Shown here one piece after another: positions 1-64,000 of a DNA stretch of 64,000 bases. Below the pieces are notes generated by a model. It was not told where the DNA came from and made no database searches. It worked only from the letters and a program-made list of their open reading frames with translations. The DNA is taken from the IMG/VR virus record IMGVR_UViG_3300049792_000048, positions 1 through 64,000 of that record, one strand, 5' to 3'. Every line of letters starts with the position of its first letter. Positions within the stretch are counted from its first letter, which is position 1. The translations under genes and the position numbers were made by a program. Source of the stretch: a virus. Lineage: Duplodnaviria > Caudoviricetes.

Positions 1-2
1 AT

Positions 3-440
3 TCATCGTTTCGGCCTTTCCGCACGTGCTCGTACTGTGGAAGCATCCATCCCGTGGATCTCGTCGAGCTCTTGAAGCTCGAAACCTTCGCACTGAACAG
101 TGTTCCGGAAGCGGAGCGCGTCGCGATGCCGCACATGGATGTTGCGGACATGAAGTACGGCTTCCCGCACAAGATCTACGTCCACAGCAAGCGCATCCTT
201 TTTCCTGAGCATGATTTCGTGGTCAGTACGAACGGCAAGGGTGAGGTGCTTTCGCGTCGCAAGGGCTGCATCCCATTCATCAAGTTCTACACGAAGCATC
301 TCGATGAGCCGGAGGCGAGCGAGGCCGACTTCCTCGCCATCCAGGCGCTCATCGAAGATCATGCCGGCATCGACTTCTCTCGTGACAGTCGCGGTTTGAT
401 GTGGCGTCGTGCACAGCCAAAACCCGTCCCCAACAACTGA
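3..440 (+). CDS. hypothetical phage protein, 5'-truncated by window edge
   Basis: Frame is open from base 3 and includes a CSYCGSIHP motif upstream of the GTG at 54 called by the ORF track. Confidence 0.6.
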   Translation, partial: SSFRPFRTCSYCGSIHPVDLVELLKLETFALNSVPEAERVAMPHMDVADMKYGFPHKIYVHSKRILFPEHDFVVSTNGKGEVLSRRKGCIPFIKFYTKHLDEPEASEADFLAIQALIEDHAGIDFSRDSRGLMWRRAQPKPVPNN

Positions 441-451
441 AGAGGTTCAAC

Positions 452-628
452 ATGATGAAGAAGAACGCCGACAACACTCCGACATTCACCGCCGGCGAGC
501 GCGTGAAGGTCGCTGGCCAGGAAGGCAGAGTCCAGGGCACAGCCGAGGATGGCCGTGTCAAGGTCACCTTCGACGACAGCAATGTCCCGACGCAGATGAT
601 CGAGCCGGACAAGGTCGAGCGGACGTGA
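452..628 (+). CDS. small SH3/KOW-like beta-barrel protein
   Basis: GAGG SD then ATG 452; FTAGERVKV..GRV..RVKVTFD pattern. Confidence 0.55.
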   Translation: MMKKNADNTPTFTAGERVKVAGQEGRVQGTAEDGRVKVTFDDSNVPTQMIEPDKVERT

Positions 629-1041
629 TCGAGAAGCTCGAATCGGTGGCGAGGGAGTACAGCCCGCGCCACCTGCCTTCGGGCTGGATGCACCTCACAG
701 GAGGGCGTCCCGTCTACAACAACCGATCGATGACTTCGGTGTATGGTGGCTTCGGCATGCGTGTGTGGGCGCAGCTTCAGCCCGTAGAGACCCCGAAGGT
801 CCTTGGCTGGATGTTCGACGTCTGTGTCGATAAGAAGAGCCTCCTCACGGTCTCCGACATCGAGCTCGTGATGCTTGGGCTTTTCAAGAGCTCCCGCTGG
901 GGTCGGGAGGTTCGATCGATGTGGCACACGATCGAAGCCGACCAGGTCGGTCAACGGACCTGGTTTGGTTTCGCTTCCGAGCTTATCCCCGCAGACTTCA
1001 GCTTCTTGCCGGGCATCCGATCGAGTTTCGCGGCGAGCTGA
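625..1041 (+). CDS. hypothetical protein
   Basis: GTGA overlap with previous stop; C-terminal part of ORF 409..1041. Confidence 0.55.
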   Translation: MIEKLESVAREYSPRHLPSGWMHLTGGRPVYNNRSMTSVYGGFGMRVWAQLQPVETPKVLGWMFDVCVDKKSLLTVSDIELVMLGLFKSSRWGREVRSMWHTIEADQVGQRTWFGFASELIPADFSFLPGIRSSFAAS

Positions 1042-1089
1042 TCACGTAGGGGCTTCGTCTTTTGGGTCGTGTCGGGCTATCCTGCCGAC

Positions 1090-2910
1090 ATGCCGGCACA
1101 GTTTCGCATCGACCAGGTTACCCCGGGAGCGGGAGTAGCAGGACGATCGCGTCATGATCTCGTTCCTGGAGAGATCATCACGCTCAATGCGACGAGCCCG
1201 ACTCCTGGTGCTGGCGTCTCATACTCATGGGAGATTCTCGACAAGCGCGGTTCGACCGCAGTGCTGTCGGGGACCACCGGGCAGACGGTCATCATCGGCA
1301 TCTCTGGGCTGATCATCCGCCCGAGTGCATTCCTCATCGAGCTGACGGTCAACGACAATGGCATCATCACGAAGTCGCGACGTATCGCGTCGGTTCGTAC
1401 ACTGAACGCTCAACTTCGTGTTCCTGTCTATGTCGAGACGGCTCCGATGTCGAACAAGCTCAGCTTGCACGATGCCGATCTCGCCACGGACAACGCTCTC
1501 TATGGGAACCGCTCCGGTCTCGGTGTTGCTGAACAGAACTGGGCGGGCTGGTCGGAGTGGGCGTGGGAGCTCGTCATGGCGGTCGAAAGCTCGATCGGAG
1601 CTTCTGGGCCACCGTCAGGTCCTGCCAGTGGTGACCTCTCTCTGAGCTACCCGGGCCCGAGGGTCTCCAAACTCTACGGTGTAGCAATCGATGCTTCTGC
1701 GGCGTCGCCGGCGACCGGCTCCGTGTTGAAGTACGATGGCACCAACTACAAGCCGAGCGTGGTCACCGGGAAGCAGTACAACAAGGTCGTCGTTGGCAAC
1801 TCGGGCCAGGGAGACATCTCGTCTGATTGTGACTTCCTCGACAATGGCAACTGCTTGGGCATCGAGGCTGCTCTCGCGTCCCTCGGAGGTCAGGGCGGCG
1901 ACATCTTCGTCCGTCCGGGCAACTACAGCTTGAACACGCACAGCGGGGCCGCGACCCCGCTCGTCGTCCCAAACAACGTTCGGTTGATTTTTGCCCACAA
2001 GGCGAGCTGTACCCTCACCGCCTGTATGACCCCGGACATCGACGAGTCGATGGCGATCTTCAGCATTCAGGGTGCTGGGCAAGTCGAAAACCTCACGATC
2101 TACATCGATGCTCCGGGCTTCACGAATGCGGGGACGGAGAACACTTTCATCGATGTCGGTACTGCGGGAGTGCTTCGCAACATCGACATCTTCATGGGGG
2201 CAATCCTCTCGGGGGCCTGGGCGGACTTTGGCAATATCAGTAGCGTGGTCCAGTTCACGGCAGCCTCCCATGTTGAAGATGTCGTCATCTACAGTCCTCC
2301 GAGCTTCATCGTCTCGGGAGGCAACGTACTCACATCCTTCCACGGTTCTGGATCCCCGGGGACGAACCCGTTCTATGTGGTGCGGTGCCGTGTCAACTCT
2401 TCGTCCATGACTCGTGGTGGTGACATCGGCTTCTCCACCAACTTCGGTCCGGGCTACTTCGAGTCGTGCGCTCCCACAAATGCGTTGGAGACGGGTTTCC
2501 TGCTCTACGAGAGCAGTGAGGGTGTGCAGATCACTGATCCTCAGATCGTGTGGACGGGTTCTGATGTCTTCGGACATCTCGCCGTGGTCTTCGGTGACGG
2601 TGACCCTAGTGACCACGTCATCGACTGCCATGTCCGTGGGGGCTACATCGATGGCCAGTCCTCCATCGGTTCCCCGGCTTTCGGCTTCACCACGGATAGT
2701 GGTGAGGTGAATCGGAACAAGATCCATGGAGTGACCGTCAGGAACTTCGGGGTCGCCGCAGGCTTCATTGCGTCCAGCGGTGGCCACTTGAATGCGAACG
2801 ACATTCAGTTCTGCACTTTCAAGAATGTCCCCAGCGTGTACGACACCGATGGCAATGACACCAACACCGTGATCGACAACAACGTCAACGATACGGGCGG
2901 TGGCGCATGA
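1090..2910 (+). CDS. virion protein with C-terminal right-handed beta-helix (tailspike/depolymerase-like)
   Basis: N-terminal PKD/Ig-like segment (YSWEI); fibre linker GDLSLSYPGP..VLKYDGTNYKP; IEAALASL..GGDIFVRPGNY beta-helix cap followed by Asn/Gly/Ile-rich coils. Confidence 0.65.
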   Translation: MPAQFRIDQVTPGAGVAGRSRHDLVPGEIITLNATSPTPGAGVSYSWEILDKRGSTAVLSGTTGQTVIIGISGLIIRPSAFLIELTVNDNGIITKSRRIASVRTLNAQLRVPVYVETAPMSNKLSLHDADLATDNALYGNRSGLGVAEQNWAGWSEWAWELVMAVESSIGASGPPSGPASGDLSLSYPGPRVSKLYGVAIDASAASPATGSVLKYDGTNYKPSVVTGKQYNKVVVGNSGQGDISSDCDFLDNGNCLGIEAALASLGGQGGDIFVRPGNYSLNTHSGAATPLVVPNNVRLIFAHKASCTLTACMTPDIDESMAIFSIQGAGQVENLTIYIDAPGFTNAGTENTFIDVGTAGVLRNIDIFMGAILSGAWADFGNISSVVQFTAASHVEDVVIYSPPSFIVSGGNVLTSFHGSGSPGTNPFYVVRCRVNSSSMTRGGDIGFSTNFGPGYFESCAPTNALETGFLLYESSEGVQITDPQIVWTGSDVFGHLAVVFGDGDPSDHVIDCHVRGGYIDGQSSIGSPAFGFTTDSGEVNRNKIHGVTVRNFGVAAGFIASSGGHLNANDIQFCTFKNVPSVYDTDGNDTNTVIDNNVNDTGGGA

Positions 2911-5213
2911 CGACCAAGAATGTTCCTGCGCAGCAGAACCACTTCTGGCCCCCGGGCACCACCGATCCTGGGTCTGCGGCGGCCGAGCCGCTGTTGCGGC
3001 AGGGCGACATCTACTACAACACGGGAAGCCTCAAGCTTCGGAAGTGCGACAATCCGACTTATCCGGCAACATGGTCTTCCGTAGGGTCGCCCTCTTTGCA
3101 GGACGTCTATGCGGCGAGCTCGCCTCCTCAGATCGACTTCGGTGGGAGTTCGCTCCTCTTCAAGGACGGCTCCAATACTGTTCTGAACCTCGCACTTGCG
3201 GGTGTCTCAGTAGGGTCACTCACGTCGGTTGTGCCGCTTGCCGTGCACGGTATCGTGACGGTGAACGCCGGTACGGCCGCTCTGCCCTCCTTGAGCTGGA
3301 TCACTGATCCAGACACTGGTGTCTATTCAGCTGGCGCAAATGTCCTGGGGCTCTCCGCGGGAGGAAGCCTGCGACTCAGTGTGAGCACGGCAGCGGTGAC
3401 CAGCACGCTGCCGTTCTATGCGCCTGATGGTGCAGCCGCGACGCCGTCATACGTCTTCACCTCGGACACGGATACCGGCTTCTATTCGGGTGGCACCAAC
3501 AAGCTCGGCATAGCGACAGGAGGCACCGCTCGCCTGTTCTTCGATTCGTCCACGGCATCCTTCTCGGTGCCGGTCTACGGAGTTGATGGCGGCGCGGGTT
3601 CGCCCGCGCTGAGCTTCAACAACGACCCGAACACGGGTCTCTACTCAGTCGCAGCGGATACGCTGGGCATCTCCACAAACGGAGTGCTTCGGCTCGCCAT
3701 CTCGACGACAGGTATCGATGCCGTGCTGCCGTACCGTGCCCCAAGCGGTACGGCAGGGGCGCCGGGCTACGAGTTCGTTTCCGACAACACGTCCGGGATG
3801 TTCCTGCCTGGAGCTGGCATCGTAGCTATCTCGACGGCGGGTGCAGAGCGAGTGCGCTTCACTGCTACCGACTCGACGCTCACAGGCAACTGGCTTCCCG
3901 AGGCCGACAACACGCGGAACCTGGGTTCCGCAGGTCTCCAGTGGGCACAGACACACAGCAACGTGTTCTATGCAGGCTCGGGCTCTGGCGCTGCGCCTGC
4001 TTACACGTTCGCTGCATTCCCTCTCGTTGGCTTTTTTGCCAGCTCCGTCAACGACCTGTACTTGGCCATGCAGGGCCAGGCGAGGTTCGTGTTCGGTGTT
4101 GGTGGGTTTTTTGGAGTAACTTCCACCAACAACCCTCTCGTCTTGTATGGCAACCCGAACTCCTTCGCAGATGGAGTGCAGCTCACAGCAGGTACGACGT
4201 ATCAAGGGTTCGCTGGAAACCAAAACGCCGTAAGGATAAACGCGACTGTTGCACAAACAGGAACTGCTGGATTCACCGGCATCGACATCAACATCACGGA
4301 AACTACGCTCGGTAGTGATCCTAAGTACATCATCAACGCCAAGGCGGGGGCAGCTGGCACCACACAGGTGTTCGCGATCACCCACACAGGTCAAGTGTTG
4401 TTGCCTGATGGCTCCTTCGGAGCCCCGGCTATTGCCTCGCTAACTACACCGGATGCGGGCTGGTTCTGTGCTGCTGGTGGATGGTCTTTCGTAGCTTCGG
4501 GCGGTATCCAGGTCGTAGACCTGCATGATGATGGCATCTTCACATATGTAGGCATCCAGCCCAACACAGACAACTCGCAGACACTGGGTGGTAGTGGCAC
4601 TCGGTGGGCTGAGGTTCACAGTGTCCATTTCTACGGCGCTAACGGGACAACTGGCTTGCCTACATACTCATTCGACACCCAAGCCGATTCGGGTATGTAT
4701 CTCAAGGCTTCTTCAAAGATCGCTTTTGTGACCCCTGGATATGGTGGTGAACAGCTAATCATCGATGGAAGTTCTGGCGATTCTCAGATCTTGTTTGCCC
4801 CTGGAAGTGGTGGTGTTCCTGGGTTGGCATGCATGAGCGACCCCGACACCGGAATCGATCACAACGGTCCGATAGCCAGCAGCGACTTGACGCTACAGTC
4901 GCATGGGTACCTTGTGGCTGCTGCCTCCGGGGTGGGGGCCGCATTCATTCCCGGCGCAGACAACACCTACAAGCTCGGAACCTCGTCCTTCCGTTGGTCG
5001 GACGTGTTCGCCGTACAGACCACCATCGGTGACTTGACAATGAAGAATCCGAATGGAGGTCCGGAGCACTGGAAGCTGATCGAGGGTCTCGATGAGATCT
5101 GGGCGTACAACGTCCGCACTCGCAAGAAGTACAAGATCGGCATGGTCGAAGCAGAGGTCACTGAGGCGGACCGTCAGCTCATGGTTGCCGAGGAGGCTCG
5201 GTTCCATGAGTGA
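2907..5213 (+). CDS. tail fibre protein
   Basis: About 8 copies of the G-x-A-x-P-S-x-F-x-x-D-x-D-T-G fibre repeat, 3 copies of P-x-x-D-N-x-x-x-L-G-x-x-x-x-x-W, and a C-terminal GDL..W..EG..N.RT.KKYK fibre end domain. Confidence 0.8.
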   Translation: MTTKNVPAQQNHFWPPGTTDPGSAAAEPLLRQGDIYYNTGSLKLRKCDNPTYPATWSSVGSPSLQDVYAASSPPQIDFGGSSLLFKDGSNTVLNLALAGVSVGSLTSVVPLAVHGIVTVNAGTAALPSLSWITDPDTGVYSAGANVLGLSAGGSLRLSVSTAAVTSTLPFYAPDGAAATPSYVFTSDTDTGFYSGGTNKLGIATGGTARLFFDSSTASFSVPVYGVDGGAGSPALSFNNDPNTGLYSVAADTLGISTNGVLRLAISTTGIDAVLPYRAPSGTAGAPGYEFVSDNTSGMFLPGAGIVAISTAGAERVRFTATDSTLTGNWLPEADNTRNLGSAGLQWAQTHSNVFYAGSGSGAAPAYTFAAFPLVGFFASSVNDLYLAMQGQARFVFGVGGFFGVTSTNNPLVLYGNPNSFADGVQLTAGTTYQGFAGNQNAVRINATVAQTGTAGFTGIDINITETTLGSDPKYIINAKAGAAGTTQVFAITHTGQVLLPDGSFGAPAIASLTTPDAGWFCAAGGWSFVASGGIQVVDLHDDGIFTYVGIQPNTDNSQTLGGSGTRWAEVHSVHFYGANGTTGLPTYSFDTQADSGMYLKASSKIAFVTPGYGGEQLIIDGSSGDSQILFAPGSGGVPGLACMSDPDTGIDHNGPIASSDLTLQSHGYLVAAASGVGAAFIPGADNTYKLGTSSFRWSDVFAVQTTIGDLTMKNPNGGPEHWKLIEGLDEIWAYNVRTRKKYKIGMVEAEVTEADRQLMVAEEARFHE

Positions 5214-5583
5214 CAACGGCAAGATCTTCACCCGCCGGTTTGTGTATCAGACGACAACCAGCGGCTCAGCGTCCGGCGTGTGGACCATCGCTCAGACCAA
5301 CAACACCTTGTGGTCGGTCTCGATGGTGTGCATCGCCCGGGATCAGGCCGGGACACATCGTGCAATGTATCGGCGGCATGGACTCATCTACCGGCAAGGT
5401 GGAGGAAACTGCACGATTCAGGGCAGCATCGAGACCGTGGGCACTGATATCGAAACCAGCGCGACGCTCGATGCCACCCTGGGTGTATCGGGTACGTCGA
5501 TCGGGTCGAGCGTGGTTGGTCTTGCTGCGACCACCATCGACTGGTCCTTCATGTTGACGATCTTGGAAGCCTCCGCTCCATGA
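5206..5583 (+). CDS. small beta-rich virion protein
   Basis: ATG 5206 overlaps fibre 3' end; Thr/Ser/Gly-rich beta pattern. Confidence 0.55.
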   Translation: MSDNGKIFTRRFVYQTTTSGSASGVWTIAQTNNTLWSVSMVCIARDQAGTHRAMYRRHGLIYRQGGGNCTIQGSIETVGTDIETSATLDATLGVSGTSIGSSVVGLAATTIDWSFMLTILEASAP

Positions 5584-5621
5584 GCTGGTTTTAGGTCTCT
5601 TCTTGGTGATATAAGCAACGG

Positions 5622-5876
5622 ATGAAGAACATGAAGACGGAACGGTTCAAGATCGATGAACGGCTCGCGTACAAGCTCGCGCTGGCGAACGCCCAGGCGG
5701 AGAAGGCTCAGGCCCAGCTCGCTCTTGCACAGCAGCAGGCGCAGATGCTGCTCTCCGAGATCTCGGGCATCGTGACGGAGGGTGGGAAGTACACCTGGAC
5801 CGGCCAGTTGCAGATGCAGGGCGATGCCTGCACCGTGGAACGAACGCTCGTGGAATCCAAGAAAACTCCTGGCTGA
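5622..5876 (+). CDS. small coiled-coil protein (possible fibre chaperone)
   Basis: Ala/Gln heptads; position after the fibre genes. Confidence 0.45.
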   Translation: MKNMKTERFKIDERLAYKLALANAQAEKAQAQLALAQQQAQMLLSEISGIVTEGGKYTWTGQLQMQGDACTVERTLVESKKTPG

Positions 5877-5899
5877 TACCAGGTGAAGGCGATGAGGGC

Positions 5900-7363
5900 G
5901 TGATGAACGAACTGATTGCACACGCCCTTCTTCATCAGGTGCCGATTGCAATCGGTGTCTGGGATGCCGAAGGTGCGACCTCTCCGCAGGACATGAGGTT
6001 GATCTTCATGAACGAGTGGGGTGTCAAGAACATCATGTCCGGCTATGGGGTTGGGCGTGAGCACGTAGAGGGGAAGACCTTCCGTGAGATCACCTCTGAG
6101 CAAGGCAGGGAGCCGAACGCGAACTTCGTGCAGAACCTCTACGAGACTGCGCAGTCGCAGAGCCCTCGGCAGGTGGAGCTTGGAACGATCTTCGGGCGGA
6201 CGTACCGCATGTACTTCTTGCCGATGGGCACCCGTGTCGCAGCCTCGATGTTTGAGGACATCACAGAGATGCACGACACGAACCGTCGCCTCTCGTTGGC
6301 GCTGGAGTCTGCCAAGGCAGGGATGTGGTGGTTCGACTATGTCACCGACATGCAGAGCTGGGACGCTGGAGCTGCACAGATGCTCGACCTCGGAGCTGCC
6401 TCCACATCTTCGGGGACATCACTCGATCTCTTCTACTCGAAGATCTTGCCGGCGGACGTGAAGGACATCAGTGCGCTGATCGATCGAGCTCTGGCAAACC
6501 CGGAGGTCTCCAACATCGAGCTGGAGTTCTCATTGGTGAAGGCCGATGGCCGGACGGTCGTGGTGATGGATCGGGCTCAGATCTATCGCGAGGACGGGAA
6601 GATCGTGCAGATGATGCACGTCTTGATCGACGTCAATGACAAGGTTCAGCTCACCAAGAAGCTTCAGCAGTCGAACTCCGACTTGAAGAACTTCGCCCAC
6701 GTCGCCTCGCATGATCTTCGTGAGCCGCTGCGGGTCATCAGTAACTACACGCAGCTCCTGTTCGAGGAGTACGGCCAGCTCTTCGAGGGTCAGCCGGAAG
6801 CCATGCAGTACCGCTCGTTCATTCAGGACGCTTCCAAGAGGGCCATGTCTCTTGTCGAGGACCTGCTTCGGTTCAGTCGTGCCGGCAACAACATGAACCC
6901 CCAGGAGAACGTCTCCTTGACTCGCCTCGTTCGCATCGCGATGGAGAACCTGCGGGTCTCGATCGATGAAGCGCGGGCGGACATCAAGATCGACAATCTC
7001 CCGTCGGTTACATGCGACGCCGGCATGATGGTGCAGGTCTTCCAGAACCTGCTCAGCAACGCCGTGAAGTTCACCTCCAAGGGTGAAAGTGGGGCATATC
7101 CGCACATCCGTGTGACGGCGAGCGACCACGGTCGCATGTGGTTGATTCAGGTCAGGGATGATGGACTTGGCATCGAGCCCGAGTTCCTGACCAAGATCTT
7201 CACTCCGTTCTACCGTCTCTACACGACCGCAGAGTATGATGGGACCGGCATAGGTCTCTCGCTTTGCCAGAGGATCGTCCGAGCTCACGGAGGCGACATC
7301 TGGGCGGAATCGGGTGGCAAGGGCCAGGGAACGACCCTTTCTTTCACCCTTACGAAGGCGTAA
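5900..7363 (+). CDS. cytoplasmic PAS-domain sensor histidine kinase (HisKA + HATPase_c)
   Basis: PAS/PAC (AGMWWFD..SWD..DGR..DVND), H-box ASHDLREPL, N-box QNLLSNAVKF, G1 DDGLGI, F-box IFTPF, G2 GTGIGLSLC; no obvious TM helix. Confidence 0.93.
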   Translation: MMNELIAHALLHQVPIAIGVWDAEGATSPQDMRLIFMNEWGVKNIMSGYGVGREHVEGKTFREITSEQGREPNANFVQNLYETAQSQSPRQVELGTIFGRTYRMYFLPMGTRVAASMFEDITEMHDTNRRLSLALESAKAGMWWFDYVTDMQSWDAGAAQMLDLGAASTSSGTSLDLFYSKILPADVKDISALIDRALANPEVSNIELEFSLVKADGRTVVVMDRAQIYREDGKIVQMMHVLIDVNDKVQLTKKLQQSNSDLKNFAHVASHDLREPLRVISNYTQLLFEEYGQLFEGQPEAMQYRSFIQDASKRAMSLVEDLLRFSRAGNNMNPQENVSLTRLVRIAMENLRVSIDEARADIKIDNLPSVTCDAGMMVQVFQNLLSNAVKFTSKGESGAYPHIRVTASDHGRMWLIQVRDDGLGIEPEFLTKIFTPFYRLYTTAEYDGTGIGLSLCQRIVRAHGGDIWAESGGKGQGTTLSFTLTKA

Positions 7364-7365
7364 CC

Positions 7366-7767
7366 GTGCAGCACCGCGTTCTACTGGTCGAGGACAACGC
7401 TCCCGACGCTGTCCTCGCCAAGAAGGCGTTTGCAGCGTTCGACCGTGTAGAGATGCGCATCGCGATGACGGCAGAAGCAGCCGCGTCGATGTTGGAGCAC
7501 GAGCTCGTCGATCTCATCTTGCTTGACCTCAACCTACCAAAGATCAGTGGGTTCGAGCTCTTGTTGAAGTTGAAGAGCGAAGAGCTTACCAAGTCGATCC
7601 CTGTAGTAGTGATCACGAGCTCATCTTCCCTCGACGACATCGAGAAAGCGTACCGCCTCGGGGCAGCCGGTTACCTGATCAAGCCGATGTCTCTGACAGC
7701 ATTCCGAGACATGGTAGCTATCCTGGGCGCGTACTGGTTTCAGGTCTCGAAGCTGCCGGCGAGGTAA
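7366..7767 (+). CDS. single-domain response regulator (Rcp1-like receiver)
   Basis: VLLVEDN, LILLDLNLP (acceptor Asp), IPVVVITSS, GAAGYLIKP; GTG 7366. Confidence 0.92.
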   Translation: MQHRVLLVEDNAPDAVLAKKAFAAFDRVEMRIAMTAEAAASMLEHELVDLILLDLNLPKISGFELLLKLKSEELTKSIPVVVITSSSSLDDIEKAYRLGAAGYLIKPMSLTAFRDMVAILGAYWFQVSKLPAR

Positions 7768-7769
7768 AC

Positions 7770-8585
7770 ATGGCCATCCCCATTCACGTACTGCTCGTCG
7801 AGGACAGCACCCCCGATGCAAACTTCATCGAGTCGAGGCTTCTTCAGGCCACGCTACTGAAGGTCGGGGTCGAGGTTGCGACCTGGCTGAAGACGGCCAT
7901 CACCCTCTTGTCCAACAAAAAGTTCGACGTCGTGCTGCTCGACCTCGGTCTTCCGGACAGCCAGGGCATCGACACTCTCGTCGAGATCCTGAAGGTGTCC
8001 CCGAACGTCCCCGTCATCGTGCTCTCGGGACGTGAGGACATGGAGACCGCGATCTTGGCGGTTCGTGCTGGAGCTCAGAGCTATCTTGTAAAGAAGCCGG
8101 GTCTGACCCCGGAACAGCTCGAACGCGAGATCTTCTATGCTCGCGAGCGGAAGATGAACGACCTCACCGCCAAGAAGCTCACCCGAGCGTCGATGGCGAG
8201 CCTGCGGACCATCGACGAGCGCCCAGGACGTTCTTCGACTCCCCCGCCGGTCGATACCGGTCTCCTCTCACGTCACATCTCGACGATCGAAGATTCGATC
8301 GCGAACGTGCGTCTGCATCTCATGAAGAACGCTCCGTCGCAGTCCGAGGCTGTTCAGGAGATCCTCCAGAACCAGGGCGCCTACGTCGCTCTGCGTGAGA
8401 TCCGTAGCTATCTTCAGCTCGATGATGATGCCGCACCACGTACGCGGCCGATCTCGGAGGCTGCCTTGAAGGCGGTGCGCGAGGCTTCAGTTCCTCCTGG
8501 GATGCCAATGCCGAAGAACCTCACAGAAGCGCGGGCCGCGGTGCTAGACCTCATCAGCGACGAGGAGAATGACCGTGTCGGGTGA
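7770..8585 (+). CDS. response regulator: receiver plus unrecognised helical C-terminal region
   Basis: VLLVEDS, VVLLDLGLPDS, PVIVLSG, GAQSYLVK; C-terminal ~130 aa lacks a recognisable output domain. Confidence 0.88.
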   Translation: MAIPIHVLLVEDSTPDANFIESRLLQATLLKVGVEVATWLKTAITLLSNKKFDVVLLDLGLPDSQGIDTLVEILKVSPNVPVIVLSGREDMETAILAVRAGAQSYLVKKPGLTPEQLEREIFYARERKMNDLTAKKLTRASMASLRTIDERPGRSSTPPPVDTGLLSRHISTIEDSIANVRLHLMKNAPSQSEAVQEILQNQGAYVALREIRSYLQLDDDAAPRTRPISEAALKAVREASVPPGMPMPKNLTEARAAVLDLISDEENDRVG

Positions 8586-8991
8586 AGATCTCTTCGTTAA
8601 GTTGCGCGACCTCGAACAGAGGGTTCGTCGAGGCTTTTCTGGCTTCAACTTCATGCTCACCGGGCTGTCGAGCCGCGTCGAGAACATGGAGAGCTCACAG
8701 AAGGATGCCACGAAGAAGATTGACGACGTCGAGAAGGACGTCAGCGATCTCGCAGTTCGCCTCGCCAAGCTCGAAGGGCACCAAGAGGGCGTCCGAGATG
8801 GGCGCGAAGACACCGCCCGCACCTTCGCTGAGGTCAAGGAAGTGCGGAAGGAGCACCACGAAGAGAAGAAGCTCGGCTTGGAGTGGTGGAAGACCACCGC
8901 CCCGATCATCATCGCCCTCGTTACTGGTGTTTTCGGACTGATCGCTGGCGTCGTGGCCCTGCTTCAGTCCATCCTCGGGCTTGGGCACTGA
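8569..8991 (+). CDS. coiled-coil protein with C-terminal TM helix (XhlA/holin-like)
   Basis: Heptad region then hydrophobic PIIIALVTGVFGLIAGVVALL. Confidence 0.55.
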   Translation: MTVSGEDLFVKLRDLEQRVRRGFSGFNFMLTGLSSRVENMESSQKDATKKIDDVEKDVSDLAVRLAKLEGHQEGVRDGREDTARTFAEVKEVRKEHHEEKKLGLEWWKTTAPIIIALVTGVFGLIAGVVALLQSILGLGH

Positions 8992-10649
8992 TGACCGCCG
9001 ATCCCAACATGAGGTGCGTGTGCGGGTACCGGATCTTCCGTGACCAGCGCATCACCATCACCGAGCCGACGTCACAGTGGGTGCTGTTCGACAACGGTGC
9101 CTTCGAGGGCTTCGGTTCGACCCCGTACGGCACGTACTTCGGCTCAGGCTCCTCTGGTACTTGGGGTCTGTTCGAGGTCGATGTTTCTCGCACCCACAAG
9201 CAGCTTGTCTGTGAGAGCTGTGCTCGGGTCCGGAGTGACGTCGTTCTCAGCGGTATCGGCTTCTTCGGGAGCTACTTGCTCGGTGACAGCATCTTCGTGT
9301 TGGTGACGGACACCACGTTGTTGGGGTGTATCCGCATCCGTTTCGAGAGCGTAGAGCTCGGAATCAGTGTGGACGTCTTTCCGACGGTATACACAGGGGA
9401 TCCGCTGCCCCTTGCTGCTCCGACACCGGATGTCACGGCAGATGACCCTGGTAACCCGGTCGCTGGCGTCCTGCGGGCTCTTCTGCCTGATGTGGACCAC
9501 GACGGCACCTTCGTGGTCTCCTTGGTCGACGTGTGCTCTGGGACGGCCGTCCCACTAGCCAACATTCCCTTGGAGTCCGCTGTGCAGATTCACTACCCCC
9601 ACGAAGCAGATCTCAACGGCATGCCCTCGATCGTGATCGAGCAGAACGTGCGGGCCTACAATCCGGTCTCGCAGCCGGGCACGAGCTCGGTCCCATCGAT
9701 CCCATTCGACAAGTGCGACGTCGTCATCGAGTATGACGCCCGCTTCGGACAGCTTCCGGGGCCCGCTGGCTTCACGAACGGGGGCGGCGGGGGCACCTAC
9801 ACACTGGTCGATGGCGGAGTTCTCTCGATCATCACTGGCGGCACCAGCGACAAGTACTTCAAGGAAGTCACTCTCGGAGCAGCATTCTCCGAGATCCACA
9901 TGTACGCACAGGTTCGTACGGACGCTTCGACAGAAGCGACAGCGAACGAAGGTCTGCATCTACTCGGGGATGGCGCTCCTGGAGCGTCCGGCTCGTATCT
10001 GGGCATGCAGATGCGCTCTCGGATCCGGAAGCTTGCGATGCTCACTCTCGATGAGGTCACGGCTAACCCTCTGCCGCAGGAGATGCCTGCTTCGGGGTGG
10101 TGGAACTTCTACTCGGGCCTCAAGGTGGGTGCCTCAAAGTACGCCGTTGCTCTTCCAGCTCTGGCCGGTCCCATCGATCCGAGCTCGTGGGGAACAGGAA
10201 GCGCGGGCGGCGTGAACCCCACGGTTCGCATGACCTTCGGCGACCTCGTGGGCTCCACCCTTCAGTCGTATCTCCGCAACATGGTCGTGAGCTGTGGTGG
10301 ACGCTTCGTTCGAGCGTTCTTCCGCAGCTATGCGGCTGCTGCGGCGCCGGTGCTTCGTCTCTCCATCTCGGGCGATGTCGATGCCGGTCCGGGCACGACT
10401 GTCCGGTTCCGTGTTCGCTATGGCTCTCTCGGACCTGGTGCGAGTCCGTACAGTCTCGGAGCTGCCACGATCGTCGAAGCGACGGCAAACTTCTCCTCGA
10501 AGAATGTCGTCGTCGAGGTCCCCTTCCAGCTCACCGGGTTGGTTGCGAAGGCGCCCTTCTGGTTCTCCGTGGAGCGGGCCTGGGAGAACATCAACGACAC
10601 GATGCCTGGCACGGCGCATCTGATCGCTGCTACGGTTCGTTCGTCATGA
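8991..10649 (+). CDS. probable virion structural protein with N-terminal Zn ribbon
   Basis: TGATG overlap; CVCG...CESC; Gly/Ser/Thr-rich beta composition. Confidence 0.55.
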   Translation: MTADPNMRCVCGYRIFRDQRITITEPTSQWVLFDNGAFEGFGSTPYGTYFGSGSSGTWGLFEVDVSRTHKQLVCESCARVRSDVVLSGIGFFGSYLLGDSIFVLVTDTTLLGCIRIRFESVELGISVDVFPTVYTGDPLPLAAPTPDVTADDPGNPVAGVLRALLPDVDHDGTFVVSLVDVCSGTAVPLANIPLESAVQIHYPHEADLNGMPSIVIEQNVRAYNPVSQPGTSSVPSIPFDKCDVVIEYDARFGQLPGPAGFTNGGGGGTYTLVDGGVLSIITGGTSDKYFKEVTLGAAFSEIHMYAQVRTDASTEATANEGLHLLGDGAPGASGSYLGMQMRSRIRKLAMLTLDEVTANPLPQEMPASGWWNFYSGLKVGASKYAVALPALAGPIDPSSWGTGSAGGVNPTVRMTFGDLVGSTLQSYLRNMVVSCGGRFVRAFFRSYAAAAAPVLRLSISGDVDAGPGTTVRFRVRYGSLGPGASPYSLGAATIVEATANFSSKNVVVEVPFQLTGLVAKAPFWFSVERAWENINDTMPGTAHLIAATVRSS

Positions 10650-10906
10650 GGATTGTGGAACTGATCGATGGTGCGTTCGAGATCCGTTGGACATGGCTGC
10701 CGCTCTGGCTCGCCACGAACCCGTTGTTGAAGACGACGTTGGAGACCGAGCTCAAGACCATCATCGCGCTGAATGGCGTCACGGATACCGAGGCTGACCT
10801 CGACACCCTCCACAGCCACGTCGTACGTCGCCTCGCGGAGATGTTCCCAGGCGTGAAGGGTCTCGATCTCTACTTGAACGGGATGAGCTCGCTCGAACTC
10901 GCTTGA
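10646..10906 (+). CDS. hypothetical protein
   Basis: ATGA overlap; C-terminal part of ORF 10097..10906. Confidence 0.55.
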   Translation: MRIVELIDGAFEIRWTWLPLWLATNPLLKTTLETELKTIIALNGVTDTEADLDTLHSHVVRRLAEMFPGVKGLDLYLNGMSSLELA

Positions 10907-10934
10907 CGAGCGCTTGTATGCTCTCGTATGCTCT
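10903..10934 (+). promoter_or_regulatory. sigma70-type promoter overlapped by a GTATGCTCT direct repeat (putative operator)
   Basis: TTGACG 10903-08, 18 nt, TATGCT 10927-32; GTATGCTCT at 10916-24 and 10926-34. Confidence 0.55.
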
Positions 10935-10939
10935 GGGCC

Positions 10940-11173
10940 ATGGCTCCCAAGCCCAAGCCCAAAAAGAAGGCTCCTGAGAAGACGGCGCCTCCCGATACGA
11001 TGTCCAGCCCCAGGACGATCCGCCTTCCTCGCGATGACGAGCAGTGGGTGGAGTCCCTCGCCGAGGCCGAGAACCATCCGAAGGGTTTCACCGGAGTGAT
11101 GCGGGATGCCGTCAAGTTCTACCGGACCCACAAGGACCGGGAACGGCAGACTGTCTTGGAGGCTATCCGATGA
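10940..11173 (+). CDS. ribbon-helix-helix (CopG/Arc-like) DNA-binding protein
   Basis: RTIRLPRDDEQWVESLA..FTGVMRDAVKFY strand-helix-helix pattern; basic N-terminal tail. Confidence 0.6.
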   Translation: MAPKPKPKKKAPEKTAPPDTMSSPRTIRLPRDDEQWVESLAEAENHPKGFTGVMRDAVKFYRTHKDRERQTVLEAIR

Positions 11174-11679
11174 AGCGTCTCCATACCGAGCCGTTGCCGA
11201 AGTCGATGTCGGCGCTGCTACTCTACATCAAGCGTGCCCTCTCGCAGCCCAAGGTGCAGGAGGTCGTGATCACCGAGAAGGGCATCTTGGTGTCGCGCGA
11301 GATGGTCGACGAGCAGGAGCCTGTGGTTCCGGAAGGCCAGAACGAGGTCGACTACACCTTCCTGCTCAACCACATCGAGATCGAACAGCATCGTTTCGAT
11401 CCGACGGAACACGGCATCTACGCTCTCTATGGCGCCACCCGCGCATTGGTGGAGAAGAAGCTCATCACCTTCGAGCTCGTTGTCCCGGGCTGGCCGCTCT
11501 TTGCCGCATGGCTTGGCGTCGAAGAGACCAAGCAGCCGCCCACGCACATCTTCGGTATCAAGACGACCTACGTGTCGCCTCTCGTCACGAACGAGCGCGT
11601 GGTCGTTCTGGGGGCTCCTCCCTCTTCCCTCTTCCTCACTGACGTCACCTTCGGGATGGCGATCGATCTCGGAGTCTGA
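11170..11679 (+). CDS. hypothetical protein
   Basis: ATGA overlap, GGAGG SD. Confidence 0.6.
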   Translation: MKRLHTEPLPKSMSALLLYIKRALSQPKVQEVVITEKGILVSREMVDEQEPVVPEGQNEVDYTFLLNHIEIEQHRFDPTEHGIYALYGATRALVEKKLITFELVVPGWPLFAAWLGVEETKQPPTHIFGIKTTYVSPLVTNERVVVLGAPPSSLFLTDVTFGMAIDLGV

Positions 11680-11680
11680 G

Positions 11681-12130
11681 ATGCGTGTCGATCAAGCGTT
11701 CGCGAGGGCCGGCTTCGAGATCGTCGATGCGAAGTCTGAGGGCAAGGAGATCACCATCTCCATCCGCATCCGAACGGAGAACCCATTGGTTCCTGCTCGT
11801 TGGAAAGCTCTGGTCGAGCACATTCTCGTCACAGCGGAGGAGGCAAAGACATGGAGCATCGACATCAGTCGGCGCTTCTATTCGCAGCGGGGACGTGTCC
11901 ACTGGATGTGGCGCATCATCATGCGGGGTAGCCTGAAGGACTGTCAGATCGCTCTGACCCAGGCGACCATCAACACGCTGCGCATCGGCAACGAGGTCAA
12001 GGAGGTCCCTCTCGTGGGACAGCAGAGTCTCGTTCCCGACCCGAAGAACGGCAAGTTCAAGGGCGCCTACCCACGTGATGATGAAGATCGTGGGTCGCAG
12101 GCTGTTGCAGGCGCCTTCATCGCGGGCTGA
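11681..12130 (+). CDS. hypothetical protein
   Basis: GGAG SD, operonic spacing. Confidence 0.6.
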   Translation: MRVDQAFARAGFEIVDAKSEGKEITISIRIRTENPLVPARWKALVEHILVTAEEAKTWSIDISRRFYSQRGRVHWMWRIIMRGSLKDCQIALTQATINTLRIGNEVKEVPLVGQQSLVPDPKNGKFKGAYPRDDEDRGSQAVAGAFIAG

Positions 12131-12144
12131 GGAGAAACACGAAC

Positions 12145-12858
12145 ATGGAATCGACGAATGTGAAGGGCTCGGTCAAGGCGGACGGTACGTCTGGCATCGG
12201 CGAGCTCACCGGGGACGACTCGATCTACGACATGGTCGCGGTCGGGGAGAAGCTGAAGGTCACCCCCGAGGTCGAGGAGCAGGTCCAGCGCCTCATGGGC
12301 GCCTTGAAGACCGAGAACCACACCTCGAAGTTCCTCTTGGAGGTCTACTTCAACGAGGAGCGCTCGAAGTTCCGCCCGTTCAGTGGCTTCCTCATGGCCT
12401 GGACGAACGGTGGCTTTGCGCATGGCGGGGGGGACGAGAAGGTCTATTTCTGCCCGAACGTCATCGATGTCGACGGTCAGCGCCGGCGCTGTGCAGCCCC
12501 GATGCCTCCGGCGCTCATCAAGCACAGGATGGGCATCTGCCTGTCGTGCAGGACCCCCAGCCGTGATCGTGACCTCGTGGGTGAGGTCTTCTTCAAGCTG
12601 CCCATGGAGAACTGGGCGCCGGTCATCGAGCGCTACTTCTTCAGGCTCGAATGCAACGCGGACATCCGCATCGGCATCATGCGTGGCGATCTCATGAAGA
12701 CCACACAGCAAGAGCAGGAGCGCGAACATCGTGGTGAGAAGCTGGAAGCGGTACGCTCAAGTCGTGAGTGGGTCCGCTACAACCTGAAGGATCTCATCAA
12801 GGATGGTGCTTCCGGTGCTACACTGGAATCTCGCCTCAACGCCTTCCTGCGCGCGTGA
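12145..12858 (+). CDS. hypothetical protein with probable Zn-binding cysteines
   Basis: GAGGAG SD; CPN...C...CLSC. Confidence 0.65.
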   Translation: MESTNVKGSVKADGTSGIGELTGDDSIYDMVAVGEKLKVTPEVEEQVQRLMGALKTENHTSKFLLEVYFNEERSKFRPFSGFLMAWTNGGFAHGGGDEKVYFCPNVIDVDGQRRRCAAPMPPALIKHRMGICLSCRTPSRDRDLVGEVFFKLPMENWAPVIERYFFRLECNADIRIGIMRGDLMKTTQQEQEREHRGEKLEAVRSSREWVRYNLKDLIKDGASGATLESRLNAFLRA

Positions 12859-12863
12859 ACAAG

Positions 12864-13286
12864 ATGACCACACCGAAGACGATCGCCGAGGTCTTGGAGC
12901 TCATCTCCAAGTTGAAGTCACGAAAGGCCGTGTACGGCGTCGCGATTTCCCACCTGCGGGCGTTCTACCGCAAGACCGACGCCGGCCCTGCCGAGCTCGT
13001 GATGCAGCGCGAGGACCTCGGCGCTGTCCCGGAGCCGCACATCGAGCTTTCCATCATCGAGATGGAGCAGCGCATCGACGAAATCGATGCCGAGCTCGAA
13101 CAGCTCCAGAATCAGCCCGTGGGCGGAGGAACGCCTCCCGCGGCTGAGCAGCCCGACGCTTCCGGCGAACCGCCGGCGGCCAAGGTTGCCGAAGACGCTG
13201 CCATCGCCGAGTCGGCGAAGAAGACAGCAGAACAGAAAGGAACTCCCAGTGGGAAGCCCCGCCCTCAAGGTGGTCGTCCGAGTTGA
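12864..13286 (+). CDS. hypothetical coiled-coil protein with disordered tail
   Basis: Operonic; heptads EMEQRIDEIDAELEQL. Confidence 0.55.
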   Translation: MTTPKTIAEVLELISKLKSRKAVYGVAISHLRAFYRKTDAGPAELVMQREDLGAVPEPHIELSIIEMEQRIDEIDAELEQLQNQPVGGGTPPAAEQPDASGEPPAAKVAEDAAIAESAKKTAEQKGTPSGKPRPQGGRPS

Positions 13287-13464
13287 CCCTCCCGAGCTCG
13301 ATCGAGTCAGTATCGATCGCTTGATGGATGGCGAGATCTCGGAGTTCGAGAAGTTCCTTCAGACGAAGCAGCGTGAACAGGGCCTCAGTGGGAATGACCC
13401 GCTGATGTCTTCGGAGCGCGGCATCCTGAAGGCCTTCATCATCTACGCGAAGTCGAGAGGTTGA
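13249..13464 (+). CDS. hypothetical protein
   Basis: GAAAGGA SD before GTG 13249. Confidence 0.5.
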   Translation: MGSPALKVVVRVDPPELDRVSIDRLMDGEISEFEKFLQTKQREQGLSGNDPLMSSERGILKAFIIYAKSRG

Positions 13465-13724
13465 TCATGAGTGACATGATGGTCGTGAAGAGGCAGTGCG
13501 AGCGGTGTCCGGCAGTGAAGGAGATTCCTGTCACCGCCGAGGACATCAAGACGAACAAGTACGCTCCGCAGAAGGCCGATGCGCCTCCGAGGTATCAGAT
13601 CTCGGTGGCGGGCAAGGTGACGGCGTCGTACTCGAATCTGTGTGACCCCTGCGAGCAGCAGGTCTCGAAGGCGATCACGGAGATCGCGAAGAAGCGCGAG
13701 AAGAAGAGCTCGACCCGAGGCTGA
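13461..13724 (+). CDS. small Zn-finger protein
   Basis: CERC...LCDPC. Confidence 0.6.
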   Translation: MIMSDMMVVKRQCERCPAVKEIPVTAEDIKTNKYAPQKADAPPRYQISVAGKVTASYSNLCDPCEQQVSKAITEIAKKREKKSSTRG

Positions 13725-13727
13725 GTA

Positions 13728-13766
13728 GCAAAAGAAGAGGGACCTGGCTGACGCCGGTCCCTCTTC
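13728..13766 (-). terminator. intrinsic terminator
   Basis: GAAGAGGGACC/GGTCCCTCTTC stem followed on - strand by TTTTGC; between convergent genes. Confidence 0.75.
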
Positions 13767-13770
13767 GCAC

Positions 13771-14184
13771 TCAGTCGTCTTCGGCGTCCGCGATGTCCGG
13801 GTGGTCCTCCGGCTTCGTCGGATCCCAGTAGTAGAAGCTGGTGCGCTTCCCGTCCGCGAGGTCCTTCACGGCCTGGAGACCGATCTCGTAGCTGGGCAGG
13901 ACCTTCTCGCGGACGAGCTCCTGGAGCTCTTCACGCGTACTCGCGATGTACTGGTAGGCGCCATCGTGCAGGCCCTTGCGGGGCATGAACACGTCTGCTG
14001 TAAAGACGAACCTCGCCCACTTGTTGGGGATCTCGACATCACCCTCCTCGTTCCACTCTTCTTCGTCCCACCTCAAGTCGAGGTCGTGGAGGTCTTCTTC
14101 GCTCAGTTTCGAGATGAAGATGTTGCAGACGATGTTTGCACTGTCGTGATTCTCCAGGGGCTCCTCGCCCGTGCTCCTGATCAT
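13771..14184 (-). CDS. acidic hypothetical protein
   Basis: ATG 14184 just after upstream stop. Confidence 0.6.
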   Translation of the reverse strand: MIRSTGEEPLENHDSANIVCNIFISKLSEEDLHDLDLRWDEEEWNEEGDVEIPNKWARFVFTADVFMPRKGLHDGAYQYIASTREELQELVREKVLPSYEIGLQAVKDLADGKRTSFYYWDPTKPEDHPDIADAEDD

Positions 14185-14185
14185 C

Positions 14186-14656
14186 TCAATACCCCTTTCC
14201 CGGAAGAACATCTGGACCGAACGTGGCAAGCCAAGCATCGAACATGTTGCGCAACTGGAGATCGTCGTCTGAGTTGAAGTCTGCCGGGATCAGCCCGAAC
14301 TTCGCAGAGAGCACGAGCTCGAAGATCTCTTCACGGGGATGATGAAGAGCGACCGCTGCTGTAGCGAACTCCCGGACATCGACCTCCCGAAGTCGAAGAT
14401 GGTAAGCGAATGCTGCGATGGTGACGGCGTTTCGGCTCGACACCACCGTGTAGTCAGCACTGTTCGAGCTAAGGGAAAGCTTGCGAACGGCCAACCCTAG
14501 CTCCACCGACGTGACCTTGTGCTCCATGTACTGCTTGCGGGCCAAGGTGCCGGTATTCGTGATGAACTCGTCCCACAGAGCGTTGTGCTTGAAGGGATCG
14601 GCGATGTTGTTGACGGGGCTGTTCCCCTTCGGATCGAGACGGTGGTTAGTATTCAT
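14186..14656 (-). CDS. hypothetical protein
   Basis: CCTATCAG motif and AGGAGG SD upstream. Confidence 0.65.
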   Translation of the reverse strand: MNTNHRLDPKGNSPVNNIADPFKHNALWDEFITNTGTLARKQYMEHKVTSVELGLAVRKLSLSSNSADYTVVSSRNAVTIAAFAYHLRLREVDVREFATAAVALHHPREEIFELVLSAKFGLIPADFNSDDDLQLRNMFDAWLATFGPDVLPGKGY

Positions 14657-14700
14657 GTCGGGCCTCCTATGTCTCTGATAGGCAAAAATGGCTCTATACT

Positions 14701-14734
14701 GGCAAAAGAAGAAGGCGTGCCATGTGGCACGCCT
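14701..14734 (-). terminator. intrinsic terminator
   Basis: AGGCGTGCC/GGCACGCCT stem followed by TCTTCTTTTGCC on - strand. Confidence 0.75.
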
Positions 14735-14744
14735 CCCTCCCTTG

Positions 14745-14960
14745 TCAGAACATCAACAAGTCGTCGTCGATGCTCGGAGACTCTCTTGCAGTCAGGTCTT
14801 GCAGCAGCTCCCGTTCCGTTCCGAGACGGGTGATGGATGCGACGGCTCGGGCGGTCCCCGCCTTCTCGTCGCACACGCAACGCAGTCGACCGCAGGCATT
14901 GCAGCACTCGCATTCGTGACGCGAGCAGCCGCAGCCATTGCAAGTTCGTCCGTGGCTCAC
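14745..14960 (-). CDS. small Cys-rich protein
   Basis: GTG 14960 right after upstream stop, GGAG SD; CNGCGCSRHECECCNACGRLRCVC. Confidence 0.5.
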   Translation of the reverse strand: MSHGRTCNGCGCSRHECECCNACGRLRCVCDEKAGTARAVASITRLGTERELLQDLTARESPSIDDDLLMF

Positions 14961-14961
14961 G

Positions 14962-15834
14962 TCAGGCTCCAGCCTGTTGTGAGTTCTTCTCGGTCTCCAG
15001 GAGCGCAGCCGAGGCTGCGTCACGCTTCACTTCTGCCGTGGCTTGCTTCAGCTCGCCACCCGTGATGCCCATCTTCATCTGACGGCGGAAGTCACGGACG
15101 TCGGCCCGACCCTTCTTCAGGGTCTCGGCGAACTTCGGGTTGGCGATCACCCCGCTGTTCTTCAGTGCGTGAATGTCCGCTAGCACGTCGCGCTTTGCGT
15201 CGTTGTTCGCGGGGTTCGCGCAGAACACGTCGAAGTTCTTGGTGAGGCGGTCGATGAGCATCGTCTCCTTCTCGGTGGGCGCCCTGTCGACGCCGTCCCT
15301 GAAGGTGAAGAGCCGGTCCTGTTCCGAGGGGAGATGGAGGATGCCCCCGTCTCCGAGCAACCCCGGCATCTCGGGGTTGACCCTCTCGAACTCGTCCATA
15401 CCCGCGAGGGTCGGGAGCTCGTTGCCGCGGATGTGGTTGCAGTCCGGACCGTGCACATGTTCCTTGTCGACCACGACCACGGAGTGGCCACGGTCGAGCG
15501 CCGCTTGGCGAAGGGCATCGCCGTGCGAGCCTTCGCCTACCACCACGACCCGGTGGTCGCCCTTCGCGAGGTCCACGGTGGGCGTGGGGTCTTGCACGAG
15601 CTCTGCACCCCTCATCTCTTCGCGCAGGTTCTCTTCGGGATCGTCGGGCTTCCCGTACACGGAGGCGTACTGTTGGAGGGCCTCTCCGTAGAGGTCGATG
15701 AGCTCTTCCTTCTTGGCGCGCGACTTCCCCTTCGCACGCGCGGGGTCGATGTCCCGCAGAGCTCCGTACATCTCGTCACGGCTGAGCTCCAGGTAGTCGC
15801 CCTTCGCGTAGATCTTCTTTTCGGTCATGTTCAT
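14962..15834 (-). CDS. hypothetical protein with N-terminal Rho-N/HeH-like helical domain
   Basis: AGGAG SD; LELSRDEMYGALRD..SRAKKEELIDL. Confidence 0.55.
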   Translation of the reverse strand: MNMTEKKIYAKGDYLELSRDEMYGALRDIDPARAKGKSRAKKEELIDLYGEALQQYASVYGKPDDPEENLREEMRGAELVQDPTPTVDLAKGDHRVVVVGEGSHGDALRQAALDRGHSVVVVDKEHVHGPDCNHIRGNELPTLAGMDEFERVNPEMPGLLGDGGILHLPSEQDRLFTFRDGVDRAPTEKETMLIDRLTKNFDVFCANPANNDAKRDVLADIHALKNSGVIANPKFAETLKKGRADVRDFRRQMKMGITGGELKQATAEVKRDAASAALLETEKNSQQAGA

Positions 15835-15894
15835 GTTCTCCTGGTGAAGAGGTGGTCCCTTCACCTAACTGATAGGAAAAAAGAGCGCGTGATC

Positions 15895-16278
15895 CTAGAA
15901 GTGGAACTTCCAGTGGGCACGGAGATGTGCTGGATCCACCTGACGCATCTCGATCAAGCGGCCAGCCTTCTGAGCGCGTTCGATGCCCCGCTGCATTCCA
16001 CCGGAGATGCCGAGGTCCGTGTAGACCGCAGTCAGGTCTGCCTTGTCGCCCCATGCCAATCCAGCTTCGATCCCGTACTCCCTTTCCGCCGGGATGAGGT
16101 CGTCGAGGATGCCCGGCTGCGCATAGAGGAGGTGTGAGGCGTACGGAGCCTCCCCTCGCCAGATGCTGTCGCGCATGCACGCCTTCGCGTAGTCCTGATG
16201 CTGTTCGACGGTGTACTGGAGATTGGCGGCGAGAGGGCTTTCGATGAGGACTAGCCTTGGCTTCTTCGTCTCACTCAT
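15895..16278 (-). CDS. nucleoside 2-deoxyribosyltransferase-like (DUF4406-type) protein
   Basis: LVLIESP..EAPYASHLLY..LDD..ER..GISGGM pattern common next to phage nucleotide genes. Confidence 0.65.
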   Translation of the reverse strand: MSETKKPRLVLIESPLAANLQYTVEQHQDYAKACMRDSIWRGEAPYASHLLYAQPGILDDLIPAEREYGIEAGLAWGDKADLTAVYTDLGISGGMQRGIERAQKAGRLIEMRQVDPAHLRAHWKFHF

Positions 16279-16943
16279 CGCGTGAAATCCTTGTAGAGCT
16301 GATTCAGATTCCGCTCCATCTCGGGGATAGTCCCCTCGTTGTTGAGGATGGCACTGAAGTCGCTGAGCGGGATGCTGAGGAGCTGAGTCTCGCTGGCATG
16401 GTTGTGTTGGGGCTTGCCACGTGTGAGGCGGATGACCTTGCCTCCAGCAGCGAGCACAGCATCAAGTTCGTTGCGGAAACGAAGGTCGCTGATGCACCAC
16501 CGCTCGTGAGATGAACCCATGATGAGGTTGATCGTGGACTTCGCCCAGAGGTCGTCATTCAAGCGACGTCCCCACTCCGTGCCGAGAGTCTGAAGAGCAA
16601 GTCGGGGTGTCACGAACTCCTTGTAGTTGACCTCACAGTTCGCGCAGCTCCAACGGAAGCCTTCCGGAACGTCACGTTCCTCGGGCAGGCAATCACTCCA
16701 GTCCAGGCATGAGTGCCCGCAGTGCGTGCAGATGCCGCTGAACGGGTACCGCTTGTCCTCTTCCTCGCGTTTCGAGCTCGGCCCGTAGAGTTGCTCGTCT
16801 GTGAAGCCGAAGGCGATCTTTGCCATCGCCTTCAAGGGGGCCGCGAACGACGTCTTCGAGAAGCCGTGGTTCTTGACCAAGTAGTTGCAGGCAGTGTCCT
16901 TGCCACTGCCTGCAAGCCCACACATCGCGATGATGGTCTTCAC
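16275..16943 (-). CDS. deoxynucleoside monophosphate kinase (T4 gp1-like) with Cys-rich insert
   Basis: GLAGSGKDT, SFAAPLK, TPRLALQTLGTEWGR, ISDLRFRNE, HASE. Confidence 0.9.
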   Translation of the reverse strand: MKTIIAMCGLAGSGKDTACNYLVKNHGFSKTSFAAPLKAMAKIAFGFTDEQLYGPSSKREEEDKRYPFSGICTHCGHSCLDWSDCLPEERDVPEGFRWSCANCEVNYKEFVTPRLALQTLGTEWGRRLNDDLWAKSTINLIMGSSHERWCISDLRFRNELDAVLAAGGKVIRLTRGKPQHNHASETQLLSIPLSDFSAILNNEGTIPEMERNLNQLYKDFTR

Positions 16944-17257
16944 TTGCGGTTGCCCTTCTTCCGCTTCGTCGAGACCACGGGAGGAGGGGGAAGAAGAGAG
17001 CGAAGGCCGAGTGCGGGTGTGAAAGCCTCCTCCAGCATGCGCTGAAGGGCGGGCACCTCGATCAGCGGGATCATGCTGGGGTCGTCGCCCGGGTTCGTCG
17101 GCGTGCGCTTGACGCTGATGAAGAACTCGGGTTTCGAGTCGGTGTTGTCACGTCGGATGACGATGAGGTTCAGCGGTCCGGCGGACATGATGGACACGGG
17201 AGTCACAGACTTCGTCGTGTCGGTCGGAGGGGTGGTGGGTGCCTTTTCGTCGGTCAC
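16940..17257 (-). CDS. hypothetical protein
   Basis: AAGGAG SD before GTG 17257; CCTATCAG upstream. Confidence 0.5.
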   Translation of the reverse strand: MTDEKAPTTPPTDTTKSVTPVSIMSAGPLNLIVIRRDNTDSKPEFFISVKRTPTNPGDDPSMIPLIEVPALQRMLEEAFTPALGLRSLLPPPPVVSTKRKKGNRK

Positions 17258-17328
17258 AGGATCTCCTTGGATAGGGGGCATCTGCATCCCCACGCTTCTG
17301 ATAGGAGGATGCGCTAGACTCCGGTTCG

Positions 17329-25692: not shown

Positions 25693-26370
25693 CTATTCGC
25701 CTTTCTTGATGATGAGATGAATGCCCCCAAGGCTGACTTGGTGTTCGTCTGCGAGTTCCTGCATCGTGACCCCACCCTCGTCGTATCGAGCCACGATAGA
25801 GGCCCGCACATCTTCGGTGAGTTTGTGTCGAGGAGGAGCCTTCGTGTAGGCAGAACGCGTCGGGCCTCCAACGTGTGACCAGGAGATCCCCTGCACGATT
25901 CGGGAGATCACTACTCGGGCAGAGTTGAACTTGGTTCCCAGCCTTCCCAGAGACCATCCAACTGCATGCAGCTCTCGCATTTCAACAACTTGTTGTTCAG
26001 TGAATCTGGAGCGCCCTGTCTCTCCTCGGGCTTGTCGTTGCTTCGCGACTTTGTCATCGACATTTTCTTGGTGTGTCCCATCGAAGAGGTGGTCGGGGCG
26101 GCAGCACGGAGGGTTATCGCATCGATGTAGAACTTGAGTCTCTCCTGGATCTTCATACTCTAGGTGCCAGGCTACTCGGTGGGCGGGCTGCCCTTGGTTT
26201 CGTCCCCCATCCTTTTCGGAGACGTAGCACTGACCGTACTGTGCTTCGCCGTCTTTGCTCTGGTAGAATCCTTTCATCCAGACCCAACACCGGGTCTTCA
26301 GCACGGGGTGCATCGGACCGTTCTTGTTGACCCTCTTCCAAAAGGCTTCACGGAATGTTTCGCGCATCAC
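25693..26370 (-). CDS. HNH homing endonuclease with two C-terminal HTH modules
   Basis: CWVW..YG..AHRVAW..VLHRCDNPPCCRPDHL..GT..EN..D. Confidence 0.9.
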   Translation of the reverse strand: MMRETFREAFWKRVNKNGPMHPVLKTRCWVWMKGFYQSKDGEAQYGQCYVSEKDGGRNQGQPAHRVAWHLEYEDPGETQVLHRCDNPPCCRPDHLFDGTHQENVDDKVAKQRQARGETGRSRFTEQQVVEMRELHAVGWSLGRLGTKFNSARVVISRIVQGISWSHVGGPTRSAYTKAPPRHKLTEDVRASIVARYDEGGVTMQELADEHQVSLGGIHLIIKKGE

Positions 26371-26406
26371 CTTACTGATAGTTGGTTTCCATCAAGGTAA
26401 CAAGCT

Positions 26407-27633
26407 GTGGCAGTATTTATTTCCGTGGTGACATCTCCCTTCGAGGACGTCTTCAACGACGCCGCGCGAGAGACCCGTACCTCCCAGAACGTGCGCCGGC
26501 CGCTGCGTGGCCTCGAAGTGAAGAAGGACACCTATGCGACGCTCAAGGTCATCGACGCCGTTGGACGTCCCATCCCGCTTGTCGACAGCAGTGCAGCCGT
26601 CGATGTGAACGGCATCGGTCAGAGCACCGAGTACTCGAACTTCATCCTTCAGTCTGTGCAGGAACAGCGCGTCGAGAAGTCGCAGATCGTGGAGACCTTC
26701 GGAGAGGACTACATCTTCTTCTTCGGAGAACGCCCCCGCATCTACACCTTCAACGCCATCATCCTGAACTCCCGGAACTTCAACTGGAAGTCGGAGTGGT
26801 GGAAGAACTACAACGACACGCTGCGTGGAACGAAGCTGCTCGAACGCAACGCCCGCATGTACATGTACTTCGATGACGTCGTCCTCGAAGGCTACATGCT
26901 TCAAGCGCAAGCCGTGCAGACGGTGGAGGACCCCTACAAGCTCCCGCTGACGTTCCAGGTGTTCTGCACCAACTACTCGACCATCGGTGACGTCGGCAGC
27001 ATCTTCTCGCCCATCTACGACGAGCAGATCGCCGACCGCACGCCTACGGCCTCGCCGACGACCGTTCCTCCGGATGACCCGGCAGCTACGGCCGATGTGC
27101 AGTCGTCCTTGGGCAACCAGGACAGCCTCACCGGCTTCCTCGCTGATGCTCAGCGGTTTGCGAACGACGCGACGTTCACGATCCAACGTGCGATCGAGCA
27201 GGCGAAGAACACGCTCTACGGACGCAGCCTCGCCTTCCCGAACAAGGGGATCGGCAACCAGCTCTACGTGCCACCCATCGAGAACCAAGCCAGCTTCCCG
27301 TCGGCTCCTGGGGCGACAGGCGAGCGTGTGCCGATCTGGCAGCAGCGCGACGAGTACACAGCGTTCATCACGGAGAACGCTCAGCCGCAGTACGACCAGG
27401 AGGAGCTCAACCGTGTACAGGAGCTGCTTCGTCTGAACAGCCCCGAGGAGCTCGACAACCAGGCCCGCGGCCAGCTCGCGAAGCTGGGCGTCAACGTCGG
27501 TCGGCCAAGCGCCAACTATCTGTTGCTGGGTCGTGCAGCCTTCGCCGGCATCCAGCTCTTCGGCAGCTTCGGCATCCGGCAGGCGGATGGAGCACTCAAT
27601 CTCGCCGCTGGCATTCCGGGCCTGAATCTCTAG
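26407..27633 (+). CDS. tail/baseplate structural protein (tube-initiator-like)
   Basis: NFILQSVQEQRVEKSQIVETFG..FFFGERPRIYTF; position between tape measure and hub-like gene. Confidence 0.55.
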   Translation: MAVFISVVTSPFEDVFNDAARETRTSQNVRRPLRGLEVKKDTYATLKVIDAVGRPIPLVDSSAAVDVNGIGQSTEYSNFILQSVQEQRVEKSQIVETFGEDYIFFFGERPRIYTFNAIILNSRNFNWKSEWWKNYNDTLRGTKLLERNARMYMYFDDVVLEGYMLQAQAVQTVEDPYKLPLTFQVFCTNYSTIGDVGSIFSPIYDEQIADRTPTASPTTVPPDDPAATADVQSSLGNQDSLTGFLADAQRFANDATFTIQRAIEQAKNTLYGRSLAFPNKGIGNQLYVPPIENQASFPSAPGATGERVPIWQQRDEYTAFITENAQPQYDQEELNRVQELLRLNSPEELDNQARGQLAKLGVNVGRPSANYLLLGRAAFAGIQLFGSFGIRQADGALNLAAGIPGLNL

Positions 27634-27662
27634 GCAAAAGAAGAGCGAACACGAGTTCGCTC
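27633..27662 (-). terminator. intrinsic terminator
   Basis: GAGCGAAC/GTTCGCTC stem then TTCTTTTGCC on - strand. Confidence 0.75.
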
Positions 27663-27686
27663 CTCCGAACTTCTTCTTCTTCGAGC

Positions 27687-28136
27687 TCAGCAGCCGTGAC
27701 GCACCGGGAGCTCGTTGAGGACCTTCATCTGCTGCTCCGTGTCCTCGAAGAGGCGGAGCGCACTCTTCGTGGCGAGCACGGAACCGCGACGAGCCACACC
27801 CTGGAGAGCGTTCTCCGGATCGTGGTGGATCCACGACGCGCCGAGGACCTCGACGTGCCGGAAGACGCCCAGCAGCGTGGCCTCGATCATGTCGCCGTTC
27901 TCCGGGAGATCCCAGACTTCGATGACCGGGCGGTACTTGTTGAAGCCGCTGGAGAAGGCGTTGTCCCCGATCACCTTGCTCGACACCGCGATGACGCGAT
28001 AGCCCGGAGCGAGCAGCCTCGCCTTCGTTTCGTAGAAGGTCTTCGGAGTGACGTCGAGCTTCGGAAGTGTGCGCTCCAGCTCGGCCATCGCATCGCCCTG
28101 GGTCATGTTCGTGTTCGTGGCATCGTGAGGGTCCAT
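27687..28136 (-). CDS. hypothetical protein (self-contained inserted unit)
   Basis: Own CCTATCAG element, AAGGAG SD and terminator. Confidence 0.65.
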   Translation of the reverse strand: MDPHDATNTNMTQGDAMAELERTLPKLDVTPKTFYETKARLLAPGYRVIAVSSKVIGDNAFSSGFNKYRPVIEVWDLPENGDMIEATLLGVFRHVEVLGASWIHHDPENALQGVARRGSVLATKSALRLFEDTEQQMKVLNELPVRHGC

Positions 28137-28219
28137 GTTCTCGCTCCTTGCAGGGCACTGCGCCCTTCATCCTGCTGATAGGTGCTTCATGTACACGATT
28201 CGCGTAGGATGAAGCCCCG

Positions 28220-31200
28220 ATGACGATCGCCCAGAAGCTCCACATCCGCCTTTTCATGGAAGGGGTGGAGGTCCCTGTGATCTCGGCGGTGGTGCAGTCG
28301 CAGCCCAATCAGCCGGCGGCATGCTCGATTCAGATCCCGGCGAACGATTTCGCTCTCCAGCTTCGACCGCGCACCCTCATCCATCTCTTCTTCTACGACC
28401 TCTACCGCGGAGCTCCGGCATCGGATCGCGCATGGGTCGCGGGTGAGAGCATCGCCATCCAGAATCAGGACCGCGACCCCGACCTCGATGGCATCATCCC
28501 GCCTGATCGTCTCGAACAGACCGATGCTCAAGAGGACACCGACCTGGAGAACGAGAACTACCGTCTCCTCTTCGGTGGCGAGCTCGTAGGCTTCACCGTC
28601 GACAAGACCGGAAGCTCACGCAGCATCGTGCTCCAGTGCATGGATTGGTCGATGTACTGGGACTACGCCTTCCAGTACCAGGTGCAGGGGTTCTCTCTCG
28701 ATGGCGGCGGCATGAGTGCTGCGTTCACGGGAGCTGCCACGACCGTCTTCAACTCCTTCTTGGAAGGCAACGGCGACATCATCGTCGGCCTGATGAACAC
28801 TGCTCCTCGCAACTATCCCAATCTGCGAGGGACGCTGCTCGGGGCGATCACCCACATCATTGAGGCCATCGGGGGCGTGAACTTCGGCACCCGAGCCATC
28901 CGTGGCGTGAACGACTTCTTCAGCATCGCGGAGCTCCGACTGAAGATCACGCAGATGCTGGGGGCGAACCCGTTCGAGCAGCAGAACGAGATCCGCCTGA
29001 TGTCGGCGAACGGCTTCGGGAGCTTGTTCCGCCGAGCTCTCTCGGGCCTGGGTCGGCAGGTCTCCATCCGCGCCGTGCTGAGCGCTCTCCAGCGCTACAT
29101 CTTCCACGAGGTCATCCCGATCACCTCGCCGCACTACATCCCGCCGCTGGTCGACCCGAACCGACCCCAGTTCGAGGTGGTGTCCATCACGACGAATGAC
29201 TCGTACACGCCGGTCGTGAATGCTGCTCGTCGTCTGAAGCAGCGAGCTCTTGACCTGAAGGACCGTCAGTCACGCTCGACCACGCCTGATGAAGCGCGCC
29301 GCCTATCTGCTGAGAATGGTGGACTTCAAGTTGAGCTTCCTCGTCTTGCTGCCCTCTGCGGAACGGCCGCGGGTGTAGCTCGACGCCTGGCTGTGAGTCA
29401 GCGTTCGCGGTTCGTTGGCGACCTGGAGATCCATCAGATCTTGGTCGTGGATGCTGTTCGTTTTCAGCGCATTCAGGAGCTGACTCGTCGAGCTTCCTCG
29501 CACAACACCTTCGGAGCTCCGGATTCCACGGAAGGACAGCAGGTCACTGCTTACTGCGAGCAGATCGCAGCCGATATGGAGGTGATCGTCAACGCGCAGC
29601 TCCAGCGTCGTGTGGCGTCCGGCAATCGGCAGCCCGATCCGCCGGCACGTCTCCTCACGCAGATCTATCGCCCAGACGTCTGGATGGTCGCTCCCCCACG
29701 ATGCAACGTCATCTTCCCCGAGCTCTACAGCAGCTTCAGCTACGGCCGCACGTACATGGACGAGGTCTCGCGCCTCATGCTTCGGACGTCGTCGGCGTTC
29801 TTCGGCTCCGATGTCTTGTTCGATGGCTACTACATGGCGCCGTCGAGGATTCTGGGCTCTCGTACGGGAGCCAGCATCGGTCGAGGACGCACTGGCATCG
29901 AGCCTCCGGATCTGGCTGACGCTCCGGCGTGGTTCATCCGAGACCTCATGGACCACGAGCTCTACACGGGCATCATCCCGAAGTTCGAGCGGATGAGCGA
30001 CTTGAACCTGCATGCCCTGCGTGGCGGCAGCGTGATGATCGACGGTGTGCGTGTCGGCTATGCACAGCTTGCCGCCAACCACATCTTCTTCCAGTACCGC
30101 TTCCGGTCCCGCCAACTTCAAGTACAGGGGAAGTTCAACCCCTACGTCGTTCTCGGGTTTCCAGCACTCGTCGTCGACAAGTATCGGGCTGACGAGATCA
30201 ACTCTGCGGACACCGAGGTCAACCAAGAGATCGCACGGCGCATCGCGGATGCGGCGGCCCAGGGTGATGGTTCTGGCACCACCTCTGATCTTCCTGCGGA
30301 GGAGCGGGACCGTCAGCGCGAAATGGCTGATGAACGAACTGCGGAACTCATTCAGGCACTCACGGCACAGCAGCCGAACAGCCACTATCTCGGGACCCCC
30401 GCATCCATCACGCACAGCATCTCGGCCGAGACCGGCGGCCAGACGATGATTCAGATGATGTACGGCCGAGTCACTGACGAGAGGACCGAGTTCCTCGGTG
30501 ACGATCAAGCAGCTCCACGTCGCTATCGCCGTACACGCAACACGTCGGTGCGAAGCGTCGTGGCGATGCTGGAGACGCCGGCGACAGGAACTACTGGACC
30601 TCGGGGCGGTGAAATCACGGCAGTCACGGATGTGACGGATCAGTATGCGCGGTCGGAGCGTGTACGGCCGGTCCGCGGTCGTCGTGCAACTTCGGCCACA
30701 GGCTCGCAGCGATACACATCGAGCTCGACGTTGCCACTCTTCGTTCCTGGCGGTGGAGCAGGCCGCATCCGAGGAACTCGTGTCGTGGTGGGCACTGCGG
30801 TGCCGGCATCCTCGGTCCCCGAGGTCGCAGCTCTCGTTGGCAGCGTGGGCGATACTCAGTCCGCTTTCATCGCGACTTCAGGAACCGGTAACGCCGGCGA
30901 CGATGCAACGCTGCGAGAGGTTTCGGTGACCTTCCGGGCGTACCAGATCACCGAGACGCTGGGCGTCTACCAGCGCACGACGGTCGATCTGCCTGCGGAG
31001 GACCTCACGTTCCCGCCGTGGTACGGCGAGCACTATCGCAGTCAGAACATCGGTGCTCTCTACTCGTACTTCTTCGGGACCGGCAGCATCGTCGACCCCA
31101 CAGTCATCATCGATCCCACGGGAAGGTCAACGCGGTCTGCGGACGGTGGGGACCCTTCTGGTGCGAGCTCGGTAACCCCCGACTCTCCAGTGAGCATGGG

Positions 31201-31768
31201 AGCCAGCACGCCGGTCACGCTGCCGGAGCAGCCTCCAGAGACTCTCGACAGCAACCCGTCGGAAATCACGGGGCCGGCGGGCACTCCTTCCGAGATCGGA
31301 ACACCGGCTACGCTCTCGGAGGTATCTGCGCGTGGGACGATCGAGGAGGCAGTCGCGACTCTGGTCAATGGCTACTCGCAGATCCGCCGCAACCGTTTCG
31401 ACGTCGACGACTTCTTGAAGTCGTACACCTGGCGCCCGATCGCTTCGATGGTCGACATGTTTGGCACAGCGAATCTGGAGATCGACGACGATGGCTCCGT
31501 CACACGCGGCATCGAGGGCTTCCATTCCCGGGCCTTCGGGGACTTCGATGATCTTCGGCAGCTCACCACAAACGTCGAGGGCGATCGAGTGAACACCATC
31601 TTGGGTCTCACGACCACGGATGCTGACGAGACAGACGACCCTGCGGCATCTCAGCGCTCGTCCCGGGATACGGCTCGGGCTGCCCGTCTCGACACCAGGA
31701 AGGAGAAACGCCTGGCGGTGTTCCTTTATGTGCAGGCAGCCTTGGCTACGCGGGGCATCCTCGGATAG
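28220..31768 (+). CDS. large baseplate hub/central tail protein
   Basis: RLFMEGVEVPVIS..ACSIQIP..LFGGE..IVLQC and GKFNPYVVLGFPALV..ITHSIS hub-like motifs; 1182 aa; TAG stop. Confidence 0.6.
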   Translation: MTIAQKLHIRLFMEGVEVPVISAVVQSQPNQPAACSIQIPANDFALQLRPRTLIHLFFYDLYRGAPASDRAWVAGESIAIQNQDRDPDLDGIIPPDRLEQTDAQEDTDLENENYRLLFGGELVGFTVDKTGSSRSIVLQCMDWSMYWDYAFQYQVQGFSLDGGGMSAAFTGAATTVFNSFLEGNGDIIVGLMNTAPRNYPNLRGTLLGAITHIIEAIGGVNFGTRAIRGVNDFFSIAELRLKITQMLGANPFEQQNEIRLMSANGFGSLFRRALSGLGRQVSIRAVLSALQRYIFHEVIPITSPHYIPPLVDPNRPQFEVVSITTNDSYTPVVNAARRLKQRALDLKDRQSRSTTPDEARRLSAENGGLQVELPRLAALCGTAAGVARRLAVSQRSRFVGDLEIHQILVVDAVRFQRIQELTRRASSHNTFGAPDSTEGQQVTAYCEQIAADMEVIVNAQLQRRVASGNRQPDPPARLLTQIYRPDVWMVAPPRCNVIFPELYSSFSYGRTYMDEVSRLMLRTSSAFFGSDVLFDGYYMAPSRILGSRTGASIGRGRTGIEPPDLADAPAWFIRDLMDHELYTGIIPKFERMSDLNLHALRGGSVMIDGVRVGYAQLAANHIFFQYRFRSRQLQVQGKFNPYVVLGFPALVVDKYRADEINSADTEVNQEIARRIADAAAQGDGSGTTSDLPAEERDRQREMADERTAELIQALTAQQPNSHYLGTPASITHSISAETGGQTMIQMMYGRVTDERTEFLGDDQAAPRRYRRTRNTSVRSVVAMLETPATGTTGPRGGEITAVTDVTDQYARSERVRPVRGRRATSATGSQRYTSSSTLPLFVPGGGAGRIRGTRVVVGTAVPASSVPEVAALVGSVGDTQSAFIATSGTGNAGDDATLREVSVTFRAYQITETLGVYQRTTVDLPAEDLTFPPWYGEHYRSQNIGALYSYFFGTGSIVDPTVIIDPTGRSTRSADGGDPSGASSVTPDSPVSMGASTPVTLPEQPPETLDSNPSEITGPAGTPSEIGTPATLSEVSARGTIEEAVATLVNGYSQIRRNRFDVDDFLKSYTWRPIASMVDMFGTANLEIDDDGSVTRGIEGFHSRAFGDFDDLRQLTTNVEGDRVNTILGLTTTDADETDDPAASQRSSRDTARAARLDTRKEKRLAVFLYVQAALATRGILG

Positions 31769-31777
31769 GCTTGCAGG

Positions 31778-32461
31778 GTGGAACAGCACGGGCTCGACAT
31801 CGATGACAAGCGGCTGAAGTCTCGCAAGGGCTCCATCCCCGCGAATGTTCAGACGCTGATGAAGGAAGCCGAGATGGCCGCCTTCGTCGACGAAGTCCGG
31901 AAGCTGTCAGTCGACGAACATGAAGTTGAGCAAGCCGCAGCGAAGCTTCAGAAGCCGAAGCCGTGGAAGGTCATCGGGCAGACCGCGGGTCTCGCTTCAG
32001 TCGCAGCTCCAGTGATCGACACTGCCGGCAAGTTCACCAAAGGTGTCGTGAACACCAAGGGTGGCATCGCTCCTCGAATCGCAGGAGGGATCAAGGAGGT
32101 CGGCCAGCACACCGTTGGAGATCTCGCAGCGAAGGCAGTGACCTCCGGTCTTGGAGGTGGCGTTCTCGCCGCGGCGAAGGAGGGCATCGAGCTACATCAT
32201 GCTCGCAAGGCCATCCACAGCTACTTGGCTGAGAACAAGCTGAGCAGCCTCTTCGGAGGACCCCCTTCGGGCCCCGGTACCCCGAAGGTCACGGTCCCTT
32301 CAGCGCCCACGCTCGGCGTGCTACGTGGCAGCTCGAACAAGTCGCAGCGTGTCGGCAACACCCCGATCGCCGCGAAGTCTGGTGTGACACGATCGTCGAG
32401 CGGTGATCCCATGAATCCACGCCGCAATCTCAGCGACGCAATGCAGGCGTATAAGGCCTGA
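31778..32461 (+). CDS. hypothetical protein, possible internal virion protein
   Basis: AFVDEVRKLS motif, Gly-rich hydrophobic segments. Confidence 0.55.
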   Translation: MEQHGLDIDDKRLKSRKGSIPANVQTLMKEAEMAAFVDEVRKLSVDEHEVEQAAAKLQKPKPWKVIGQTAGLASVAAPVIDTAGKFTKGVVNTKGGIAPRIAGGIKEVGQHTVGDLAAKAVTSGLGGGVLAAAKEGIELHHARKAIHSYLAENKLSSLFGGPPSGPGTPKVTVPSAPTLGVLRGSSNKSQRVGNTPIAAKSGVTRSSSGDPMNPRRNLSDAMQAYKA

Positions 32462-32488
32462 ATCCCCTATCAGATCGATGAGGACAAC

Positions 32489-32821
32489 ATGATCAGGAAG
32501 CTCGCTCTCGAACTCGCAGGGGACCTCACCGCTCGTGGTGGTGACAGCCCGCTCATCTCCGGTCCGAACGACCTCCGTCCCGCGGACCCGACCTCCTTCC
32601 CGCTCAGCTTGAAGGCCGACACGCAGGGTCCGCTGACCGACCTCACCGTCGAGCGCCATCGCGAGACGATGCAGGGCGAGCTCGCCCGTACATTCGACAA
32701 CTATATCCCGAGCGTCAACGACTTCCGCTCCTCCATCGGAGGTCTCATGCACGCGAAGATCGACGAGATCTCTGGCTCGACTGCGGCGTCGCAGGCGCTG
32801 ACGCGTCACCGCTCGGCATGA
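32489..32821 (+). CDS. hypothetical protein
   Basis: CCTATCAG 32466-73 and GAGG SD. Confidence 0.6.
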   Translation: MIRKLALELAGDLTARGGDSPLISGPNDLRPADPTSFPLSLKADTQGPLTDLTVERHRETMQGELARTFDNYIPSVNDFRSSIGGLMHAKIDEISGSTAASQALTRHRSA

Positions 32822-33606
32822 CGACGAAGCGAAGCCCGTTCGACAAGTTCAACCGGGACGCGCGACCAATCACTGGAGGAGGGAGTAACGACCCTCACCG
32901 CGCGCTCTGGAAGACTTGGCACGACAGCGGGAAGAAGCCGGAACACCTCGAACCTCTTCTCGATGCTCTCGAACCGACCATCCAGTCGTTCGCAAAGCGC
33001 AAGCTGAATGGCCTCGGAGGCTCGATCCCCTATTCAGCGTTGGAGCAGCAGCTCCGTATCGCTGCGAAGAAGGGGTTGGAGTCCTACGATCCAACGAGGG
33101 GGACGAAGGTCCGTACGCACATCATCACGAACTTCCAACGCATCACCGACTTCGTCGGAGGCAACCGGAACTTCGCGTATGTGCCGAAGCCTCGTGTGGA
33201 GAAGTTCCAGCGCTTCATGAACGCCAGGCACGAGTTCATGGAGCAGCATGGACACGAGCCCATGTTCAACGACATGAAGAAGCTGCTTCCCGATATTCCG
33301 GCCAACGACCTTCGGCCGATGATGTCGGAGTTTCGTACCGAGCACTTCATCGGAGGCAACCCGAACCCAGACGCCGAAGATGGAAGTCTCGGGCATGCTC
33401 CCAGCCAAGTGCGGAGCATCATTTCGCTCATGCCGGCGTTGCTGACGAGTGAGGAGCAGAAGGTCTTCGATCAGCTCTTCCCGACGGTGGGGGATCCCCC
33501 GAGCATCGCGCAGATCGCGAAGAAGACGGGGATGAACCAGAACCAGGTCTACAGGCTCCGTGGAGCCATCTACAAGAAGGTGAAGCCACATCTCGGTGGC
33601 GTCTGA
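32818..33606 (+). CDS. phage sigma-70-family RNA polymerase sigma factor (FliA/SigB-like architecture)
   Basis: Region 2 GLESYDPTRGTKVRTH, region 3 FMEQHGHEP, region 4 LTSEEQKV..SIAQIAKKTGMNQNQVYRL. Confidence 0.82.
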   Translation: MTTKRSPFDKFNRDARPITGGGSNDPHRALWKTWHDSGKKPEHLEPLLDALEPTIQSFAKRKLNGLGGSIPYSALEQQLRIAAKKGLESYDPTRGTKVRTHIITNFQRITDFVGGNRNFAYVPKPRVEKFQRFMNARHEFMEQHGHEPMFNDMKKLLPDIPANDLRPMMSEFRTEHFIGGNPNPDAEDGSLGHAPSQVRSIISLMPALLTSEEQKVFDQLFPTVGDPPSIAQIAKKTGMNQNQVYRLRGAIYKKVKPHLGGV

Positions 33607-33609
33607 GGG

Positions 33610-33639
33610 AGGCGGCTACGGCCGCCTTTTTCCTTTGCC
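33610..33639 (+). terminator. intrinsic terminator
   Basis: AGGCGGC-TACG-GCCGCCT then TTTTCCTTTGCC. Confidence 0.8.
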
Positions 33640-33661
33640 CGTCTCAGCGTAGACTTCAGCG

Positions 33662-33883
33662 GTGTCCGACGACCGCACTGCCGACCGCAACGCGAAACTG
33701 GATCGCCTCCAGTCCGCGTTCAACGAGTACTACGACCACGAGCACTCACGGCTCACGGACGAGTCCACATACCTGAAGTCGGTCCTTCGCGGTCGTACCG
33801 GCTCCGAGCGGCTGTCCCGTCAGAACACGGCGGAGGCAGAGGTGCTCGTGACCAATGACATCGAGAGCTTCCTCGCGGGGTGA
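33662..33883 (+). CDS. small hypothetical protein
   Basis: TAGACT 6 nt before GTG. Confidence 0.55.
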   Translation: MSDDRTADRNAKLDRLQSAFNEYYDHEHSRLTDESTYLKSVLRGRTGSERLSRQNTAEAEVLVTNDIESFLAG

Positions 33884-33884
33884 C

Positions 33885-34847
33885 ATGCCAATCACGAATA
33901 TGCTGTTGACGCTCTCTCAGGTGGTGGTCGACCCGGCCACCGCTGTCACGACGTACGACTCGATCCGGTGGTCTCGCTCGATCACTGGTGCAAACGGCGT
34001 GTACGAGGAGATCTCGGCGTACACCGCTCAGCCGGCAGTCCTGACCGGAATGTTCCGTGAGCCTCACGCCCTCAATGGCAAGACCATGCTGTTCAAAGTG
34101 AACGGGGCCACGGTCGTCTCTGTCACGTTCTCAGGTTCCGACCCCTACAGCACCGCATCCGTGATCACGGACATCAACGGGGCCACGGGACTGGTGGTCG
34201 CTTCCGCCGACAGTCTTTCACAGCTAGTGCTGACGACGGTGCTGACAGGAACGGCGGCGTCGATCGAGATCTTGGAGTCTGAGGGAGCCCTCGCTCTCGG
34301 CTTCCAGACCGGAGACTTCGCGATCGGCAAGGGCGTGGACAACACCCTTGGCAGCACGCAACACGAGTACTTCTTCACCGACAGCAATGCCTCGAAGGAG
34401 TACTGGTACAAGACGCAGCTCCGGCATCACACGACGATGGCAGTGGCCCCGCAGAGCGTTCCGATCCCGGGCTCTGAGGTTCCCGTCATCGCGTACGACC
34501 TCCTGATCTCCGCATACGTGAAAGTCATCGACATGCGTGGGCGTCCCATCGAGGGCCGCAACATCGTCATCGCGAACGTCTTTCTCCCCAACACCGTGGG
34601 GGCGTACAACATCTTCCGGCACTACGAGGATGTCGCAACTGACGAGACTGGCTATGCCGTGATCCGTCTGCTGCGTGGCGCCACCATCGACGTGCACGTC
34701 GAGGGAACGAACTTTACTCGCCGTGTGAAGCTCCCTCTAGCTGGGGACCCTGTCGACCTCATCAACCTGTTCGACCCGGTGCTCAGCGACGAGGACGAGT
34801 TCGGTATCCAGCAGCCCGACATCAACTTCGCTATCCGTTTGAGCTGA
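33885..34847 (+). CDS. virion structural protein
   Basis: Thr/Ser/Val-rich; DINGAT..ASA..LVLTT..GTAASIEI segment typical of tail sheath/baseplate accessory domains. Confidence 0.55.
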   Translation: MPITNMLLTLSQVVVDPATAVTTYDSIRWSRSITGANGVYEEISAYTAQPAVLTGMFREPHALNGKTMLFKVNGATVVSVTFSGSDPYSTASVITDINGATGLVVASADSLSQLVLTTVLTGTAASIEILESEGALALGFQTGDFAIGKGVDNTLGSTQHEYFFTDSNASKEYWYKTQLRHHTTMAVAPQSVPIPGSEVPVIAYDLLISAYVKVIDMRGRPIEGRNIVIANVFLPNTVGAYNIFRHYEDVATDETGYAVIRLLRGATIDVHVEGTNFTRRVKLPLAGDPVDLINLFDPVLSDEDEFGIQQPDINFAIRLS

Positions 34848-36353
34848 GTGATGAAGAAGCTCTCGGAGATCATCACAGAGCTGAAGCCGCATCAGCAGCG
34901 GGTGGTCGACCGTATCCAAAAACAGCCAGGGCTGGTTGTCGCTCACGGTATGGGCTCGGGCAAGACCCTGACCTCGATCGCCGCCGCAGAGCGCCTTGGT
35001 GGCAACACGACCGCGGTCGTCCCGGCATCGCTTCAGAGCAACTACCAGAAGGAGCTCGACAAGCATCTCAAGGGGACGCCGAACTCCAGCTACGACATCC
35101 AGAGCCTCCAGCGACAGGCCCTCCAGGGCAGCATCGCGCCCACGGATAATCTGATTGTCGACGAGGCTCACCGGATTCGTGACCCCTCCTCGATGTCGAG
35201 GAAGGTGGTCCGTGGAGCCGAAGCGAAGAAGCGGATGCTGCTGACCGGTACCCCGCTCTACAATCGTCCCTACGACATCGCATCGCTGGTCAATGTCGCC
35301 GCCGGCGAGAACGTCCTTCCTCCAGCCCAAGCCGACTTCGAGAAGCGCTACATCGGAGAGCGGAAGGTCGATCCAGGCTGGATTGCGCGCACGTTCCGTG
35401 GCGTGAAGCCTGGCTCGGTGGCGGAGCTGAAGCGCAAGGACGAGCTCTCGAAGATCTTGGGGCAGTGGGTCGACTTCCACGAGAACACGACCGAGAACTT
35501 CCCGACACGTCACGATGAAGTCGTGAACACCCCGCTTGGGAAAGAGCAGCAGAACGTCTACAACGCGTTGATGGGCGAAGCCCCTTCATGGATCAAGTAC
35601 AAGGTCCAACATGGACTTCCTCCGAGCAAGCAAGAGTCGAAGGACCTCAACGCGTTCTCCAGTGGTGTTCGTCAGGTCTCCCTGAGTCCTGCTGGCTTCC
35701 AGGAAGGGGTTACGCCCGATCAAGCCGCGGCGATGAGTCCGAAGCTTCAGACGGCCTACCAGCGGCTCTCTGATCAGATCGAGAAGAACCCGCAGCATCG
35801 AGCACTCGTGTACTCGAACTTCCTGGAATCAGGTCTTCATCCGTACGAGACGATGCTCCAGCAGGGGAAGATCCCCTACGGCAAGTTCACGGGAGAGCTC
35901 TCGAAGAGTGAGCGCGACCAGATGGTCACCGACTACAACTCCGGCAAGCTGAGAGCTCTGATGCTGTCGAGCGCGGGAGGCGAAGGACTCGACTTGAAGG
36001 GGACTCGACAGATTCAGGTTCTGGAGCCCCACTTCAACAAGGAGAAGCTGGAGCAGGTGATCGCTCGTGGTATCCGTTATGGCAGCCACGCCCATCTCCC
36101 GGAAGACCAACGAAACGTCGCCGTCGAGCACTACGTCTCGCAGCTCCCGAAGCCAGGTATCATTCGCAGGGCGTTCGGCGCGAAGCGTCCTGGCAGTATC
36201 GATGAGTACCTGCGCACGCTCTCCTCGCAAAAGGATGAGCTCAACCAGCAGGTGCGAGACATCCTGAAGACGACGACCGAGCAGCACTCTAAGACTTCGG
36301 GTCTCATGGATGTGGTGGTGTCGTACAGCGACTTGATGACGACTGTGTGTTAG
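34848..36353 (+). CDS. SNF2-family (SF2) helicase
   Basis: LKPHQ, HGMGSGKT, IVDEAH, LLTGTP, SSAGGEGLDL, QVIARGIRYGSH. Confidence 0.92.
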   Translation: MMKKLSEIITELKPHQQRVVDRIQKQPGLVVAHGMGSGKTLTSIAAAERLGGNTTAVVPASLQSNYQKELDKHLKGTPNSSYDIQSLQRQALQGSIAPTDNLIVDEAHRIRDPSSMSRKVVRGAEAKKRMLLTGTPLYNRPYDIASLVNVAAGENVLPPAQADFEKRYIGERKVDPGWIARTFRGVKPGSVAELKRKDELSKILGQWVDFHENTTENFPTRHDEVVNTPLGKEQQNVYNALMGEAPSWIKYKVQHGLPPSKQESKDLNAFSSGVRQVSLSPAGFQEGVTPDQAAAMSPKLQTAYQRLSDQIEKNPQHRALVYSNFLESGLHPYETMLQQGKIPYGKFTGELSKSERDQMVTDYNSGKLRALMLSSAGGEGLDLKGTRQIQVLEPHFNKEKLEQVIARGIRYGSHAHLPEDQRNVAVEHYVSQLPKPGIIRRAFGAKRPGSIDEYLRTLSSQKDELNQQVRDILKTTTEQHSKTSGLMDVVVSYSDLMTTVC

Positions 36354-36362
36354 CCTCCGGCC

Positions 36363-37286
36363 ATGGCAGTCGAAGTCGTCGATGTCTTGGTGCGGAGCGT
36401 CGCCGTTCCGAACCCGCCCACATCTGGAGTGTTGGTACGGGTCTATGACGTCACGGGCACGACGCTGATCACGGCCGGCATTACCGACGTCGATGGTCAT
36501 GTATCGTTCATGCTGGATGGAGGCAGCAGCAGCCACATCCGATATCAGCTTCGGACGTTCAAGATCGGGATGGCGCTGCCGCAGCCCGTGTACATCGACG
36601 TCTACTCGCCACCTGCGAGCTCACCGACCGGGACGAACAACTTTCGCCTCGATGCCGAGGTCTTCACGCTCCCGCCCGCAGTCGACCCTGCCCTGTGTCG
36701 CCTCAGTGGCTTCGTCCGTGACCCCGCCGGCCGAGCTCGTCGCGGCCTCGACATCCACTTCATCCACCGCTTCAAGCCCCTGATCGTGGGCGAGGGCGAC
36801 GACTCTGTCGGGGTCTTGGGTGAACGTATCGCAATCCGGACCGACAAGGATGGCTTCCTCCAAGTCGATCTTTATCGGAAGGGCTGCTACCACGCGATCG
36901 TGCAGAGCCACGAGAACGTAGCTCGTGATGTCTTCGTCCCGGACCTTGGGGCTGCGAACATCAACCTCGTTCTCTTTCCGCGCGTCTATGGGGTCGTGTT
37001 CACCCCCTCTACTTTGACGGTGGACGTGGGCACAACCCTCACGGTCAACGTGCAGGTTCAGCTCACCTCGGGGTACGTCATCAACGGCACGGCCTCCGAC
37101 GACATCGACTACAGCCAGCCAGATGGAAACCCGTCCGTTGATCTCCAGGTACTCGATGATCGACTCCTTCTTCGTGGACTCACAACCGGCGCTTCTACCC
37201 TCTTCGTCAAACGGAAGGACACAAGCCTCGCGTATGAACCCGACTCCCCCATCGTCGGCGATGCTACGACAATCCTCGTCGTATGA
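36363..37286 (+). CDS. Ig-like / carboxypeptidase-regulatory-like virion protein
   Basis: GVLVRVYD..GITDVDG, RTDKDG, TPSTLTVDVG beta-sandwich patterns. Confidence 0.55.
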   Translation: MAVEVVDVLVRSVAVPNPPTSGVLVRVYDVTGTTLITAGITDVDGHVSFMLDGGSSSHIRYQLRTFKIGMALPQPVYIDVYSPPASSPTGTNNFRLDAEVFTLPPAVDPALCRLSGFVRDPAGRARRGLDIHFIHRFKPLIVGEGDDSVGVLGERIAIRTDKDGFLQVDLYRKGCYHAIVQSHENVARDVFVPDLGAANINLVLFPRVYGVVFTPSTLTVDVGTTLTVNVQVQLTSGYVINGTASDDIDYSQPDGNPSVDLQVLDDRLLLRGLTTGASTLFVKRKDTSLAYEPDSPIVGDATTILVV

Positions 37287-37605
37287 AGTCGAGGCGGAAG
37301 AGCCACTTCCGCGTGATCCTGGGCAGCGGCTGCTGACCGCAATCCTGGTGCGTGCCATCAGGGACTTCGTCAACTACCGCGAGGCCAGCAAGGGCACCGA
37401 TTCGATTCGGATCGCCGAAGACGCCGCGGGTTGGATCTTCTGGGACGGCAAGGAGGACATGACCTTCCGGCACGTCTGCACCTCCCTCAACATGAACTAC
37501 AGGGACGTCCGCCGTCGCATCCTCACGCTGACGAAAGAGGACCTGGTTCGCATGACTCCTCCGGAGAACGACGAGGCAGTTGGCTCCGACGAAGATGAAG
37601 ACTGA
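37261..37605 (+). CDS. small conserved helical protein (start uncertain)
   Basis: RLLTAILVRAIRD..AAGWIF..TFRHVCTSLNMN..VRRRI. Confidence 0.55.
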   Translation: MLRQSSSYEVEAEEPLPRDPGQRLLTAILVRAIRDFVNYREASKGTDSIRIAEDAAGWIFWDGKEDMTFRHVCTSLNMNYRDVRRRILTLTKEDLVRMTPPENDEAVGSDEDED

Positions 37606-40136
37606 TGGCGGGATACACCTCAGAAGAGCTCCAGGCGAGCATCGATCAGTTCCTCTTGAGCACGGTCACGACCCCCAAGACGAACCTTGGTGCACGCGAC
37701 GTGCTGGCTGCACGGTCGGACATCTATGCCCTTCTGACGACCACGCTTCTTCTTCGCCCTGACAGCTACTTCTACGTGATCTGGCTGGCGAAGAATCGGC
37801 TCGAAGCTCTTCGTCGACAGCAGGCCGCAGCCCTCGCTGTCATCCTGGATCCCGCAACCACAGCGTCCCTTCGTCGACGAGGAAAGCCGGTGACCTCCAC
37901 CGCTGAGCTGACGAATGCTCAGGCGGCGCTGGTGAATGTCACTGCGGGCATCAATCAGGGTCAGGGTGTTCAGACCCGGGATCTCGGTCCCGAAGTGACT
38001 CGCTTCCGAAACAGCGTCGAGCGTTTCATCAACACGCAGATCAAGAGCAACGTCGTCAGCAACGGCGTGCCCACGGAGACCGCCGGCGAGACACGAGCTC
38101 GCATCGCGTCCTCGTGGGCGACCGTGAAGACGACACACGAACAGATGCTGGTGCTCTGCACGGCAATCATCGATGCCGTCAGCAACTTGAACTCGGTGAA
38201 GTTGCCGGAGCAGGCGGTCACGGGAGTCGTCTCGAAGCTTCAGGCCCGACTCACCGAGCTCACGGCTCAGCTTCAGGCGGACAAGGATGTCTCCACGCAC
38301 CGCGAGGCCATGCTCGACCTCTTGACGATGCGCACTCTGTTGGCCCGCGTGTCGTCCTTCCGTACGCCCCAACAGCTCCTGGCCCCTCTTGTCGGAGACT
38401 CCTCGCAGCTCACAGGCACTGGAGGAGTGAGTCCTGCGGCAATCGTTGGGACGAACAGTGGTCCCTTCAACGTGGCTCCGGCAGCCACGCTCGACTTCGA
38501 GTCAGGTAGTCCGATCGTCCCGTCGAGCATCACAATCGGGGCCTATAGCAACGCAGAAGCCCCCTCCCGTCAGTTCACCACCCTTCCCATCGTCTTCCCT
38601 GCGGGCGCGGCGCTCCGTCTCCGTGTCGATGGGGTCCTGTACCCGTCGGACGGGTCCTTCAGTAGCGCTTCTTACGCGTCGGTCGCGCTGTTCCTCACCG
38701 CCATTCAGAGCTACCTGACGGCGAACGTGGTGCCGGCAACGGCCTTCAGCGTCGGTACCCAGGTCTTCATCCGCAGCAACAGCTCTGCGGATGTCAGCAG
38801 CATCGAGGTGGTATCGGCAACGCTGGGACAGGCCGCGTTCCTCGTGGTCTCCGGCTTTGCTCCATACTCGGTGTGCCGTGGTGTCGAAGCGAAGACGATC
38901 ATCTCCGCAGCCACGTCTTCGCCAGGGGTACGGCTGTCTGAGATCAGGACCGAGTACTTCACGGGAAACGGAGTGACCCAGGCATCGTCGGTCATTCGCG
39001 TCGCAACCGTCCTCGGAACTGTGGATACGGCTGGCGGAGGGAGTTCGTTCTCTGCGGCTGAGAACATCGAGAATGCAGGAGTGAAGGTCAACGACTTCAT
39101 CATCATCGATCCGACGGGCACCGCACAGGTCGGAAAGATCACGCGGGTCTCGGGGGCCAGTTTTGATGTTGATGTTGATGTCTCCGACGTCGGGATCGTG
39201 GCCTACCGGGTCGGTCCGGATTTTCGCGGAGTTCCGGCTGGAGCTCGGGTGTTGGTCGGGTCGCCCACCGTCCCACTCAACCGAGGCCCCTATCGTGTCA
39301 TGTCGGGGACGATTGGTCAGATCACTGTCAACAGGACCTTCTTCACCACAAGCGACCCGATCTCCCTGACCGTCTTCACGTCGTACTTGCAGGCCACTGC
39401 CCCAGCTGCGACATCAGCCGATGGCATCACGGCTAACCCGTCCAGCGGAGGAGCGACGGCGGTCGGCTACACGGTCACGCCCACACAGACGAAGCCTGGG
39501 CTCACAGACTTCGTCTCGGGCGGGACGATCGACTTCTTCTCCCGAGGTGTCGGGGTTGGCGACTTCCTCACCCTGCTGACGGCTCCTTCGGCTGCGGTGA
39601 CCACCATCACCGAGGTCTTCATGGACGAGCTCATCGTCGAGCCGACCCCGTTCTTCGCAGGGTCGATTGGCTTCACCGTACAGAGCGCTCGCTACGCGTC
39701 GTGGACTATCTTGGTCAACGCCATCACGTCGTTCGTGAACGGCGCCGACTTCGGGGCAGCCGACTTCGCCATTACGCGCATTCTCAGTGGAGCAGACCCA
39801 CAGGTCCTGCTTTCGTCTTTTGGTCCGGTGGGCTTGTTTTCGACACAGGTCACATCTCTGGCGAGCATTCAGAACTACGTCGTTCCATTCGAGCGTACCG
39901 TCGACAACATCTTGAGGATGTTGGTCGAGCAGGGGTTCGATCGTGCCGCCGACCTCTTCACCACGCTTCAGGTGGTCGAGTTCTTCAGCATGCATCCTGA
40001 TGGCTCGTCCTATTCGACGAACCTGATCCGCGTCGCTGCGGATGTCACCAGGCAGGTCGCCCCGGTGTCCCGTTTCGCGAAGTCTGTGATCAACAGCCCA
40101 GAAGTGCGCCTACGCTCTCGTCGGATGACGACCTGA
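37605..40136 (+). CDS. virion structural protein (baseplate region)
   Basis: Helical N-terminus then beta-rich repeats (GVKVNDF, GVGVGDFL). Confidence 0.6.
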   Translation: MAGYTSEELQASIDQFLLSTVTTPKTNLGARDVLAARSDIYALLTTTLLLRPDSYFYVIWLAKNRLEALRRQQAAALAVILDPATTASLRRRGKPVTSTAELTNAQAALVNVTAGINQGQGVQTRDLGPEVTRFRNSVERFINTQIKSNVVSNGVPTETAGETRARIASSWATVKTTHEQMLVLCTAIIDAVSNLNSVKLPEQAVTGVVSKLQARLTELTAQLQADKDVSTHREAMLDLLTMRTLLARVSSFRTPQQLLAPLVGDSSQLTGTGGVSPAAIVGTNSGPFNVAPAATLDFESGSPIVPSSITIGAYSNAEAPSRQFTTLPIVFPAGAALRLRVDGVLYPSDGSFSSASYASVALFLTAIQSYLTANVVPATAFSVGTQVFIRSNSSADVSSIEVVSATLGQAAFLVVSGFAPYSVCRGVEAKTIISAATSSPGVRLSEIRTEYFTGNGVTQASSVIRVATVLGTVDTAGGGSSFSAAENIENAGVKVNDFIIIDPTGTAQVGKITRVSGASFDVDVDVSDVGIVAYRVGPDFRGVPAGARVLVGSPTVPLNRGPYRVMSGTIGQITVNRTFFTTSDPISLTVFTSYLQATAPAATSADGITANPSSGGATAVGYTVTPTQTKPGLTDFVSGGTIDFFSRGVGVGDFLTLLTAPSAAVTTITEVFMDELIVEPTPFFAGSIGFTVQSARYASWTILVNAITSFVNGADFGAADFAITRILSGADPQVLLSSFGPVGLFSTQVTSLASIQNYVVPFERTVDNILRMLVEQGFDRAADLFTTLQVVEFFSMHPDGSSYSTNLIRVAADVTRQVAPVSRFAKSVINSPEVRLRSRRMTT

Positions 40137-40168
40137 CGCGAGGGCCCAGGGAGTGATAGATTCTCGTC

Positions 40169-40495
40169 ATGCCCGAGCAGACCTCTGCTGAAGCGTCACG
40201 AGAGACCATGCAGCACTACCGTGAGGTAGTGGCGGACGTGGTTGGCGTTCTTCGGTCGCAAGAGGTCACGCGGAGCTTCACCAGCATCAGCCTCGAAGAA
40301 CTGATCGATCGGCGTATCGATCGCATCGAGGCCCCGGCGAGCGGAGAGAGACCAGGGCTCATCGCCCGCCTCGACAAGATCAAGAACGACTTCACGGCTG
40401 CAATCGACGGTATTCGGGAGACCCCCGCAGACGCCTTCCGTCAGCCGGACCCGGACACAGACGCCAACACCCCTGACACGGGAACGACCACGTGA
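40169..40495 (+). CDS. hypothetical protein
   Basis: TAGATT 6 nt before ATG. Confidence 0.55.
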   Translation: MPEQTSAEASRETMQHYREVVADVVGVLRSQEVTRSFTSISLEELIDRRIDRIEAPASGERPGLIARLDKIKNDFTAAIDGIRETPADAFRQPDPDTDANTPDTGTTT

Positions 40496-41145
40496 TCGAC
40501 ATCCAGGTCGTGCGTCTGAGCGATGTGCTCCCCATCACAGGCATCACTGCTGTGCCTGGGGTTCGTCCGCGTACAGTGCGGCTCACGGGACGTGACTTCA
40601 AGAACGTCGAGTCCGTCTACATCAATGGCTCGCCATCTCCCGAGTTCGTCATCCTGTCGGACTCGGAGATCTTGGCTCAGGTCCCGGCCGATCGAGTCCA
40701 GCAGTCCATCACCGAGGCCTACGTCCTCTCGACCCGCATCAGCTTCACAAGCCGCAGTTTGGTGGAGCTGAGCGTGGGGACCCGCCCACAGACGGTGGAG
40801 GGGACGCTCTCACTCGTACAGTCGTTCACCCGCATGCTGCTGCGAACCCCGGGCTCGAACATCTTTCATCGACAGAGTGGTGGTGGGCTCTTCAAGAACA
40901 TCGGTAAGGTCATCGGCACCAACGCCCGTGATCGTGTCGGTGCTGAAGCCGTCGTCGCTGTTGCGCGGACCCGGCAGTTGATGATTGCGTCGCAGACGCC
41001 TGACCGTAGGATCCCTCCCGAGGAGCGCCTTCTCACAGCAGAGATCATCGGTCTCGGGATCCAGCCCCGCGAGGGAACAGTGACTCTGTCTGTCAAAATC
41101 GACTCCGCCGCGGGCACAGCAGCTGCGGCAACGATCATCAGGTGA
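40492..41145 (+). CDS. baseplate wedge subunit (gp25-like) with N-terminal IPT/TIG domain
   Basis: VRLTGRDFKNVESVYING..SDSEI; LVQSFTRMLLRTPGSNIFH..GGGL; precedes J-like gene. Confidence 0.7.
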   Translation: MIDIQVVRLSDVLPITGITAVPGVRPRTVRLTGRDFKNVESVYINGSPSPEFVILSDSEILAQVPADRVQQSITEAYVLSTRISFTSRSLVELSVGTRPQTVEGTLSLVQSFTRMLLRTPGSNIFHRQSGGGLFKNIGKVIGTNARDRVGAEAVVAVARTRQLMIASQTPDRRIPPEERLLTAEIIGLGIQPREGTVTLSVKIDSAAGTAAAATIIR

Positions 41146-41148
41146 ACC

Positions 41149-44100
41149 ATGGCCCAGACTGACATCAAGACCTTCTTGCAGGACCTGCTGGTTCGCTTCG
41201 ACCCGTCGATCGACTTGTCGGACGGCAGTCGTGCGCAGACCGAGATCATCGAGCCGATCCTGGGCCGCATCGGTACCGATCCGTTCGACACCGACATCGA
41301 GACCTTCGTCCGTGAGCGAATCACGCAGGCGTTCCCCAAGCTCAACATCACGCAGACCGCGGCCCTCGAAGACACTCTCATCAGTCCGATGCGAGTGCTG
41401 CTGGAGCCGATCGTTCGTGAGGTGAAGCTGGTCAAACTTCGACAGTCCGCAATCGCGAATGCGGAACGTGTCGGGGATGATGAAGTTGATGCTGTCATCG
41501 CGAACTTCTTCGAGGGCCGCAAGACCGGCGGCTACGCTCGTGGTGTCGTGCGGGTGAACTTCCAGGCCCCCACGACGGTCTCCTTCACACTGATCCAGGT
41601 CGCTTCCACCCGAAGCGGGCTTCGCTTCCTGCCATCGCCGGCGCAGACGATCACTGCCGACCAGATGCTCCTGAACCGTGATGGTCAGGAGTTCTACTGC
41701 GACATCAGCTACGTCGCAGAGAAGCGTGGTGACGAGTACAACGTCGACCGCGGAGAGATCATCACGATTGCGAACCTGTCATCGGCGTCGAGGGTTCGGA
41801 ACCTCAATCGGTTCGACAGTGGTGTTCCCCGCGAGAACAGTATCGACCTCGTTGCTCGCGTCGAGTCGAAGCAGGGCGATCGGACCCTCACCACCTCGCG
41901 CGGCATCATCTCCGAGCTCACGGACAACTTCCCTGCGGTCCGCAGGATTCAGGTGATTGGGTTCAAGGACCCCGAGATGCTTCGCGACATCGTGAAGGGT
42001 GGCGGTCTCGGTCCGGCTCTCCCTCCTGACACCTTCGGTCCCGTCTACGGTGCAGCTCAGGCTGTCGATGATGGTGATGGTAACGTCACCACCAAGCGCC
42101 TCTCGGCGTCGACGGGTCACTTCGTGTCGCGCATCGGCTCGGCGGGCTCGGATCCCTCCGCATTCTTCCTCACTCTCGTCTACGAAGACTCGGGACCCGT
42201 GTTGGTGGATGCGCGGGTGTTGGAGGTCATCTCCGACACCGACGTGCTGGTCGACTACGAGTTCCCATCGTTCCCGCTCAACGTGAGCTGGATGCTTCGC
42301 AAGCGCGAGCTGACGATCTCCGACATCCCCGGAGGCATCACCTTGCCGGACACGCCTGATGGACAGCTCATCATCAGGTCCGACGAAGTGCACATCGGTG
42401 GCAAGACCGATCTCTACATCGCGGGTGCTGTGGTTGCACAGACCGTGGCCATCGAGGGCATCTCGGACGAGCAGCCCATCGCTCGCGGCTCGAACGCACA
42501 GACCGGTGTCGCCCTCGGCTCTCCTCCTGCGCTTGACTGGATCATCATCAACGATCCTCCGGGAGGCGCCGCAGCACTCCAGGCCCTCATCTCGGACGGC
42601 AGCTTCAGCATCGTGCTCGATGAAGGAGTCGACGTCGGAAGCTATGACGTCCGCGACAGTGTGGTCTCGGGCTCCACGCTCCAGGTTCGGGTTCCAGTCG
42701 CACTCACGGGTGTCGTGGCAAACCTGCTCTGGAAGATCGTCGATGAAATCAACATCGAGCTGACCGAGACGAAGGACATCAAGGTCGAGGGTGCAGACCT
42801 AGTGATGGTGGCCGGCAACGCTCTGATCACCACTCTCTCTTCAACAAACTTCATCGATGCAAACGTGCAGCAGAACGACATCGTTCGTGTCGATGCGGAT
42901 GAGGCTGGTGGCGACTTCACCGTGCAGGTCGTCGGTGCCGTGTCTCTTCAGGTGTCGCCGGTGCCCATCCGCACTCTGTCGAATCTGAGCTACACGATCT
43001 TTCGTCCGAGTGGCAACGTGCTCACGCCCGTGGTCCGCATCACCGCTCTCGATCTCCTCGACAGCGGTGGCGCTCCGAACGGTGTGAAGATCCCGTACCG
43101 TGACCCGGTCGCGATCATCACCCGCGGCTTCCAGAACGAGGGCTCTGGAGTCGAGTTCGAGGGTTTCCCGCGCTCGATCGGACTCGTTACGGGGGCGATC
43201 GTCACGAGTGTCAACTTCGGCGGAGGGGCCACACTCCTCTTCAACTTCCGCAAGCCGTTGAAGGTCTTCGCTGGTCTGTCGGTGAAGCCTCTGACTCCCG
43301 GCGGCACGTACACCCTGAACCTCGTGGGTATCCTGACTCCGTCTGCGATCGCCACCATCATCAACACCACGGCTGAGCTCGTGGAGCGTCAGGTTCGCGC
43401 TTCCGTGCTGACCTACAACGGAAGCACGTACGTCGGCATCTACTGTCCCGAGTTCGTGGTGATGGGCATCGGTGGCACCGCCAACGCACTGTTGGGCCTC
43501 CCGACGAGTGGGAGGGGTGCAACGAACGCCGACATCGGGCTCCCCACGTTCAATCCACGTCAGGGCGACCTCATCGAGTTCGTCGACGGCAACAACCGCG
43601 GGACGACCCGAGTCTTGCGGGGACACGAGACGTCGTATCTCGCAGCTCTCGTGGGCCTCGGTCCCACGGACGAGGCCTATTCGCTGCCCCTGCATCAGGT
43701 GCAGGTTCTTCTTCCCGAGGTGGGTGTGCGCATCCGTATCGGGCGCCCCTCCGTCGGCTCGGCCCGGGTCTACTTCCTCGCTCCGACATCGGCGGAGTTC
43801 CGCTACCTCACGGCGCAGTTCTCGGTGCTGGTCGGCACGGACACGCTGCTCTATCGCCCTGACCCTGAGAACGATCGCGTCATCCAGCCGCCCCCGCCAC
43901 TCACCGCCCTCCCCGACAATGGGACGACCTCCCTGGGCGCCGTCACGACTGCATTCGAGGATACGACGGTGAACTTCCAGGCTCTCGGGGTACAGGAAGG
44001 GGACTACCTCGACGTCCTCTACCGCCCCATCAAGTCGACTTCTCCTCTCCCGTCTCCAGGAACAATCTCGGCGATCGTGGGCAAGAACTTGATCCTGCGG

Positions 44101-45180
44101 CTCGACGAGAACCCGTGGATCACCGTCGCCTTCCCGATCGCGCTCACACGCAGCGACCTGGTCGACTACATCAACACGCAGGTCGGTACCGACATCGCAA
44201 CGATTGATGGCTCGGGCTATCTGGTCTTCCAGAGCTCCTCGCTCATCACCTTCCGTGAAGACAGCACGATCTTCTCCCCGGACACGCTGTTCCTCAACGG
44301 TGCCCCGAGGAGCTCTGCCCACCCGCGTGCTGGGACATACATCATCAACGCGGTCGAGCCCACCGTGCTGACACTCTCGGTCGACACCCCCTTCGGGAGC
44401 TCAAGTGCCGTCGCTGACACCAGCTACCGGATCCGGCGAGCGTTGCAGCGCATCAGCTCGACGGAGATGAACAACAACCAAGACGAGACCGGCCTCTACT
44501 ACGTGGATGTCGAGCTCCTCTCGTTGGCCCCCGGCGATCGAAACAACGCCCCGTCCATGCTCGTCATGGATGCCGTCGGTGTGGTGTCGGATGGCTACCG
44601 GCTCTATGCAAACAACAACACGCTTTCGTACAGTCGCGCGGAGCGTTTGTTCGCTGGGATCAGCAGGACCATCCTCCTCGTCGGCTCGTCCGACAGCCCC
44701 TCGGAGTATGTCCAGCTCAGTCGTCAGAACGTGCAGGTCAGCTACGACCAAAGTCAACTCGTCGATGACGTGCAGAGCTTCTGCGACTCCGACTTCCATC
44801 GCGTCGTGAACGAGGAGATCTTGGTCCGGCATCTCCTGCCGCACTATGTGAACGTCTCCTGGCGCTACGCCGGCGGCGACACCGAGACGACGATGCGGGC
44901 CGCCCTCAACACGGCGCTGGAGACCGTCGAGGCGAACGAGCAGCTCGAAGTCATCGACGTGACGCGAGTCATGACGGCCCGTGGTGCGACCAGCATCTAC
45001 AGCCTCGATCCCGAGTCCCCGACGGGACGTAACGCTCCGGTGATGATCGTCATCTATCACGACGTCGATCGGAACGTGCGGGTCGCGATCGTTCGCGACT
45101 ACGTGCAGACCAGCCGTACACAGCGCTTCATCGGTGACAACCTCGCCATCGTCCGCATCGCTCCTGGAGGTCTGCGTTGA
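41149..45180 (+). CDS. baseplate J / gp6-like wedge protein
   Basis: NFF..RKTGGYARGVVR..VAEKRGDEYNV..VRN..FDSG..RE pattern; 1343 aa. Confidence 0.75.
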   Translation: MAQTDIKTFLQDLLVRFDPSIDLSDGSRAQTEIIEPILGRIGTDPFDTDIETFVRERITQAFPKLNITQTAALEDTLISPMRVLLEPIVREVKLVKLRQSAIANAERVGDDEVDAVIANFFEGRKTGGYARGVVRVNFQAPTTVSFTLIQVASTRSGLRFLPSPAQTITADQMLLNRDGQEFYCDISYVAEKRGDEYNVDRGEIITIANLSSASRVRNLNRFDSGVPRENSIDLVARVESKQGDRTLTTSRGIISELTDNFPAVRRIQVIGFKDPEMLRDIVKGGGLGPALPPDTFGPVYGAAQAVDDGDGNVTTKRLSASTGHFVSRIGSAGSDPSAFFLTLVYEDSGPVLVDARVLEVISDTDVLVDYEFPSFPLNVSWMLRKRELTISDIPGGITLPDTPDGQLIIRSDEVHIGGKTDLYIAGAVVAQTVAIEGISDEQPIARGSNAQTGVALGSPPALDWIIINDPPGGAAALQALISDGSFSIVLDEGVDVGSYDVRDSVVSGSTLQVRVPVALTGVVANLLWKIVDEINIELTETKDIKVEGADLVMVAGNALITTLSSTNFIDANVQQNDIVRVDADEAGGDFTVQVVGAVSLQVSPVPIRTLSNLSYTIFRPSGNVLTPVVRITALDLLDSGGAPNGVKIPYRDPVAIITRGFQNEGSGVEFEGFPRSIGLVTGAIVTSVNFGGGATLLFNFRKPLKVFAGLSVKPLTPGGTYTLNLVGILTPSAIATIINTTAELVERQVRASVLTYNGSTYVGIYCPEFVVMGIGGTANALLGLPTSGRGATNADIGLPTFNPRQGDLIEFVDGNNRGTTRVLRGHETSYLAALVGLGPTDEAYSLPLHQVQVLLPEVGVRIRIGRPSVGSARVYFLAPTSAEFRYLTAQFSVLVGTDTLLYRPDPENDRVIQPPPPLTALPDNGTTSLGAVTTAFEDTTVNFQALGVQEGDYLDVLYRPIKSTSPLPSPGTISAIVGKNLILRLDENPWITVAFPIALTRSDLVDYINTQVGTDIATIDGSGYLVFQSSSLITFREDSTIFSPDTLFLNGAPRSSAHPRAGTYIINAVEPTVLTLSVDTPFGSSSAVADTSYRIRRALQRISSTEMNNNQDETGLYYVDVELLSLAPGDRNNAPSMLVMDAVGVVSDGYRLYANNNTLSYSRAERLFAGISRTILLVGSSDSPSEYVQLSRQNVQVSYDQSQLVDDVQSFCDSDFHRVVNEEILVRHLLPHYVNVSWRYAGGDTETTMRAALNTALETVEANEQLEVIDVTRVMTARGATSIYSLDPESPTGRNAPVMIVIYHDVDRNVRVAIVRDYVQTSRTQRFIGDNLAIVRIAPGGLR

Positions 45181-45530
45181 TCGCGAACTATCCCAATCGC
45201 ACTTCGTCCAGCACGGGTTGGTACGTCACGGTCTACAGCAACGGGACGTACGGCACTGGAGATGGCTATGGCTACGCGTCCAACCTGCCGTACCCGCCGC
45301 TGCCCACGACGCGTCGTGAACGGAAACTGGCGGCTTTGCTGAGGGAGTTCGACGGAGCGGTGAAGCAGGTCGAGCATCGACTTCAGGTCGAGGCGGCTTT
45401 CCAGAAGGTCCTCTCCGACACGAGGTCGCGGGAGCGTCGACCACACCCGTCAGTGCGTAGGGGCAAGGAGCGCCGGATGCAGACGTACACTGCTGCACTC
45501 GCAGCACGGATGGCGTCGCGGCGGCCCTAG
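45177..45530 (+). CDS. hypothetical protein
   Basis: TTGA overlap, GGAGG SD. Confidence 0.4.
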   Translation: MIANYPNRTSSSTGWYVTVYSNGTYGTGDGYGYASNLPYPPLPTTRRERKLAALLREFDGAVKQVEHRLQVEAAFQKVLSDTRSRERRPHPSVRRGKERRMQTYTAALAARMASRRP

Positions 45531-45832
45531 TCCTTCTTCTGCCCAACGAGCGGGAGAGCTTCCTCGACCTTCGCCGGGTTACCAGTGTTGATCACGATTC
45601 CGGACTGCGTGTCGATCTCGTAGGAGCAGTCGACGCAGCGGGCCACCGTACGAGGAAGCACGCTCTCCGCCGTGAACGTGCGGGCGGCCAGGTGCTGGTG
45701 CATCGCTCCGCCGCAGCGCGGACAGGGGGTCGAATACTTCGCAGCCCTCGCTGTCGCCAGAGGCGTCAGGATGTCGGGCTGTTTCTCGATCAGCTTTCGG
45801 CGGACGCTGAGCGGTAGCGTGCGGAGTCTCAT
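45527..45832 (-). CDS. Zn-ribbon protein
   Basis: CPRCGG...CVDC. Confidence 0.6.
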   Translation of the reverse strand: MRLRTLPLSVRRKLIEKQPDILTPLATARAAKYSTPCPRCGGAMHQHLAARTFTAESVLPRTVARCVDCSYEIDTQSGIVINTGNPAKVEEALPLVGQKKD

Positions 45833-45850
45833 TTTGTTAGCATGCCATGT

Positions 45851-46402
45851 ATGAAGAAGGTCTGCACCGGATGTCTACGTCTTCTTCCACGAAAAGACTT
45901 CTGGGCTAACAAGACTCGTCCTGATGGCCTCCAGTTTCGATGCAAGCGCTGTCACACAGCGAGGATGCTCGCTCTGAGGGAGAAGTGGAGGAAGGGCTCC
46001 GGAACTGTATTCCCGACGAGCAAGACATGCCGGCGATGTACTCAACTGAAGAGCCCCGAGCATTTCCATAAGAATCAGTTTTCTCCGGATGGGCTGTGCA
46101 CGTACTGCAAGTTGTGCATCAAGGAAATGCATACGAAGAAAAACTATCGGGCCGCGAACCGTTTGTCGCAGTACGGGCTCACAGAAATCGCTTATGAGAA
46201 GATGAAGAAGCGAGCAAAGGGCAAGTGCGAGATCTGCCAGGAGCCCTTCAAGAAAAGCCCTTCGATCGATCATTGTCACAAGAGTCAGAAGGTGCGTGGG
46301 CTGCTTTGTCGACGCTGCAACCTCGGACTTGGTCAGTTTCAGGACAACTTGACTACTCTTCGTCGTGCTCTCGTGTATCTGCATAAAAATACGGTAGGCT
46401 AG
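45851..46402 (+). CDS. endonuclease VII-family homing endonuclease with two N-terminal Cys repeats
   Basis: KxCxxC..F..DGL..CKxC twice; YGLT..CEIC..IDHCH..VRGLLCRRCN.GLG; visibly AT-richer. Confidence 0.9.
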   Translation: MKKVCTGCLRLLPRKDFWANKTRPDGLQFRCKRCHTARMLALREKWRKGSGTVFPTSKTCRRCTQLKSPEHFHKNQFSPDGLCTYCKLCIKEMHTKKNYRAANRLSQYGLTEIAYEKMKKRAKGKCEICQEPFKKSPSIDHCHKSQKVRGLLCRRCNLGLGQFQDNLTTLRRALVYLHKNTVG

Positions 46403-46410
46403 CGACGTCC

Positions 46411-49400
46411 ATGGCGATTCCGACATCAGCTACTTGGAACATCGCAGACTTCAACGTCTCCACGATGCCTCTCCTGCTCGGGCTTGGTCCGTCGGACCTT
46501 TCGCTTGTGCCTGGAGCCGCTCCGTACTTCACGTACGACGCAGATCGCCAGGTCCTCGTCGTTGCGAGTGATGATGGCACCGCCGCCTATGCCGACTTCA
46601 ACGTCGCGATGCCGGCCGAGTACACGATCGACTTCGTGGTTCGCTTCCCGTCGTTGCCTCAGGATGTAGCCGACCTCTCGGACCACCACGCCGGCATCCA
46701 GCTCGCAGATGATGCTGGTCGCGGCGTCGCCATCTACTTCTCTCAGACCGGAATCGCGATTGCTCGCATCGACGACTTCGGCAGCGTCGCTCCTCTACCG
46801 GACAGCACTACCTACACGGAAGAGATCGCAACGTTCTTCCATCGAGTTCGTGTTGCAGTGAACTCGGGAGCAGGGCGTGCCTATGTCTTCATCGGCAGGG
46901 AGAGCGACCCGTTCCCTCCTCTCCGCTTCATTCTGCCTGTGGAGGCAACTCCTCCGGGCGTGAACGATCGCTTCCGCATCGTTGCGAAAGGAACCCCTTC
47001 GCAGCCGGTGTCGATCGAGTACCGCATCATCGAGGTCGCGGGAGCTCTGCTTCTGCCGAATCTTCCGCCAGTCGCGAACCCGGGGGCAGACCGCGTCATC
47101 GCGGCAGGCAACTCAGCCCGTCTGGATGCACGTGCCAGCTTCGACCCCGAAGGCGCCCCGCTCTCCTACCGGTGGCTCGCGATCGATGCTCCGTACCGAT
47201 CACAGTTCGCATACGACGCTTCCTCGGGCTCGACCGTGGATGATGGCGACACGGATGGGGTGACCCACCTGCTGTCCTTCCCACCGTCATCGCTCCCGGC
47301 GTGGGTGGCTCACGGAGACGTTCTGATCATCGCGGGGACGAGGCACGTCATCGACACCGTGAACAACGGTGCAGGGACGCTTCTGGTCGAGACCGACACG
47401 ATTCCCGACAACCTCACCGGCACTCCGTTCCGCATCATCCGACAGAGCGTGCTCATCGGAGAGACCACGGAGACCCCGATTGTTGTCCCCGACATCCCTG
47501 GCATCTATCGATTCACTCTCGTCGTGAACGATGGTGAAGTCGACTCCGAGGAGGCTGAGGTGCTGGTGAACGTCGTCGGAGCGCGAGCTCCGCTTGGCGT
47601 AGAGCCTTCGGTGGAGTTCCTCTGGGATGTGCTCGGCGACGAGTGGCGCCTGGTCGAGAACAAGGAGATCTTCACAGAGTTCTGGCGGGGCACGACTCAG
47701 ATCTTGGGAGCTCGCCTTCTGGAGGTCTGGCAGCACCACTACAACATGAGTCTCCGTGATGCCCAGCGAGTCTTCCAGAGGAAGTGGATGGCTTTCCGGA
47801 CGATGATTGCGGAGACGCTGCCCGACTTCGCCACCATCAGCCCGCGCTACGGCAAGCTCGAAGGTACCCACGACTTCAACACGGGGCCGGTGTCTGTCTC
47901 GGGCTCGACGATCGTGATCGAGACTCCGAATGTCGATGATACCTTCACTCAGCGGGAGATAACCCTCGGCTCTGGAACGCTGTCGGCTGTACTCGCGAGC
48001 TTGACCGCAGGCCTCGCCGGTCTCGACATTCAGGCCTACAGCGTGGTGGATGGTCCGAAGCTGCTCTTGCTGCTGAGCTCGGAGACGCTCGCCTTCAGGC
48101 TGGGTCTGACCTCTTCGGCTGCGGCAGTGTTGGGAATCCCGACGGGGGTCTACAACTACTTGAGTGGCGTTCGTGGTGCGAAGGTCACTGACAACACCTA
48201 CCGCGTCGACAACGGAGTCGACTTGATCGCCCAGGGTGTGAAGCATGGCGACCTGTTGGTGTTGAACAACGGTCAGTCCTTTCGGATCGACCGTGTGCTG
48301 AACGACCCGCGTGATACTGGCATCAATCAGCGACTACTGCTGGTCGATCCACTTCCTTTCGATGCAACGAACGTCTGGGAGATCCCGAGCGTTCTCACAA
48401 GCGTGGAGATCGACTACGAGGTGGGGGGCTCCTATCCGGGCGACTTGATCAAGGTGGAGTCGTTCGACCCGCGAACAAATACCTTCATCGACCACAAGGG
48501 CTACGTCGTCGCTCAAAAGGGAACCGTCGTCGCTGGGAACTTGGACGGCCTCTTCGCTGTGTTGCAGGACCCTCTGTTCGAGCTTCGCTGGCTAGGCGTG
48601 AAGCGTCGCAAGGGCGTCGAGCTGCCTGTCGATGTGGTGGGCATCCCACGTCTTCAGGACATCATCCCGAAGAGCCAGAACCCGACGATGTGGCTGGAGA
48701 ACATCGACTACGTCTTGGAGCCCTTCTACCGGGCCGACCTGGAGCAGCCAATCCCCCAGCTTCAGTTCCGGGATGAGGTCTTCATCATCCCGGACATCGA
48801 GCCTCCAGACATCCTCTGGGCCGAGCTCGTCAACTTCAGCAACGACCAGAACATCGAGGACCTCTTCGGTCGTCTGGTGGGCTTCCTGCGCGAGGATGCT
48901 GCTCCTCTTGGGGAGAACTTCTCGTATCTGAGCGGTACTGCGGGATTGATGTACGCGATGCAGCGTGGCCCGACCCCCTATGCGATGCGGGTCGGCGCTC
49001 AGATCCTCTTCGGTCAGCCCTTCGCTGAGGTCGCTGGCTTCGTCACAGAAGTTCGAGACGACTACAGTCCCGAGTTCTCGCGCATCCTCATCCAAGATGA
49101 TGATGGCAACGTACCATCGCGGTCTGAGATCATCCGCAGCTATGTCTATCGCAAGGACCCTCTCGACCCGTCAGAGACTTCCGGGCTCGAAGTGAATCCG
49201 GTGACCGGGGTCCCGTACGTCGTGGGTGACCGCATCGAGCAGTTTGCCCCCATCGGAACCGGCATCCGGATCGAGGACTACAAGAACAACCCGAAGTGGT
49301 TCATCCCGTTCGTGAGCTCGGGTCTGCTTACGGAACTGGAGAAGTTCTTCTACTTCCTGGTCACGTTCAACCTGGACCTCGTGTCCTTGGCGAACATCGC

Positions 49401-49863
49401 TCTGATCTCTCAGCTCATCTTGCGCATCAAGCCGACGTACACGCACCCGATCCTTTTGGGGGCAAAGGATGTCGTGGATGATGTCGACGTTGTCGATGTC
49501 CTGAACATGGGCGTCACCCTCCACCTCTACGACAGCGCATGTGGCTCGGGTCGGGCGTTCATGTACGACGACTATCGGGGCGACGGTACGATCTGGTCGA
49601 GCTTCGATGATGGCGTCACTTGGTACGACGGCTACGTCGACTGCCCCCAGGACTGGATTCAGTTCTGCCTCGTCATGGCGTGGCCGGGTGGCCCCATCAC
49701 CTACGACTCGGTTTTCTTCCTCGATATTGACGTCACCGACATCGATGGAGCATTCACTGGGATCCCCGGGGACACATTCACCCCGACCTATGATATGACT
49801 CTCCCAGCAGGGACGTATGAGGTCTGCCCCGTGATCGACCCCGGAAACCAGGTACTGCCGTGA
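46411..49863 (+). CDS. baseplate wedge protein with PKD domain
   Basis: PPVANPGAD..LDARASFDPEG.PLSYRW..PGIYRFTLVVNDG; C-terminal GPT...IKPTYT wedge motif. Confidence 0.7.
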   Translation: MAIPTSATWNIADFNVSTMPLLLGLGPSDLSLVPGAAPYFTYDADRQVLVVASDDGTAAYADFNVAMPAEYTIDFVVRFPSLPQDVADLSDHHAGIQLADDAGRGVAIYFSQTGIAIARIDDFGSVAPLPDSTTYTEEIATFFHRVRVAVNSGAGRAYVFIGRESDPFPPLRFILPVEATPPGVNDRFRIVAKGTPSQPVSIEYRIIEVAGALLLPNLPPVANPGADRVIAAGNSARLDARASFDPEGAPLSYRWLAIDAPYRSQFAYDASSGSTVDDGDTDGVTHLLSFPPSSLPAWVAHGDVLIIAGTRHVIDTVNNGAGTLLVETDTIPDNLTGTPFRIIRQSVLIGETTETPIVVPDIPGIYRFTLVVNDGEVDSEEAEVLVNVVGARAPLGVEPSVEFLWDVLGDEWRLVENKEIFTEFWRGTTQILGARLLEVWQHHYNMSLRDAQRVFQRKWMAFRTMIAETLPDFATISPRYGKLEGTHDFNTGPVSVSGSTIVIETPNVDDTFTQREITLGSGTLSAVLASLTAGLAGLDIQAYSVVDGPKLLLLLSSETLAFRLGLTSSAAAVLGIPTGVYNYLSGVRGAKVTDNTYRVDNGVDLIAQGVKHGDLLVLNNGQSFRIDRVLNDPRDTGINQRLLLVDPLPFDATNVWEIPSVLTSVEIDYEVGGSYPGDLIKVESFDPRTNTFIDHKGYVVAQKGTVVAGNLDGLFAVLQDPLFELRWLGVKRRKGVELPVDVVGIPRLQDIIPKSQNPTMWLENIDYVLEPFYRADLEQPIPQLQFRDEVFIIPDIEPPDILWAELVNFSNDQNIEDLFGRLVGFLREDAAPLGENFSYLSGTAGLMYAMQRGPTPYAMRVGAQILFGQPFAEVAGFVTEVRDDYSPEFSRILIQDDDGNVPSRSEIIRSYVYRKDPLDPSETSGLEVNPVTGVPYVVGDRIEQFAPIGTGIRIEDYKNNPKWFIPFVSSGLLTELEKFFYFLVTFNLDLVSLANIALISQLILRIKPTYTHPILLGAKDVVDDVDVVDVLNMGVTLHLYDSACGSGRAFMYDDYRGDGTIWSSFDDGVTWYDGYVDCPQDWIQFCLVMAWPGGPITYDSVFFLDIDVTDIDGAFTGIPGDTFTPTYDMTLPAGTYEVCPVIDPGNQVLP

Positions 49864-50510
49864 GCAAAGCTGCGAAGAAGTTCCTGATGCTCCCGCCCGA
49901 TGCCATCATCGGACTGGTCAACATTGAGTTGGATGTCCGTGAACGCGGCAAGATCGTGCAGCGTTCACGCTCACACAACATCGTCACGAACATCGGTCGG
50001 CAGATGCTGGCCGAGGTCATCGTCTCGGACACTCCGGCTCCGGTCATCACGCGGCACCAGAACACGGTCATCCGCTACATCGGCTTCGGTATCGGCGGCA
50101 GTCGACAGAACTCGTCGATTGCGAACTCGCCGCCCTTCAGCACCGACTACCCGGGTGTCAACACCCAGACCGACACCAACCTTGCCGTCACCGGACTCCA
50201 GCGTCCGGTGAAGGTCACGAGCGCTCCGTTGTGGGTACGTGAGATCACAGCCCCTTCGAGCTTCCCCACCGCCACCTCGGTGCGCTTCACCGCAATCTTC
50301 TCGGAGACCGACATCAACTTCGGATCGTATGCCAGCGTCCCGCTCTCCGAGATCGGCCTCTTCACGAGTGCCGCAAACCCGGCCCTGCCGAACGGTGCGA
50401 GCGGTTCGTACCCCGGTGCCGGTGGCCTCATGGCCGCCTACGACACCTTCAACACGATCCACAAGTCCGGCCTCTTCAGTATCGAAGTGCGCTGGGAGTA
50501 CCGTTTCTGA
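49860..50510 (+). CDS. tail-collar/baseplate fibre-attachment protein
   Basis: HNIVTNIGR..YIGFGIGG..SEIGLF..F.TIHK..IEVRWEYRF. Confidence 0.65.
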   Translation: MSKAAKKFLMLPPDAIIGLVNIELDVRERGKIVQRSRSHNIVTNIGRQMLAEVIVSDTPAPVITRHQNTVIRYIGFGIGGSRQNSSIANSPPFSTDYPGVNTQTDTNLAVTGLQRPVKVTSAPLWVREITAPSSFPTATSVRFTAIFSETDINFGSYASVPLSEIGLFTSAANPALPNGASGSYPGAGGLMAAYDTFNTIHKSGLFSIEVRWEYRF

Positions 50511-50519
50511 GGAGCGCAC

Positions 50520-52796
50520 ATGTCCTTCTTCACCTCCGCACAGCTCTTCGGTGACAACGCGGGCTACGGCACGCAGGTGCCGATCAGCATGTCCAACCCC
50601 GCCGGCTACGGTGCAGCGAACCGTGGCATCGGCTTCGGGGAGCAGCTCTCGTCAGCGATCGCGAACCGCTCCCACTACGCTCTCGGACTGAACACCGACG
50701 ACTTGAACACACGTCTTGCGTTGTTCGAGACTGGTGGCCTCGATGCGGCGTACGACCAGGGTGTCGTCGCTGTCGCCGGCGGCGGTCGTGTCATCACCAA
50801 GGATGGCGGAGCTGTCGAGACACAATCCTCTCTCGCTGCGATGTTCGCCGACGACATCGCCAACGCTCACTTCCGAGCCAACGCGATGGGGGATGTCGTT
50901 CCTGGTGGAGGCTTCGACTTCAAGGGGACGAGGGAGACCGTCGATCCGGCGTACGGATTCCTGGCGCGGGTGAACTCCGTCGCCGCGCTCGTCAACAGCA
51001 ACATCAGCTACCTCGAAGCTGCGACGCTCAATCCGGGAGGCCTCGGCACCGATCTTCTGCGTTTCACTTCCGCCACTGCATACACGAGCACGGACACCGA
51101 CGTTCAGCTCGACTTCGACATGGTGGAGATCAGTGGAGCCTCCGTGGGGGTCAACGGCCTCTACTACATCCACACATTCGGTCCGGCGGCATCGGACTTC
51201 CATCTCCGTAAGATCGACGGGTCTTCCCCCACGTTCGGGTCCGGGGTCGCAGTCTCGGTGCGTCTCTTCCGCGCATCGTTCATGTCGCCGGCGAACATGC
51301 CTTCGGGAGGTTTCGGCGCCATGGTCGCCGCCGTCGAGGGCAACCAGGCCGCTCTCGCGATCTTCACCCACGACTACAACGGCTACCTCGGTACCGGCAC
51401 CGACAAGGCCATCGAGTTCCACGCTCGCACCAAGACGGGTGCCAACCTCACCGCAGGCTCGATCACGGGCTTGGCTCAGCTTCGCTCGTCGCTGAGTTCG
51501 GCGTATCTCGACGTCAATGCTGATGTGGAGATGCGGCTCCTCGGTGGCATCGCGAACATGATCTTCGACCACTCTGGTGCAGCTGCGGGCTCGCACGAGG
51601 CTGGTCTGATCTTCAAGGACTCCCTCAATGCTGTCACCTCTCGCGCCGCAGCCGAGAACTGGCAGCGCATCACCGAGACCACGGTTCTCGGCATCAACCC
51701 ATCGATCAACGGCACGTTCGCTTCTCCAGCGGGACGCATTCTCCTGCCGGACTCGGACGGCACTCCGGCGGCCCCGACGGGCCAGCTGAAGTGGGTATGG
51801 CCTCTCGTGCTGGTCCCTGGAGTGACCGTCGTCGAGATGCTCACCGGCTCGAATGCGGGTCAGTTCTACTTGCTGAACCGCTGCACGCTGACGGGCGCAA
51901 GTAGTGTGGATCCCGTCGCCGACGAGTTCCGTGTCACCGATCTCGATGGCGGTACTCCCATCCTGCCGACGTCGGGTGCCTTCACGTTCCGCTTCCTGGG
52001 CCGCGACATGTTCGGCTTCAAGATGCCGGCATCGCAGCTCAAGAGCAGCCCGGATCCCGTCGTCGTGGCGAACGACCCGGTGTCGTACGGTCACGTGTTC
52101 GGTCAGAGCACCACCACGGCTACGAGGAAGCGTGGTGCCGGCTTCACGGGAGCTCTCGCCGGCTTCAGTGTCGATCAGACCGCCGCCGCCGGCGATCTCT
52201 ATCTCCAGGAGAACTGGTTCCTCGACATCGATGGCGAGTTCCGCACGAAGGGCCGCATCCACACCGCCGGCCTGACGCTGACGACGGATCCCGTCATCAC
52301 GATCCCGGAGACTGACACCGATATCCACCTCGACCTCAGCCTCGGGCAGTCCGAGGAAGATGCTGCTGGTGCACCGTACTGGCGTTGGGATCGTACGAAC
52401 CAGCGCTGGGAACTCATCACGCTCGGTGGTGGCGGTGATTCGGCGCTGTACATCCCGATCACCTTCAGCGGTGTCCTTCGGTTCACCACGGTGCAGGCCT
52501 TCGCAAGCTCCGGCAGTTCGCACAGCGTACTCGCCGCGCTGCGCATCACGGCCCCGGCTTGGGGTACCCCCGGTACTCCGCCGACGGTCACGAACGCAAA
52601 CGAAGCCACCATCGTTCTCGGCAACGGGGTATGGGGCGAGAACTTCATCACCCACGGTGGTGGTGGGACCACGGTTTCGCATGAGACTGCCGGATACGCG
52701 ATCCGCATCCGTGGTCAGCGGGTCGGTGACCGGCTACAGGCAGTGAAGTGCCAAGTGCGCTACGGCGAAATCGGGCCGGGCGGGATGGGAACTTGA
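50520..52796 (+). CDS. tail fibre / receptor-binding protein
   Basis: GEQLSSAIANR..L..NTDDL attachment motif; Gly/Ala/Thr-rich; end of baseplate cluster. Confidence 0.6.
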   Translation: MSFFTSAQLFGDNAGYGTQVPISMSNPAGYGAANRGIGFGEQLSSAIANRSHYALGLNTDDLNTRLALFETGGLDAAYDQGVVAVAGGGRVITKDGGAVETQSSLAAMFADDIANAHFRANAMGDVVPGGGFDFKGTRETVDPAYGFLARVNSVAALVNSNISYLEAATLNPGGLGTDLLRFTSATAYTSTDTDVQLDFDMVEISGASVGVNGLYYIHTFGPAASDFHLRKIDGSSPTFGSGVAVSVRLFRASFMSPANMPSGGFGAMVAAVEGNQAALAIFTHDYNGYLGTGTDKAIEFHARTKTGANLTAGSITGLAQLRSSLSSAYLDVNADVEMRLLGGIANMIFDHSGAAAGSHEAGLIFKDSLNAVTSRAAAENWQRITETTVLGINPSINGTFASPAGRILLPDSDGTPAAPTGQLKWVWPLVLVPGVTVVEMLTGSNAGQFYLLNRCTLTGASSVDPVADEFRVTDLDGGTPILPTSGAFTFRFLGRDMFGFKMPASQLKSSPDPVVVANDPVSYGHVFGQSTTTATRKRGAGFTGALAGFSVDQTAAAGDLYLQENWFLDIDGEFRTKGRIHTAGLTLTTDPVITIPETDTDIHLDLSLGQSEEDAAGAPYWRWDRTNQRWELITLGGGGDSALYIPITFSGVLRFTTVQAFASSGSSHSVLAALRITAPAWGTPGTPPTVTNANEATIVLGNGVWGENFITHGGGGTTVSHETAGYAIRIRGQRVGDRLQAVKCQVRYGEIGPGGMGT

Positions 52797-52798
52797 AC

Positions 52799-52996
52799 AT
52801 GAAGCTCGTCGTCGTCCAGTGCAGCACCCCGGACTGCACCAACACCTTCGATCACTCCGACTCGCTTTCGGAGGACGAGCTCGTCGAGCACGTCTTCCAG
52901 AACGGCTGGACCAAGAACGCCGATGGCACCTGGAGCGGCTGCTCCAAGGCCGAGGCATGTCCCTGTGTCGTGAAGTCGAAGAAGGAGAAGTCATGA
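52799..52996 (+). CDS. small Cys-containing protein
   Basis: CSTPDC...GW...CPC. Confidence 0.5.
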   Translation: MKLVVVQCSTPDCTNTFDHSDSLSEDELVEHVFQNGWTKNADGTWSGCSKAEACPCVVKSKKEKS

Positions 52997-53505
52997 ATCC
53001 CTTGGACATCCTCTACTGCTGGCAGGCCGTTCTCGTCGCATGCTCAGCCACGGGCTTGACTCAGCTCGTCAAGGTCACCCTCGATGTCCTGCTCGGCCAC
53101 ACCGACGTGATCCCGACGCCCACGCTCAAGGACATGACGGCCGTGGGTAAGGATGTCCGCAAGCGCAACATGATCCTGAACAAGATCGTATTCCCGGGAC
53201 TGCCCATCGTGTTCGGTGTGCTTTGCGCGATCATCGTGCCGGCTCGTCCAGACTCCATCACGGCCTTCGTCACCGAGAAGGGCATCGTCGGCTGGGGAGC
53301 CACTCTCATCTACGCAAGCTGGGGTGGCGCCTGTGGCCAGTTCGCGGACTACATTTTCAGCAAGGTGAAGGGCGTCATGGAAGCCCTTGCTCCGAAGACG
53401 ACGACAAAGACGGAGACGGCAGTCGTTGCTGTCGCTGAGGTCGTCGCCACCGTCGAACCACAAGATGTGGTCCCGCCCGAAGAGGGCGCGGGCTCGGGGA
53501 ACTGA
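52993..53505 (+). CDS. holin-like membrane protein
   Basis: Three hydrophobic segments; AAGGAG SD; start of lysis-like cassette. Confidence 0.55.
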   Translation: MNPLDILYCWQAVLVACSATGLTQLVKVTLDVLLGHTDVIPTPTLKDMTAVGKDVRKRNMILNKIVFPGLPIVFGVLCAIIVPARPDSITAFVTEKGIVGWGATLIYASWGGACGQFADYIFSKVKGVMEALAPKTTTKTETAVVAVAEVVATVEPQDVVPPEEGAGSGN

Positions 53506-53507
53506 AC

Positions 53508-53846
53508 ATGGAGTCGCTCAAAAAGGCCTGGGAGTGGGTGAAGCTGCACTGGCAGTGGATCCTGTTCCCCGTCGGTATCGTCCTCTTCGTCATCGGGCGC
53601 ATCAGCACCCAGCGTGACGTCATCACGGTCGACCCGACGGCCAAGGCCGACGACCGTGCCAAGGTGGAAGAGGAGACCCGCCGTCAGCAGCAGGCGGCAG
53701 CTGATGCCCAACTCCGAGCTCAGCTCGATGCTGTACGTGCCGAGCACGCTCAGAAGCTCCAGCAGCTCACAAGCGAGCAGCTCGACCACGCTGCGACGCT
53801 CGAAGAGGATCCCGAGGCCCTGAACAGCTGGCTGAAGTCGCTGTGA
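53508..53846 (+). CDS. i-spanin-like protein (N-terminal TM plus coiled coil)
   Basis: WILFPVGIVLFVIG then Ala/Gln heptads. Confidence 0.5.
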   Translation: MESLKKAWEWVKLHWQWILFPVGIVLFVIGRISTQRDVITVDPTAKADDRAKVEEETRRQQQAAADAQLRAQLDAVRAEHAQKLQQLTSEQLDHAATLEEDPEALNSWLKSL

Positions 53847-54331
53847 GGGCCCTATCGGTCCTTCTGGTGGTTCTGCTGATTGCGGCCCCTGTACAGGCCC
53901 AGGAGGGCGCTCCGGTGCCCGAGGGGGACGTGGATGTCCCGACAGGCCCCGATGTCATCGTGGTGGCACGGGAGGGCGTGGCTGCTCCCTTCACGGGGCA
54001 GCTCTTCGACCAAGCCACGGCCCTGCGCTGGGGAAATCGGCTCGTCCGCTACCGGATGCGCATCCATCTCCTCGAAGAGGAGCTGAACATGACCAGGGCG
54101 GCGTATGACGCCTCGATCGCTCAGCGTCTCGATCTCCAAGCTCAGTCCTATGGCCGGGAGATCGACGGGCTGAGGACCGACCTTCGAGATCAGGCGACGA
54201 GGTACGAGAGCGAGCTGGCGCGGTACAGGAACCAGCCGTTCTGGGAGTCCTGGGGCTTCGCGTTCGGCATGGGCGCTCTCGTCGTCGCGATCGTCGTTGC
54301 GGTCGTTGGGGCTGCCATCTTCGCGCACTAG
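53843..54331 (+). CDS. secreted coiled-coil protein with C-terminal hydrophobic helix (spanin-partner-like)
   Basis: Signal peptide ending VQA-QE, coiled coil, WGFAFGMGALVVAIVVAVVGAAIF. Confidence 0.5.
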   Translation: MRALSVLLVVLLIAAPVQAQEGAPVPEGDVDVPTGPDVIVVAREGVAAPFTGQLFDQATALRWGNRLVRYRMRIHLLEEELNMTRAAYDASIAQRLDLQAQSYGREIDGLRTDLRDQATRYESELARYRNQPFWESWGFAFGMGALVVAIVVAVVGAAIFAH

Positions 54332-55008
54332 CTCTTGTAGATGTTGTAGACCTTGCGATAGAGCGGGTCCTGCAACACTGCATGCGTGCGGATGTCGATG
54401 GCCTTCATCTTCAGCCGATTCATGATGTCGTCACGGAACGGCCACATGAAGTAGTACGCCGAGCCCGTGAACTCGTTGGCGTAGAAGGTGTAGTCCGCCT
54501 CCACGAACTCGCCGCCTGTCCAGTAGCGGATGGCCATCATCATGGCGTAGCCGCGTAGCTCGACATCACGCCGGCTCGGAGACGGCAGAGGCAGAAGGGC
54601 GAGCAAGAAGATCAGCGCGAGGAGGAACCAGGGGCTCCAGAGCGCAATCAATGCGAAGAGGGCGAGCGCCGCCAAAATCTGCGGAAACGCGTTGCGCAGA
54701 AACATGAGCACTACACCATCTTTCTGCGCCTCCTTCATGTGGACGAGCTCGTGGGCGAGGACCCCGGCGACTGCCTCCTGATTGTCGAGGAGGTACTGGC
54801 GAGAGGGGATGTACACCGTGGCTCCTGCGGTCGTCGTGAACCGCGTCATGAAGCCCTTGTTGAAGAGCTGGGCGAAGAGGTTGAGGAACTTCATCCAGTC
54901 CGATTCGTTCTTGAACGTGAGCTCGAACCCGGGGATCTCCTCGTCGCAGAGGTCGATCATGCCGAGGAGTCTCTTGTTCGTGATGCCATCGATCATGGGC
55001 TTCATCAT
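54328..55008 (-). CDS. membrane-associated zincin-like metallopeptidase
   Basis: FTTT.G.TVY, VLAHELVH (HExxH), TM hairpin, ELRGY. Confidence 0.7.
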   Translation of the reverse strand: MMKPMIDGITNKRLLGMIDLCDEEIPGFELTFKNESDWMKFLNLFAQLFNKGFMTRFTTTAGATVYIPSRQYLLDNQEAVAGVLAHELVHMKEAQKDGVVLMFLRNAFPQILAALALFALIALWSPWFLLALIFLLALLPLPSPSRRDVELRGYAMMMAIRYWTGGEFVEADYTFYANEFTGSAYYFMWPFRDDIMNRLKMKAIDIRTHAVLQDPLYRKVYNIYKS

Positions 55009-55021
55009 GTCTCCTGAGAGG

Positions 55022-55066
55022 GGCAAAAGAAACGGGGCACTACGACGAATCGTAGCACCCCATTTC
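55022..55066 (-). terminator. intrinsic terminator with UUCG loop
   Basis: GAAATGGGGTGCTACGA-TTCG-TCGTAGTGCCCCGTTTC then TTTTGCC. Confidence 0.85.
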
Positions 55067-55072
55067 CCCCCA

Positions 55073-55297
55073 TCACGTCTCGTGGACGTGCTGCATGATC
55101 TCGGTGAGGAGCTTGCCGCGCTCCGCTTGCACTTTTTGGACGTTGATGCCGACCTGGTAGGCGAGACCTACCAGGTCCTGCATCGACATCTCACGCAGCT
55201 CCTCAACCGAGAAACTGATGAGCTGGTCGGCGTCGAGTGGTGTCAGCCCTTCAATGGCTGCTGCAACATCGACTTGCGGAGCCGACGGCTCGCTCAG
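55073..55297 (-). CDS. 74-codon ORF with no canonical start at its 5' end, Rho-N/HeH-like; probable -1 frameshift extension of upstream gene
   Basis: LSEPSAPQVDV..EELREMSMQDLVGLAYQVGI..RGKLLTEI; fills gap exactly between upstream stop and terminator. Confidence 0.6.
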   Translation of the reverse strand: MSEPSAPQVDVAAAIEGLTPLDADQLISFSVEELREMSMQDLVGLAYQVGINVQKVQAERGKLLTEIMQHVHET

Positions 55298-55836
55298 CCG
55301 TTTCCCGAGGCGAGCTCACCGATGCTCTTCCCCGCGAACTCGGCGAGGACGTCGGCGTCCGCCGCGAGCTGGAGGCTGTCCGCCATGCTCGGGTTCAGGA
55401 GGATGAGCTTCAGGAGCGTCTCGACGTTCGTGGACGTGACCGCGAGGCTGTCGAGCTTCGCGTCCATCTCCGCGAGCTTGGCGATGACGGGACCGAGGTC
55501 GACGCTGCCACCTCCTCCGCCCGTGCTCGCCGTCGTGGTGGTCTTGGCGCCCGCAGCAGCGGCCGGTGCCGCCGCCTTCTTCGCCCCCGCGGGAGCCGCA
55601 GCCGTCTTCTTCGCCCCCGTCGTCGAACCCGGGACGCGCTCCTCCTGGATCTGCGCGATCCGCTGCGCCCGCTCCGTCGGCTGCATGCGGGCGTACTCCG
55701 TCGCCGGCACCTTCAGCTCCTTCAGCGCGGCCACGATCGCCTCGCGGGAGTCCTTCTCGGTCCAGGTGGCACCGAGCTGCTCCCACTCGGTCGCCGTGCG
55801 CATCGGGATGTTCTCCGGCCATTTCGCGTTGCTCAT
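55294..55836 (-). CDS. hypothetical protein with Ala/Lys-rich linker and coiled coil
   Basis: GAGG SD; AKKTAAAPAGAKKAAAP; ends TCG GGA AAC GGC TGA. Confidence 0.7.
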   Translation of the reverse strand: MSNAKWPENIPMRTATEWEQLGATWTEKDSREAIVAALKELKVPATEYARMQPTERAQRIAQIQEERVPGSTTGAKKTAAAPAGAKKAAAPAAAAGAKTTTTASTGGGGGSVDLGPVIAKLAEMDAKLDSLAVTSTNVETLLKLILLNPSMADSLQLAADADVLAEFAGKSIGELASGNG

Positions 55837-56186
55837 GTCGTCGATCCTCTCTTCTTTGTGTCCAGAACCAGATTACGGTGATTGTCCAACGTGCACTCCG
55901 CGACCTGAACATCAGGACACGAAAAGCACGCATGGGGCTTGCGCGACTTCATGGGGCACGAGATCAGGGGAGACACCTGATCCCAGTGCGAGTCGCAGTA
56001 CTTGAAGATGGTCGCCCTCCAGATGTCAATGTGACGTTCCGGAAGTTCGACTTCCTCGCCTCGGATGATGGCGTAGAGCACTTCACGCGGAAGTCCGCGA
56101 TGGGCTCCCGGGTTCATGTACCAGGCCATCATCCCGAGCTCCGACGCATTGAGCTCGTCGAGGAAACTCCAACTTGCGTCAGCCAC
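55833..56186 (-). CDS. small Cys-rich protein
   Basis: GTG with GGAG SD; CPM..ACFSCPD..EC. Confidence 0.6.
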   Translation of the reverse strand: MADASWSFLDELNASELGMMAWYMNPGAHRGLPREVLYAIIRGEEVELPERHIDIWRATIFKYCDSHWDQVSPLISCPMKSRKPHACFSCPDVQVAECTLDNHRNLVLDTKKRGSTT

Positions 56187-56430
56187 CGGCCGCTCCAGTT
56201 GCGACGAGCGTGAGCTCGCCTTGGCTGAACGGACAGTGCTGGCACCGCGACTTGAAGTACTGCGTCACGCACAGCGTGCGACTGACGAGGCGCCTCTTGC
56301 CGCTTTCCACGACGAATGTCGTGGCTCCTTTGCCCGTTGGCTTGAACGTGGACCCACTTGCGTAACAGACGCCGTACTTGGGCGAGGTCTGCTCCGCAGC
56401 CAGGTCAACGATCTCGGTGGTCTTGCTCAT
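56179..56430 (-). CDS. small Zn-binding protein
   Basis: C..C..CQHC. Confidence 0.55.
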   Translation of the reverse strand: MSKTTEIVDLAAEQTSPKYGVCYASGSTFKPTGKGATTFVVESGKRRLVSRTLCVTQYFKSRCQHCPFSQGELTLVATGAAGG

Positions 56431-56973
56431 TCAGGGGTGCACGATGTAGATCAACTCGGTCCTCGGCCTCTTGGGGTCTTCGCCCTTGTGGATAAGGTGG
56501 TTGATGTTGTTGCAGTCGTCGATTCCACAGCCTCTGGCCACGGCGTCCTCGGCGAGCTTGATGTAGTTGGACGAGTCTTGCTTCTTGTGGGGCTGCGCGA
56601 GCCCACCTTTCTCAGTCTTTGCGTTCGGCTTCCAGGACTTGTTCTTCATCTGCTCGAAGTACAGTGCGAGGAGCAAGGTGGCCCCTCCACCTTCCTGATA
56701 GACCAGCCGGTGTGCCGATTTCCAATCGTGCGTGGATCGCGCCACAGCAGAGGCCAAAGCGTCTCTATAGGCCTTCCCGGCGTTGGTCAAGGCCTTCTTG
56801 CCGTGGAAGGTGGAGTACAGCAGGTTGATGCTGACTGGCTGGGGGTCTTCGATGACAGCGCCCACGAAAACAGCGTTCCCGTAGGCCAACATGAAGTGGT
56901 TCAGGAGGGCATCCAGAACCGGGTTCGGCGTGATCATGTTGAGGTCGCCGTGACCTTGAACTACGAGACTCAC
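56431..56973 (-). CDS. rusA: RusA-family Holliday junction resolvase
   Basis: PVSIN..KQDSSNYIKLAEDA..IDD..PRTE. Confidence 0.75.
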   Translation of the reverse strand: MSLVVQGHGDLNMITPNPVLDALLNHFMLAYGNAVFVGAVIEDPQPVSINLLYSTFHGKKALTNAGKAYRDALASAVARSTHDWKSAHRLVYQEGGGATLLLALYFEQMKNKSWKPNAKTEKGGLAQPHKKQDSSNYIKLAEDAVARGCGIDDCNNINHLIHKGEDPKRPRTELIYIVHP

Positions 56974-57617
56974 CGCTTCTTCCCGGCGCCGAAGCCTCCG
57001 GGGGTGGCCGGCCGCTTCCCCCCGAACCCGATGTTGCCATCCCGACGAACCTGCTCGAAGTCGAGCTTGCGGAGCTCGATGGTTCGGGACAGGGCGGCCG
57101 CCTTCGAGACGTAGCCCCGGTAGCGCCTCTTCATGATGGCCTTCATGAAGAAGAGCCGCATGTGCTCCAGGTCGAGGGCTCGGTAGAGCTCGTCGCTGAT
57201 CGCCGCGGAAGTGGCCTCGGGACCCTTCAGGCCGCGGACGAATGCAGCCTCCTTCAGCTCGGCGAGGGTGTCCCTCAACAGCTTCTTGGCGGACTCCTCC
57301 ATGCCCTCGATCTTGGCGAGCTCGTCCCCGATGTACGAGGCATAGGCCACGTACTGCGTGTAGAGCGAACCGAGGTCGGCGTTCGTGAGTAGAGCGGTGT
57401 CCATGTCCGCGAGCTCGGCAGGATGGTTCTTCGGCCGAGGAGGTTCAGGGATGCCACGGCGAAGCAAATCGGCTTCGACGTCACGCAGGATGTTGTCGAT
57501 CTTCTCCTTGGCGTGGCGCACCTTCCCCTCGTCGATGATGGGGGTGCGGCCCAGGTTGAGGCCACCCGGCTGGGCTTCCTCTTCCTCCTCGTTCTCCAAC
57601 TCGTCTTCGTCGCTCAT
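56970..57617 (-). CDS. helical hypothetical protein (UvsY-like position)
   Basis: Acidic N-terminus, long helices; within recombination operon. Confidence 0.55.
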   Translation of the reverse strand: MSDEDELENEEEEEAQPGGLNLGRTPIIDEGKVRHAKEKIDNILRDVEADLLRRGIPEPPRPKNHPAELADMDTALLTNADLGSLYTQYVAYASYIGDELAKIEGMEESAKKLLRDTLAELKEAAFVRGLKGPEATSAAISDELYRALDLEHMRLFFMKAIMKRRYRGYVSKAAALSRTIELRKLDFEQVRRDGNIGFGGKRPATPGGFGAGKKR

Positions 57618-58429
57618 TTACGACCGAACCCTTTCCTGCGAACCTGCGCGAGTTTCTGTTGGTTGCGTACCTTCTCCAAGGTGTCGGGCTTGCAGGTGTG
57701 TCCGTACTCGCAACGAGGACACATGTAGAAGCTCTCCTCGCGGTCGGGGAGCGTCCCGGCATCAGCATGCCCACGCTGATTGATGAACCTGTCGATGGCC
57801 GCGTTGAGACTGTCGTCGCTGGCGGCGCTGCGGAACACCTTACGGCGGCTGTTGTTCTTGTTGTAGTACCAGAACCACAGGATGGGCATGTCGTAGCGGA
57901 AGGCGTAGAGATTCGCCTGCATGAGGTGGTCCGGCTTCGGCTTCCTCAACGCATTGAAGTGCTCGTCCTTGATTGTCTTGATCTCGACGATTCCACGCTG
58001 CGTCCAGCCCTCGATGGTGTGGTGGAGCTCCAGGATGCCGTCTGTCGTCCCGCCAATCCCGAGGTCTTGGTACAGTGTGTCGGTGTCGTGGTCGAAGGGG
58101 ACTTCCGGCCTGAAGGTGTACTCGATGCCTTGCGGCGTGAGCACACGGTCCAGGTCCCCGAGGATGGTCTGGACAAGATGATGTACGGCGTGCCCGATTC
58201 GGAAGATCTCCATGTCCTCGGCCTTGGCGGCTTGGACGCGGGGTGTCCCGATGTACTCGTAGACGTTCCGACGAGGGCACATTCCCACCGCGGAGGGATG
58301 GAAGTGCCCACGACGATCATCTTGGGGCTGGCTCTCCACCCAGTCGACGTACGACTTCTCCAAGTCGAAGACCTGGGTCTCGGTGTCCGTGATGGAGAAG
58401 CGATCTGCTCGCGTGATGGCGTTCAGCAT
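57614..58429 (-). CDS. Cas4-like PD-(D/E)XK exonuclease with 4-Cys Fe-S motif
   Basis: HPS..CPR, G..VH, GTTDG..VEIKT, QANLY, CPRCEY..C. Confidence 0.85.
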   Translation of the reverse strand: MLNAITRADRFSITDTETQVFDLEKSYVDWVESQPQDDRRGHFHPSAVGMCPRRNVYEYIGTPRVQAAKAEDMEIFRIGHAVHHLVQTILGDLDRVLTPQGIEYTFRPEVPFDHDTDTLYQDLGIGGTTDGILELHHTIEGWTQRGIVEIKTIKDEHFNALRKPKPDHLMQANLYAFRYDMPILWFWYYNKNNSRRKVFRSAASDDSLNAAIDRFINQRGHADAGTLPDREESFYMCPRCEYGHTCKPDTLEKVRNQQKLAQVRRKGFGRK

Positions 58430-58935
58430 GCGTCCTCCGAGAGGCTGATGAATGTGGTGGCGGGCATGGCGACGAAGTGGTGCAGGATCCTATGGGTATC
58501 CTGGATGGCGAAGTGGAGACGGTCCGCCTCGGTCAGGACTGACAGCCACCCCTCCTTCGAGAAGGTGCGGCCCTTCTTCACCCCCAGCTCGATCTTCATC
58601 GTCGCCAGGCTGTTGGGCCAGAGCCCGATGTAGTCCTCCATCCGCAGCACGACGAACTCGGCGCCATGCAACTTCATGTGGAAGACTGCGATCTCGTTCG
58701 CCGAGATAGCGGCATTGCGGAGCTTCTCCCATTCCACGTACATGAACCTGTACTTACCCGTGGGAGGGCACTTCGTCTCGATCCGGAACCTGCCAGGGAC
58801 TCGTCCATCGGCTTTCTCCAGACCTGACCCCGACGCGGCCGTGGGCCTCCCTCCGAGCTGTGACACGAACTTCTTCGTGGCTCGGAGGGACCCGCGGACG
58901 GTCTGTTTCGCCGTCTTCTTCACACGAACCTGCAC
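58423..58935 (-). CDS. PD-(D/E)XK Holliday junction resolvase-like nuclease
   Basis: ASGSG.EKADG..RIETK..WEKL..A. Confidence 0.65.
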   Translation of the reverse strand: MQVRVKKTAKQTVRGSLRATKKFVSQLGGRPTAASGSGLEKADGRVPGRFRIETKCPPTGKYRFMYVEWEKLRNAAISANEIAVFHMKLHGAEFVVLRMEDYIGLWPNSLATMKIELGVKKGRTFSKEGWLSVLTEADRLHFAIQDTHRILHHFVAMPATTFISLSEDAC

Positions 58936-60245
58936 GAGATCTTCGCGGCAGCGATGACCTTCTGATAGATCGCCGCCGACACGTCGGGCTTCGTGAGAGG
59001 GGTGCGGGCGGCATTGGCGCCCTGGACGTGGAAGGAGAGCTCGGCGTTCTCGTCTTCGTACGAGTACCAGGCGCCAGCTTGCTCGATGATCCCGAAGCGG
59101 ACGCCAGCCGAGAGGAGGCTGGAGGGGATGTCCGCACCGAAGTCGTAGTAGAACTCGTACGACCCTTTCAGGCCGTCGTGAGTCCCGAGCTTGCCCTTGG
59201 TGAGCTCCCAGTTGATGGTGCGGCCGATCTGCGTAGGCGGATCATCGGCCTTGTCGACGATGGTGGGGCCCTTGTGCAGCATCAAGTCGATGGCCTTGCC
59301 ATGGGCGAGAGCACGCGACCCGCTGCCGGGCTGATACTTCATGTGCTGCGGGACCGGGACACCCGGCTTCATCCGCACTTGATCACGATTCGCACGAACC
59401 TGGTTCGTCGCGATGAGAGTGGTCTCGTTCCTGCCGCCGAGCTCGGTGGTCCGATTCAGCAACATGAACATCTTCGGGATGAAGCGGGAGAGGAGCTGAG
59501 CCTCGCTGCTCTGGATGGCGTGCTCGGACACACTCTCAGTGTCCTCCTTCGCCTGCGTCTCGAAGACGCCGAGGGAGTTGATGGCGATCATCTGGAACAT
59601 GCCTGTGGAGAGGCACTCCAAGACCAAGTCGAGACCGTGGTCCACGATGAGACCCTGAATGAGGTAGATGTTGCCTACCTGCGTCTGGAGCTCGGTGATC
59701 TCCTCGTCCGTGAGAGGAGGCTGCCCGCGTTGCAGGCGGGAGAGCTGCTTCTCTGCGATCTCCTCGTCGGTGTCCGCAACCCTGACTCCGCACTTCTCAC
59801 GTGCGAAGTCCTTGTCATACGGAAACTCGGTCGAGAAGATCGCGACCTGCATGTTCTCGCCGTAGTTCTTCTGGAGCTCGCGGATCAGGCAGTTCAGGAT
59901 GTAGTCCTTGCCGGCACCATCTGGACCCGTGATGACGCTGAGAGCCCCTTCCGGGAAACCGCCGGCGAGGGCGATGTCCAAGTCGGGGATCCCAGTGGGA
60001 CGACGCAGCGAGTGGGAGGTCATGGCCTCCGACGCCCGTCGAATGACGACTGACTCGTGCTTGGCGTTCGTCGCCGCGATGATCTGGTTGATGCGTTCGC
60101 TTGGAGTGACCTGAGCCTTCTTGTCGGCCGCCTTCTTCTTGGGGACCGCCGGCTTCTTGCCCGCGTTCACCATCTCGGCAACCTTCGCCTTGGCCTTCTC
60201 ATTGTCCCTCTTCGCTTGCTTCCTCTGCTGTGTTTTCGACGCCAT
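58920..60245 (-). CDS. recA: RecA/UvsX-family recombinase with atypical Walker motifs
   Basis: PTGIPDLDIALAGGFPEG, GPDGAGKD, TE, INSL, TNQVR, PG..AL, GIIEQAGAWYSY. Confidence 0.9.
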   Translation of the reverse strand: MASKTQQRKQAKRDNEKAKAKVAEMVNAGKKPAVPKKKAADKKAQVTPSERINQIIAATNAKHESVVIRRASEAMTSHSLRRPTGIPDLDIALAGGFPEGALSVITGPDGAGKDYILNCLIRELQKNYGENMQVAIFSTEFPYDKDFAREKCGVRVADTDEEIAEKQLSRLQRGQPPLTDEEITELQTQVGNIYLIQGLIVDHGLDLVLECLSTGMFQMIAINSLGVFETQAKEDTESVSEHAIQSSEAQLLSRFIPKMFMLLNRTTELGGRNETTLIATNQVRANRDQVRMKPGVPVPQHMKYQPGSGSRALAHGKAIDLMLHKGPTIVDKADDPPTQIGRTINWELTKGKLGTHDGLKGSYEFYYDFGADIPSSLLSAGVRFGIIEQAGAWYSYEDENAELSFHVQGANAARTPLTKPDVSAAIYQKVIAAAKISCRFV

Positions 60246-60251
60246 CTTTCC

Positions 60252-62252
60252 TCACTTTGCTTCGTTCCAACGATGTGCCCGACCGATGTCGGGCGTGATG
60301 GGCACGGGGTACTCCATCTGGAGAGGCCCCCACTGAATCGGCTTGCCCATCAACTGCGCCATCACCTCAGCGCAATCCTTGGACGTGTCCTTCGGTGCTT
60401 CGCCTACCAACTCATCGTGAACGGTGAGCAGGAGCTCTCCACCGAGGCTCTTGAAGTTGGGGTCGTTGTCGACGAGCAGCATGGCGAGCTTCATCAGCTC
60501 AGCGGCGCTGCCCTGCACGTGCATGTTGTACGCCTGACGTTGTTCCTGAGCGATGATGCGGCCGTTGCTCAGGGGGCTTCCAATACGATGCAGTCGGCGC
60601 ATACGGCCGAACATCGTGAAGGAGTGCCCATTCTCCATGGCGTACCCATGGCAGAACATGATGTTGTCGTAGATCTTGGGGTAGGCGGAGAAGAAAGCAC
60701 TCTTCAGCTCGCCAGCGCGTTCCTTCGAGATGTTGAGTTGCAAGGCCATCTTGGTCTCTCCCTCTCCGAAGAGGGTGCCGAGACCGACGGTCTTTGACTC
60801 ATTTCGACGTGCGAGAACTTCCAGGTCGTACTTGGTCAGCTCTGACTTGGACTTCTTCTTGGCCGCAGCGACATCCTCATACGGGATGCCGAACATGTTC
60901 GTCGTGTTCGCATTGTGGATGTCCCAACCCCGATGGACTGCTTCCATCATCGACTCTTCTTGGGCTTGGACAGCAGCAACACGGAACTCGATCTGCGGAT
61001 AGTCACCGTCCAGGAGATCCTTGCCAGGAGACGACACGAACATCCCACGGATACCGTAGGGGTCGCTCTTCGGGTCGGGCCGCGGCAGGTTCTGCATGTT
61101 CGGGTCGGACGAGCTCAGACGTGATGTCCGAGCGCCGGCCTGGTTGTACCGGGTGTGAATACGTCCATCAGGACCGAGGTGGTCACCGATGTTCTTGACA
61201 TAGGTGCCGTGTAGCTTGACCAGCTTCTTCAGCTCCAGGAGCTTGAAGATGAACTTGCCGGCCATGCTATTGGAGCTTCGCTCCATGAGGATCTTGAGGG
61301 ACTTTTCGTCGGTACCCTCGACAGCTGCCTTCTTGCCGCCCTTCGTGTACTTCACGGGCTTCAAGTTGAACGTGCTGTTCCCTCCGTAGAGGATTTCTCG
61401 GAGCTGGTCCGAGGACTTCGGGTTGAACTGTCTCCCGATCATGTCGTGCAGCTCACGTGTCGCGGCAGCGATGCCGTTGCGCATGGGCTCATCGATCTTC
61501 TTCACGTAGTCGAGGTCGACGAGGATACCGCGGCGCTCCAAGTTCCAGAGCGTGCGGGTCATCGGGACTTCTAAAACCCGGAAGTAGTCGTACAGAGTCT
61601 CGAAGCCAGGAGCGATGTCCACGGGGAGCATCTCGCTCGCAAGCTGGTTCGCAAGGTCCTGATGCAAGAGGAACGTGAAGTAGGCGTCGCAGCTCGCGTA
61701 GTCGATGAGCAACTGCGGAGCCTGGTTGTAGACGTACAGGAGCTTGTCGCCCCCGGTCATCTTCTTGAAGTCGCGGAACGCGTTCTTGTCGAGCCCGAGC
61801 TTCTGACTCACCACGAGCGGGTCGAGGAAGAGCTCCTTGAACTCACCCCACTTCGCTTCGTAGGACAGCCATGCCTGGTCCTTGAGACCGTGCGGGCGTG
61901 TGTCGTCCATCATCGCGTCCATGACGATGATGTCGAAGACCTCTCCGGCGATGACGATGCCGGCATTGCGAAGCAGATGCAGGTCGTACTTCGCATTCGC
62001 CATGCACCAACTGACGTCGGTACGGGCGAACAGAGGCTCGAATGCGTAGATGAACTCCGCGGGGAAGCACCACCGATTGTCCTCGGTAGCCATCGACCAG
62101 AAGAGGATTCGATCCTCCATGATCTTCAGACCGGTCGTCTCGGTGTCGATGGCGATGGTACCCCCGCGCTGCATCAGGAGACGCAACACGGGGATACATC
62201 CCTCCCACGACCGGACTTCCTCTACCGGGGGCAGCAGACGAAGCCTGGGCAT
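60252..62252 (-). CDS. polA: family A DNA polymerase with 3'-5' exonuclease, no 5'-3' exonuclease
   Basis: DTETTG, NAKYD, YASCD; TSRLSSSDPNMQNLP; DYPQIEFR; RNESKTVGLGTLFG; TVHDEL. Confidence 0.95.
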   Translation of the reverse strand: MPRLRLLPPVEEVRSWEGCIPVLRLLMQRGGTIAIDTETTGLKIMEDRILFWSMATEDNRWCFPAEFIYAFEPLFARTDVSWCMANAKYDLHLLRNAGIVIAGEVFDIIVMDAMMDDTRPHGLKDQAWLSYEAKWGEFKELFLDPLVVSQKLGLDKNAFRDFKKMTGGDKLLYVYNQAPQLLIDYASCDAYFTFLLHQDLANQLASEMLPVDIAPGFETLYDYFRVLEVPMTRTLWNLERRGILVDLDYVKKIDEPMRNGIAAATRELHDMIGRQFNPKSSDQLREILYGGNSTFNLKPVKYTKGGKKAAVEGTDEKSLKILMERSSNSMAGKFIFKLLELKKLVKLHGTYVKNIGDHLGPDGRIHTRYNQAGARTSRLSSSDPNMQNLPRPDPKSDPYGIRGMFVSSPGKDLLDGDYPQIEFRVAAVQAQEESMMEAVHRGWDIHNANTTNMFGIPYEDVAAAKKKSKSELTKYDLEVLARRNESKTVGLGTLFGEGETKMALQLNISKERAGELKSAFFSAYPKIYDNIMFCHGYAMENGHSFTMFGRMRRLHRIGSPLSNGRIIAQEQRQAYNMHVQGSAAELMKLAMLLVDNDPNFKSLGGELLLTVHDELVGEAPKDTSKDCAEVMAQLMGKPIQWGPLQMEYPVPITPDIGRAHRWNEAK

Positions 62253-62263
62253 GCCCCTTCAGC

Positions 62264-63517
62264 TCAGCTCGACGCGTCGTCGCTGAAGGACATCTGATCG
62301 GCGTCGCCCTCTTCCTGGCCGTAGGGCTGGCTCTCCTTCTTCTGGAGGTGGTAGCCCGCATCGACGGCCTTGAGATCGTCCGGCAGCGTCCAGGCCTGCT
62401 GGTCGATGTTGTCCGGGGCCAGGATCGTCACGATGTCGAGAGGGCTCATGACGAGCTCCGAGATGCGCTCCGCCCAGGTCGGGTTCTTCTCGAAGATCTG
62501 GACGTAGTTCGGAACGCGGAAGCCTTCCAGCTTCAGGTCCGACTTCTTGTCGTCGATCGGCACCGTCTTCAGGCGCAGGTCGAACTTGAGGATCGACCCT
62601 TCCTCCGGAGCATCGCAGCCGGTGCACAGGATGACCGGCAGGCAGCACTCCTCGGTGCCGCATGCGTTGCACTTGATCTTCTGTTCGCGAAGAGCACGAA
62701 GATCCGAGCCCGTGACGCCCTCTGGGATCTCGAAGGTGACGGCGTCGCACTCCGAGCAGTGCATCTCCGTGGTCATGAGGTCGCTTGCGCAGTTCGCGCA
62801 GGAGTTCCAGAGGTCCATGTCCATCTCCGCGAGCTGCGCGAGGTGGACGGGGCCGAAGCTCCAGTGGAAGTTGCGCCCGAACTCGTAGGGCATCGTTGCG
62901 TGCTTCGTGATGGGGACACCACTGAGCGGGGCCGGCAGGAACGTGGTGAGGTCCTGGCCGTTCTTGCTCTTGCGGGGCTTGCCATCCTTCATGAGCGGCA
63001 TCTCGAAGATCTTCTCGACGCACGTCGTCGCCATGCCGTAGCGCGTGCTGGCCTGGACCGGCGGGGACTTCCGCTTCTCCTCATCTTTCACGGACGTCGC
63101 CTTCTCCTGTTCACGCAGGATGTCGTAGAACTTCGCGCGGATCGCACAGCCGCGGCATGGCATGTCACGGCCGGGGCCGGACGAGCAGATGAACGGACGC
63201 TTGCGCGCCACGACGTAGTGCCCGGTGTACTCGAACCAGGGACGAGCCGGGTAGTCCGGCGTCGGGTTCTCCTGCGTCGGAGCCTTCGTCTCGATGAGCG
63301 TCTTGTCCTCACGGCTGTAGAGGAGCTGCTCGTAGAGCTGGTCGGGGTTGAGCCGCACCCAGATCGGCGAGGTGCCGAGCACGAGACGGTCGAATGCCCC
63401 ATCGGGGCGCTTGAACTGCGTACGGGCCGAGGCCGCCTTCGCCGCCTTCGCCGAGTTGGCGAACCGGGCCTGGGGGACGTGACCGCGCATGCGGGGCTGG
63501 AAGCTGTTGTTGCTCAT
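62264..63517 (-). CDS. probable single-stranded DNA-binding protein with Zn-binding insert
   Basis: H..C..C..C motif, several CxxC pairs, acidic C-terminal tail; between primase and polymerase. Confidence 0.55.
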   Translation of the reverse strand: MSNNSFQPRMRGHVPQARFANSAKAAKAASARTQFKRPDGAFDRLVLGTSPIWVRLNPDQLYEQLLYSREDKTLIETKAPTQENPTPDYPARPWFEYTGHYVVARKRPFICSSGPGRDMPCRGCAIRAKFYDILREQEKATSVKDEEKRKSPPVQASTRYGMATTCVEKIFEMPLMKDGKPRKSKNGQDLTTFLPAPLSGVPITKHATMPYEFGRNFHWSFGPVHLAQLAEMDMDLWNSCANCASDLMTTEMHCSECDAVTFEIPEGVTGSDLRALREQKIKCNACGTEECCLPVILCTGCDAPEEGSILKFDLRLKTVPIDDKKSDLKLEGFRVPNYVQIFEKNPTWAERISELVMSPLDIVTILAPDNIDQQAWTLPDDLKAVDAGYHLQKKESQPYGQEEGDADQMSFSDDASS

Positions 63518-64000
63518 GATGTTCTCTTTTCTCTGTTCTCTGATTTCCACTGCACGTAGTACGAGGCACTGCTTATCGAGGACTGAATCTCTGCTTCTTG
63601 AAGTTGATCTGCTTGTTGTCTTAGGTCTGGGTACTTAGCGACTTTTACGATGTTCTTGCTTACGAGTAGTTTCCCTGCGGCGTGCGTTCCTTTGTGTCCT
63701 GCTTCGTTGTTGTCGAGGAAGAGCGTGACTTCACTCGCAGTGCGGGCGAGGAGCTCTGCCTGGAGTTTGGTTAGGTGTGCTCCGATGAGAGCGACGACGT
63801 TGTGGTAGCCCATCTGCCAGATCCACATCGCGGCCTTGAAGCCCTCGCACACGATGATGGGAGAGCGGTCCCGAAAGCAGATCGGGAAGATGAGGTGGGC
63901 ATGCCAGAGGAGCGCACCCTTGATAGACGCCATCGAGTACTTCGGACTGACACCGAACCGGGCCAGGTCCTTCTCGGAGTAAATCTTGTACCGAGGTTCG
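63514..64000 (-). CDS. DNA primase (TOPRIM domain), 5'-truncated
   Basis: IIVCEG..GYHNVVALIG..LFLDNNEAG..YP; frame open to window end. Confidence 0.85.
   Translation of the reverse strand, partial: EPRYKIYSEKDLARFGVSPKYSMASIKGALLWHAHLIFPICFRDRSPIIVCEGFKAAMWIWQMGYHNVVALIGAHLTKLQAELLARTASEVTLFLDNNEAGHKGTHAAGKLLVSKNIVKVAKYPDLRQQADQLQEAEIQSSISSASYYVQWKSENREKRTS

Follow-up and report, generated by a model that had tools for sequence, protein, structure and literature searches.

An intact, phage-owned two-component module, proposed to let the virus decide when to open its host cell

Why should a phage carry a complete two-component signalling set, and what would that set control? The question is raised by a cluster of genes in the first third of a 195,774-bp virus record that has direct terminal repeats and is rated 100% complete; the stretch analyzed here, referred to as the window, comprises its bases 1-64000. 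The original prediction, made from the sequence of this stretch, described a soluble kinase with a PAS domain, followed by an Rcp1-like receiver, another receiver whose tail could not be recognised, and a membrane gene that overlaps its neighbour; this anatomy proved to be correct. The four genes, which we call kinase, RR1, RR2 and CCTM, occupy positions 5903-8991 as tightly packed genes of the + strand. All four were found where they had been placed, but some of their starts needed correction. With the two genes that flank them they are as follows:

2907..5213, + strand: tail-fibre gene (upstream context), matching phrog_28766 tail fiber at 8.4e-26
5903..7363, + strand: sensor histidine kinase, 486 aa, ATG start, assigned from Pfam, catalytic boxes and orthologues
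7366..7767, + strand: RR1, single-domain receiver, 133 aa, GTG start, assigned from Response_reg and PDB matches
7770..8585, + strand: RR2, receiver with a helical C-terminal domain, 271 aa, assigned from Response_reg, an AlphaFold2 model and a profile search
8575..8991, + strand: CCTM, tail-anchored membrane protein, 138 aa, GTG start, assigned from hydropathy and aligned homologues
8991..10649, + strand: 552-aa protein (downstream context), function not assigned, with an N-terminal Cys-x-Cys...Cys-x-x-Cys motif

Read from the sequence, neighbouring genes of the module either overlap by 1-11 nt or are separated by 2 nt, the CCTM gene overlapping the 3' end of RR2 by 11 nt, and the four are presumably co-translated. 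A promoter and terminator scan around the cassette gave background level only. The kinase had been drawn from position 5900, a GTG one codon upstream of the ATG at 5903 that we prefer. The long open reading frame at 7264-7767 is misleading as a delimitation of RR1, the real start being the GTG at 7366, three bases past the kinase stop codon (TAA, 7361-7363) and 7 nt after a GAAGG. The CCTM start (GTG 8575) was set from the corresponding start in relatives, and the gene that follows begins at 8991 via a TGATG overlap, not at 8883. We rejected the 552-aa product of this latter gene as a part of the module and assign it to the phage backbone. Its N-terminal 193 residues are retained as a 196-aa gene in a sister phage without the module (G001), two other carriers (L022, L023) do not have the gene after their module, and a third (L026) has an unrelated 548-aa open reading frame at the equivalent place. 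PHROG scans yielded nothing useful for the ten genes that follow the module. In the tail-fibre region upstream, gene sets vary among the close relatives L003, L004 and L006.

The kinase is built of a weak PAS domain (residues ∼29-123), PAS_3 (154-239), HisKA and HATPase_c, in this order. Pfam matches were 1.4e-26 for HATPase_c, 1.2e-12 for HisKA and 3.6e-06 for PAS_3 (27.6 bits, cut-off 25.6), while the match to the first PAS (29-123) was sub-threshold. The window kinase has no membrane helix, and no GAF or PHY match was obtained in Pfam, which left PAS_3 and the one sub-threshold PAS as the only sensor domains. Among nine module kinases, the phospho-acceptor His270 in the SHDLREPL motif was invariant, as were N382, N386 and K389 of the N box, D419, G421 and G423 of G1, F433 and F436 of the F box, and G447-L452 of G2. 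The sensor part, on the other hand, varies among module kinases between two PAS domains, one PAS domain and only a membrane helix, the last in the L022 kinase, whose N-terminal helix stands without a sensor domain. Orthologous kinases were 87-55% identical; beyond these, identity fell to 38-46% and was confined to the kinase core. Among the nearest cellular kinases, many carry a bacteriophytochrome-type annotation. In the tree, constraining 11 module kinases to a single clade gave a better likelihood than the free search (+81.6 lnL, p-AU 0.92).

RR1 matched Response_reg at 4e-20 and has the expected receiver residues (E9/D10, D54, T84, K106) as well as a C-terminal YWF...LP motif. Its best solved relatives are bacteriophytochrome regulators and RcpA/RcpB/Rcp1: phmmer against the PDB, over residues 4-132, gave 8.7e-22 for 6xvu, 1.8e-20 for 8avv, 4.4e-15 for RcpA and 4e-14 for Rcp1, and the full-length matches were 6xvu, 8avv, 5te9, 1k68 and 1i3c. 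RR1 was present in 13 of the module contexts described below. In three of these, gene callers overlooked it, the cause being a kinase frame that continues into it; modules of the kinase-RR1-RR2-CCTM type are thus under-annotated.

RR2 also begins with a recognizable receiver (Response_reg 5.7e-18, residues 7-109) that carries E11/D12, D58, S86 and K108. Across 33 family members, K108 does not vary and at least 90% have D58. The presence of the predicted two-component cassette is confirmed. In RR2 the receiver (1-113) is continued by a long alpha-5 helix (114-149), and residues from about 150 to 271 form a helical C-terminal domain in which the motifs YL-x-x-N-A-P and R-E-I-R-S are conserved. 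No Pfam family matched residues ∼118-271. The AlphaFold2 model made with 33 sequences reached a mean pLDDT of 85, compared with less than 50 for the C-terminal half when only 7 close orthologues were used. An exhaustive search with the C-terminal profile among 1.84 billion representatives retrieved 28 clusters and no others; all have the same architecture and, except for one 116-aa fragment, a length of 253-290 aa. Identity between family members ranges from 30 to 90%, and among the four genes RR2 shows the strongest conservation (dN/dS 0.086). Against all PDB sequences, the C-terminal profile gave chance-level matches only, V-ATPase subunit I at E 0.05 among them, and a search of the ESM Atlas with residues 150-271 gave no usable match. 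Foldseek and VIA-align searches with the whole model were filled by receiver domains. ANTAR (PF03861), considered as an identity for the C-terminus, was without sequence support, and in the structure searches EutV aligned over the receiver and long helix only (model residues 2-157). We propose from these searches that the C-terminal part of RR2 belongs to no known family and represents a new kind of output domain for response regulators.

The fourth protein, CCTM, had been described as holin-like. By hydropathy it has a coiled coil at residues 1-108, on the cytoplasmic side, and a single C-terminal hydrophobic helix at ∼109-132, an architecture shared by 13 homologues (10 aligned, plus L035, L036 and L037). 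A large cytoplasmic domain with a C-terminal anchor is not a classical holin topology. The PHROG matches were weak: five of the 10 members matched phrog_689 "holin" (best 6.3e-07; window protein 4.2e-04), and five of the 10 matched phrog_5225. Language-model look-alikes were viral proteins, XhlA and DUF7201, and no Pfam holin or XhlA match appeared at E up to 0.1. The matches to PHROGs and in the language model could reflect merely the composition of a coiled coil plus a helix. CCTM is a tail-anchored protein and not a recognizable holin, and on this point the description is not supported.

The module is not an assembly chimera, because the same kinase-RR1-RR2-CCTM block is present in six independent assemblies, namely that of the window and five others (L002, L003, L004, L006 and an SRR29782976 contig). 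Nor is it decaying: dN/dS was 0.09-0.19 in the closest module pairs, indicating purifying selection, and all catalytic and phospho-acceptor residues are intact. Further carriers are L019/L020, L021, L022, L023/L024, L025, L026 and L035. All 15 contexts inspected were phage or phage-like, and 13 of them hold kinase, receiver, RR2 and CCTM, in at least three unrelated genomic neighbourhoods. The genes next to the module are a tail-fibre block in one setting, ThyX, DUF3310 and RCC1 on the opposite strand in another, and DUF932 with small open reading frames in a third. An embedding among structural genes, as in the window, is consequently not a conserved property, the module standing elsewhere beside ThyX or among small early-type genes. 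What is conserved is the linkage to the membrane gene: CCTM follows RR2 in 15 of 15 contexts, and this is the strongest result of the analysis. The sister phage G001, whose DNA polymerase is 75% identical and whose genome is rated 100% complete, lacks the module at the syntenic site and has neither a REC domain nor a kinase, yet keeps the downstream synteny.

With the cassette as query, blastn produced no match among GenBank phages. With kinase and RR2, tblastn against the same phages hit receiver and kinase cores only, many of them in mislabelled host contigs, and no match covered the RR2 C-terminus. Scans of IMG/VR, JGI metagenomes and GTDB with one degenerate pattern from the C-terminal alignment, which do not amount to a census, recovered no more than the already known sister record, a 1.6-kb fragment and a single MAG contig. 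The terminase probe PF17289 was uninformative, since it has no match in the window's own genome. The four genes travel together between unrelated sites in phage genomes, neither the RR2 output domain nor CCTM occurs without the other, and the module is mobile and phage-restricted.

This distribution bears on whether the cassette could be a captured bacterial one that either lies idle as a passenger or feeds phosphate to host regulators. Its kinase core and receivers are of ordinary bacterial types, and the order of a kinase followed by an Rcp1-like receiver is common in bacteria. Nevertheless, the lineage is deep and phage-restricted, as seen from the range of RR2 identities and the low dN/dS of the closest pairs, and a complete cognate set has been kept together in 13 contexts. 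Neither the RR2 C-terminal domain nor CCTM had cellular relatives in two very large searches, and the single match in 185,579 species genomes was a 183-kb MAG contig with phage-type neighbours. Nothing points to the cross-talk with host signalling that had been envisaged, and we regard a host-derived origin of this kind as very improbable. We consider it very probable that the four genes form a functional phage two-component module.

What the module may control is suggested by its two most distant members inspected, L036 and L037. These have RR2 and CCTM only, without a kinase. Around the pair lie genes for lipobox proteins and for holin-like proteins with 2 TM helices, and an Amidase_2 endolysin gene (33 bits, cut-off 26) follows three genes downstream. 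They belong to the family at an E value of only 2e-4 to 7e-4 with the RR2 C-terminal profile, and PHROGs did not recognise their lysis genes. The phages that host them are smaller than the 196-kb window phage. Because RR2 and CCTM reside inside the lysis cassettes of two distant phages, the part of the original prediction by which the cassette times lysis is favoured. However, no endolysin was found in the whole genome of the window phage with PF00959, PF01510, PF01464, PF01471 or PF13539, and no endolysin, holin or spanin was recognised beside the module in this phage or its close relatives. From the occurrence of the pair in lysis clusters of smaller phages we infer that the module may let the virus time the opening of its host. 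Lysis timing as the specific output is a tentative assignment, and somewhat more speculative still is the view that RR2 and CCTM represent an unrecognised class of phage lysis regulators that large phages have put under a kinase and a buffer receiver.

Most response regulators with an output domain control transcription, and RR2 might likewise act as a gene-expression switch, its C-terminal domain binding DNA, RNA or a phage RNA polymerase or sigma factor, with CCTM as a membrane-anchored co-sensor or tether on the input side. In the RR2 model, two short helices (189-201, 204-214) resemble a helix-turn-helix and bear conserved Arg and Ser, and CCTM stays constant while the sensor part of the kinase varies. 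The L022 kinase, which has a membrane helix but lacks a sensor, would agree with CCTM being on the input side of the kinase and not an output. Against this, when 10 RR2 C-terminal domains were searched at E up to 0.1, a stray MerR match (0.018) was the only sign of a DNA- or RNA-binding family. The profile search of PDB sequences, at E up to 10, retrieved neither ANTAR nor HTH proteins, the C-terminal tail has an acidic pI of 4.5, and RR2 and CCTM are paired even where there is no kinase. We consider such a switch unlikely.

A precedent for the order of the genes is the Detocs system, which is composed of the kinase DtcA, the buffer receiver DtcB and the receiver-effector DtcC, and in which some effectors are membrane-spanning (Rousset et al., bioRxiv 10.1101/2023.01.24.525353). 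As in Detocs, a kinase and a stand-alone receiver are followed by a receiver fused to an apparently non-DNA-binding effector (13 contexts with the order kinase-RR1-RR2), and RR1 plausibly buffers the signal. The module could accordingly be a phage-borne defence or exclusion system, whose kinase senses a competing phage or another invader while RR1 buffers leakage, and in which phosphorylated RR2 with CCTM damages the membrane and so aborts co-infection or keeps out superinfecting phages, normal lysis not being what is timed. The shared three-part logic, the membrane-spanning Detocs effectors, and a patchy, site-hopping accessory distribution that excludes a complete sister phage, as is typical of conflict genes, all speak for it. 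But the input domain is PAS, or there is none, instead of TPR; the RR2 effector domain is unrelated to the PNP, nuclease and hydrolase effectors; a fourth gene, CCTM, is obligatory; and the module is phage-encoded, with its core pair in the ordinary lysis cassettes of L036 and L037. PADLOC gave no match for the kinase and weak generic REC matches (PDC-M60B, 2e-07), so that no defence model was matched, although Detocs profiles may be absent from the release. A defence function therefore appears to us to be a minority possibility, about on a par with the expression switch.

In the preferred reading, to which we give about even chances, the phage relay works and exerts its effect through RR2 and CCTM together at the membrane. 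The following sequence of events can then be envisaged. Upon a cytoplasmic cue, such as a metabolite or the redox or energy state, the soluble PAS kinase would autophosphorylate on His270 and hand the phosphate to Asp58 of RR2. RR1, through Asp54, would compete for phosphate as a sink or buffer that sets the threshold, a role suggested because of the DtcB precedent. Phosphorylated RR2 would probably dimerise via its long alpha-5 helix, and its helical domain would then engage the cytoplasmic coiled coil of CCTM and alter the action of CCTM in the inner membrane. A joint action of the two proteins at the membrane is, judged from their strict linkage, slightly favoured when taken by itself. The most likely purpose would be the timing of host lysis, with CCTM/RR2 as a holin partner or an antiholin-type switch.

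Several known systems resemble parts of this scheme. Cph1-Rcp1 and bacteriophytochrome pairs (PDB 1I3C, 1JLK, 1K68, 1K66, 6XVU, 8AVV) share with the module the SHDLREPL H box, a receiver gene directly after the kinase gene, and an RR1 that aligns over its full length, including the C-terminal extension, with Rcp1, RcpA and the Deinococcus phytochrome regulator. In contrast to these pairs, the module kinase lacks the PAS-GAF-PHY photosensory module, having one or two plain PAS domains or none, and the module, which is carried by phages, adds a membrane protein and a further regulator whose output is novel. In Staphylococcus and Bacillus, the two-component system LytSR controls the holin/antiholin-like proteins LrgAB/CidAB, and thus likewise couples a kinase and a regulator to small membrane proteins, on which the access of murein hydrolases and cell lysis depend. 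LytS, however, is a multi-pass membrane kinase whereas the window kinase is soluble, and LytR is a DNA-binding LytTR regulator acting on transcription, whereas RR2 has no recognised DNA-binding domain and its control is proposed to be protein-protein. Phages themselves time lysis with the T4 holin T and its antiholin RI, or with PBSX XhlA together with the holin XhlB and the amidase XlyA. As proposed here for CCTM, RI and XhlA are small accessory membrane proteins that modulate when holin and endolysin fire, and CCTM resembles XhlA-type proteins in its N-terminal helical part and C-terminal membrane helix. Unlike what is proposed for the module, T/RI and XhlA are not known to be driven by phosphorylation; CCTM has no Pfam XhlA match, and the window phage has no adjacent endolysin.

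Phages are known to sense their surroundings via arbitrium peptide signals, lysis inhibition and quorum-sensing receptors that they have captured. Neither the literature searched nor named phage genomes yielded a description of lytic phages that own a complete relay from kinase to regulator. We conclude that the module is very probably a functional, phage-owned phosphorelay, and that with it the virus may choose the moment of host lysis. It provides a defined unit for study, with two orphan parts, the new output domain and its tail-anchored coiled-coil partner. If the lysis reading is true, a virus would be using the commonest signalling chemistry of bacteria to decide on the killing of its host: a "lyse now or wait" switch, gated by phosphorylation, would respond to the physiology of the infected cell. 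It would be the first example of a phage lysis clock under two-component control, and it would offer a handle on the poorly known lysis genes of large uncultured phages such as that of the window, in whose genome none of five endolysin families is recognisable.

We confirmed the four-gene signaling cassette, which had been predicted as a kinase and two receivers packed between tail-fiber genes and an overlapping holin-like membrane gene, with respect to its place, its domains, its gene order and the overlap between its last two genes. The cassette resides in a 195,774-bp record with direct terminal repeats and a completeness rating of 100%, the first 64 kb of which form the window. The G+C content is ∼60% across the window, and the cassette shows no compositional break. 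Elsewhere, the window encodes a family-A DNA polymerase, a UvsX-like recombinase and an SNF2 helicase, as well as many very large proteins without known family. The cassette and the genes flanking it are as follows.

Directly upstream of the cassette: tail-fiber gene, 768 aa, with PHROG tail-fiber matches (8.4e-26)
5903-7363, + strand: histidine kinase with PAS_3, HisKA and HATPase_c above the Pfam thresholds and a weaker first PAS
7366-7767, + strand: RR1, a 133-aa single-domain receiver
7770-8585, + strand: RR2, a complete receiver followed by ∼150 residues of no Pfam family
8575-8991, + strand: CCTM, overlapping the RR2 stop, with a charged coiled-coil-prone part and a C-terminal hydrophobic helix
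8991-10649, + strand: 552-aa protein, whose start overlaps the CCTM end by one base

No membrane helix was predicted in the kinase, and its predicted phospho-acceptor is His270 within SHDLREPL. All nine module kinases compared share invariant N, G1, F and G2 boxes. The sensor part differs among module kinases: some have two PAS domains and others one, the distant contig L035 has none, and L022, also distant, has just one membrane helix at the N terminus. RR1 starts with GTG three bases past the kinase stop, and its sister-lineage orthologue starts with an ATG overlapping that stop. The best solved relatives of RR1 are bacteriophytochrome response regulators and RcpA, RcpB and Rcp1, all of which align with it end to end; its initial description as "Rcp1-like" holds. 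Kinase and RR1 thus form a pair of the Cph1/Rcp1 type, in which the photosensory module is missing.

The same block was found in five further assemblies from different samples and is therefore not an assembly chimera. The kinase orthologues in these assemblies are 87, 69, 65, 57 and 55% identical to that of the window; beyond them, identity falls to 38-46% and covers the kinase core only. Gene order is the same in all five (kinase, 483-486 aa; receiver, 133-134 aa; RR2, 269-271 aa; a 135-138-aa protein; a ∼556-aa protein), the cassette remaining constant while the upstream tail-fiber genes differ. Nor is it decaying: in the closest pairs (dS 0.6-0.8), dN/dS lay at 0.11-0.19 (kinase), 0.11-0.13 (RR1) and 0.09-0.10 (RR2). 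CCTM showed a dN/dS of 0.14, and of 0.39 in a second pair, in which dS was only 0.34. That the module consists of passive, host-derived passenger genes is unlikely.

The tail-fiber region itself (window:1069-5583) varies in gene number and size among the close relatives (L003:1322-8004, L004:2-5975 and L006:3189-7711). Bounded by a conserved ∼610-aa protein and the kinase, the variable stretch holds a gene of 768 aa in the window, one of 912 aa in one relative and genes of 196-198, 332-340, 351-354 and 477-486 aa in two others, with L003 adding one of 232 aa. This stretch looks like a swappable host-range (tail-fiber) cassette.

We regard the module as accessory: a sister phage (IMGVR_UViG_3300049049_000237; 191,681 bp; completeness rating, 100%), whose DNA polymerase is 75% identical, contains neither a receiver domain nor a histidine kinase in its whole genome, and it retains the order of the genes downstream of the module site. 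At the syntenic site (L009:2417-2923), it encodes a protein of 168 aa that begins with a membrane helix and continues as a charged coiled coil; no homologue was found in the window's genome. With its anchor at the opposite end, this protein may functionally replace CCTM. The 552-aa protein was rejected as a module member: the sister phage keeps only its ∼193 N-terminal residues, as a separate 196-aa gene (L009:3226-3816), and because this homologue occurs in syntenic order in a phage without the module, the 552-aa gene belongs to the phage backbone. It has a conserved N-terminal Cys-x-Cys...Cys-x-x-Cys motif and matched none of the Pfam, PHROG or PADLOC families. A 237-aa protein further downstream (window:12145-12858; 92% identical to that of L006 and 53% to that of the distant sister phage) has four invariant cysteines (C103, C116, C132 and C135) and likewise no family match.

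Pfam recognized nothing in the C-terminal ∼150 residues of RR2, also when ten diverse members were searched with a cut-off as loose as E 0.1. In an alignment of 33 sequences, the receiver Lys is invariant, at least 90% of the members retain the acidic pair and the acceptor Asp, and the C-terminal domain shows a conserved N-x-P turn and R-E-x-R-S helix. An AlphaFold2 model based on the 33 sequences (mean pLDDT 85) comprises the receiver (residues 1-113), a 36-residue alpha-5 helix (114-149), three confident helices (161-187, 189-201 and 204-214; pLDDT ∼90) and two less confident ones. The receivers nearest to that of RR2 are NtrC1-type, which dimerize via such an alpha-5 helix. Fold searches with the whole model were swamped by receivers and uninformative for the C-terminal domain.

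With RR2 residues 120-271 as the query, a word-based search returned just seven close orthologues, and an exhaustive HMMER profile search with the C-terminal domain yielded 28 clusters among 1.84 billion representatives. Except for one 116-aa fragment, all are 253-290 aa long, and the matching segment occupies their C-terminal half, which gives them the receiver-plus-domain architecture of RR2. No GenBank phage record holds the domain. Among nine more distant family members with inspected genomic context, seven have the module (L019/L020, L021, L022, L023/L024, L025, L035 and L026). The 183-kb contig L026, which binning had assigned to a Phycisphaerae MAG, shows the ORF sizes and order of the module; its kinase and RR2 match the PHROG families of the window's own, and its fourth protein is CCTM-like. 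The module neighborhoods differ completely. In the window clade and L021 the module follows tail fibers; in L023 (a 196-kb contig found in nine samples) and L026 it is an island of three to four genes that runs on the opposite strand and is flanked by ThyX/DUF3310 and RCC1/SprT genes; and in L022 it lies amid small ORFs with DUF932. Eleven module kinase cores fell into two groups with strong support, and a tree constraining them together scored 81.6 log-likelihood units above a quick free search and was not rejected (p-AU 0.92).

RR1 was apparently absent in L021 and L023 and was found there in another frame, and we infer the same for L019; gene callers skipped it because the kinase ORF, without its usual stop, runs ∼90 codons into RR1. 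In this module branch, the ORF lacks a stop at the conserved C terminus (L021:5516-7016, L023:4447-5992, L019:536-1909 and L026:4125-5646), and its Arg/Gly/Ser/Pro-rich run-on tail crosses the RR1 start in a different frame. This stretch may be a genuine long overlap or may conceal a frameshift-made kinase-receiver fusion.

The 163-kb cyanophage My-WqHQDG of Microcoleus (OR578706.1, 89786-91231) encodes a kinase core and a receiver side by side, both of ordinary type and annotated only as hypothetical, which is another, unrelated phage-borne pair. Among the matches (H1-H50) in the GenBank "phages" collection, many records with a Listeria, Salmonella, Staphylococcus or Escherichia phage label are in fact short contigs without annotation or host whole-genome contigs, so that phage kinase counts from this collection are inflated; these mislabeled contigs carry ordinary bacterial two-component genes.

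CCTM consists of a 108-residue charged, coiled-coil-prone part and a single hydrophobic helix at the extreme C terminus. The helix is preceded by lysines and followed by only ∼six residues, and a signal peptide is absent; we therefore predict that the coiled coil lies on the cytoplasmic side. Five of ten members matched PHROG 689 ("holin") weakly (best, 6.3e-07), with weak PHROG 5225 matches as well; Pfam gave just sub-threshold coiled-coil noise, and language-model look-alikes were viral hypothetical proteins and XhlA-family and DUF7201 clusters.

The two remaining distant members, on smaller phage-like contigs (L036, P0154; L037, P0151), enter the RR2 family at E 2e-4 to 7e-4 (whole library), and neither a kinase nor RR1 lies near them. 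In both, the gene directly after RR2 encodes a coiled-coil protein of 141-145 aa that has a helix at its C terminus. This pair is surrounded by small two-helix membrane proteins and by proteins whose signal sequence ends in a lipobox (LAAGC, VVGC), and an N-acetylmuramoyl-L-alanine amidase gene (PF01510; 33 bits, cut-off 26) lies three genes downstream. Such a set of membrane proteins, lipobox proteins and an amidase is typical of a lysis cassette. The P0151 RR2 has Gly in the acceptor Asp column and thus cannot be phosphorylated. From these gene arrangements, RR2 and CCTM look like an old, lysis-tied core, to which kinase and RR1 would have been added as a control layer in large phages. In L006, two small membrane proteins are encoded upstream of the tail-fiber genes, ∼6 kb upstream of the module, the equivalent place being near the window start: one of 97 aa that combines a helix at its N terminus with a coiled coil (L006:490-783), and a hydrophobic one of 50 aa (L006:1016-1168). 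Both are possible holin/spanin-type candidates of this phage group, and searches of the window's genome for five common endolysin families gave no match.

Lysis timing, one of the outputs originally proposed, is the best-supported hypothesis for the module, and we put it forward tentatively. A Detocs-like exclusion system shares the three-part layout of kinase, stand-alone receiver and receiver with C-terminal domain; in Detocs, the stand-alone receiver DtcB is proposed to soak up stray phosphorylation, and DtcC carries a cell-killing effector (bioRxiv 10.1101/2023.01.24.525353). Of the PADLOC defense profiles, none matched the kinase and only weak generic ones matched the receivers (PDC-M60B, 2e-07). 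Such an exclusion system and a transcription switch with CCTM as its input side are the less likely alternatives. As a kind of system, the module is already known, being two-component signaling; according to the databases and papers searched, what is new is its output domain with an obligatory partner that is tail-anchored, its confinement to phage-like contigs and its link to a lysis cassette.

Follow-up and report, generated by a model that had tools for sequence, protein, structure and literature searches.

A probable programmed -1 ribosomal frameshift at the end of a replication/recombination operon in a large uncultured soil phage

One gene of a 196-kb uncultured soil phage, the last in its replication/recombination operon, very probably yields two proteins from one message, as judged from comparative sequence data. 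It lies in the window, the stretch of 64,000 nucleotides analysed here (positions 1 to 64,000 of IMG/VR record IMGVR_UViG_3300049792_000048). The reading of its 3′ end that has the best support, and that we consider highly probable, is a programmed -1 ribosomal frameshift outside the tail-chaperone context. The same reading had been put forward in a preliminary description of the window, and it gains from the comparison with relatives, where the heptamer, its phase, the stop that follows and a 77-codon -1 ORF are kept in every case examined. The shift signal and its conservation, a covarying RNA fold, the coding character of the -1 frame and the fold class of the extension were all computed here. 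Coordinates are given in Table 1.

Table 1 Features of the frameshift locus and of its surroundings in the window.
Feature	Position	Strand	Description
0-frame gene (P0002)	55294..55836	-	180 aa, 18.5 kDa, pI 5.3
TGA closing the -1 frame	55316..55318	-	3 codons 5′ of the heptamer
Slippery heptamer G_GGA_AAC	55300..55306	-	X_XXY_YYZ phase; identical and in phase in 16/16 loci
0-frame stop TGA	55294..55296	-	exactly 1 codon past the heptamer
Candidate stimulatory stem-loop	55220..55291	-	three tiers, ~72 nt; from covariation and folds
-1 frame extension	55073..55300	-	75 codons + TGA (55075-55073)
Met40 codon of the -1 ORF	55187-55189	-	invariant in 15/15 loci
ORF from Met40	55073..55189	-	38 aa
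Intrinsic-terminator-like hairpin and U-tract	55025..55070	-	12-bp core, UUCG loop, flanking pairs; -30.4 kcal/mol, z -6.05
117-aa Cys-motif protein gene	55833-56186	-	4-nt overlap (ATGA) with the start of the frameshift gene
M48-like gene	54328-55026	-	232 aa, past the terminator
Antisense ORF	54782-56005	+	407 aa; not counted as a gene
tRNA, anticodon CTA	24172-24246	-	would read UAG (ARAGORN)

A slippery heptamer one codon before the stop

The minus-strand operon begins with a family-A DNA polymerase (PolA), a RecA-like ATPase, a Holliday-junction resolvase (phrog_2002) and a Cas4-like exonuclease. These are followed by a 215-aa protein, a RusA-like resolvase, an 83-aa protein, a 117-aa Cys-motif protein and then the frameshift gene, an order that is kept in relatives. 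The neighbouring PolA, RecA-like, resolvase and Cas4-like genes, together with the terminator, agree with the earlier assignment of the gene to the end of a replication/recombination operon. The gene ends ...GAG CTC GCC TCG GGA AAC GGC TGA, and our reading of the sequence concurs with the preliminary one, in which the closing TCG GGA AAC GGC TGA puts positions 55306-55300 in X_XXY_YYZ phase. The 0 and -1 frames overlap by seven codons in the window. The TGA that bounds this overlap upstream is not conserved, and several relatives have a -1 frame that stays open much further upstream. GGGAAAC occurs five times in the window against 5.6 expected, so that a single copy is not significant; the weight of this copy comes from its phase, position and conservation and not from the count.

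Searches of metagenomes recovered 15 relatives of the family with a single sequence and 34 with a profile, all of them 167-188 aa long and many on contigs of 130-197 kb. DNA was compared for the window and 15 relatives (L001-L009, L011-L013 and L015-L017; P0036-P0054 are not among them), giving 16 sequences whose protein identities span about 40-83%. GGGAAAC is identical and in the 0-frame phase at all of these loci, and the 0-frame stop, TGA or TAG, always lies one codon past it (16/16). The preliminary description had named conservation of the heptamer and of the -1 ORF in homologues as a check, and the counts come to 16/16 for the heptamer and 15/15 for the 77-codon ORF. At the protein level, a C-terminus of the form G-N-x-stop is shared by 35/35 family representatives.

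Codon usage sharpens this picture. In the codon alignment of the 0-frame gene, Gly178 is encoded by GGA in 16/16 sequences, and GGA is the rarest Gly codon in the family, accounting for only 11 of 238 other Gly codons. Other invariant residues of the 0-frame gene with four- or six-fold degenerate codons use two or three synonymous codons each. The protein sequence alone does not account for the degree to which the heptamer is conserved in its nucleotides, and the stretch from the heptamer to a GAGC 15 nt downstream of the heptamer start is almost invariant across relatives.

Comparison of the 0-frame protein and the -1 ORF with Pfam and PHROGs gave nothing significant, blastn and tblastn against GenBank phages gave no match to the locus, and neither GTDB genomes scanned with the extension profile nor IMG/VR scanned with distant family members contained it. 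No in-frame fused homologue (~250 aa) is present among the 35 relatives over a search range of 92-329 aa, so that the locus lacks the support that a natural fusion classically gives.

The -1 frame as coding sequence

Counted from the heptamer the -1 ORF has 77 codons, of which 75 follow a tandem slip. The preliminary description had the -1 frame running 74 more codons to a TGA before the terminator; the open run stands, and our count of it is 75. Because the terminator lies directly past the -1 stop, the -1 ORF is on the operon mRNA. Its length is exactly 77 codons at 15/15 loci that reach far enough downstream, and these 15 sequences together hold no stop in the -1 frame as compared with 54 and 17 in the other two frames. 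Nei-Gojobori dN/dS values are 0.49 for codons 4-14 of the -1 ORF, 0.51 for codons 15-39 and 0.37 for codons 40-77, as compared with 0.60 for the 0-frame gene. By these measures purifying selection acts on the -1 ORF, including the part 5′ of the GTG that gene callers choose in some relatives. Upstream of codon 14 there are sites with synonymous variation only, at Pro10 (CCG/CCA/CCT), Val12 (GTC/GTT/GTG) and Asp13 (GAT/GAC).

The sole ORF with a canonical start in the window's -1 frame is the 38-aa ORF from an internal ATG, and the ORF track therefore misses the rest of the frame. The preliminary description had said as much, noting the lack of ATG, GTG or TTG at the 5′ end; the internal Met is indeed the only start. 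Codon 14 is GTG at 13/15 loci, where gene callers begin ORFs of 64-66 aa, and GTT in the window and in L002, which have no canonical start before the invariant Met40. The ORFs of these two sequences differ from those of close relatives in 20-24 codons, of which 8-10 are synonymous changes.

Two possible starts within the frame were considered and rejected. Initiation at the CTG at 55297, raised in the preliminary description as a case that would speak against frameshifting, is ruled out by the presence of CTA or GTA at this codon in many relatives. Met40 as the sole start is ruled out as well, since residues 1-39 are conserved as coding and the GAGGAG that precedes Met40 is not conserved. In the window this Shine-Dalgarno-like GAGGAG lies 9 nt upstream of Met40; it is not kept in all relatives. 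A 38-aa peptide consisting of the helix-loop-helix only could also arise by internal initiation at Met40.

A further way to express the -1 ORF is as a separate gene of ~64 aa, begun at the codon-14 GTG by translational coupling or re-initiation, with the heptamer kept for some other reason and the start lost in the window and L002. We regard this as unlikely. The GTG is present at 13/15 loci, the annotated ORFs of 64-66 aa begin there, and the 0-frame stop is only 27 nt upstream of it, all of which would suit a coupled start. However, the window and L002 carry GTT in place of GTG and their ORFs are still intact and constrained, the codons before the GTG (4-13) are conserved and vary synonymously at Pro10, Val12 and Asp13, and no Shine-Dalgarno sequence is conserved at a usable distance. 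A separate gene also fails to account for the invariance of GGGAAAC and its rare GGA, for the fixed position of the stop and for the stem-loop that begins 8 nt after the heptamer.

A distant phage also bears on independent initiation. Besides the miscalled ORFs of 38, 40 and 64 aa, the extension profile finds a few distant small proteins of 56-66 aa, whose existence is itself in keeping with a separate gene. One of these, P0029, is encoded on a 201.7-kb contig (L018) with the same synteny as the window. There, the region L018:1615-2776 contains a 309-aa gene in which a homologue of the 117-aa protein (E 4e-20) is joined to a part that weakly resembles P0002 (hhalign E 0.0055). The homologous HeH ORF overlaps the end of this gene in the +1 frame and starts on its own ATG/GTG, with no X_XXY_YYZ heptamer present. 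A strong AAGGAGG is found in L018 just upstream of the 0-frame TAG. In another lineage, then, the HeH module can be encoded as a protein of its own. The separate ORF of L018 thus keeps re-initiation alive for the relatives that carry the GTG, and leaves the window unexplained.

A covarying stem-loop downstream of the heptamer

Past the heptamer, the mRNA is predicted to fold into a three-tiered stem-loop, a candidate frameshift stimulator. Its base pairs GAGC (55291-55288) with GCUC (55223-55220) and begins 8 nt past the heptamer (5-6 nt in L004 and L007); this base encloses a second tier, which in turn encloses a long apical hairpin. RNAalifold and single-sequence folds of 8/8 members tested returned the same architecture, with fold energies of the eight from -36 to -50 kcal/mol and z from -1.6 to -5.4. 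The window's own stem-loop is the weakest among the folded members (z -1.57). Across the alignment, 87.6% of cells were paired, as compared with 31-48% when partners were slid by one to three columns. Double changes occur at six stem pairs, and the covariation score was reached by 0/500 shuffles. The clearest covarying pair links the variable codon 15, at its middle base, with the third, synonymous position of Thr22 (GC 5, AU 3, GU 3, CG 2). A stem-loop after a 5-8 nt spacer has the geometry of bacterial -1 stimulators such as that of dnaX (PMC5009743).

The hairpin originally proposed at about this distance, GAGCC-GTC-GGCTC, is present in the window but broken in most relatives. It is ruled out as the stimulator: it is unconserved, and its GAGC pairs with the distant GCUC in every fold. 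No upstream Shine-Dalgarno stimulator is conserved in the alignment of the relatives, and Rfam holds no frameshift element that matches the locus.

Conservation and covariation of the RNA structure are independent of the coding argument and would also fit a regulatory element, in which the GGGAAACGG...GAGC block and the stem-loop act in RNA or DNA (in pausing, mRNA stability or protein binding) and the -1 ORF is untranslated or reached in some other way. The placement of the cassette at the 3′ end of the operon, just before the terminator, would suit such an element too. Nonetheless, we hold this to be very improbable, since it does not account for 77 stop-free codons in 15/15 sequences, dN/dS values of 0.37-0.51 and a predicted fold that is confidently helical. 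The constant X_XXY_YYZ phase is likewise left unexplained, and Rfam offers no match.

Both frames do look like parts of one multi-domain protein. That a former single 254-aa gene was split by an indel error in assembly or sequencing, or is decaying as a pseudogene, is nonetheless effectively refuted by comparative data: 16 independent assemblies, drawn from different samples and studies, show the same frame change at the same nucleotide, and none of 35 relatives has an unbroken version. Homopolymer error and transcriptional slippage need longer tracts than G3A3.

Predicted products and relation to known systems

With a programmed -1 frameshift as the preferred reading, the slippage itself is something we infer, and the course of events may be pictured as follows. 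The majority of ribosomes would read GGA AAC GGC and terminate at the TGA, giving the 180-aa protein. A minority would pause on G_GGA_AAC with tRNA-Gly and tRNA-Asn in place, held by the ~72-nt stem-loop, slip one base back to GGG AAA and translate 75 more codons to the TGA before the operon terminator. The predicted trans-frame product of this tandem slip has 179 + 75 residues, that is 254 aa and 26.6 kDa, with the junction ...ELASGN|RLSEPS... (in longer form ELASGN-RLSEPSAPQVDV). It would comprise the shared HeH-like domain, the linker, the long helix and a second, acidic Rho-N/HeH-like domain at the C-terminus. Efficiency is probably low, a guess based on E. coli data in which the A-site shift of AAC to AAA is disfavoured in shift motifs (PMC4066793). 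In Caulobacter phage Colossus the same heptamer, GGGAAAC, is annotated as the shift site of the tail chaperone (PMC3556154).

The extension and the 0-frame protein were modelled separately with AlphaFold2 on family alignments. The 0-frame protein models as an all-helical protein of small domains (pLDDT 68). Its N-terminal HeH-like helical domain (about 13-71) leads into a linker rich in Ala, Lys, Pro, Thr and Gly (about 72-112), disordered at 76-110 in the model, and then into helices at 115-176, of which the first is long (115-147) and the others are short. In the extension (pLDDT 73), short helices precede a helix-loop-helix (residues 42-76). In an exhaustive structural search, its top match was residues 1-45 of Rho (1a62_A; 45 residues aligned, rmsd 1.5 A) with a Z of 5.9, which is under the level where small helical matches can be trusted. 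YqbF, Ku70-C, SAP and LEM domains came next, the last three being enriched among the matches. The N-terminal domain drew the same list of matches at lower Z (Rho 4.1, LEM 3.2). At these modest Z-scores the extension is a candidate for a Rho-N/HeH/SAP-like fold, as is the N-terminal domain.

At E<=1, Pfam lists neither PF07498 nor PF02037 nor any family related to them for the extension, Foldseek against PDB gave nothing at E<=0.001 for either model, and the ESM Atlas gave no usable match. The Rho-N/HeH resemblance noted in the preliminary description is in keeping with the modelled fold and is not matched by a Pfam profile (E<=1). The extension also carries the pattern L-x-E-L-R-x-M-...-L-G-I-...-R-G-K-L-L-x-E-I, which we take to resemble Rho_N. 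An internal duplication, with the extension derived from the N-terminal domain, was rejected, as hhalign finds no similarity between the two.

The charge of the extension bears on what it might do. Its pI is 4.5 and that of the whole protein about 5, as compared with 10.6 for the 42-residue linker. A 'histone-like' reading was rejected as unsupported on this ground, the protein being basic only in the linker, with an acidic extension and an acidic whole. Nucleic-acid binding by the extension, suggested earlier in describing it as an extra putative nucleic-acid-binding domain, is unsupported in view of this acidic charge; typical SAP domains bind DNA, and the extension differs from them in its acidity. 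A role in recruiting a protein is at least as likely as nucleic-acid binding.

The two isoforms presumably co-assemble, at a set ratio, by way of the helices common to both, and do so as part of the phage's replication/recombination machinery. More tentatively, the frameshift may serve to fix a low ratio between isoforms with two HeH domains and those with one, so that the acidic HeH of a few subunits recruits a partner protein or a DNA end; we put this forward as a possibility whose odds are well below even. If it holds, the logic of lambda G/GT stoichiometry would have moved from virion assembly to DNA metabolism, with co-assembly through a shared long helix in large, RNAP-encoding soil phages, and the L018 lineage would get the same result by a separate overlapping gene.

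The closest parallel in phages is lambda gpG/gpGT. In both, a -1 slip on G_GGA_AAN (G_GGA_AAG in lambda) occurs, or here is predicted, near the 3′ end of a short gene and gives a major short product and a minor one extended at the C-terminus, which share the N-terminal part. Both arrangements persist in distant phages whose sequences, apart from the signal, are little conserved. The efficiency of the lambda G/GT shift is low. Unlike the lambda pair, the gene in the window belongs to a replication/recombination operon and does not lie between tail tube and tape-measure genes, and it has a large conserved 3′ stem-loop and an extension predicted to be Rho-N/HeH-like. It also differs from the tail assembly chaperone families in having no Pfam or PHROG chaperone match.

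The other parallel is dnaX tau/gamma, which shares with the present gene a replication context and, as predicted here, two isoforms that differ in their C-terminal domains and a 3′ stem-loop stimulator at a spacer of ~6-8 nt. The stop right past the site recalls the 'reversed' form of dnaX, where only shifted ribosomes make the long product and the 0-frame stop comes directly after the site (Atkins et al. 2016, PMC5009743). In contrast to dnaX, the heptamer is G_GGA_AAC and not A_AAA_AAG, no upstream Shine-Dalgarno stimulator is conserved here, and the protein shows no homology to DnaX/AAA+ (no such Pfam match).

The mechanism itself is not new; what we describe is a well-supported new instance of it, in a hitherto undescribed family of genes from large uncultured soil phages. 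Well-documented phage frameshifts cluster in tail assembly chaperones, capsid and tail proteins. A strictly conserved case in a replication/recombination operon, with a large RNA stimulator, would widen the functional range of phage recoding. It would also define a gene family whose second product is missed by gene callers or truncated to an ORF of 38 or 64 aa. The cassette of heptamer, 8-nt spacer and naturally covarying stem-loop, from high-GC uncultured phages, is experimentally tractable.

Several observations concern the surroundings of the gene. The 117-aa protein encoded just upstream contains a conserved CPM-x8-C-x2-C-x7-C motif and matches no family in Pfam or PHROGs; over 62 residues it shares 45% identity with the N-terminal part of the L018 fusion. 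Past the terminator, the 232-aa protein has a weak Peptidase_M48 match (E 0.0014), an HELVH motif and hydrophobic stretches; the gene is syntenic in all relatives, where it encodes 222-228 aa. The 407-aa ORF that spans the locus on the + strand was not counted as a gene, and long spurious antisense frames are expected at about 63% GC. In the window ARAGORN also calls a tRNA with the anticodon CTA. TAG is the 0-frame stop past the heptamer in 8/16 sequences, and the window uses TGA. If the phages that use TAG carry the same CTA tRNA, read-through would add a short 0-frame tail, of about 16 codons in L004.
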